Assembly (NCBI RefSeq): GCF_036971445.1 | Contig: NC_091472.1 | Coordinates: 75,702,001-75,736,577 of the forward strand | Direction of reading: 5' to 3' | DNA from: Narcine bancroftii | Taxonomy: Eukaryota | Length of the DNA: 34,577 bases | Shown: one piece after another, positions 1-34,577 of the stretch | How positions within the stretch are numbered: position 1 is the stretch's first letter | Layout of the letters: each line of letters starts with the position of its first letter | Made by a program: the position numbers and the translations under genes | The notes under the pieces: model-generated | The model's input: only the letters and a program-made list of their open reading frames with translations | Told to the model about the DNA's origin: nothing | Databases searched by the model: none

Positions 1-487
1 GTCTTCTGAGTTTATCTGATCTGCAGTGCTGTACGACTTGATCCAATAATTGGTTGTCCAAATCAGCTGGCATGTAATTGCATCCAACAGCTAGCTGGCG
101 TAGTCTCGTCACGTATTGAGCAATTGTCTGGCCATCTTCTTGTCTCGTTCTCCGAAACAAATGGCGTTGAAATGTAGCATTTGGTGTCACTACATAGTGT
201 GCATTTAATGCTTCTACCGCTTTTTGGTACTCATCCTTTCTTCCAGTATTCAAAAGTGTCTTAAATGTTTCCCGAACTGCGGGACCAGCAGTGAAAAGAA
301 GTAACGCCCTTCTCTGCGCTTTTTGTTGAACTGTACCGGTATCTAGAAATAGGCCACGACTGTCGGCGTAGGATTCAAATTCTTCCAGCCATGCCTTCCA
401 CTTCACACTTACAGTGCTTGCACCACCCGTTGGGTCAAAATGAGCAATTCCACTATGTGTTAGAAAGTTACCGTCTTCCCCAGCCAT
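1..487 (-). CDS. gag: Gypsy Gag(-Pol) polyprotein N-terminus, partial, uninterrupted for 162 codons
   Basis: Manual translation: MAGEDGNFLTHSGIAHFDPTGGASTVSVKWKAWLEEFESYADSRGL...RALLLFTAGPAVRETF...FQRHLFRRTRQEDGQTIAQYVTRLRQLAVGCNY...; typical Gypsy gag motifs. Absent from the ORF track because it runs off the window. Confidence 0.88.
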   Translation of the reverse strand, partial: MAGEDGNFLTHSGIAHFDPTGGASTVSVKWKAWLEEFESYADSRGLFLDTGTVQQKAQRRALLLFTAGPAVRETFKTLLNTGRKDEYQKAVEALNAHYVVTPNATFQRHLFRRTRQEDGQTIAQYVTRLRQLAVGCNYMPADLDNQLLDQVVQHCRSDKLRR

Positions 488-602
488 GAGGAAATATTCC
501 AGCCCCAAAAGTACTGAGTCAAAGAGAAAATTCTTATCACCCTGAAGTTCTCTGTAATCCTCTGTAATCTTCTTTAGTCTTTAATTTTCTTCAAGCTTCT
601 TT

Positions 603-616
603 CATCCTCGTCGCCA
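603..616 (-). promoter_or_regulatory. Primer binding site complementary to the tRNA-Ser(GCU) 3' end
   Basis: TGGCGACGAGGATG one nt after the LTR terminal CA; complementary to ...CAUCCUCGUCGCCA of vertebrate tRNA-Ser(GCU). Confidence 0.85.
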
Positions 617-617
617 A

Positions 618-817
618 TGTCACATTTGTGGCCCGAAATGTGAAGTTAATAAAACATCAAACACAAGTTTTATCAGGTAAACTTCTCAGTGTCTTTATTC
701 TCCAGTTTCCTTTGTTCTCCTGCTTGTGCTCTTATCTCTCTCTCATACCACGTGACTTCCGGTACATCTCATACATATTCATTATCAAGACACCATTCCT
801 GATGCCGAGTCATAACA
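618..817 (-). repeat. 5' LTR (200 bp) of the Gypsy element
   Basis: TG...CA termini with imperfect inverted ends, internal AATAAA, adjacent PBS. The outer boundary cannot be checked against a second LTR. Confidence 0.75.
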
Positions 818-1025
818 TATCAAATCATAATCTAGTTAGAATCAGTTAGAACAGAGCTCAATCCATGAGCAAGAGGAAAGAAAATGGAAAAAAATGAAAG
901 AAAGTCAGATGAATGATAGCCTTGTTAAAACATACAAAAATCTTCTTGGGGTTTTCCAGGATTGATGTGGTTTGATGTTTTCCATGTGTGGGCTATCTTA
1001 TGCCAGTGATCATAGTCACAAACTA

Positions 1026-1797
1026 CACTGTCCTCCATGACATTTGGGACAAAGTCACTTTTTTCTTTTTTTTTGTCAGTGCTCTCTAGTTTGAAATCCG
1101 ACAGATCAGAAACACTCTTCAGGAGCCAGGAGTGGATATGTCAATGACTACTGTCCACAGAAGACTTCATGAACAGAAATACAGTAGCCACACTGTAAAA
1201 TGAAAATCATGGTAAAGATGGAATGCTTAGGACCTTGGGTAGTTCCTTTATGTCCCCACACTTGTTCTTGCCATCACTCAGATACAGGTTACTCTTGATT
1301 TCTTATGTCCACAAGACCTTTTTCCAAAATTCTGCTGGCTGTTTTAAATACTTTCTGGCAAACTGTAATCTGACTAACCAGTGGTTTGCTGTTTTATTAT
1401 TATTTTTCAGCCTCATAATGGCTTCTTTGACTTACATTGGCACAACTCTGGTCCTCGTGTTGAAAAATGGCAACTATAGTCTCCAAAGGTGATCAAAAGC
1501 TCAAAACCCTAGCTCTCTTATACCTGCACCAATGAAGAAATTAAACATACCTGAGCACTCACAAACATCTGTGAAGCCAACTGTCCCAAACATTATGGGG
1601 TGCCCTGAAATGAGGGGACTATGTATAAAAAGTGATGCAATTTCTACATGGTCAAACCAGAATGTATTCAAATAACCCTGAATAAAATTTGGAGTGTGCA
1701 CTTTATGAATTGTTTGATTACAAATTTAAAACTGTGGAGCACAGGGGAAAATAAAGAAAAATAAGGGTCTTTGTTCCAAACGTTTTGGAGGGCACTG
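1026..1797 (-). mobile_element. Tc1-like DNA transposon, internally deleted and rearranged
   Basis: Imperfect TIRs CACTGTCCTCCATGACATTTGGGACAAAG / CAGTGCCCTCCAAAACGTTTGGAACAAAG, TA on both flanks (1024-1025, 1798-1799). Transposase remnants RLQFARKYLKQPAEFWKKVLWT*EIK (minus) and TTVHRRLHEQKY (plus). Inserted in an old CR1 3' tail. Confidence 0.85.
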
Positions 1798-2127
1798 TAA
1801 GGGATTAGCAATTTAGGACTGAGATGTGATTTTTTTTTAATCCAAACAGCAGCAAATTTTGAGATTTGGAAAACTGCAGAGCTGAACAGCAGAATATGTT
1901 AAAGACAATTTGATAGATTTGTAGAAATGAAGGCAATCAAGGGATATGGGATGAGTGCAGGAAATCAGAACTGGCATAAAAAAACCCACAAAATTGATGA
2001 AGGATCAAAGGTGATTTTTCCTCAAATCTTATTTCTTGAAGGACTAATGATTGTAATTACTCATGTTCTTCCTGTTCTCAGCAGTTAAACCACATGTCAA
2101 CACTCTATGGTACAGAATGTCATTCAC

Positions 2128-2345
2128 CTGATAGGACTCCTTCACTTTAACACTGGCTACACTCTTCAGCCAGTCTTCTTTGCATTTTATTGTCTTTTCA
2201 AGCTCTTGCAATTCTTGATAAATACTGTTCATGTCCCCTTGATACTGGATCTTACATCTCAGCCTCTCCATTTGCTGGTTATTATTGTTCCACTCCACTG
2301 ACACCTTGTCCAGGACTTGGATTACTTCCTCTGTTGAAAGCCCTT
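2128..2345 (-). CDS. utrn: Utrophin coding exon (homologous to DMD exon 20), 218 bp
   Basis: tttgcag|AA...TATCAG|gtgaat; (E)GLSTEEVIQVLDKVSVEWNNNNQQMERLRCKIQYQGDMNSIYQELQELEKTIKCKEDWLKSVASVKVKESYQ resembles human UTRN EGLPTEEIKNVLEKVSSEW...; phase fits the preceding exon. Confidence 0.9.
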
Positions 2346-3039
2346 CTGCAAAGAGTTGACATCACACCAACATTACTTTGTCAGCAAGGGTAATGTTGAA
2401 CATAACACATACCTAAATAAACTTTCCATTTTTGGAGTGAGTAACTTTCAAAGTCCAGGAAAATAGTTTATCCAATTGTGAATTGGAGTAATGAAAAAAA
2501 GTCCTCCTTATAAATTGTTCCAGTATGACCTAAGATTGAATTTTATGAGAAACTAATCACCAAAAATATTGATGTTAAATAGTTAAAAAACATGTGTTGA
2601 TGATCCACGACATTCCTGCTTATTTTATTCCTGAGTGCCCTGTCTTCAGCAACAAAGCAAAATCAGAATGTGCTGCTGCCAGCACTGCAAGCTGGCTCTC
2701 ATGCAAAACCAGTGACTTCTACAGGCACTGTTGGCAGTTAGTCAACCCTAATGGTAAACTAAGCCATTATAGTTAGAATAGAGCTCAACTCAGCAGAAGG
2801 AAAGGGCAATTTACAATGGCCAACCTAAATTAATGGGAATTGTTTGCTGTTTTCAAAAAACAATCTGCAGTTCTACAAGCACCACCACCAAACAGGAGGG
2901 AGGGGGGAGGAGGTTACAAAATCTATGATGATCATGTTCCTGAACATGAAAGGGTGGACTGAGAGATCTGGAGCCACATGGTCACAGTTTTGACATGAAA
3001 ATTAGAGTTGCTATGGCCACTTCAGATAAACCTTGCATA

Positions 3040-5156
3040 ACACCAGTCAGAAGGCAGGTAGCTGGGTGACTGTTAGGAGAGAGAAGGGGATTAGGCAATC
3101 CCCTCAACAATAAGTATACAGTTTTGGAAACTGATGGTGGGGATGGGAGAGATCTACCAGTAGTGGTCAGGTCTATGGCACGGAGTCTGGTTCTTCGGCA
3201 AAGAAGGGAAGAGGGGAGAGGAGGAGAGTGATAATGATTGGGTATTCAAAAGTCATGCAAACAGATAGGATATTCTGTGAACAGGAATGAGACTTGCAGA
3301 TGGTATGTTGCCACCCAGGTGTCAGGGTCAGGGACATCTCTGATGAAGACCACAGCATTCACAAGCAGGAAGGTGAGCAGCCAGATATCGTGGTCCACGT
3401 TGGTACCAATGACACAGGAGCAGGGATAAGGTCCTGATAAGGGAATATAGGGATTGTGGCCACACCCCAATGAGGGAAGGAATAGGAAGTTGTAATTAAT
3501 GAATGCATGGCTGAAAGAGTTGGAGCAGGACAGAGGTTGAGATTTGTGGATCATTGGAATCTCTGGGAAAGTCTGACCTGTACAAAAAGGACGGGCTGCA
3601 TCTGAACTGAAGAGGAACCAATATCCTGGTGGGAAGGTTTGCTAGAGCAGTTGGAGAGAGTTTAAATTACTTTGGCAGGGGAATGGGAATCTAAGTGAGT
3701 GAAAAGAATAGGGCAGAAGGTGGAAAGATTGATACATTGTGTTGTGGGTTTGTGGGGAAGGACAGGCTGGGGAAGAAGCATAAATGTGGTCAGTTGGAGA
3801 ATTTGAAATATGTCTATTTCGTTGCATGGAGTATTACGAACAAAGGAGATGAATTGAAACCTTGGATCAGGACATGGAATTGCAATGCTATAATTGTTAC
3901 AGAAACTTAGTTGACAGAAGGACAGGATTGGCTGATGCAGGCACTGGGGTTTGTGTATTTTAAAAGGGATAGGATGGGAGGTAAAGGGAGGGTGAGGGGG
4001 TTGGTGCAGGAAGTAGCATTACTGGTCAGGGATAGTATCACGGCTGTAGAAAGGGAAGATACTGTAGAGGGAGTGTCCGCTAAGGCAGTGTGGGTGGAAG
4101 AATACAATAGCACAGAAAACAGGCCATTTGGCCCTTCTATTCTGTGCCAAAACATCATTCCACTAGTCCCGCTGACCTACTCGCACTCCATAACCCTCCA
4201 GACAACTCCCATCCATGTACCTATCCAACTTATTCTTAAAACTTAAGACTGAGCCTGCATTTACCTCGTCAGGTGGCAGCTTGTTCCACACTCCCACCAT
4301 TCTGAGTACTGTACTGGAAGCAGCCCTGAGGCCCCCAAATACACCTCAGGACACTAAGGAACAGATAGGCAGGCAGATTTTGGAATGGTGCAGAAAAATC
4401 AGGTTGCTGTCGTGGGAAACTTCAACTGGGGCAGAATTTGTCAGTTGTGTCCAAGAAGGATTCCTGACACAGTAATGTGGATTAGCCACTGGAAGAGAGG
4501 CCTTACTGGATCTAGTACTGGGTAAAGAACCTGGTCAGGTGACAGATCTCTCAGTGGGGGAGCATTTCAGACGTAGTGACCACAATGCTCTGAACTTTAA
4601 CATAGTTATGGACAAGGATAAAAACAGGCAGAATGGAAAAAGTGTTTAATTAAGGAAGGGTTAATTACGATAGGCAAGAACTGGGTTGGGGGGAAGTAAA
4701 TTGGGAACAGATGCTCATGAAAGAGCACTGAAGTAATGTGGAGAAAGTTTAAGGACCACTTGTATGGGGTTCTGGAGAGGTTTGTCCCACTGAGAAAAAC
4801 AAAAAAAGGTAGGAAAGGGGAACTGCAGTTGACAAAGAGGAAGAAGGAAGCATGCATGATATTTAGAAAGAAAAAACAGGAAAGGATCATGGGAATTATA
4901 TCATATCCAGGAAGGAACTTGAGAAAGGAATTAGGAGTGCTTGAAGCAGCCATGAGAAGGCCTTGGCAAGTAGGATGAAGGAGAGTCCCAAGGCCATCTA
5001 TGCGTATGTGACGAACACAAGGATGAGGGGTAGGGCTGCTTAAGGATAAAGGAGGCAACATGTGCCTGGAGGCGGAGGTCCTAAATGAATACTTTGCTTC
5101 AGTATTCACCAGAGAAAAGGACCTTGGTCAAGATGAGATCAGAATTGAACAAGCTT
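3040..5156 (+). mobile_element. CR1 LINE, 5' part (degenerate ORF1 esterase and ORF2 AP endonuclease)
   Basis: IVVHVGTND and DGLHLN SGNH-esterase motifs; SITNKGDEL, VTET, RPPN, LLDLVL, SDH endonuclease motifs; LNEYFASVFT. Resumes at 10184. Confidence 0.85.
4100..4303 (-). mobile_element. 5'-truncated CR1 3' end nested in the CR1 endonuclease region
   Basis: Reverse strand encodes VGVWNKLPPDEVNAGSVLSFKNKLDRYMD followed by the GGGCCAAATGGCCTGTTT tail; splits the host between VWVE and RPPN. Confidence 0.75.
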
Positions 5157-5667
5157 GAAAAATATATAAAAATTTAGTAAAGATATTCATCTTAATAACA
5201 TTAATGTGTCCAATTAATGTCATTGAAAGAGGGGACCACAGTGTCAAGGACTTCACAACATGACTCATTAAGGTAAGAATTTTTTCTTTCAACAAATTAT
5301 TGAATTTCTTAATAATAGTACCCATTTTTATTCCCAAATTCTTTTTTGTTTCATTGGATTCTATCATATCTTCTTTTATATGGAAAAATAAATGCCCTGT
5401 CTTAAGAAATCTTCCTTCAAAATATTAAAAAGAATGGGGCTTGGCATTACCTAACTTTAGATTTTATTATTGGGCAGCTAATGTTAGATACATTACTTTT
5501 TGATTCATCACAAGGAAAATTTAGGTGCATCAAGTTGGATTAATTTAGAAATTAAATCTACCGAAAAATATTCTCCTTTCAATAGTTGAACCACCTTTAC
5601 CTTTTTTGGCATCCAAATTAATTGATAATTTTGTTGCTAGACATCTATTGAGAATCTGGTTTCAATT

Positions 5668-7855
5668 TTTTTTTAAATTTTAGTTCTCACACTATGAACC
5701 ATATCAAACAAAATATGTACAAACGTTTCTCATTAAATATACAGTGACAATTTCCCCCCTTCCCACCCCCCTCCAAAACCAATAAATATTAAACATATAT
5801 AATACAATAAAACCATAAAACAACGTCTTCACACAAGGGAAAAACAAACAAGAAAAATGTGTCATCTACTTTTACACACTAAATCTAATCGTTTTGCTTT
5901 TATCATTTTCGGGGATGGAGGTCCGAGGCAAGCACTCTCTCTTATGTTCCATGTATGGTTCCCAAATTTGTTCAAACAATGTAACTTTATTTTTTAAATT
6001 ATATGTTATTTTTTCCAATGGAATACATTTATTCATTTCCATGTACCATTGCTGTATTCTCAGGCTCTCTTCCATTTTCCAAGTTGACATTATACATTTT
6101 TTTACTACTGCTAAGACTATCATAATGAATCTTTTTTAATCCAATTTAAGGCCTAATTCTTTACTTATGTTACTTAAAAGAAAGATCTCTGGATTTTTTG
6201 GTATGTTATTTTTTTGTGATTTTATTTAATATCTGATTTAATCTTCCCAAAACTTTTTCACTTTCTCACATGCCCAAATTGCATGTATTGTTGTTCCCAT
6301 TTCATTTTTACAGCAAAAACATCTATCTGATATTGTTGGATCCCATTCTTTTAATTTTTGAGAAGTGATATATAACCTGTGTAAGTAATTATACTGTATC
6401 ACGCGTAACCTTGTATTTATTGTATTCTTCATAGTTCCAGAATATAACTTTTACCATGTTTCATTCTTTATATTTAAGTCCTTTTCCCACTTTTGTTTGG
6501 GTTTATAGCTTATTTTCCTTACCTTCCATCTTAATTTACATATTTGTTATTAATCTTTTATTTATCATTGTATCTGTAATCACATATTCAAAGCTGCTTC
6601 CTTCTGGTAATCTCAATCTGTTTCCCAATTTATCCTTTAAATAAGCTTTCAGTTGATGATATGCAAACATTGAACCATGAGTTATCCCATATTTGTCCTT
6701 CAACTGTTCAAATGTTAATAAATTATTTCCCAAAAAACAATTTTCTATTCTCTTGATTCCTTTTCTCTCCCATTCTCTAAAGGAAAGGTTATCTATTGTG
6801 AAAGGGATTAGTGGATTTTGCGTCAATAGCATTTTTGGTATTTGGTAAATCATTTTTTGCCTTTCTACGTCTATCTTCTTCCATATATTAAGTAAATGAT
6901 GCAATACCAGTGAGCTGTTATATTAACTATATAACCATTTACGGAGCGAAAACCGGCCATTTCGGCTTTTCGAGTCCACACCAGCTTTTCATCCCATTTT
7001 TAAAGTACCTTTTTATCTAGTTCTATCTTAGTCCAGTCTGGTTTTTCTCTCATCTGGTAAAAATTTGATAAGTACCTTAATTGTGCGGCTCTGTAATAAT
7101 TTCTGAAGTTTGGTAACTCTAAACCACCTTGGTTATACCTCTCTGTTAATTTATCTAGCGCTACCCTTGGCTTCTCCCTTTCCACAAGAATGTCCTTATT
7201 ATTCTCCTTAGTTCAACAAAGAATTTCCCTATTAAGGGAAATTCGTAAAACATCTAAAAAAAGATTGGATACCTAAAATTTAACTACTGATGATAATTAT
7301 TATCTTGAACTGAAGGCTTAAAAAAAAGGAATTATTTAAAATAATTATTGTATCCTTGAAATAAGTATTGTATCCTTGAGAACACATTCATTTTAATGCA
7401 GTTCACCATCCCTATCAACGTTAGCGGTAATTCTTTCCAATGTTTTAAGTCTTCCTGTAATTTCTTTATTAATGGCTGATAATTTAGTTTGTACAAGTGG
7501 CTTAAGTTATTGTCTAACCTGATATCAGATTGCTTGTGCTTGCCATTTAAATAGTGATTCTTTTTTAAGTTCTGTATAATCCGCATTACTCATTGGCATC
7601 ACTTCACTTTTATTTGCGTTGACCTTATACCCCGATATTTCTCCATATTCCTTCAATTTCTTATGTAGTTCTTTTATTGATATATTTGGTTCTGTTAAGT
7701 ATACTATGATGTCATCTGCAAATACACTGATTTTATACACCTTCTCCTTTATTTTTATCCCTTTTATTTTATTTTCTTATCAGCTCTGCCACTGGATCTA
7801 TTGCTAAAGCGAACAATGAGGGAGATAAATGGACATCCCTGCCTAGTTGATCTAC
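5668..7855 (-). mobile_element. L1-clade LINE (L1-B), 5'-truncated within RT, nested in L1-A
   Basis: 19-bp TSD TGAGAATCTGGTTTCAATT at 5649-5667 and 7856-7874; poly(A) remnant; RQGCP, FADD, GGLELPNF, CFCC...HAIWAC motifs; G-rich 3' UTR near 5754-5773. Confidence 0.9.
6924..6982 (-). mobile_element. About 60-bp CR1 3' tail inserted in L1-B
   Basis: GGTGTGGACTCGAAAAGCCGAAATGGCC...TGGTTATATAGTTA; same family as 9044-9102 (7 differences in 59 nt). Confidence 0.65.
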
Positions 7856-8016
7856 TGAGAATCTGGTTTCAATTAAGGAAACTTTTAGGGTACCATAGAT
7901 TTTTATTAATTAGTCCTATTTTAAATAATTCCTGTTTTTTAAACCTTCAGTTCAAGATAATAATTATCATCAGTAGTTAAATTTTAGGTATCCAATCTTT
8001 TTTTTAGATGTTTTAC
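7245..8016. repeat. About 100-bp inverted repeat pair (7245-7343 / 7917-8016)
   Basis: Direct comparison: 2 substitutions and one homopolymer indel. Confidence 0.95.
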
Positions 8017-8084
8017 AAACCAATATAATTTGAAATTAAAATATTGTGGCAGCATCACTCCACTGGTCAATGTGGGGGTGGGGT

Positions 8085-8182
8085 CATCCGATGAAAAAGG
8101 TATAGCTCAAAATCTACATTTTAGGTGGAAAATCTGGGGTTGACCTATGTATGAGTCATCCTGCACACTGGAATATATGGTA
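8085..8182. mobile_element. Possible Tc2/pogo-type DNA transposon end
   Basis: GGGGTTGACCTATG...AATATATGGTA resembles TACCGTATAT-type termini; no partner TIR found. Confidence 0.3.
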
Positions 8183-8534
8183 ATGCTAGATGCAAGTCTT
8201 CCTTTTTTAAAAAAAATTATTTTGAGATTGAAATTTAAAGCAGCAGAAAAACAACATGCAATTGTATCATTTTCATTCTTTAAAATAAACTAAGGAATGA
8301 TACAAGACTAAGTGCTCTTAATAGATATCTAACTGGCAAAAGATAATGCCCTTGCATAACTTTTAACTCTATAGCCTGTGCTAATTGGCTTGTAACACTA
8401 CCCCCAACATGGTTGTTTATTTGTTATTTTTGTACTATGAGTTGACTTGCCTGGATAGCATGCAAAACAAAATGTTTTTACTGTACACATGACAGTGAGA
8501 AATTCAGATACAAGAAAATATTAAGCTAAGCAAG

Positions 8535-8672
8535 AAAGTCTGCAGATGCTGGAGTTGAATAAAATATACAAAAGTGCTGGAGAAACCCAGCAGGTCGAGC
8601 TGATGAGGAGGGCCAAGGCCCGAAATGGATAGTCTGTGACCTGCTGAGTATCTCCAGCACATTTGTGTCTTG
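8535..8672 (+). repeat. Penelope-associated hairpin repeat with degenerate hammerhead-like core
   Basis: 29-bp inverted arms 8568-8596 / 8638-8666 (26/29 match) enclosing CTGATGA-gga-GGGCC-aa-GGCCC-GAAA. Confidence 0.65.
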
Positions 8673-9043
8673 CATAAGAAAATACGAGTCTGTTAGGATG
8701 TAAAAAATATAACAGCAAATTAGCATTTGCTTAGAGAAAAAAAGAATAAAAGCAGTGCGGCGGTTACAGGATGTGATTGTTTAATAATCTTTCCAAGCTC
8801 TTTGCACAGTTATTTCCAGCTAGCCAAGATGCTGTTCAACCACACCATGGATTTGCTGGTCATTGCCAGTTTGTTGGCTGTTGTTAACTTTTGAATGCTT
8901 TTCGGAAAAGGAGGTCTGAATCAGCATTTTGAAATTAAACATGTAACACTGTCCACATCATAGTGCATTGAATTCGCCCATCGTTATTGAATGAAGATCT
9001 ACCGGGACCAATGCCTGAAGAGGGTGCACAAAATCAGTGAACC

Positions 9044-9102
9044 GGTGTGGACTCGAAAGGCCAACATGGCCTGTTTCCGCTCCATAAATGGTTATATGGT
9101 TA
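9044..9102 (+). mobile_element. CR1 3' tail with TGGTTATA terminal repeats
   Basis: GGTGTGGACTCGAAAGGCCAACATGGCCTGTTTCC...TGGTTATATGGTTA. Confidence 0.6.
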
Positions 9103-10183
9103 ATAACTTGCTTCTTTTGAACAATTATCCACCAAATGTAACATTTTCAGACCACTTTTTTTTCACTATTTACAAGTTAGGAGCTTTTTAAATTCTTTCA
9201 TTTTGAAGCTCCTTGAACATCTAGAATCTAATATGATAGGGTTGATTTATAATCTTCAACCTAATTATAAAGGAGGAATATCTGACCTTTATGAATTACT
9301 TCTAAATTCTAGGGATAGTTCTCTAGAAAGAATTAAACAACTACATGAACAAGATTTTCAACAACCCCATTTTCTGACACTACATGAAATTCTATTCTGA
9401 AAAAATCCTGTCTTTGTGCTAGACATTTATTATTACAATTTAAGGTAGTACACTGGGCTCACTATTCCAAAGTCCGATTAGATAAATTCTGTTCTCATCA
9501 CTCTTCTAAATGTGATAACTGTATAAATGAGGAAGGTGCACTGTACACTGTATCATGTGTTCTGGTTGTGTTCTTCTCTTTCTAATTTTAGGGAAGGGGA
9601 AATTCATACTTTGTCTTTAGTTCTTAATATTAATTTGACTCCTAATCCCTTTATTGCTCTCTTTGGAATAAGTGGGCCATCTAGTTTAATTCTGACTGCT
9701 TCACAATCCCACATAATTGCCCTCGGCTCCATTATTGCTAGAAGGGCCATTTTTATGAGATGGAAAGATGTTGTCCCTCCCACTCATAATCAATGGGTGT
9801 CCAATGTGATGGCCTGTCTGACTTTAGAAAAAAATATGTTCCACGACTGAAATGAATCTTAACTGTGTTTCTTTATGGAGTTTTTAATTACTTTCAAACT
9901 TTTTAAGATTAACTAGTTTTTGAACCCAATGCTTACCTTCCTTTTTTTAATTATTAGTAGTGGACAGTTTGTATTAGTCAGTAGCTTCCAAAGGGAGGGG
10001 ATTGAATTCAATATTAGTATAGTGTTTTTCTTTTTATCTTTCTCTTTAATGTAATGTAGGTCTCAGTACTATTTGTATTGCTATATGAGATTTGTTAATA
10101 CTTTATTTTATTGTTATGTATCTATGGAACATTTATTTGATAAAACCAATAAAAATATTGAAACAGAAAAATAGAACAAGCTT

Positions 10184-11492
10184 ATATGTGAGACCATGTT
10201 GAGATTAGGAACGAGAAAAGGATGGGTCTTCTTAAAAACATTAAGATTAATAACTCCCTGGGGCCCGGACAAGATAAAATGGAGGCTGCTGTGGGAAGGG
10301 AAGAAAGAGATACCTGGAGCACTAGCGATAATCTTTGTGTCCTCTTTGACCACAGGGGAAGTGCTGGAGAATTGGAAAATAGCAAATGTGGTCCTCTTGT
10401 TTGAAATAGGTAATAGGGGGGAATCCAGGGAATTATAAACCAATGAGTCTTACGTCAGTTTTGGAAAGGTTTATTAAGGAATATTGGTGAGTATTCTTAA
10501 GGACAGAATTTCTGAGCATTAGAGTACAATCTTCTCAGGGATAGTAAGCATAGTTTTGTGAGGTTGTGCCTCAGGAGCCTAATTGTTTTTTGAGGAGGCA
10601 ACAAAAGGAATTGATCAAGGTAGGGTGTGTAGATGAGATATATATAGATTTTATTAAGGCATTTGACAAAGTCCCCCATGAGACGTATTCAGAAAGTCAT
10701 AAGGCATTGGATCAACAAAGCTTTGGCTTTGTTAATTAAAATTTAGCTTGTATGTAGAAACCAGAGAGTAGCAGTGGACAGAATGTATTCTGTCAGTGAC
10801 AGTGGAGTTCAATGAAGGTTGGAGTTGTGGATAGCACTCAAGGTTGTTGTAGGTTACAATGGAATATAGCAGAATGCAGAGTTAGGCAGAAAAGTGGCAG
10901 ATGGAGTTTAATCCAGATATGTGTGAGGTGATACACTTTAGAAGATCAAATCTAAAGACTGAGTACAGGATTCATGGATGGATACTTCACAGTTTGGAAG
11001 AACAGAGGGGCCTTCGGGTCCAAATCCATACATCTCTCAAGCTTGCCTTGCAGTTGATAGAATAATTAAGGCCTATGGATTGCTTGGCTTCATTAGTCAA
11101 GGGACTGAATTCAAGAGTTGTGAGGTCATGTTGAAATTACAAATCTCTAGTGAGACCACATTTAGAATGTTGTGTTCAGTTCTGGTCTCATTATAGGAAG
11201 GATGTGGAAGCTATGGAGAGGGTGCAGAGGAGATTTACCAGGATGTTTCCTGGATTGAAAAGAAAGTCTTTTGAGGCAAGGTTAGCAGAGAAGGATGAGA
11301 GAGGGCTTAATACAGGTTTACAAGATTCTGAGAGGCACAGATAAGGTTGACAGCCAGTTCCTTTTTCCCAGGGCAGGAGTAGCAAACACTCGAGGACATT
11401 TGTACAAAATGAAGGGAAGAAAGTTTTAGGGGAGACATCAGGTGAAAGTATTTTTTCCCCACAGAATTGTGGGTTCCTGGAATGCCTTGCCA
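10184..11492 (+). mobile_element. CR1 LINE, 3' part (degenerate RT and C-terminus); continuation of 3040-5156
   Basis: GPDKI, WKIANVVLLF, NYKPMSLTSV, KAFDKVPH, RPHLECCVQFW, ERVQRRFTRM, WNALP. Confidence 0.88.
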
Positions 11493-12290
11493 CTTAACTA
11501 CCTGATCTATCTCATTCCGGTAAGCTTCCTCATTCCCATCTGTGACTCTGCCAAACACTCTGCCATAGGCAAATTTGTTGATGGTATTGGAATTGTGCCT
11601 AGCCATACTGTCACGGGTATAGAGCAAAAAGAACAGTGGGCTAAACATGCATCCTTGAGCTGCCACTGAGACAACTCACTCTGCTATGACTATTGTCCTT
11701 TTGGAGCATGAAAATGTCCATGAACACTCTGGCCAATTGGTTGGCACAGATCATCAGTAGCCTCCTACGCACACCATCAGGGCCTGATGCCTTGCAAGAG
11801 TTCACCCTCTTGAAGGATATTCTGACATTGGCCTCAGAGACTGATATCACAGGATCGTCAGTTTCTAATGGGATTCTCATTGGTACCATTGAGTTCTCCT
11901 TCTCAAAGTGAGCCTAAAAGCTATTCAGTGCGTCGAATAGTGACACATTACAGCCATTTCTGGTGTTCAACCTTGTTTTGTAGGATGTAATGGTTTTGCA
12001 ATTCCTGCCATAGCTGGCTCATATCTAACTGTTTCTAGCTTCCCTTGGAATTGCCTCTTTGCTGCTGAGATGGCCTTCTGTAGGTTGAACCTGGACCTCT
12101 GTAGAGATCTGGATTATTGGTCTTAAATGCCATTGACCTCAACCTCAGCAGAATGTGAATCTTTTGATCCATCCACAGCTTCTGGTTAGGGCACCTACAG
12201 TATGTGTGCACAGGCATACACTCATCCATGCAGATCTTGATGAAGTTGGTGACAGCCATGGAATATTCATTCAAGTTTGAGGAACTGGTC
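11493..12290 (-). mobile_element. Rex1/Babar-like LINE fragment (RT region, internally deleted)
   Basis: PNQKLWM, KASGPDGV...CANQLARVFMDIF, QGCMFSPLFFLLYT...INKFA. Confidence 0.75.
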
Positions 12291-13215
12291 AAAGTTGATT
12301 GGAAAGGCACACTAGTGGGGAGGACAACAGAGCAGCATTGGCTGGAGTTTCTGTAAGAAACAAGGAAAGTGCAGAACAGATACATGGCAAAAAATAAATA
12401 TTTGAATGGATATATTACATAATGGTGGCTGACAAGAGAAATCAAAGCCAAAGCAAAAGAAAGGGCATGCAAGGAAGCAAAAACTAGTGAGAAGACAGAG
12501 GACTGGGAAGCTTTTAAAAGCTTACAGAAGGCAACTAAGAAGATCGTTAGGAAAAAAAAATTGAACTATCAAAGGAAGTTAGCAAATACTATCAAAAAGC
12601 ATACTAAAAGCTTATTGAAGTACATTAAGAGTGAAAATGAGGCAAGAGTAGATTTAGGACTGATAGAAAATGACACTAGAGAAATTATAATGGCAGAAAA
12701 AGAGATAACAGGAACTAAATGAATATTTTGCATCAGTCTTCACTGTGGAAGACGTTAGCTGTTTACCTGACTTTCAAGGATATCAGCGAAGAGAGGTGGT
12801 ACAGTCAAGATCACCAGAAAGTGTTTGGGAACCTGAATGGTCCAGGGGTAGATAAGTCTCTTGGACCAGATGGAATGGACCCTCAAGTTCTGAAGAAGTA
12901 GCTATGGAGATCGTGGAGGCATTGGTCATGATGCAAAATGTTTGGAGGTGCAAAGGGGCTTGGAAGTTCCTTTCCAGGATACCCAAAGGTTCAGCTCCAG
13001 CTTGAGTCTGTGGTGAAGAAGGCAAATGCAATGTTGGCATTCATATCTAGAGATATCGGATACAAGAGTAGGAATGTAATGTTGAGACTTTATGAGACAT
13101 CAATGAGGTCTCACTTGGAGTACAGGACACATTTTTGAGCTCCGTATTTAAGAAAAGATGGTTTGGCATTGGAGAGGGTTCAGAGAAGATTTACAAGAAT
13201 TATTCCTGAAATGAG
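12291..13215 (+). mobile_element. CR1 LINE fragment with large internal deletion
   Basis: WLTREIK, DKSLGPDGMDPQVLK, VKKANAMLAFISR...RSHLEY, LERVQRRFTR. Confidence 0.8.
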
Positions 13216-13390
13216 TAATGTAAAGTGGTGAATGTTCTGATGAAGGGTCTACGATTCAAAACTTTGACAGTTATTCACTCCACAGAACCTGACTGAGTGC
13301 ATTTTATCCTAAAGGAAGTTCAGTGGCAAGTTTCATTCAAACAACTAAACAAGATTTTGCACCAAGTTCATAACACTAATTTGGTTTTAC

Positions 13391-13478
13391 CTTTCTCCAT
13401 TTGTTCAAGCAAGGCCTCTCCTGCTTCTCTTACTTCCTTTAATTGTCTTTCACTTTCAGTCTTTTCTTTTTCCAATGT
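13391..13478 (-). CDS. utrn: Utrophin coding exon (homologous to DMD exon 19), 88 bp
   Basis: tttacag|ACA...AAAG|gtaaaa; TLEKEKTESERQLKEVREAGEALLEQMEK; same size as DMD exon 19. Confidence 0.92.
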
Positions 13479-14121
13479 CTGTAAATGCACAAAATTTCAA
13501 TAAATTTAATTCTTCTGCTCAGATAGTTTAATCCAACATCGCAAGTGCTGCTTATGCGTAATATCCAAATTATTTTAGTTATTACAAACTCACAATAGAC
13601 AATTAAGTTAACAATGATCTTGATAAATATCTAACAGAGGCCACTGAACTAAAAAAAATTGTATTTATAACATGTTACAAAAAATATTTCAGTCATAGTA
13701 TCACTTGTTCTGGTTTCTTTGGATTAACAACAAATCTGGGATGCTCAGTTGCAGCTGCAGAAATCTGTTGAAGGATGCTCAATGGAGTTCAACTGTCATG
13801 GAGAAATCATTCAGACCAACCATTTCATAGTTCAAGGGTAGGAATTAGAAGTTATAAAAAAAAATCAGTCATGATCTCCTGAGCGATAAACCAGGTTTGA
13901 AGGGCAACGTGGCCAACAGCTTTTCTTATGTCCCGAAGTAATTCAACACAGCCAAAAACAGTTGTAATTTCCAAAAGTTTAGTTTTACAACATTTTTACA
14001 CCATCACATCCATCAAGCTTTTATCTGGTATTTCACAATCTTATAATTTGATTCTCTTAATATTCTTAACTCAATTTATTTCTTTTTTCAGAAGAACCCA
14101 TCTCCACAATTGCAGCCTTAC

Positions 14122-14245
14122 CTTCATCTTTTTCTTCATGCCAGTAATGTCCTTTTTCCTCCTGAAGTCATCGAACATCATGGCCTGAATCTCATAATCT
14201 GACTTGCTAATCCAGTTCAAAAGTTCATCAGCATCCACAGTGAAT
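14122..14245 (-). CDS. utrn: Utrophin coding exon (homologous to DMD exon 18), 124 bp
   Basis: actag|A TTC...ATGAAG|gtaagg; FTVDADELLNWISKSDYEIQAMMFDDFRRKKDITGMKKKMK (human UTRN FDAISAELLNWI...EMKKKLK). Confidence 0.92.
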
Positions 14246-14299
14246 CTAGTGATGAATTATGCATTGGTGGAGCCATTATTACAAAAAGAGGTCAAATAA

Positions 14300-15820
14300 A
14301 TTAGTTTCAAGTTAATTATGGAGGACAGGAAATTAGAGAAAGTTCAATTTTGAGGAAATGAGAAAGGATCTAGAATGTGAAAATTAAGAGAAATTGTTTT
14401 CTGGCATGGATGTGGAAGGTCAGTGGAAGAACTTCAAAAGTGAAGAGTTTGTACATTTCTGTCAGGACAAAGTTAACAGGCATAGGGAACCTTGGTTTTA
14501 GAGGGATATTGTGGATCTGGTCAGAAGAAGAGAGAGGTATAGGCATCACAGAGCAAAAAAGATACTTGAGGAGGAATAAAAGGCCAGAAAAACCTCAAGA
14601 AATAAATCAGAAAGGCTAAGACAATGAGGTAGCTTTGGTAGACAATATGAAGGAGAATCCTACTGGTTTCTACAGGTATATTAAGAGCAAAAGGATAGTA
14701 AGAGATAAAATTGGTCCCCTTGAAGAAGAGATGGGGGGAGATCTTAAATGAGTCTTTTGCATCAGTAATTACTCAGGAAATTGGCACAGAGACTAGGGAA
14801 GCAAGGAAAACAAGCAATGAGGTTAATGAACCTATGCAGATGAAAAAATAAGAGTGCTTGCTGTCATTAAGCAAATAAAGGTGGATAAATCCCCAGGGCT
14901 TGACAAGATATCCCTTGGACATTGAGGGAGGCTAGTGTAGAAAATGCAGGGACTCTGGCAGAAATATTTTATATGTCCTTAGCCACGGGTGTGGTGCCAG
15001 AGGAACTGTAGGGATTAAAACAGACTCCAAATGTAACCCTGGAAATTATAGGCCTGTGAACCTGACATCAGTAGTAATTAAATGTTATGTGTGGAGGAAA
15101 TGTGGTCTCCCTGCTTGTCTAGAATGTGTGCATAGTGGGCAGTCGCATGTCCTCCTCGTCTGAAACTTATTTGGAAGTTACATCACTTGTCAATCAAGGT
15201 TGGACTCCGGCCACCAATTAGTGTACATCTTGTTGTTGGCTAATTTAAATTACCTAGGGTCATTATTGGCTAGAAACATGGATTAGCACTGTATCAAAAC
15301 CAAAGCACATTCTTTCTCTATGTCTTGTAGTCCAAGCTCAAGATATCACATCATGCCAGGTCGCTACTGTGGACATTGCTGAAAGTGTCGTGGGTAAGGT
15401 GTGCACTACATAGAACTGCGATAGGTTGGTACTTGCAGACAGCCACAACCCTGTTGGTACAGGGAACAAGGTGTGTGTGTAAGAGTCCCTGTTTGTCATG
15501 CGTGTCAAGTTTAGGTTTACTGGTGTCAGAGTCCTATATGTCATCGCTTAAGTGATACAGAGATTGAGTATGGTTTAGCATCTCCCCTTTGTTTCCCATG
15601 TGGCAATAAAAGTTACACATAATTAATAACACTTGTGTCCAGACTTGTGGCTCTGTGAACCCACTAAACCTGATACTCTTACCAATACAACAGTAAATTG
15701 TTGGAAAGTGCTCTAAAAGATCAAATATACAAGTATCTTGATAGCCAGGGACTGATGAGAGATAGTAAACATGGCTTTGTGTGTGACAGGTTGTGTTTTA
15801 CCAATCTGATAAGAGTTCCA
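14300..15820 (+). mobile_element. CR1 LINE fragment interrupted by a solo LTR
   Basis: ENPTGFYRYIKSKR, VDKSPG, NPGNYRPVNLTSVV, then KLLESAL...KHGFV after the LTR. Confidence 0.78.
15083..15692 (+). mobile_element. Solo LTR, 610 bp
   Basis: TGTTATG...TACAACA termini, 5-bp TSD TTAAA/GTAAA (one mismatch), AATAAA at 15605; the CR1 reading is continuous across it. Confidence 0.82.
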
Positions 15821-16461
15821 AAACATACTAAAGTTCATAAACCATTTTTTAAAAAATAAAGTTCCATACCCAAATGATTTCAAATATCTCCCAAAATCAA
15901 ATTTACACAAACATATCCACATGAATATCTATTTAACCTGCTCACTAATGTCAAAAATGGGTTTTGCTGGGACTATTTTGCCTTTGATGTCATTACAGTC
16001 TTGATTAAAAAAGTGAATTCCACAAGCAAGGTGAAATTGACTGACGACTTGAAAGCAGCATTCAACCAATTAAGCCATCAAGTAACCCTTGAAAAAAAAA
16101 TCAAAACCAGAAAAACTTCCAAGGCTGGGTTCATACCTCACAGACAGATTATGGTTGATCAGCTTCAGATCACCATTGCAGAAGGTTTCTAGGGCATATC
16201 TCAACAAAATAGAAGCATGGAGTGATAAAAAGAAATTAAAATTCATTGAAACACAAGAAATAGTAATACGTTATCCAGCACCTCATGCCTGCTTCACCGT
16301 TCAATAAAATGGTGCTCTTACCACAATTACTCTTTTGAGTAATAACTCCAAATCTACAACAACTTGCTTAATATCTAAAAATTTCTGAAAATCTACCAAT
16401 CTCTGGTCAATATTTCAGACACCAAACTCCCATAGCCTTCTTGTGTAGAGAATTTTAAAAA

Positions 16462-16605
16462 ATTTTGGATGTGGGGAGAAAAAAAGTGCATCCATCCAGT
16501 CACAAGAACTTAAACTCCACAGAGTCAGCATTGGAGGTCAGAATCAAACCTGGATTGCTAGAACTGAGGGATGGCTGTGCTACCTGTAGTGCCTCAGTGA
16601 CACCA
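16462..16605 (-). mobile_element. tRNA-derived V-SINE (HE1-like) 5' fragment
   Basis: Degenerate A/B boxes (GGCACTACAGGTAGCAC; GGTTTGATTC) followed by TGTGGAGTT and ACATCCAAAA of the V domain. Confidence 0.6.
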
Positions 16606-16809
16606 AATTTCTTCTCAACCAAATCCTGTATGGATAACTCCTCCTTGGACACTCGACACACTAACCAGAGGACGCATTCTTTAGGTACAAATACACCATT
16701 GTTTATACTATTCATTACATTTTTCTTTCTCTAGAGTTACTAATTTTCATCATTCAAATCTGTGTCATGCAGAAAAGATCAGAAAAAATAAGAGGAAAGG
16801 TTTCTTTAC

Positions 16810-16955
16810 TTATTCCTGGAATCCACATTCACATGCAGTTGTCTCTTCTTGGATGGTGGTGAAGGGGCCAACTCCTGTTTTTGAATAATGCGCTCTGCAG
16901 TGATCATTCCCAAGACCTCCATCTGATTTGCATGAGTTGTTCCAAACTCAGACAA
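16810..16955 (-). CDS. utrn: Utrophin coding exon (homologous to DMD exon 17; hinge 2), 146 bp
   Basis: ctaac branch motif...atgcag|TTG...AATAA|gtaaag; LSEFGTTHANQMEVLGMITAERIIQKQELAPSPPSKKRQLHVNVDSRNK (human KQELPPPPPPKKRQIHVD); phase 0 in, phase 2 out fits neighbours. Confidence 0.9.
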
Positions 16956-17099
16956 CTGCATAAGATCAAGGTATGAGGGTTAGAAAAACAAATACATATT
17001 TAACTGGAATTATTTTCAGAGGTAAGTGTTTAATTCCCAGTTATCAAATTCTGATTATTGCTGCTCTAATTTCCTTCCCAGTCTTACTTTCTTCCCATA

Positions 17100-17420
17100 A
17101 TTTACACCCCAATCCACAGATCCTTGAAGTATTTGACAAGAGCAAAGCCTTCCTTCAATTTACTTTTCTAACCCAATCAAAATCTCACATACCTTTATCA
17201 AATCTTCACATCTTCTGTGCTCCAGAGGGAATAATCCCAGTTTATTCTATCCAATATTATTGTTGAATCCTTCATCTCTGCAAATAACTCCAGTAATATT
17301 TTCTAAATCCTCTCAAGGATCTTCACATTTTTGCTCAAGTGAGACAATCACATTTGTATTCAAATCTCCAGTTGTTGCCTAATCTTTGTTTTGCATGGAT
17401 TCAACACAATTTCTGTCTTT
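17100..17420 (-). mobile_element. Old CR1 3' remnant
   Basis: Degenerate similarity to the CR1 ORF2 C-terminus in antisense; motif-level only. Confidence 0.4.
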
Positions 17421-17809
17421 ATACACTCTTCCTCCATTTTTAAAACCCATATATTTCACCAATCATATTCTCATTAATCACTCGATATTCCCTTGACTTT
17501 TTATACACACAGAGACAGACACACCCTTCAGAACTGTGAATATTGATCTTTTTTGCCCCTCAACATTTATATCCAGCTGCATCACTTTCTGCTTCTCTGT
17601 ATTGTATTTCAACTGCTAGATGCTTGCTCTTTCGACCTGCCTCTCTTCCTGCAGTCTTTACCAATGCTTCTGGGCTTTGAGCTCAATTACTTGGTGCAAG
17701 TCATCTTCAAATTTAGAAATCCATGTTTACTACCAACAAGGATAAAAAAAAGATCCAAAATTGTTCCCTGGGTAACTCCAAGAAAGAACAATTTACTCCT
17801 GCTAAAAAC

Positions 17810-18340
17810 AGAAAATACAAGAATGTACAGCAGGTCGGGTGGTTTCTGTAGATACGGAAACTAGGATAACATTTTCAGACCCAAAAAAATCCAGAAATCA
17901 ACCATATTTTAAATTCAGAGAAAGCACAAGGGGAGGGACAATGTCACAAAATAATGGTGGTGCTAGGCTAGGTAAAAGAAGGGGTGTGAAGGTATGTGTT
18001 CATTATGGCTGATTTTTCTGGACAAGTAAATAGAATTTGAAAGAAGACAGGGCAGAGAAGTAAATAAAATAATGCTCAAATTCCAAAAGACTAAATTGTA
18101 CATGCTGCAAATCTGAAATAGAGTACTGAAGTGTTATCTGTCCAGAAGTAAAATCTGAATTAATGTCAATGACCTTTCTGAACTGGCTAATTATGAAGTA
18201 AACTGAATAGATGGTTGTCTTAAATTAGTAACTTCAACATCAGGTTTTGCAGGACTGCTGCATCAAAAAATGAGATTCTATCATCTGAGTTTAACTTGGA
18301 TTTTGTTGGAATGATGCAAGAGGAGAAAGACAGAAATCTT
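17810..18340. mobile_element. Possible degenerate Penelope-like element remnant
   Basis: CAGCAGGTC and TGCTGCAAATCTGAAATA motifs related to the 8535-8672 repeat; heavily decayed. Confidence 0.3.
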
Positions 18341-19189
18341 ACTCCACGGTTACCTTACAGACAATTTTCTATCCAATCTAAAATGGAGCCTCTAATTCCA
18401 GGGCCTCAGTTCTGCCTAGGAATTTTTTTGCAGAATTCAAACACTTTCTGAAAATCTTCCTTAGTAACCATTCTAATCAGCTTGTGGAGAAACATGATTC
18501 TCAACTTGTTTGATCATATATTGTCTGACACAAAAGTAATTGTGGAAGTGATTATTATGAATCAGAAGCCCTTGTCCAATTAATTCATGAAAATGACAGC
18601 TCACGGGATAGTGGAAAATATTTTAGCATGATTAGACCACAGGCTCGAAAATAAGATCAAGGACAATGAGTATTGATTTCTTTAGTACAGGTTGTATTTA
18701 GCTGACATTTTTGAAGAGGTCCTGATGAAGGTGGAGCCTTTGATTAAGTACATGTGGATTTGACCAAGGCATTTAACCAAGTCCCGAATGCCTTGAATGT
18801 AAAACCCTATGGTATCTAATGGAATATAACAATTTGAATTAAAATCTGGGTTGGTGGAGAAAACAGTAAAGCTGGTCAACATGAGATTTGGTAACCCAGA
18901 AGCTAAATGCAACAAGGTTCTTTTCTTTCAAAGGAACTCTATTGATGTAGTATAGTCGACAGTCAGGAAATTATGAGCTGCATAAAAATATCAATTAAAA
19001 TGTTGGTAGAAATTAAAGCAAATAGATTTTATGCTGGAGGAGTGCAAGGTAATACATTATTTGCTTGCTAAACAATCAGGCAGGAAGTGCAAAGGTTAAA
19101 AAAAATTGAAGGGAACCTGTAGATCACTGTCTGACAAGGGGTGAGGCAGGAAGAATCTGAAAATGAATCCTTCACTTCCTCATCAGAAG

Positions 19190-19740
19190 ACCACAATCAG
19201 TGTGAATCAGTGACAACACCTCCACCTCATTGACAATCCACACAAGAGCACCTCAAGGATGTATGCTTAGCCCACTGCTCTACCCATGACTGTGTGGCGA
19301 GGCACAACTCAGAGGTGCCAATGCACAGGTCAGGAACAGGCTAAAAAGAGTTATGAACACGGCCAGCACCATCAAGGGAATTAGTCTTCACTCTATTAAG
19401 GAGTTCTACAAGAGGCTGTTTCTCAAGAAAGCAGCCACTATCATCAAGGTCCTTCACTACCCTCTTCTTACTGCTACAATCATCAAGGACCCTCACTATC
19501 CTCTTCTTACTGTTACAATCAGGAAGGTGGTACAGGAGCCTGAAGACAAACATATAATGGTATAAAAACAACTTCTTCCTCCCGCCATCAGGTTTCTGAA
19601 TGGACAATGACTACAGATACTACCTCACTTTTTCTTTTATTTATTTTTTTTAATGTAATTTATAGCAATTTTTGCACCTGTAATGCCGTCATAAAACAAT
19701 GAATTTCGTGACACATTCATGACAATCAATTCTGATTCAT
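19190..19740 (+). mobile_element. Rex1/Babar-like LINE fragment with 39-bp tandem duplication
   Basis: APQGCMLSPLLY, KAATIIKD motifs; GACAATCAATTCTGATTC tail; duplicated unit 19440-19478 / 19479-19517. Confidence 0.7.
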
Positions 19741-19924
19741 CACATTTCGAGTCACCTAGGAGAGCATTTGAAAAGCTGCAGACCACCAGGAATGAACTCT
19801 GAGCTCAATGTTTTCCAGAATGGGTATGATGGACTGCATGGCCTCCTTTATTTGCCATCTATTTTTACACATCTCAGATTTTTTTCTAACTACAAGACAA
19901 GCTGTACCATACAGAAAAATCACA

Positions 19925-20830
19925 GGAATACTTGGGTTGTTTCCTCTGCAACGCTGTAGACTGAGAAGTGACTCAAGAGAAGGTTATAATATAGGAGGTA
20001 TTGATAGGAGCAGGGAGAGAGTGTCCCACATGTGTATCCACACAGAAGGGGAAAGGAGCTATGTACCGTGAGGGAGCCGTGCACCAGGCAGGATAAATTT
20101 GGATCGTGAGCTGTAGGTTGCTCAGCCTTAGGATAGACAACCAAAGTCTTTTTCTTTCTCCCAGGGTAAAAATATTACATATCATGGGCATGCATTTAAA
20201 ATGAGAGTAGTAAAGTTTAATGGAGATGTGCATTTCTTTAACAGCGTGGTGGGTGCCTGGAACTGGCTGCCAGAACCAGTGGTGGAAGCCAACATGTTAC
20301 AGGTGTAATAGAGTTAGACTGTAAGATAGATATATGAATATGCAAGGAATGTAGGGATATGTTGTGGTGTTCCACCACCTCAGAGATCGAGCCAGTACAT
20401 CGCATGGCATGCATGGTAATAAACACCAGAATAATACACTGTAACATGTCCCTTAACACAGCAAACCGGCACAATTGAAAGCTGGGGCAGTACAAGATCA
20501 GCAGCCCTAAAATGGCACTGGCCAAACTGCCCAGCTAACAGATCAGTAACAGGCTGGGGAAGAAGGGTATTCACAGGCAAGAATGTTCTCCCCCTCCACT
20601 GTTATTCATGCAATTGATGTCAGCCAATCAAACAAAAGGCAGGAACTCTAACTGTATAAAAGGAGCCTTTCCAGTAAATCTCAGAGCTTAACGTCCCACG
20701 CTACAAGTGTGTGTTTCTTTGTAGCAGTTGGCTACAATGTATCATATTGAAGCACCAGAGTCATATTAATTTGCCCATCATGTTAAGTGCCGTCATCCTG
20801 GGCCAAAGGGCTTGTTCCTAAGCTGTAATG
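19925..20830 (+). mobile_element. CR1 3' end, interrupted by a solo LTR and an unassigned insert of about 120 bp (20009-20130)
   Basis: LGLFPLQRCRLRSD, QRGGCLELA (VVGAWN-L-P like), tail GGGCCAAAGGGCTTGTTCC. Confidence 0.65.
20363..20736 (+). mobile_element. Gypsy-type solo LTR, 374 bp
   Basis: TGTGG...CTACA termini, perfect 4-bp TSD ATGT (20359-20362, 20737-20740), CCAAT near 20624, TATAAAA near 20655. Confidence 0.85.
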
Positions 20831-21287
20831 TTCAATGTTATAATAAATGTTAAATGACTTTCAATTAGAAAGGAAAACAATGAAAACAAAACAGAAAAGG
20901 ACAATGTTGTCAAGGAAAATTGAACAACATTTATTCATCTGTAGGGATCAGAATCTAATAAACAGACATACAATAAACAGACATAAGCATTTTTTACCCT
21001 TGGATATATGACAATTGAAATTTAAAATCTAACTTTAAGTACTGTGGGCATAGCTTCACAAGAAACACCAAGTTTGAAACTGTCAAATCAAGATCAATGT
21101 AAGTATTGTAGTATTGTAGTATATGTAAGTATTGTAGAGAAAGAAACTATTCATCAACATGGTTGTGCTAACTCCTTATTAAAGATATTCAAGATGGAAA
21201 TATTGCAGCCAACAGTGGCAATGAAGTGCTTCTTGTACATACATTTTGGCATACAAAACAATTGGGAAATTTGGTCTCATTTCTTAC

Positions 21288-21467
21288 CTGTTTTGAGCAA
21301 TCTTGCAGTTGCTGCACTAACTTGTCCCACCTTTGTGTTAATTCTTTCAGACTGCAATCAATTTTCCTTGATGAATTACTATTGTTGAGTAATTCTGTCA
21401 AAGCTTGGCAATCCTCACCCAACTGATCCAATGTTGGACGCTTCATTTCCAGGTCTTTCTTCAGAAC
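21288..21467 (-). CDS. utrn: Utrophin coding exon (homologous to DMD exon 16), 180 bp
   Basis: ctgttag|GTT...AAACAG|gtaaga; VLKKDLEMKRPTLDQLGEDCQALTELLNNSNSSRKIDCSLKELTQRWDKLVQQLQDCSKQ; EMKR.TLDQL and ELTQRWD diagnose utrophin rather than dystrophin. Confidence 0.95.
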
Positions 21468-22009
21468 CTAACAGAAGATACAATGCAGTTATTTATGATG
21501 TCATTAGGATGAGATTTCACGTGTTGTAGTTTGACGGGATAGGTGCACAATATAGACGTGAAGCAGCAAACCTATTTGTCTCCTACCATGAGATATAAAA
21601 GCAAGCAGCGCAGGTAGTTGGCCTGCAAATATTTACAGAAGATTCCACAAGAATAGGATTGTGAACATCCCCTTATTGGCTTAACTATAAACTACGACAA
21701 AACTGCCAAAAGACTTGTCCGCACTATTGAAACACCATTGTTTTTCATCTTGCACTAAGTTATTATCTCTTCCGATGCAAAGATTATTTAATGTTCCCTA
21801 TTGTATTTGGAGCATCTTATGCCCCTGTTTGCTCAGCAAGATTTTCAGTGCAAATGTACATTGTAAATACATGAGAATAAACTCAACCTGGAGCATCTAG
21901 TAACCAGTTCAGAGCCACAACTGCAAATTTAGCACCAGTTCTCTTGTCCCAACAAGATGGAAAAACTAATAACAGCTCCTTTAAAGTAGCTCATTCAAAA
22001 CCAACTTAC

Positions 22010-22117
22010 TTCTAGTCTGTGGATATTTCCTCCAGTCTCACACAAAGCCTTGCAGCAGCTGGTTTGGATGTCATTAAAAGCATCTTCCTTCTCAGTAAGC
22101 CATGCTTCAAGCAGCAG
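22010..22117 (-). CDS. utrn: Utrophin coding exon (homologous to DMD exon 15), 108 bp
   Basis: tttggcag|CTG...CTAGAA|gtaagt; LLLEAWLTEKEDAFNDIQTSCCKALCETGGNIHRLE. Confidence 0.93.
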
Positions 22118-22275
22118 CTGCCAAAGACAGACAAAATCCTTCATAAATCAACATTTCCCACTCTCCTCCTAAATGCAACATTTACTTCCTCATATTCAAA
22201 TGCATATTATTGTTTAGCATACAATTGAGTTTTTGTTTTTAAAATGTAATCCAACTATCAATTGACTTTCCTGAC

Positions 22276-22377
22276 CTGGTCATCTGATAATTGTTGCCAT
22301 TTTGTGTAAATTTTCTGTAGCAGTTGCCAGCGCTCTTCAGTCCAACGACAAACAGCTGCCCAGCGCTCACCCAGTTC
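22276..22377 (-). CDS. utrn: Utrophin coding exon (homologous to DMD exon 14), 102 bp
   Basis: attacag|GAA...GACCAG|gtcagg; [34 protein letters not shown]. Confidence 0.95.
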
Positions 22378-22551
22378 CTGTAATAATCCAAATGAAATAT
22401 TAATAAAAGCTTTATGAAGTGGCACTGCCCAACTCTCACCACATTTAACCAATAAATAGGTGAACGACATGAAATGAGAATGTTCATCTGAATTTGTACT
22501 GGATCAAATGATAATCAAGCAGCATTTGGGCAGTCAGGGTGCTTTGTATGT

Positions 22552-22617
22552 AGGCCTTTTCACACTGCCATGTAAAATAGGGATTCCCGGGCCCTGTGAA
22601 CCTGAGGTGTGAAAATG
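22552..22617. mobile_element. Possible PIF/Harbinger-type MITE remnant
   Basis: TTTTCACAC...GTGTGAAAA short inverted ends. Confidence 0.35.
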
Positions 22618-22639
22618 TTAGCCCAGGAAAATTAACACA

Positions 22640-23400
22640 GCTAATCCAATCTCTCCCATAGCTGAAGTCCTCCAATCCAGGCATCATACGCTAAGGCAGA
22701 AAGCAGAAGCTGACAAAAATGATAAATCAGTAAAGGATCTAGTCATTCTTCTATTTGAGACAGCACTCCTCTCTTCTGGCTTTTCATAGAAGGATCCACA
22801 AACTCATGCAAATCGCATTTACAAGCAGAAGTTGTGTTACTACTTCCAGAAAACTATGGACTTTTCGTCTAGATTTCTCTCTTTATCAGTACTCCTTTGC
22901 ACCCTACTATTTATTCTATGTGATTTCAATTTGATTTGACAAAATACATTCCCTTTCACTTGCTGGTATTAAATTCCATCTGTCAACATTCTGTCCAACT
23001 TTCCAATTGATACATGTCCTGATATAGTTTTAGACAATATTCCTTGCTATATTCAACACCAATTTACATGTCATCCCCAAACTAACTAATCATACCTCCA
23101 ACATTCACATTATGCATCTCAAACATCACAGATTCCAGCAATGAATTCTTGGGTCGACCTCTTGTCACAGACTTCCAATCAGAAAAGCATCTTTCTACTA
23201 CTAACCTCTGCTTCCTCTTATCAAATGAAGTTTAGATCCAATTAGCCAACTCATCTTGGGCCCCATGTGCCTCAGCAATATGGGATCTTGTCTACCACCC
23301 TGCCCTCGCCAATCTCCTTGGTTTCCCCTACAAAAATCTCAATCAAATTAATGAGACAAAATGTTTGCCCTCCCACATAAATATTAAACAAATATTCTGG
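22640..23400 (-). mobile_element. Old CR1 fragment, with the HSP90 piece at an internal deletion
   Basis: MPGLEDFSY at the left end; CLINLIEIF...GRVVD RT motif at the right end. Confidence 0.7.
22688..22825 (+). pseudogene. hsp90aa1: HSP90-alpha C-terminal domain coding fragment (138 bp, premature stop)
   Basis: [44 protein letters not shown]; KSV, VIL and THAN are alpha-isoform residues; TAG at 22787-22789. Confidence 0.93.
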
Positions 23401-23741
23401 CCCTTGTTTATCAAAAAAATAGAATACATTGTGACGGCGCACATACTCGTGGTGAACTGGCCCCACTTGTACCGCCGCGTGGTAGGGCAGCCCCGAGAAG
23501 ATGGCGCCGTCGGGGGACCTCCTTGCCTAGTGGCTTGAACCCAGCACACGCCTCAGGGAGGCATGATGACATCACCACTCGCGCAGGGATGGAGCTCAGT
23601 CTTCCCTTAAAGAGGCACGCGCTAGATTAGAAATAAACAGTCATTGAGAGCTTCCAACGTGGTGGATGTGAGTCTCTTTCATCGTAGCTACCGCTACATT
23701 GGTGTCCTTGACGAGTCCAGACATATTTCTGGCCTCTCAGT

Positions 23742-26700
23742 ATAGATCCCGCAGAGATCAATGCAGTCGCGGTGAAACTGCCCCTCTTCTGGACACATCG
23801 CCCATGTACGTGGTTCAGGCAGGTGGAAGCGCAGTTTCGCCGTCGAAACATTTCTTCAGATGCCACGATATTTTACCACGTCGTGAGCATACTCGACAAG
23901 GAGACCGTAGCCAGGGTGGACAAGCTCATCCACAACCCGCTGGAAGCCAGTAAATAGCCCACCCTCAAGAACCTCCTCCTCGGCACCGGAATAGCGCACC
24001 TCCAGACTCCTGTACCTGGATGGGTTGGGAGACAGAACCCCATCAGCCCAAATGGATGAGATGCTGATGCTGGCAGAGAATTATGCTGTGGTTCTTGTTC
24101 AGGCTGATCTTCCTCTAGCAAATGCCCAAAGACATACAGCTCCTGCTGGCGGATGAGGACTTCTCTGACCCATGGCGGTTGTGGCCCGCGCAAACACCTC
24201 TGGCAGACCAAGCAGGAGAACAAGGCCGCCCTCACCCAGATCACCCGCTCAGGGCCTAGTCGGCCGCAAGCGCCCCCCAAGCACAAGCCAGAGGAACACC
24301 ACCCCACATAAGTGCTTCTACCACCAACGCTGGGGGGCTCAAGCCCGTAAGTGCAGGCAGCCCTGTGCCTTTCAGGGAAATAACTCGGCCAGCCGCCACC
24401 ACGCGAACAGCCTCCTGCACGTTACCGACAAGTCCACTAGCCGATGTTTCTTATTGGACACTGGAGCGAAGCTGAGCGTTTTACCCCTAACTGCCTTTGA
24501 GACCCGCACCCAAGCACGGGGCCACACCGTACGGGCAGCCAATGGATCCGCCATCAAGACCTTCAGCACTCTGAGGACGCAGATCCAGATCGGGAAAGAC
24601 AAGTTCCGGTGGAGGTTCATGCTGGCCTCAGTGGGCACAGCGCTGTTGGGGGCCGACTTCTTCCTAGCGCACAGCCTGCTGGTGGACGTCAAGGGCAAAC
24701 GGTTAGTCAACGCCCGGACCTTTCAGTCCGTCTGCCTCGAAGCCACAGAAGTCTGCAAGCCGGAGATAGCTGCCATCAGCACTCCCAGGGACGAGTATTC
24801 CAGCACACTTGATGAATTCCCCTCCATCCTGCAGCCACAGTTCACCACCGCCATGCCTCAACATGGAGTCTACCATCACATCTCCACTAAGAGCCCCCCG
24901 CTGCATGCCAAGGCTAGGTGATTACCCCCAGAACATCTACAACTGGCCAAGGAAGAGTTCTCCCGCCTGCAGGTGCTGGGAATTGTCCGCAGGTCGAATA
25001 GTCCCTGGGTCTTACCCCTTCACTTGGTCCCCAAGACTTTCGGGGGCTGGCGCCCCTGAGGGGATTATAGTCACCTTAACGATGCGACCAATATTCCATT
25101 CCACATATCCAGGACTTCTTGGCAAACTTGCACGGCGCCCAGGTCTTCTCGAAAGTTGACCTGGTACGGGGCTACCATCAACTCCCGGTCCATCCTGAAG
25201 ACATCAGCAAGACCATGATCATCAGCCCGTTTCGACTGTTCGAAAATCTTGCAGATGCCCTTTGGATTAAAGAACGCAGCCCAAACTTTCCAGCACCAAA
25301 TGGAAGCGGTGGGCAGGGACCTGGACTTTGTGTTCAACTACCTCAATGATATCTTCATCGCCAGCCAAGACCACGACGAGCATAAGGTCCATCTCCATAC
25401 CCTGTTCACCCGCTTGGCAGAGTTTGGCCTCACGGTTAACGTGGCCAAGTGCCAGTTCGGCAGGCAGACATTTCAATTCCTGAGACACACCATCTCGGCG
25501 GCTGGAGCCGCCCCGGCACCAGAGAAGATCGCAATCATGCACCAGTTCCAGAAACGCACCACCCTCAAAGGCCGGCAGGAGTTTGTCTGCATGGTGAAAT
25601 TCTACCACTGGTTCATACCTGGGGCAGCCCGCATCATGCAGCCGTTATTCTCGCTGATCGCCGCTTAAGACAAGGTCCTGGTATGGTCAGATGAGGCAGA
25701 GGGCACTTTTGCCTCAACAAAAGATGCACTGGCGAGCACCACGCTATCGGCCCACCTGCGCCTAGAGGCCAACACCGCACTCTCGGTGGATACCTCAGCC
25801 ACGGCCGTTGGGGGCATCCTGGAGCAATGGATCGATGGCCAGTGACACTTGCTAGCCTTCTTCAGCAGGCTCCTCCGGCCCCTAGAACTCAAGTACAGCA
25901 CCTTCGACAGGGAGATCCTGGCCATCAGACATTTCCGGTACTTCCTGGAGGGCAAGCTGATCACTACGTTCACCGATCACAAGCCACTCATGCAAGCCCT
26001 CGCGATTGCTAAAGACCCCTGGTCGGCTCGCCAGCAGCAGCACCTATCCTACGTGTCGGAGTTCATGCCTGACATCTGGCACCGGGCAGGTAAAGACAAT
26101 GTTGTGGCTGATGCGCTTTCACGACCCGCAATCCACAACCTCACCCCCCAGCCTAAACTACACCCAGCTGATGCAGGCCCAGAGGGAGGATGTGGAAACA
26201 CAGGCCCTCCGCACCACCTTTACTGGGCTCCAACTCCAGAACATCCGTTTGCCATGCAGCCCAGACATGCTGATCTGCAACGTTTCCACCGGCTCGCCGC
26301 TCCCAGTAGTCCCGCCGCAGTGGAGGTCGCAGGCCTTCAGCATGGTCCACGACCTAGTCCACCCCTCGGTCAAGACATCAGTGTGGATGGAGGCAGAGCG
26401 GGTTTTGTGGCACGGGCTCAAGAAGCAGGTAGCCCAGATGCCGAGCAGCTGCACACAGTGCCAGGCCTCCAAAGTCCACCGTCACAAAAAAGGTCCCGAA
26501 CAGTTCGACTCTGCGGCCAAGAGGTTCCAGCATATACACGTAGACATTGTGGGCTCCCTGCCGGTGTCCAAGGAGACGCGCTACTTGCTGATAGTGGTCG
26601 ACCGAGCTACGAGGTGGCCAGAAGCCATCCCACTCAAGGACACTTCTGCCAAAACGTGTGCCAGGAACTTGCTCACTCAATGGATCACCAGGTTTGGAGT

Positions 26701-27345
26701 CCTGGTGCACATTACCAGCGACAGAGGCGCCCAATTCACATCCGCCCTCTGGGCACGTGGCGAGCCTTCTGGGGGTCAAGCTCCACCACACCACGGCGTA
26801 CCATTCTCAAGCAAACGGCCTGGTGGAGCGATTCCACCGGCACCTGAAGTCGGCCCTCATGGCCCGCCCCACCGGTCCCGGCTGAGTGGACGAATTGCCC
26901 TGGGTCCTGTTCGGCATCAGGACGGCCCCAAAGGAGGATCCGTGGGTATCATCCTCAGAGTTGGTTTACAGTGCGCCACTGTCCGGGGGCTCAGCAACCG
27001 ACAACCCAATCTTGTAGGCAGACCTCCACAGCAAGCTCGCCTCGCAAGCTCCCCCTCCCCACCACGGTAGCCGACCGTCCCGTCTGCCCAAGGAGCTGGA
27101 TGTGGCCAACTACATTTTCATCTGGCATGGCTCGCACAGTGCGTCCCTGCAGTGCCCTTATGAAGGCCCCTACAGAGTCCTGCAGCGATCTGGGAAGACT
27201 TTCACGTTGGACATTGGGGGTAAAAGCGAACTGTTCATGGTTGACCACCTCAAGGAGGTGCACTTGGACCTCAGTCAACCAATTCAGACAGCCCAGCCAA
27301 AACGCCGAGGCCAGCCGCCCAAGTGGCGGGACGCGTACTCCGGTT
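23742..27345 (+). pseudogene. gag-pol: gag-pol pseudogene (PR, RT, RNase H, integrase with GPY/F motif)
   Basis: LLDTGA; FSKVDLVRGYHQ, MPFGLKNA, YLND; FTDHKPL; HVDIVG, SDRGAQF, ERFHR, PYEGPY; several stops and frameshifts, ATA at the expected start. Confidence 0.9.
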
Positions 27346-27604
27346 CGGGGGGGGGGGGGGGGGTGTTGTGTGGCGGCGCACATACTCGTGGTGAACCGGC
27401 CCTGCTTGTACCGCCGTGTGGCGGGGCAGCCATGAGAAGATGGTGCCATCGGGTGTCCTCCTTGCCTTGTGACTTGAACCCAGCTCTCACCGCCCACGCA
27501 GAGGCAGAGCTCATGCTGCCCTTAAAGGGGCGCGCACGAGTTTTGAAATAAGCAGTCATTGAGAGCCTCCAACGTGGTGGTTGTGAGTCTCTTTTGTCAT
27601 AGCT

Positions 27605-27648
27605 TTCTCTTTGGCTTGGCTTCGCAGACGAAGATTTATGGAGGGGTA
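27605..27648 (-). mobile_element. 44-bp RTE LINE 3' tip inserted in the 3' LTR
   Basis: Matches the RTE tail at 29867 and 31349; 19-bp TSD 27586-27604 / 27649-27667 with 3 transitions. Confidence 0.85.
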
Positions 27649-27744
27649 AGTCTCTTTCATCGTAGCTACCGCTACAACATTTACATTGTCCTTGACTATC
27701 ATACGCCAGGTATTGAAGCAGGCATCAAAATCCAAGTCAGTTAC

Positions 27745-27864
27745 CTGTAATTTGTCCTCCAATGCAGCTGTTGCACCTTCACCACTGTTCTCATCCACGA
27801 CCACTACCATGTGTGTAAGAGAGTTTACCTTCACTTGCTCGATCTCCAAGTCACTTTGTAATAC
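27745..27864 (-). CDS. utrn: Utrophin coding exon (homologous to DMD exon 13), 120 bp
   Basis: cctcag|GTA...TTACAG|gtaact; [40 protein letters not shown]. Confidence 0.96.
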
Positions 27865-28780
27865 CTGAGGAAAAAAAATGGTAAAATGCAATCAGATCAA
27901 ATACAGCAAAATTAATTCATCATACAAGGATGGGTCGAGCATAAATTCCCAACAAGTTCTCAGTTTGGCTTTGAATAAGCACCAAAATGGTCTTCAGGGT
28001 CAACAGTTAATCATGGACCAGGTGCAATGAGAGGCAGAAACAAACTGAATTACCAGTTAAAATTATGCAACAAAATCGGAGTATGGCATCGATGTTGATG
28101 TTTCACTTCTGTTCCTACTTAAAACATAAAAGTGAACAAACATAGATCAGCAGACCAACTTGATCTCCTGCATCCAATGCTATCTACTAACACAAACATT
28201 CCCAAACATCACACAAAGTAATCATTATAGTCTTGTTCAAGTTTCCTCTCTATAGTAAGCATACAATGTGACATGACCATCTGCTCGCTGCCACAGATTA
28301 CATGATTTAGTAGCCCAAACCTAGCATTCAAAATTGACTAGAGTCCATCAACAATAACACAAACCTAAACCACAACAAGCTGCATTTCCAGGGCTCACAC
28401 TCCACTCTCTCATCAGCAAGCCACAAGATTAAAGCTGATTTAGTGAAGGCCATGGAAGGATGCAGTACAAAAAGCAAACAAACTGGCCAGCTTTCTAATG
28501 AATATTAAGAGTCACCTCAAACCAAAATGTTAGTTGAATCAATCTCATCACTGTAGCTCGAAGAGAAGATGACTATAATATGTTCAACTCCTGATTTCTC
28601 AAATATTCAGCTTTAGTGTGCTCAAATCAAGAGTGTGAAGTTCACCTCGAAGGGAGCAACAAGTGTCCAGAATATCCTTACAGGACTTAAGTGCAGGTAT
28701 CCCTGTAACTCGCATTCTCCACTACTGGAATGGTGTGGTTTCAGGGCAGTGGCAGGAGTGAATCTTAACTTGCGGTCTCA

Positions 28781-29366
28781 CCTTTCAGGTGGCAGCCCTA
28801 AAAGGCTGCTTGCAGCGTTGCCTGGTCCTCCTGAAACGGGATATTCATATCCACAAGTGACCTGTAGTGACTCCGGATCTGCAGGAGGTGGGGTGACAGG
28901 TGCCGCAGCGCCACCTGTCATAAATATGCAGCATAGCAATGGCTGTCTTCCCTCCCCATAATTCCCCATACAGGTAGAACCACTGAGTTTCACCATTGTT
29001 TTTTGAGCTGCAGAGAGCAGCCCCAGAACAGGAGGAGCCAGTTGGGCTGTGACAGCCCACACCAGCCATCCCTCGACGGCCACCCTTGCCCCGCCAGCCG
29101 CCCCTGCCCCATCAGCCCCCACCGGATGCCCCTGCCAACCTCCCCTCCCTGTCAGGCAGCGGCTGTCAGGCAGCGGGGTGGGGGGCAGCTGTCAGGCAGC
29201 GGGGTGGGGGGCTGTCAGGCAGTGGGGCGGGGGGAGGGGGGGCTGTCAGGCAGCAGGGAGTTGGGTCACCGGTTGATGAAGGTTAGCGTCAGCACCTCAG
29301 AGGCACTTCTGCTGCATTCAGGTGAGTATGCAGCTTTTCACTGAGGTGTTCAGGCCACCTGAAAGG
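28781..29366. mobile_element. Non-autonomous DNA transposon (PIF/Harbinger-like MITE) with internal GC-rich minisatellite
   Basis: 13-bp perfect inverted termini CCTTTCAGGTGGC / GCCACCTGAAAGG; five CTGTCAGGCAG cores at 29149, 29163, 29189, 29212, 29243. Confidence 0.7.
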
Positions 29367-29866
29367 GCACAGTGTGACTGCCCATTTGTTTTAAGCATCA
29401 CTGACATTGCCTGTAGCTAATTCTAACTAAGCACAAACAAAACTGTCAGGAGCAAACCAATTTCAACAGAATAGTAACACAAGGGAAATTCCAATCATCT
29501 TACCACCTACTGAATTTTGAATATCCTTTCAATGGTAATTGTTTCTCTTCATTGCTTTGTCAGAAATGACCAGCTGAAATCTTTGTGTTGGCACTATAGC
29601 ATTAGCACCTCACTTACAATCAAATAGGTGATAATCATCCTGCCTCTGGCAACAGAACTACAAGAATATAAAATAAAAGCAAGATTTTCAAGTCTTCAAC
29701 AATACTGAAGCTCCAAATTTATAGACTGGACCAAATGAATAATCAATCAACGATAACCCAAGCGAAAATAATTTCACCTGAAAAACAGATTAAAATCTAC
29801 AATGAAAACCAAACGGAACAAAATGAGTAAAAATTCATTAATTCTTTTCACAACTAACAATAAATC

Positions 29867-30302
29867 CTTCTTTGGCTTGGCTTCGCGGACGAAGATTTAT
29901 GGAGGGGGTAAAAAGTCCACGTCAGCTGCAGGCTCGTTTGTGGCTGACAAGTCCGATGCGGGACAGGCAGACACGGTTGCAGGGGAAAATTGGTGGGTTG
30001 GGGTTGGGTGTTGGGTTTTTCCTCCTTTGCCTTTTGTCAGTGAGGTGGGCTCTGCGGTCTTCTTCAAAGGAGGTTGCTGCCCGCCAAACTGTGAGGCGCC
30101 AAGATGCACGGTTTGAGGCGATATCAGCCCACTGGCGGTGGTCAATGTGGCAGGCACCAAGAGATTTCTTTAGGCAGTCCTTGTACCTTTTCTTTGGTGC
30201 ACCTCTGTCACGGTGGCCAGTGGAGAGCTCGCCATATAACACGATCTTGGGAAGGCGATGGTCCTCCATTCTGGAGACGTGACCTACCCAGCACAGTTGG
30301 AT
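29867..30302 (-). mobile_element. RTE-clade LINE 3' fragment (copy A)
   Basis: WVGHVSRMEDHRLPKIVLYGELSTGHRDRGAPKKRYKDCLK...SRIGLVSHKRAC*; GAA-type tail. Confidence 0.93.
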
Positions 30303-30416
30303 AGGTCACTAATTAGTTAATAATTAATAGCTAATTAGCACTGCTTTAAGACATCACACAAACTCTTCTCATCTGTTTCTGGGGATTAGTGGGATGCTCA
30401 AACCACATGCACTTAC

Positions 30417-30567
30417 TTTATGCTCCTCAATCTTTTCTTTGAAGGATGTAAGTTCATCTCCTAGAGGCTGTGCTTCCATCTTTTGAATACGCTCTTCTGT
30501 CTGAGACAGCCAATTTGATAGTTGTTGCAGTTGCCGCTGCTGTAACTCCATTAGAACCTCATGAAGC
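30417..30567 (-). CDS. utrn: Utrophin coding exon (homologous to DMD exon 12), 151 bp
   Basis: ctttcag|G CTT...CATAAA|gtaagt; [50 protein letters not shown] (human UTRN [20 protein letters not shown]...). Confidence 0.96.
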
Positions 30568-30645
30568 CTGAAAGAAAATTGAATTTTTAATTTAAATATC
30601 GGAAAACATATTACCCTCTTGAAAGCAAGGCAGGAATATTATGGC

Positions 30646-30930
30646 TGTAGTGAGTTGTGAGGAGCGCAGCAAAGAGACTCAAACAACAGGCTGTGAGCTC
30701 GAGTATCACGAATGTTTTATTTTGAATTCCACGCTGCAGCCTTTTAAGCCTCTCCTTGGTCCCACCCCCAACATCCCGCCGCTTGCGTCCCGATAACGCA
30801 AGGGCATACATGACCTTCCGGTCTAGACCAGAAGAGACAGTCCCACGACACCATCCTTACTGTGGCTGCATCGCCGACTGTTCATGACAAGCGACACTGG
30901 TTTTCTGTTGCAAACATATGCATCGCCATA
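30646..30930 (-). mobile_element. Probable solo LTR, about 285 bp
   Basis: CpG-rich island with TGTAGTG...CGCCATA ends, minus-strand TTAAAA and AATAAA in LTR order; TSD not convincing. Confidence 0.5.
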
Positions 30931-30947
30931 TGATATTGCATTGTTTT

Positions 30948-31352
30948 TGGAGGACCATCGCCTTCCCAAGATCGTGTTATATGGCGAGCTCTCCACTGGC
31001 CACCGTGACAGAGGTGCACCAAAGAAAAGGTACAAGGACTGCCTAAAGAAATCTCTTGGTGCCTGCCACATTGACCACCGCCAGTGGGCTGATATCGCCT
31101 CAAACCGTGCATCTTGGCGCCTCACAGTTTGGCGGGCAGCAACCTCCTTTGAAGAAGACCGCAGAGCCCACCTCACTGACAAAAGGCAAAGGAGGAAAAA
31201 CCCAACACCCAACCCCAACCCACCAATTTTCCCCTGCAACCGTGTCTGCCTGTCCCGCATCGGACTTGTCAGCCACAAACGAGCCTGCAGCTGACGTGGA
31301 CTTTTTACCCCCTCCATAAATCTTCGTCCGCGAAGCCAAGCCAAAGAAGAAG
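30948..31352 (+). mobile_element. RTE-clade LINE 3' fragment (copy B)
   Basis: Reverse complement of 29867-30268; overlapping translations identical in several frames of the ORF track. Confidence 0.93.
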
Positions 31353-31696
31353 TTTTAGTCTACTGGTATCTTAAAAGCAATGCAAAGACCCTTAAAACAT
31401 GCCTCACCATGAGTTGTGTGTTATTTCAAACAAAAACATTTTGCTTTAACACAAAATGCTACTTTTCATTTTTTTTACTAAAAGCAGCAACAGACCACCC
31501 ACTCAAGATACAATGTTCCCAAAACTAGGTACAGTCATATGAGGGAGGGAAGGACTTCAGCAGAAAGACAGGAGAATTTGCATTTGTACTTGTGCTAAAA
31601 ATGCAAGGAAAAACCAAATGTTCAGATTCATTTAGGATCCCACTAAATAGCAAGGTCACAGTAATGTTACAGCACAAGACAAGACCATTCAGTGCC

Positions 31697-34346
31697 TGAT
31701 GCACCATCAATGATCACAAAAGATTGAAGTTGTAAAATTGATAGGCTTTTATTAACTTCATACTGGATCAGCCATCAACTGGAATGGGGAGCATGCAGAA
31801 GGATAGGAGTAAAATTGGCTTCAGGCAGTGTGTCCAGCCGGCAGCACCCAATCATAGCATAAAAGTGGTTTACCATATTCACCCCTCCTTTTTAAGAAGA
31901 GTCCTGCGGGGTGAGAAAAACAATATGAAACAAATATACATATACAAATATACACTTTACAGATTAAGTTTGTCAGGGGGGTCTCCTTTGCCGCAGCGAA
32001 CGATGTGATAATGTTTGAGGCACTGCTGTAGCACCCTGAGCAACTTATGGGTTGGACTGTCATGACGATTGCAGTTTGTCGAGGGGAGGTGAAGACAGTT
32101 GAGGGGATAAGGGAGTGTGGTGCTGGTGCATCATGGGTAGAGAGTGGTCAGCTGCAGGCTCAGGGACCCTAAGGTAGCAGCAGGAGGGGGAAGGGGGGAA
32201 GGAAGTGTCTGTTGGTGGTCAGTGGTGATCGGAGGAGCACCGGATGATGATCCTGGATCATGACTGTGTCTTCGCGCCCATCAAGGAAGACAACATAGGC
32301 ATACCGGGGTTTAGCGTGGAGGAGGCGGACCTCTCAATCAGTGGATCAGTCTTAGATTGCCTGGTTTCAAAGTACAACCGGTCCTGGGGAGGTAAGCCCG
32401 GAGGGCAGCGTAGTCCCTGACACGGACTTCCTAGGGAAAGCAAACATCTGTTCATGAAGTGTGTTGTTAGTGGCCACACATAAAAGTGACCTGATGGAGT
32501 GGAGTGCGTCTGGGAGGACTTCTTGCCATTGGGAAATGCCAGGAGAACAGTCTTCCAGACCAAGGCATTCTCCCTTTCCAGTTGCCCATTCCCTCTCGGG
32601 TTGTAGTTGGTGGTCCTGCTCATGGCGATGCCCCTGGTCAGCAGGTACTGACTGCCACAGCTTATCACTCATGTATAAGGTCCCCCGGTCACTGTGGATG
32701 AAGCCAGGGTACCCATAGAGTGTGAAGATATTGTAGAGTGCCTTGATAACTGTGGCCATAGTCACGTCTGGGCAGGGAATGGCGAAAGGCAAACCTGAGT
32801 ATTTGTCAATGATTATAAGGAAGTAAACATTCTGGTTGAAGAAGGAGAGAGGCCCCTTGAAATCAATGCTTAAGTGCTCTAAGGGGTGGGTAGCTTTGAT
32901 CAGGTGCACTTTATCCGGTCAGTAGAATTGCGGTTTGCATTTGGTCAGATATGGCAGTTTTCAGTCACTGTCTAGACTTCCTCGACGGAGTATGATAGGT
33001 TTTGAGCTTTGACAAAATGGAAAAACCTACTCACTCCAGGGTAATAGAGGTTATTATGGAGGGTCTGCAGTCTGTCCATCTGGACACTGGCACAAGTCCA
33101 ACAGAATAGAGCATCCAGGGGTTCGTTAAGTTTGCCAGGCTGATTGAGGATATTGTAGTTGTAAGTGGACAGTTCAATTCTTCACCTGAGGATCTTATTG
33201 TTCTTGATTTTGCCCCTCTGCTTATTATTAAACATGAATCCGTCCGCTCTCTGATCCAAGAGGTGAGTGAATCGTTTTCCGGCGAGGTAGTGGGTATGCT
33301 GCCTCCAGAATGGCCTGGGCTTCCATCTCAACGAAGAGTGGCGAATTTCATGGCCCTGAAGGGTGTGTGAGAACATGGCGACAGGTCTGACTGTGTGGCA
33401 GCCAGGGCAAAGTCGAACACAGCGCTCTCCCCTTGGAACGGTGTGGACTCATCTATAGCATGCATGGTTGCCTTAGCGATGTCGTGCTTGATACGGTCAA
33501 ACACATCTTGGGCCTCTGCCAGCAGGGGAAACGTGTCCGCATGGTTGGGGACACATTCAGCGTAATATGAGAAGAACCCGAGGCATCTCTTCAGTGCTTT
33601 GTGGGTATGTGGGAGAGGTAGCTCCGTAGCAGACGTATGCGGTCAGGATCAAGCCCAATGACGCTGTTCTCAACCACGCAGCCAAAGATGGCTAGTAGTG
33701 CTGTCCGGAACACACATTTGTCCTTGTTATAAGTTAGGTTCAGGCATTTTGCTGACTGGAGGAATTTACAGAGATTTGCATCGTGATTTTGCAGGTTGTG
33801 GCCGCAGATGGTCATACTATCAAGGTATGGGAAAGTGCCCTGTAATTTATAAAGGTCCTCCGTGCGGCCCATCTCCCACTGGAAAACGGAGACCCAGTTG
33901 GTGATGCCAAAAAGGTCCCAGAGAAAGTGATAGAGGCAGCCATCACAGCCTTACAGTCACATACTCTGTATAGGTTCCAGAGGGCCCGCAGGTACTCAGT
34001 GCTTGACTTACCAGGTTGCTGCTTTCTGGTGGCCAGGAGGTGCCTGGCGTAGGCTTCATTTATTTTCTTGCAATACTGGGCCTTCAGAATTTCCATGGCC
34101 ACCAGGTATGAGCTGGTGTCACTGATCAACAGATACTAGGGGAATGACTCATGAGAAGAGTAGCTTCAGTCGGTTAGCATCTGTGGTGATAACGCCTACG
34201 GTCACTGCCAGAAAGTCTTCAAAACAGCATAGCCAGAGTTCCAACATGTTCAGGGCATCGGATGATCAACAGTCAATGTTGAGCTTCTCAGATTTCAGGA
34301 ACTGCTGCATTTTCTTGAAAATTTATAGTTAATAAAATTTATGCAC
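31697..34346 (-). mobile_element. Degenerate Gypsy LTR retrotransposon, internally deleted; 5' LTR interrupted after 8 bp
   Basis: 3' LTR 31697-31877, PPT AAAAAGGAGGGGTGAA at 31878-31893; integrase SIDFKGPL and IHSDRG; RNase H HYLAGKRFT; RT FGITN and FPYLDS; gag from ATG 34310 (MQQFLKSEKL..., INEAYARHLLATRKQQPG); TTATGCAC at 34339-34346 matches the LTR end TGATGCAC. Confidence 0.9.
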
Positions 34347-34577
34347 TGTAGCAGCCCACGAACCAAGTCACAACCCGGCTCACAAAATGGCCAGCTAACA
34401 GAGCGATCGCAAGGGCCCCACAGGGACCAACAGCCGTCGACCTGCATGACGTTTCGCACAGTGGGAAAGAGCAGGCAACGGCAGGAACGCTGGCCAGTCG
34501 GAGGCCGGTGCTGCGATGACAACACTCCTGTATTCAGAGGCAGGGTCTTAATATAAATAGAGGTGGCAGAACAATAA
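34347..34577. mobile_element. Different LTR inserted into the 5' LTR of the preceding element; runs off the right edge
   Basis: Begins TGTAGC exactly where similarity to the 31697 LTR stops; CpG-rich; TATA-like tract near 34548-34558. Confidence 0.65.

Follow-up and report, generated by a model that had tools for sequence, protein, structure and literature searches.

An old, broken retrotransposon in the window (the whole stretch of 34,577 nucleotides analysed here) is very probably a copy of a widespread, chromodomain-less clade of animal Gypsy elements in which the primer-binding site (PBS) pairs with an arm in the R region of the element's own LTR, and in which the cut-off 5′ end of the element's own RNA primes reverse transcription. 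Because the PBS pairs with the own LTR and hundreds of aberrant copies in this genome contain that stretch copied into DNA, the clade very likely primes with its own cut-off RNA. As far as sequence comparison can tell, its self-priming is real and general, a well-supported variant of the Tf1-type mechanism, very likely employing a primer of about 52 nt. What is new here is that the genome holds fossil priming intermediates.

LTRs, a 5-bp target-site duplication, a polypurine tract and the order gag-PR-RT-RH-IN identify the element as a Ty3/Gypsy LTR retrotransposon (Table 1). A large deletion has taken out the protease together with the end of gag and the first part of RT, leaving an internal region of about 2.5 kb as compared with about 3.9 kb in L017 and L031. 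When the sequence was read rightward past the window, as the original prediction had proposed, the true 5′ LTR was found just outside, at about 36457-36259 in extended window numbering, and its arm is one substitution off. The terminal CA of this LTR is mutated; in family copies the LTR end is CATCA, and one spacer base follows. Four bases from its 3′ end the LTR is split by a 1.9-kb insert flanked by a 4-bp duplication, which is probably a solo LTR from a different family; CA/CT microsatellite makes up about 1.6 kb of this insert (L001, oriented positions 4743-6653; window position 34347 onward).

Table 1. Features of the Gypsy element at the right end of the window, in window positions.
Feature	Position	Strand	Remark
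Right copy of 5-bp target-site duplication	31692..31696	(-)	identical 5 bases before the 5′ LTR, outside the window
3′ LTR, decayed, with internal deletion relative to family copies	31697..31877	(-)	
Poly(A) addition site, by homology	31731..31733	(-)	16 nt past AATAAA; from a family retrocopy (L186) and sister-family retrocopies
Predicted cut	between 5′-LTR equivalents of 31747 and 31746	(-)	position inferred from fossil junctions
LTR arm complementary to primer site (14 nt in the family)	31747..31757	(-)	AATAAA at 31753-31748
Initiator-like CCATTCC, candidate start site	31781..31787	(-)	suggested by the start mapped in the sister family
Polypurine tract	31878..31893	(-)	same purine run stands before most 3′ LTRs listed
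Integrase core remnant (Pfam rve)	32367..32918	(-)	relatives without chromodomain
RT and RNase H remnants, broken	32900..33950	(-)	
gag 5′ part, broken	33950..34310	(-)	ATG at 34310
Primer-binding site, 14 nt, not tRNA-type	34324..34337	(-)	complementary to LTR arm
Final 5′ LTR bases and 1-nt spacer	34338..34346	(-)	terminal CA mutated; spacer at 34338
3′ part of later 1.9-kb TG...CA insert splitting the 5′ LTR	34347..34577	(-)	

The two 11-mers on which the original prediction was built were both recovered, TTTTATTAACT at 34337-34327 (-) and AGTTAATAAAA at 31757-31747 (-), and they complement each other exactly. The window contains the 11-mer pattern three times, the shuffle mean being 0.04, and none of 100 shuffles reached three; the third match (644-654) lies inside an unrelated tRNA-Ser-primed element. 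Whereas the complementarity is real, the proposed length of 11 nt was too short, the duplex of the family being 14 bp. A census of the family with a gag/primer-site query, and therefore biased because the query contained the primer site, yielded 39 other copies, 36 of which match the 14-nt site of the window at 12 or more positions, while in 29 at least 12 of the 14 positions pair with the LTR of the same copy. The predicted lack of a tRNA PBS holds for the family, as a TGG site occurs in 0 of the 39 copies. Deletion of the primer site from the window copy was ruled out by reads of other family copies. When the PBS was screened against a partial set of 25 distinct tRNAs, exclusive of mitochondrial and other small RNAs, the best complement was 6-7 nt; a control site at window positions 617-600 gave a 14-nt match to tRNA-Ser(GCT).

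An unbiased set of 20 young sister-family loci was obtained by protein search. The 5′ end is present in 19 of them, and all of these combine a different arm with a matching site of 14-16 nt; 5-bp duplications are common among these loci. In metagenome data, 30 of 80 loci had a usable 5′ end, the other 50 being omitted for want of a usable gag 5′ end or LTR boundary. Perfect pairing over 11-18 positions was seen in 23 of the 30 (shuffle means 6.0-7.6, maxima up to 11) and 11 of 12 pairs in four more; for three no pairing partner was found. From related families we chose 18 as distinct arms after the pairing had been seen. They contain 17 different primer-site sequences (12-mers), each matching its own LTR. 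The covariation of the two arms, which had been put forward as a check, was borne out: 215 of 216 cognate pairs are Watson-Crick as opposed to a non-cognate mean of 8.4 of 12, and 0 of 100,000 permutations, in which the relatedness of the families is ignored, reach the observed pairing sum. Even the near-identical L048 and L049 differ by one compensatory change, and two families of the source genome have different arms, each of them matched.

The register of the pairing is equally strict. In 18 of 18 families the LTR ends in CA, followed by a 1-nt spacer; the duplex measures 12-18 bp and the loop 24-66 nt. Invariant positions are the AAA at the 3′ end of the arm and a C two bases beyond, so that the arm ends AAA|RC. 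Pair 10, ten bases from the predicted primer end, is G-C in all 18 families and is followed by A or T at position 11, and pair 13 is formed in 17 of the 18. AWTAAA is found in 12 arms, AATAAA in four, and AWTAAA is missing from the arms of six families. When a natural family copy is folded, the duplex arises in cis (z -3.1), and in the predicted folds further helices flank the duplex, differing among families. In L066, L073, L077, L094, L113 and L119 a pyrimidine tract plus CAG, resembling a splice acceptor, is located upstream of the arm inside the LTR; these tracts hint at possible splicing or trans-splicing within the primer region.

To place the arm on the RNA we used tailed retrocopies, recognised by the arm and a subsequent A-run (reversed controls, 0; 13 distinct loci). 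The sister-family locus L190 comprises R alone; it has a 17-bp duplication and an untemplated G and looks capped. It starts with the A of an initiator-like motif, 32 nt past TTAAA, 36 nt upstream of the arm and 52 nt before the predicted cut. L193, which has a 12-bp duplication, extends from within integrase to an A-run. A long A-run also closes L186, which belongs to the window's family; a target duplication was looked for at L186 and none was found. In all three the tail lies 16 nt past AATAAA. Therefore, the hexamer of the arm is a poly(A) signal in use, as had been supposed, and the arm is located in R, which means that the 3′ end of the RNA carries the arm too. The original prediction that transcription starts at or near AGTTAATAAAA was not borne out, because the sole mapped 5′ end, that of the young sister family, is 36 nt upstream of the arm and early-stopping primer copies of the sister family cluster at this upstream start; the mapped start is based on one retrocopy and the early-stop class, both of the sister family. 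Poly(A) matches that were set aside are L188 and L198 (ordinary LTRs), L194 (rearranged) and L199 (ambiguous). At L189, L191/L192 and L197 the copy extends from the first LTR base to the poly(A) site, where an A-run follows (U3-R-An).

With element RNA as the primer, a fraction of the cDNAs would be expected to retain a copy of it past the normal primer site. A junction pattern consisting of the LTR end and a copy of the own R retrieved 299 aberrant insertions in the genome (reversed control, 0), and no such junction is present in the 20 protein-selected sister-family loci. Since the pattern demanded at least 23 copied nt, short primers are invisible to it. We read the first 100 of the 299 in contig order. 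Most of them (81) extend to the LTR start. Among the complete palindromic units, 18 of 24 show a perfect 5-bp duplication, so that their insertion is the work of integrase; the class of 81 is silent on primer identity, because DNA fold-back of plus-strand strong-stop DNA explains it with any primer. The other 19 stop before the LTR start, 11 of them within -2 to +6 nt of the L190 start (binomial about 1e-9 against uniform stops; about 1e-7 with three same-junction loci collapsed); eight fall elsewhere, and two of the 19 reach well into U3. Many early-stop copies join internal sequence through microhomology, and in 16 of 16 scorable early stops the copied variant is the locus's own LTR variant. 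Seven loci open with U5 complement up to the predicted cut, followed by a fold-back and then spacer plus primer copy, five of them with a 5-bp duplication. The junction at the cut sits in a 3-nt microhomology and could have been chosen by the hairpin. Furthermore, 36 of 58 partial upstream pieces begin no more than 10 nt from the cut. The window's family contributes three fossil loci, of which one is a palindrome with duplication, one folds back at the cut and one is a short copy. L206, L223 and L250 have a full primer copy joined to one gag position by 9-10 nt of microhomology, with two LTR variants, which points either to a recurrent mis-transfer site or to an amplified derivative.

Taken together, covariation across families and fossil primer copies strongly support the self-priming that had been predicted. 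According to the scenario we propose, transcription by Pol II would begin at an initiator that precedes the arm (by 36 nt in the sister family), and the primer site would fold back onto the arm. RNase H may then cut directly past the arm, as in Tf1, to yield a capped primer of about 52 nt, of which presumably only the last 14-16 nt are paired. The strong-stop DNA would consist of spacer, U5 and about 15 nt of R, and would jump to the 3′ R. Plus-strand synthesis would copy the primer into the primer site, a step by which the arms would stay matched. At the 5′ LTR alone, AAUAAA would be buried in the duplex of site and arm, a masking of the poly(A) signal to which we give roughly even chances. 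It is important to note that a 52-nt primer implies a flap of about 36 nt at the second strand transfer, and that the model has no account of its loss in normal copies.

Alternative readings of the duplex have to be weighed. The primer might be element RNA that comes from the 3′ copy of R, or acts in trans from short capped and tailed R-only RNAs, in which case cutting of the template would not be required. The arm lies in R and hence at both RNA ends, an R-only tailed RNA did exist (L190), and 81 of 100 primer copies run on into U3. However, the early stops cluster at the start site with only two of 19 well into U3, the U5 complement ends at the cut in seven loci, the copied variant is that of the own LTR in 16 of 16, and the local fold makes the duplex in cis (z -3.1), so that we consider this route decidedly improbable. 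A short, Tf1-like primer in most families, with a start 10-11 nt before the cut and the upstream start as an alternative or family-specific one, is likewise unlikely, though it could draw on the constant G-C at pair 10 with A or T at 11, on an initiator-like CCAGTC 4 nt before the arm in the window's family and, as far as the available text describes them, on the alternative starts used by Tf2 (PMC5341516). Against it, pairing exceeds 11 nt in nearly all families (pair 13 in 17 of 18), and a distance of 52 nt separates the cut from both the sole mapped 5′ end and the early-stop class, although the junction pattern that retrieved the early stops was blind to short primers.

The duplex might also do no more than mask the 5′ poly(A) signal, with an unrecognised host RNA as primer and the palindromes as by-products of DNA fold-back. 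AWTAAA in 12 of 18 arms would fit, as would a tRNA screen confined to 25 distinct tRNAs, without mitochondrial or other small RNAs. Masking would leave unexplained 17 different primer-site 12-mers that each match their own LTR, an exact register with the LTR end that is needed for priming and not for masking, and copies that stop at the RNA start site; this reading is largely refuted and retains only the slightest probability.

The relatives retrieved with the integrase come from many animal groups and are polyproteins of about 1200 aa encoded by a single ORF, an organisation that we take to fit Cigr-1. Among the matches listed are clade proteins from rays, catsharks, corals, tunicates, insects, shrimp and nematodes; none of the 120 matches listed has a chromodomain, and no relatives were found in the viral contigs searched. 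Chromo and SH3_Tf2-1 domains were detected in 0 of seven full-length relatives, while the control P0140 was positive. In the RT/RNase H tree the clade including the window copy is held together at 100/100 and separated from the fish chromodomain-type, Mag-like, CsRn1-like and integrase-first rows; the last three labels were assigned by domain order and motifs. The careful tree comprises 28 of 74 extracted rows, is unrooted and includes no fungal references. The original prediction that the family is not Tf1/sushi-like is upheld by the domains and by the fact that the clade is not nested within the six fish chromodomain-type (sushi) rows. An independent origin does not follow, as a sister relationship of the clade and the sushi rows was not rejected (p-AU 0.4). 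A search of the source genome with SH3_Tf2-1 recovered mostly integrase-before-RT elements and one decayed sushi-like copy. L141-L149 and L152 form an abundant, decayed integrase-before-RT family that scores with SH3_Tf2-1 and is presumably Gmr1-like.

In the available portions of the literature, self-priming has been demonstrated by experiment for fission-yeast Tf1, and most other descriptions concern the Tf1/sushi group and the TAR Copia elements of plants. Tf1 is primed by the first 11 nt of its RNA, which RNase H releases (PMC7175516), a three-duplex fold is common to Tf1/sushi chromoviruses (PMC10085805, PMC4600332), and about half of the Tf1 cDNA retains a copy of the primer site at its 3′ end (PMC11042837), as the accessible text has it. 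Judged by these partial sources, the clade resembles Tf1, Tf2, Tj1 and Tf1/sushi elements in a primer site that adjoins the 5′ LTR, is complementary to the own R and involves no tRNA; it shares with Tf1 a primer copy kept at the cDNA end (PMC11042837), known for the clade from integrated copies, and in its predicted folds extra helices, which vary among families, flank the duplex. Unlike Tf1, with its first 11 nt, the clade starts 52 nt before the cut, as mapped in the sister family only, and its duplex, 12-18 bp long, mostly includes the poly(A) hexamer. In contrast to Tf1/sushi elements it lacks Chromo and SH3_Tf2-1 and forms a separate RT/RNase H clade. For Skipper, no LTR complementarity is reported in the available part of PMC5006619.

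Self-priming was predicted for plant Tcn1 (Gypsy) and TAR/Houba/Osr-1 (Copia) in the accessible part of PMC6317226, where, as here, the self-complementary primer site was inferred from sequence, and where TAR places the trait also outside chromoviruses; no overlap with a poly(A) signal is described there for these elements. Unlike our clade, Tcn1 and TAR are, according to that text, plant lineages, Tcn1 grouping with Tf1/sushi and TAR being Copia. By description, as far as the available text allows, the clade is similar to Cigr-1 or the unnamed MolGy/PolGy clade, animal Gypsy elements without chromodomain (PMC6238403, PMC8556966), and tunicate relatives are among its matches listed. The accessible text of these two papers contains no mention of primer sites, five supplementary files of PMC6238403 yielded no RT motifs, PMC2774666 has no matching term for the clade's name, and the available parts of PMC3601003 and PMC6934838 hold nothing on this clade. 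From tRNA-primed Gypsy elements of the Mag and CsRn1 types the clade differs in lacking a TGG-type site (0 of 39 copies). In the openly accessible literature searched, we found no description of self-priming in a chromodomain-less animal Gypsy clade, nor of fossil primer copies; a prior description of either is possible.

Self-priming here marks a clade that is spread over many animal groups, and its primer appears to be several times longer than that of Tf1 and carries the poly(A) signal. This offers one possible answer to two problems of LTR elements, tRNA-free priming and ignoring the 5′ poly(A) site, and such elements would also be without the site that tRNA fragments target. The search for fossil intermediates is a cheap test applicable to any assembly. 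A more far-reaching reading, which we advance tentatively and at somewhat less than even chances, would see an animal-wide lineage independent of Tf1/sushi, in which one duplex first conceals the 5′ poly(A) signal and later yields, by cleavage, a long capped primer; hundreds of integrated aberrant cDNAs would keep cap site, cut site and primer copy, so that assemblies by themselves might reveal priming mechanisms.

Other repeats share the window. Positions 1-781 (-) belong to a young Mag-like Gypsy element (L153) with a tRNA-Ser(GCT) primer site, whose LTR holds the same 11-mer at 644-654 and which has at least 150 close copies in the source genome. A Gypsy element with a TGG-type site, which we take to be CsRn1-like by its motifs, occupies 23430-27680 (+); its 3′ LTR is interrupted near 27603-27646 by another repeat. 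A 412-nt inverted repeat (29857-30268 and 30948-31359; 99% complementary, spacing 679 nt) has the appearance of a common repeat present in two young copies.
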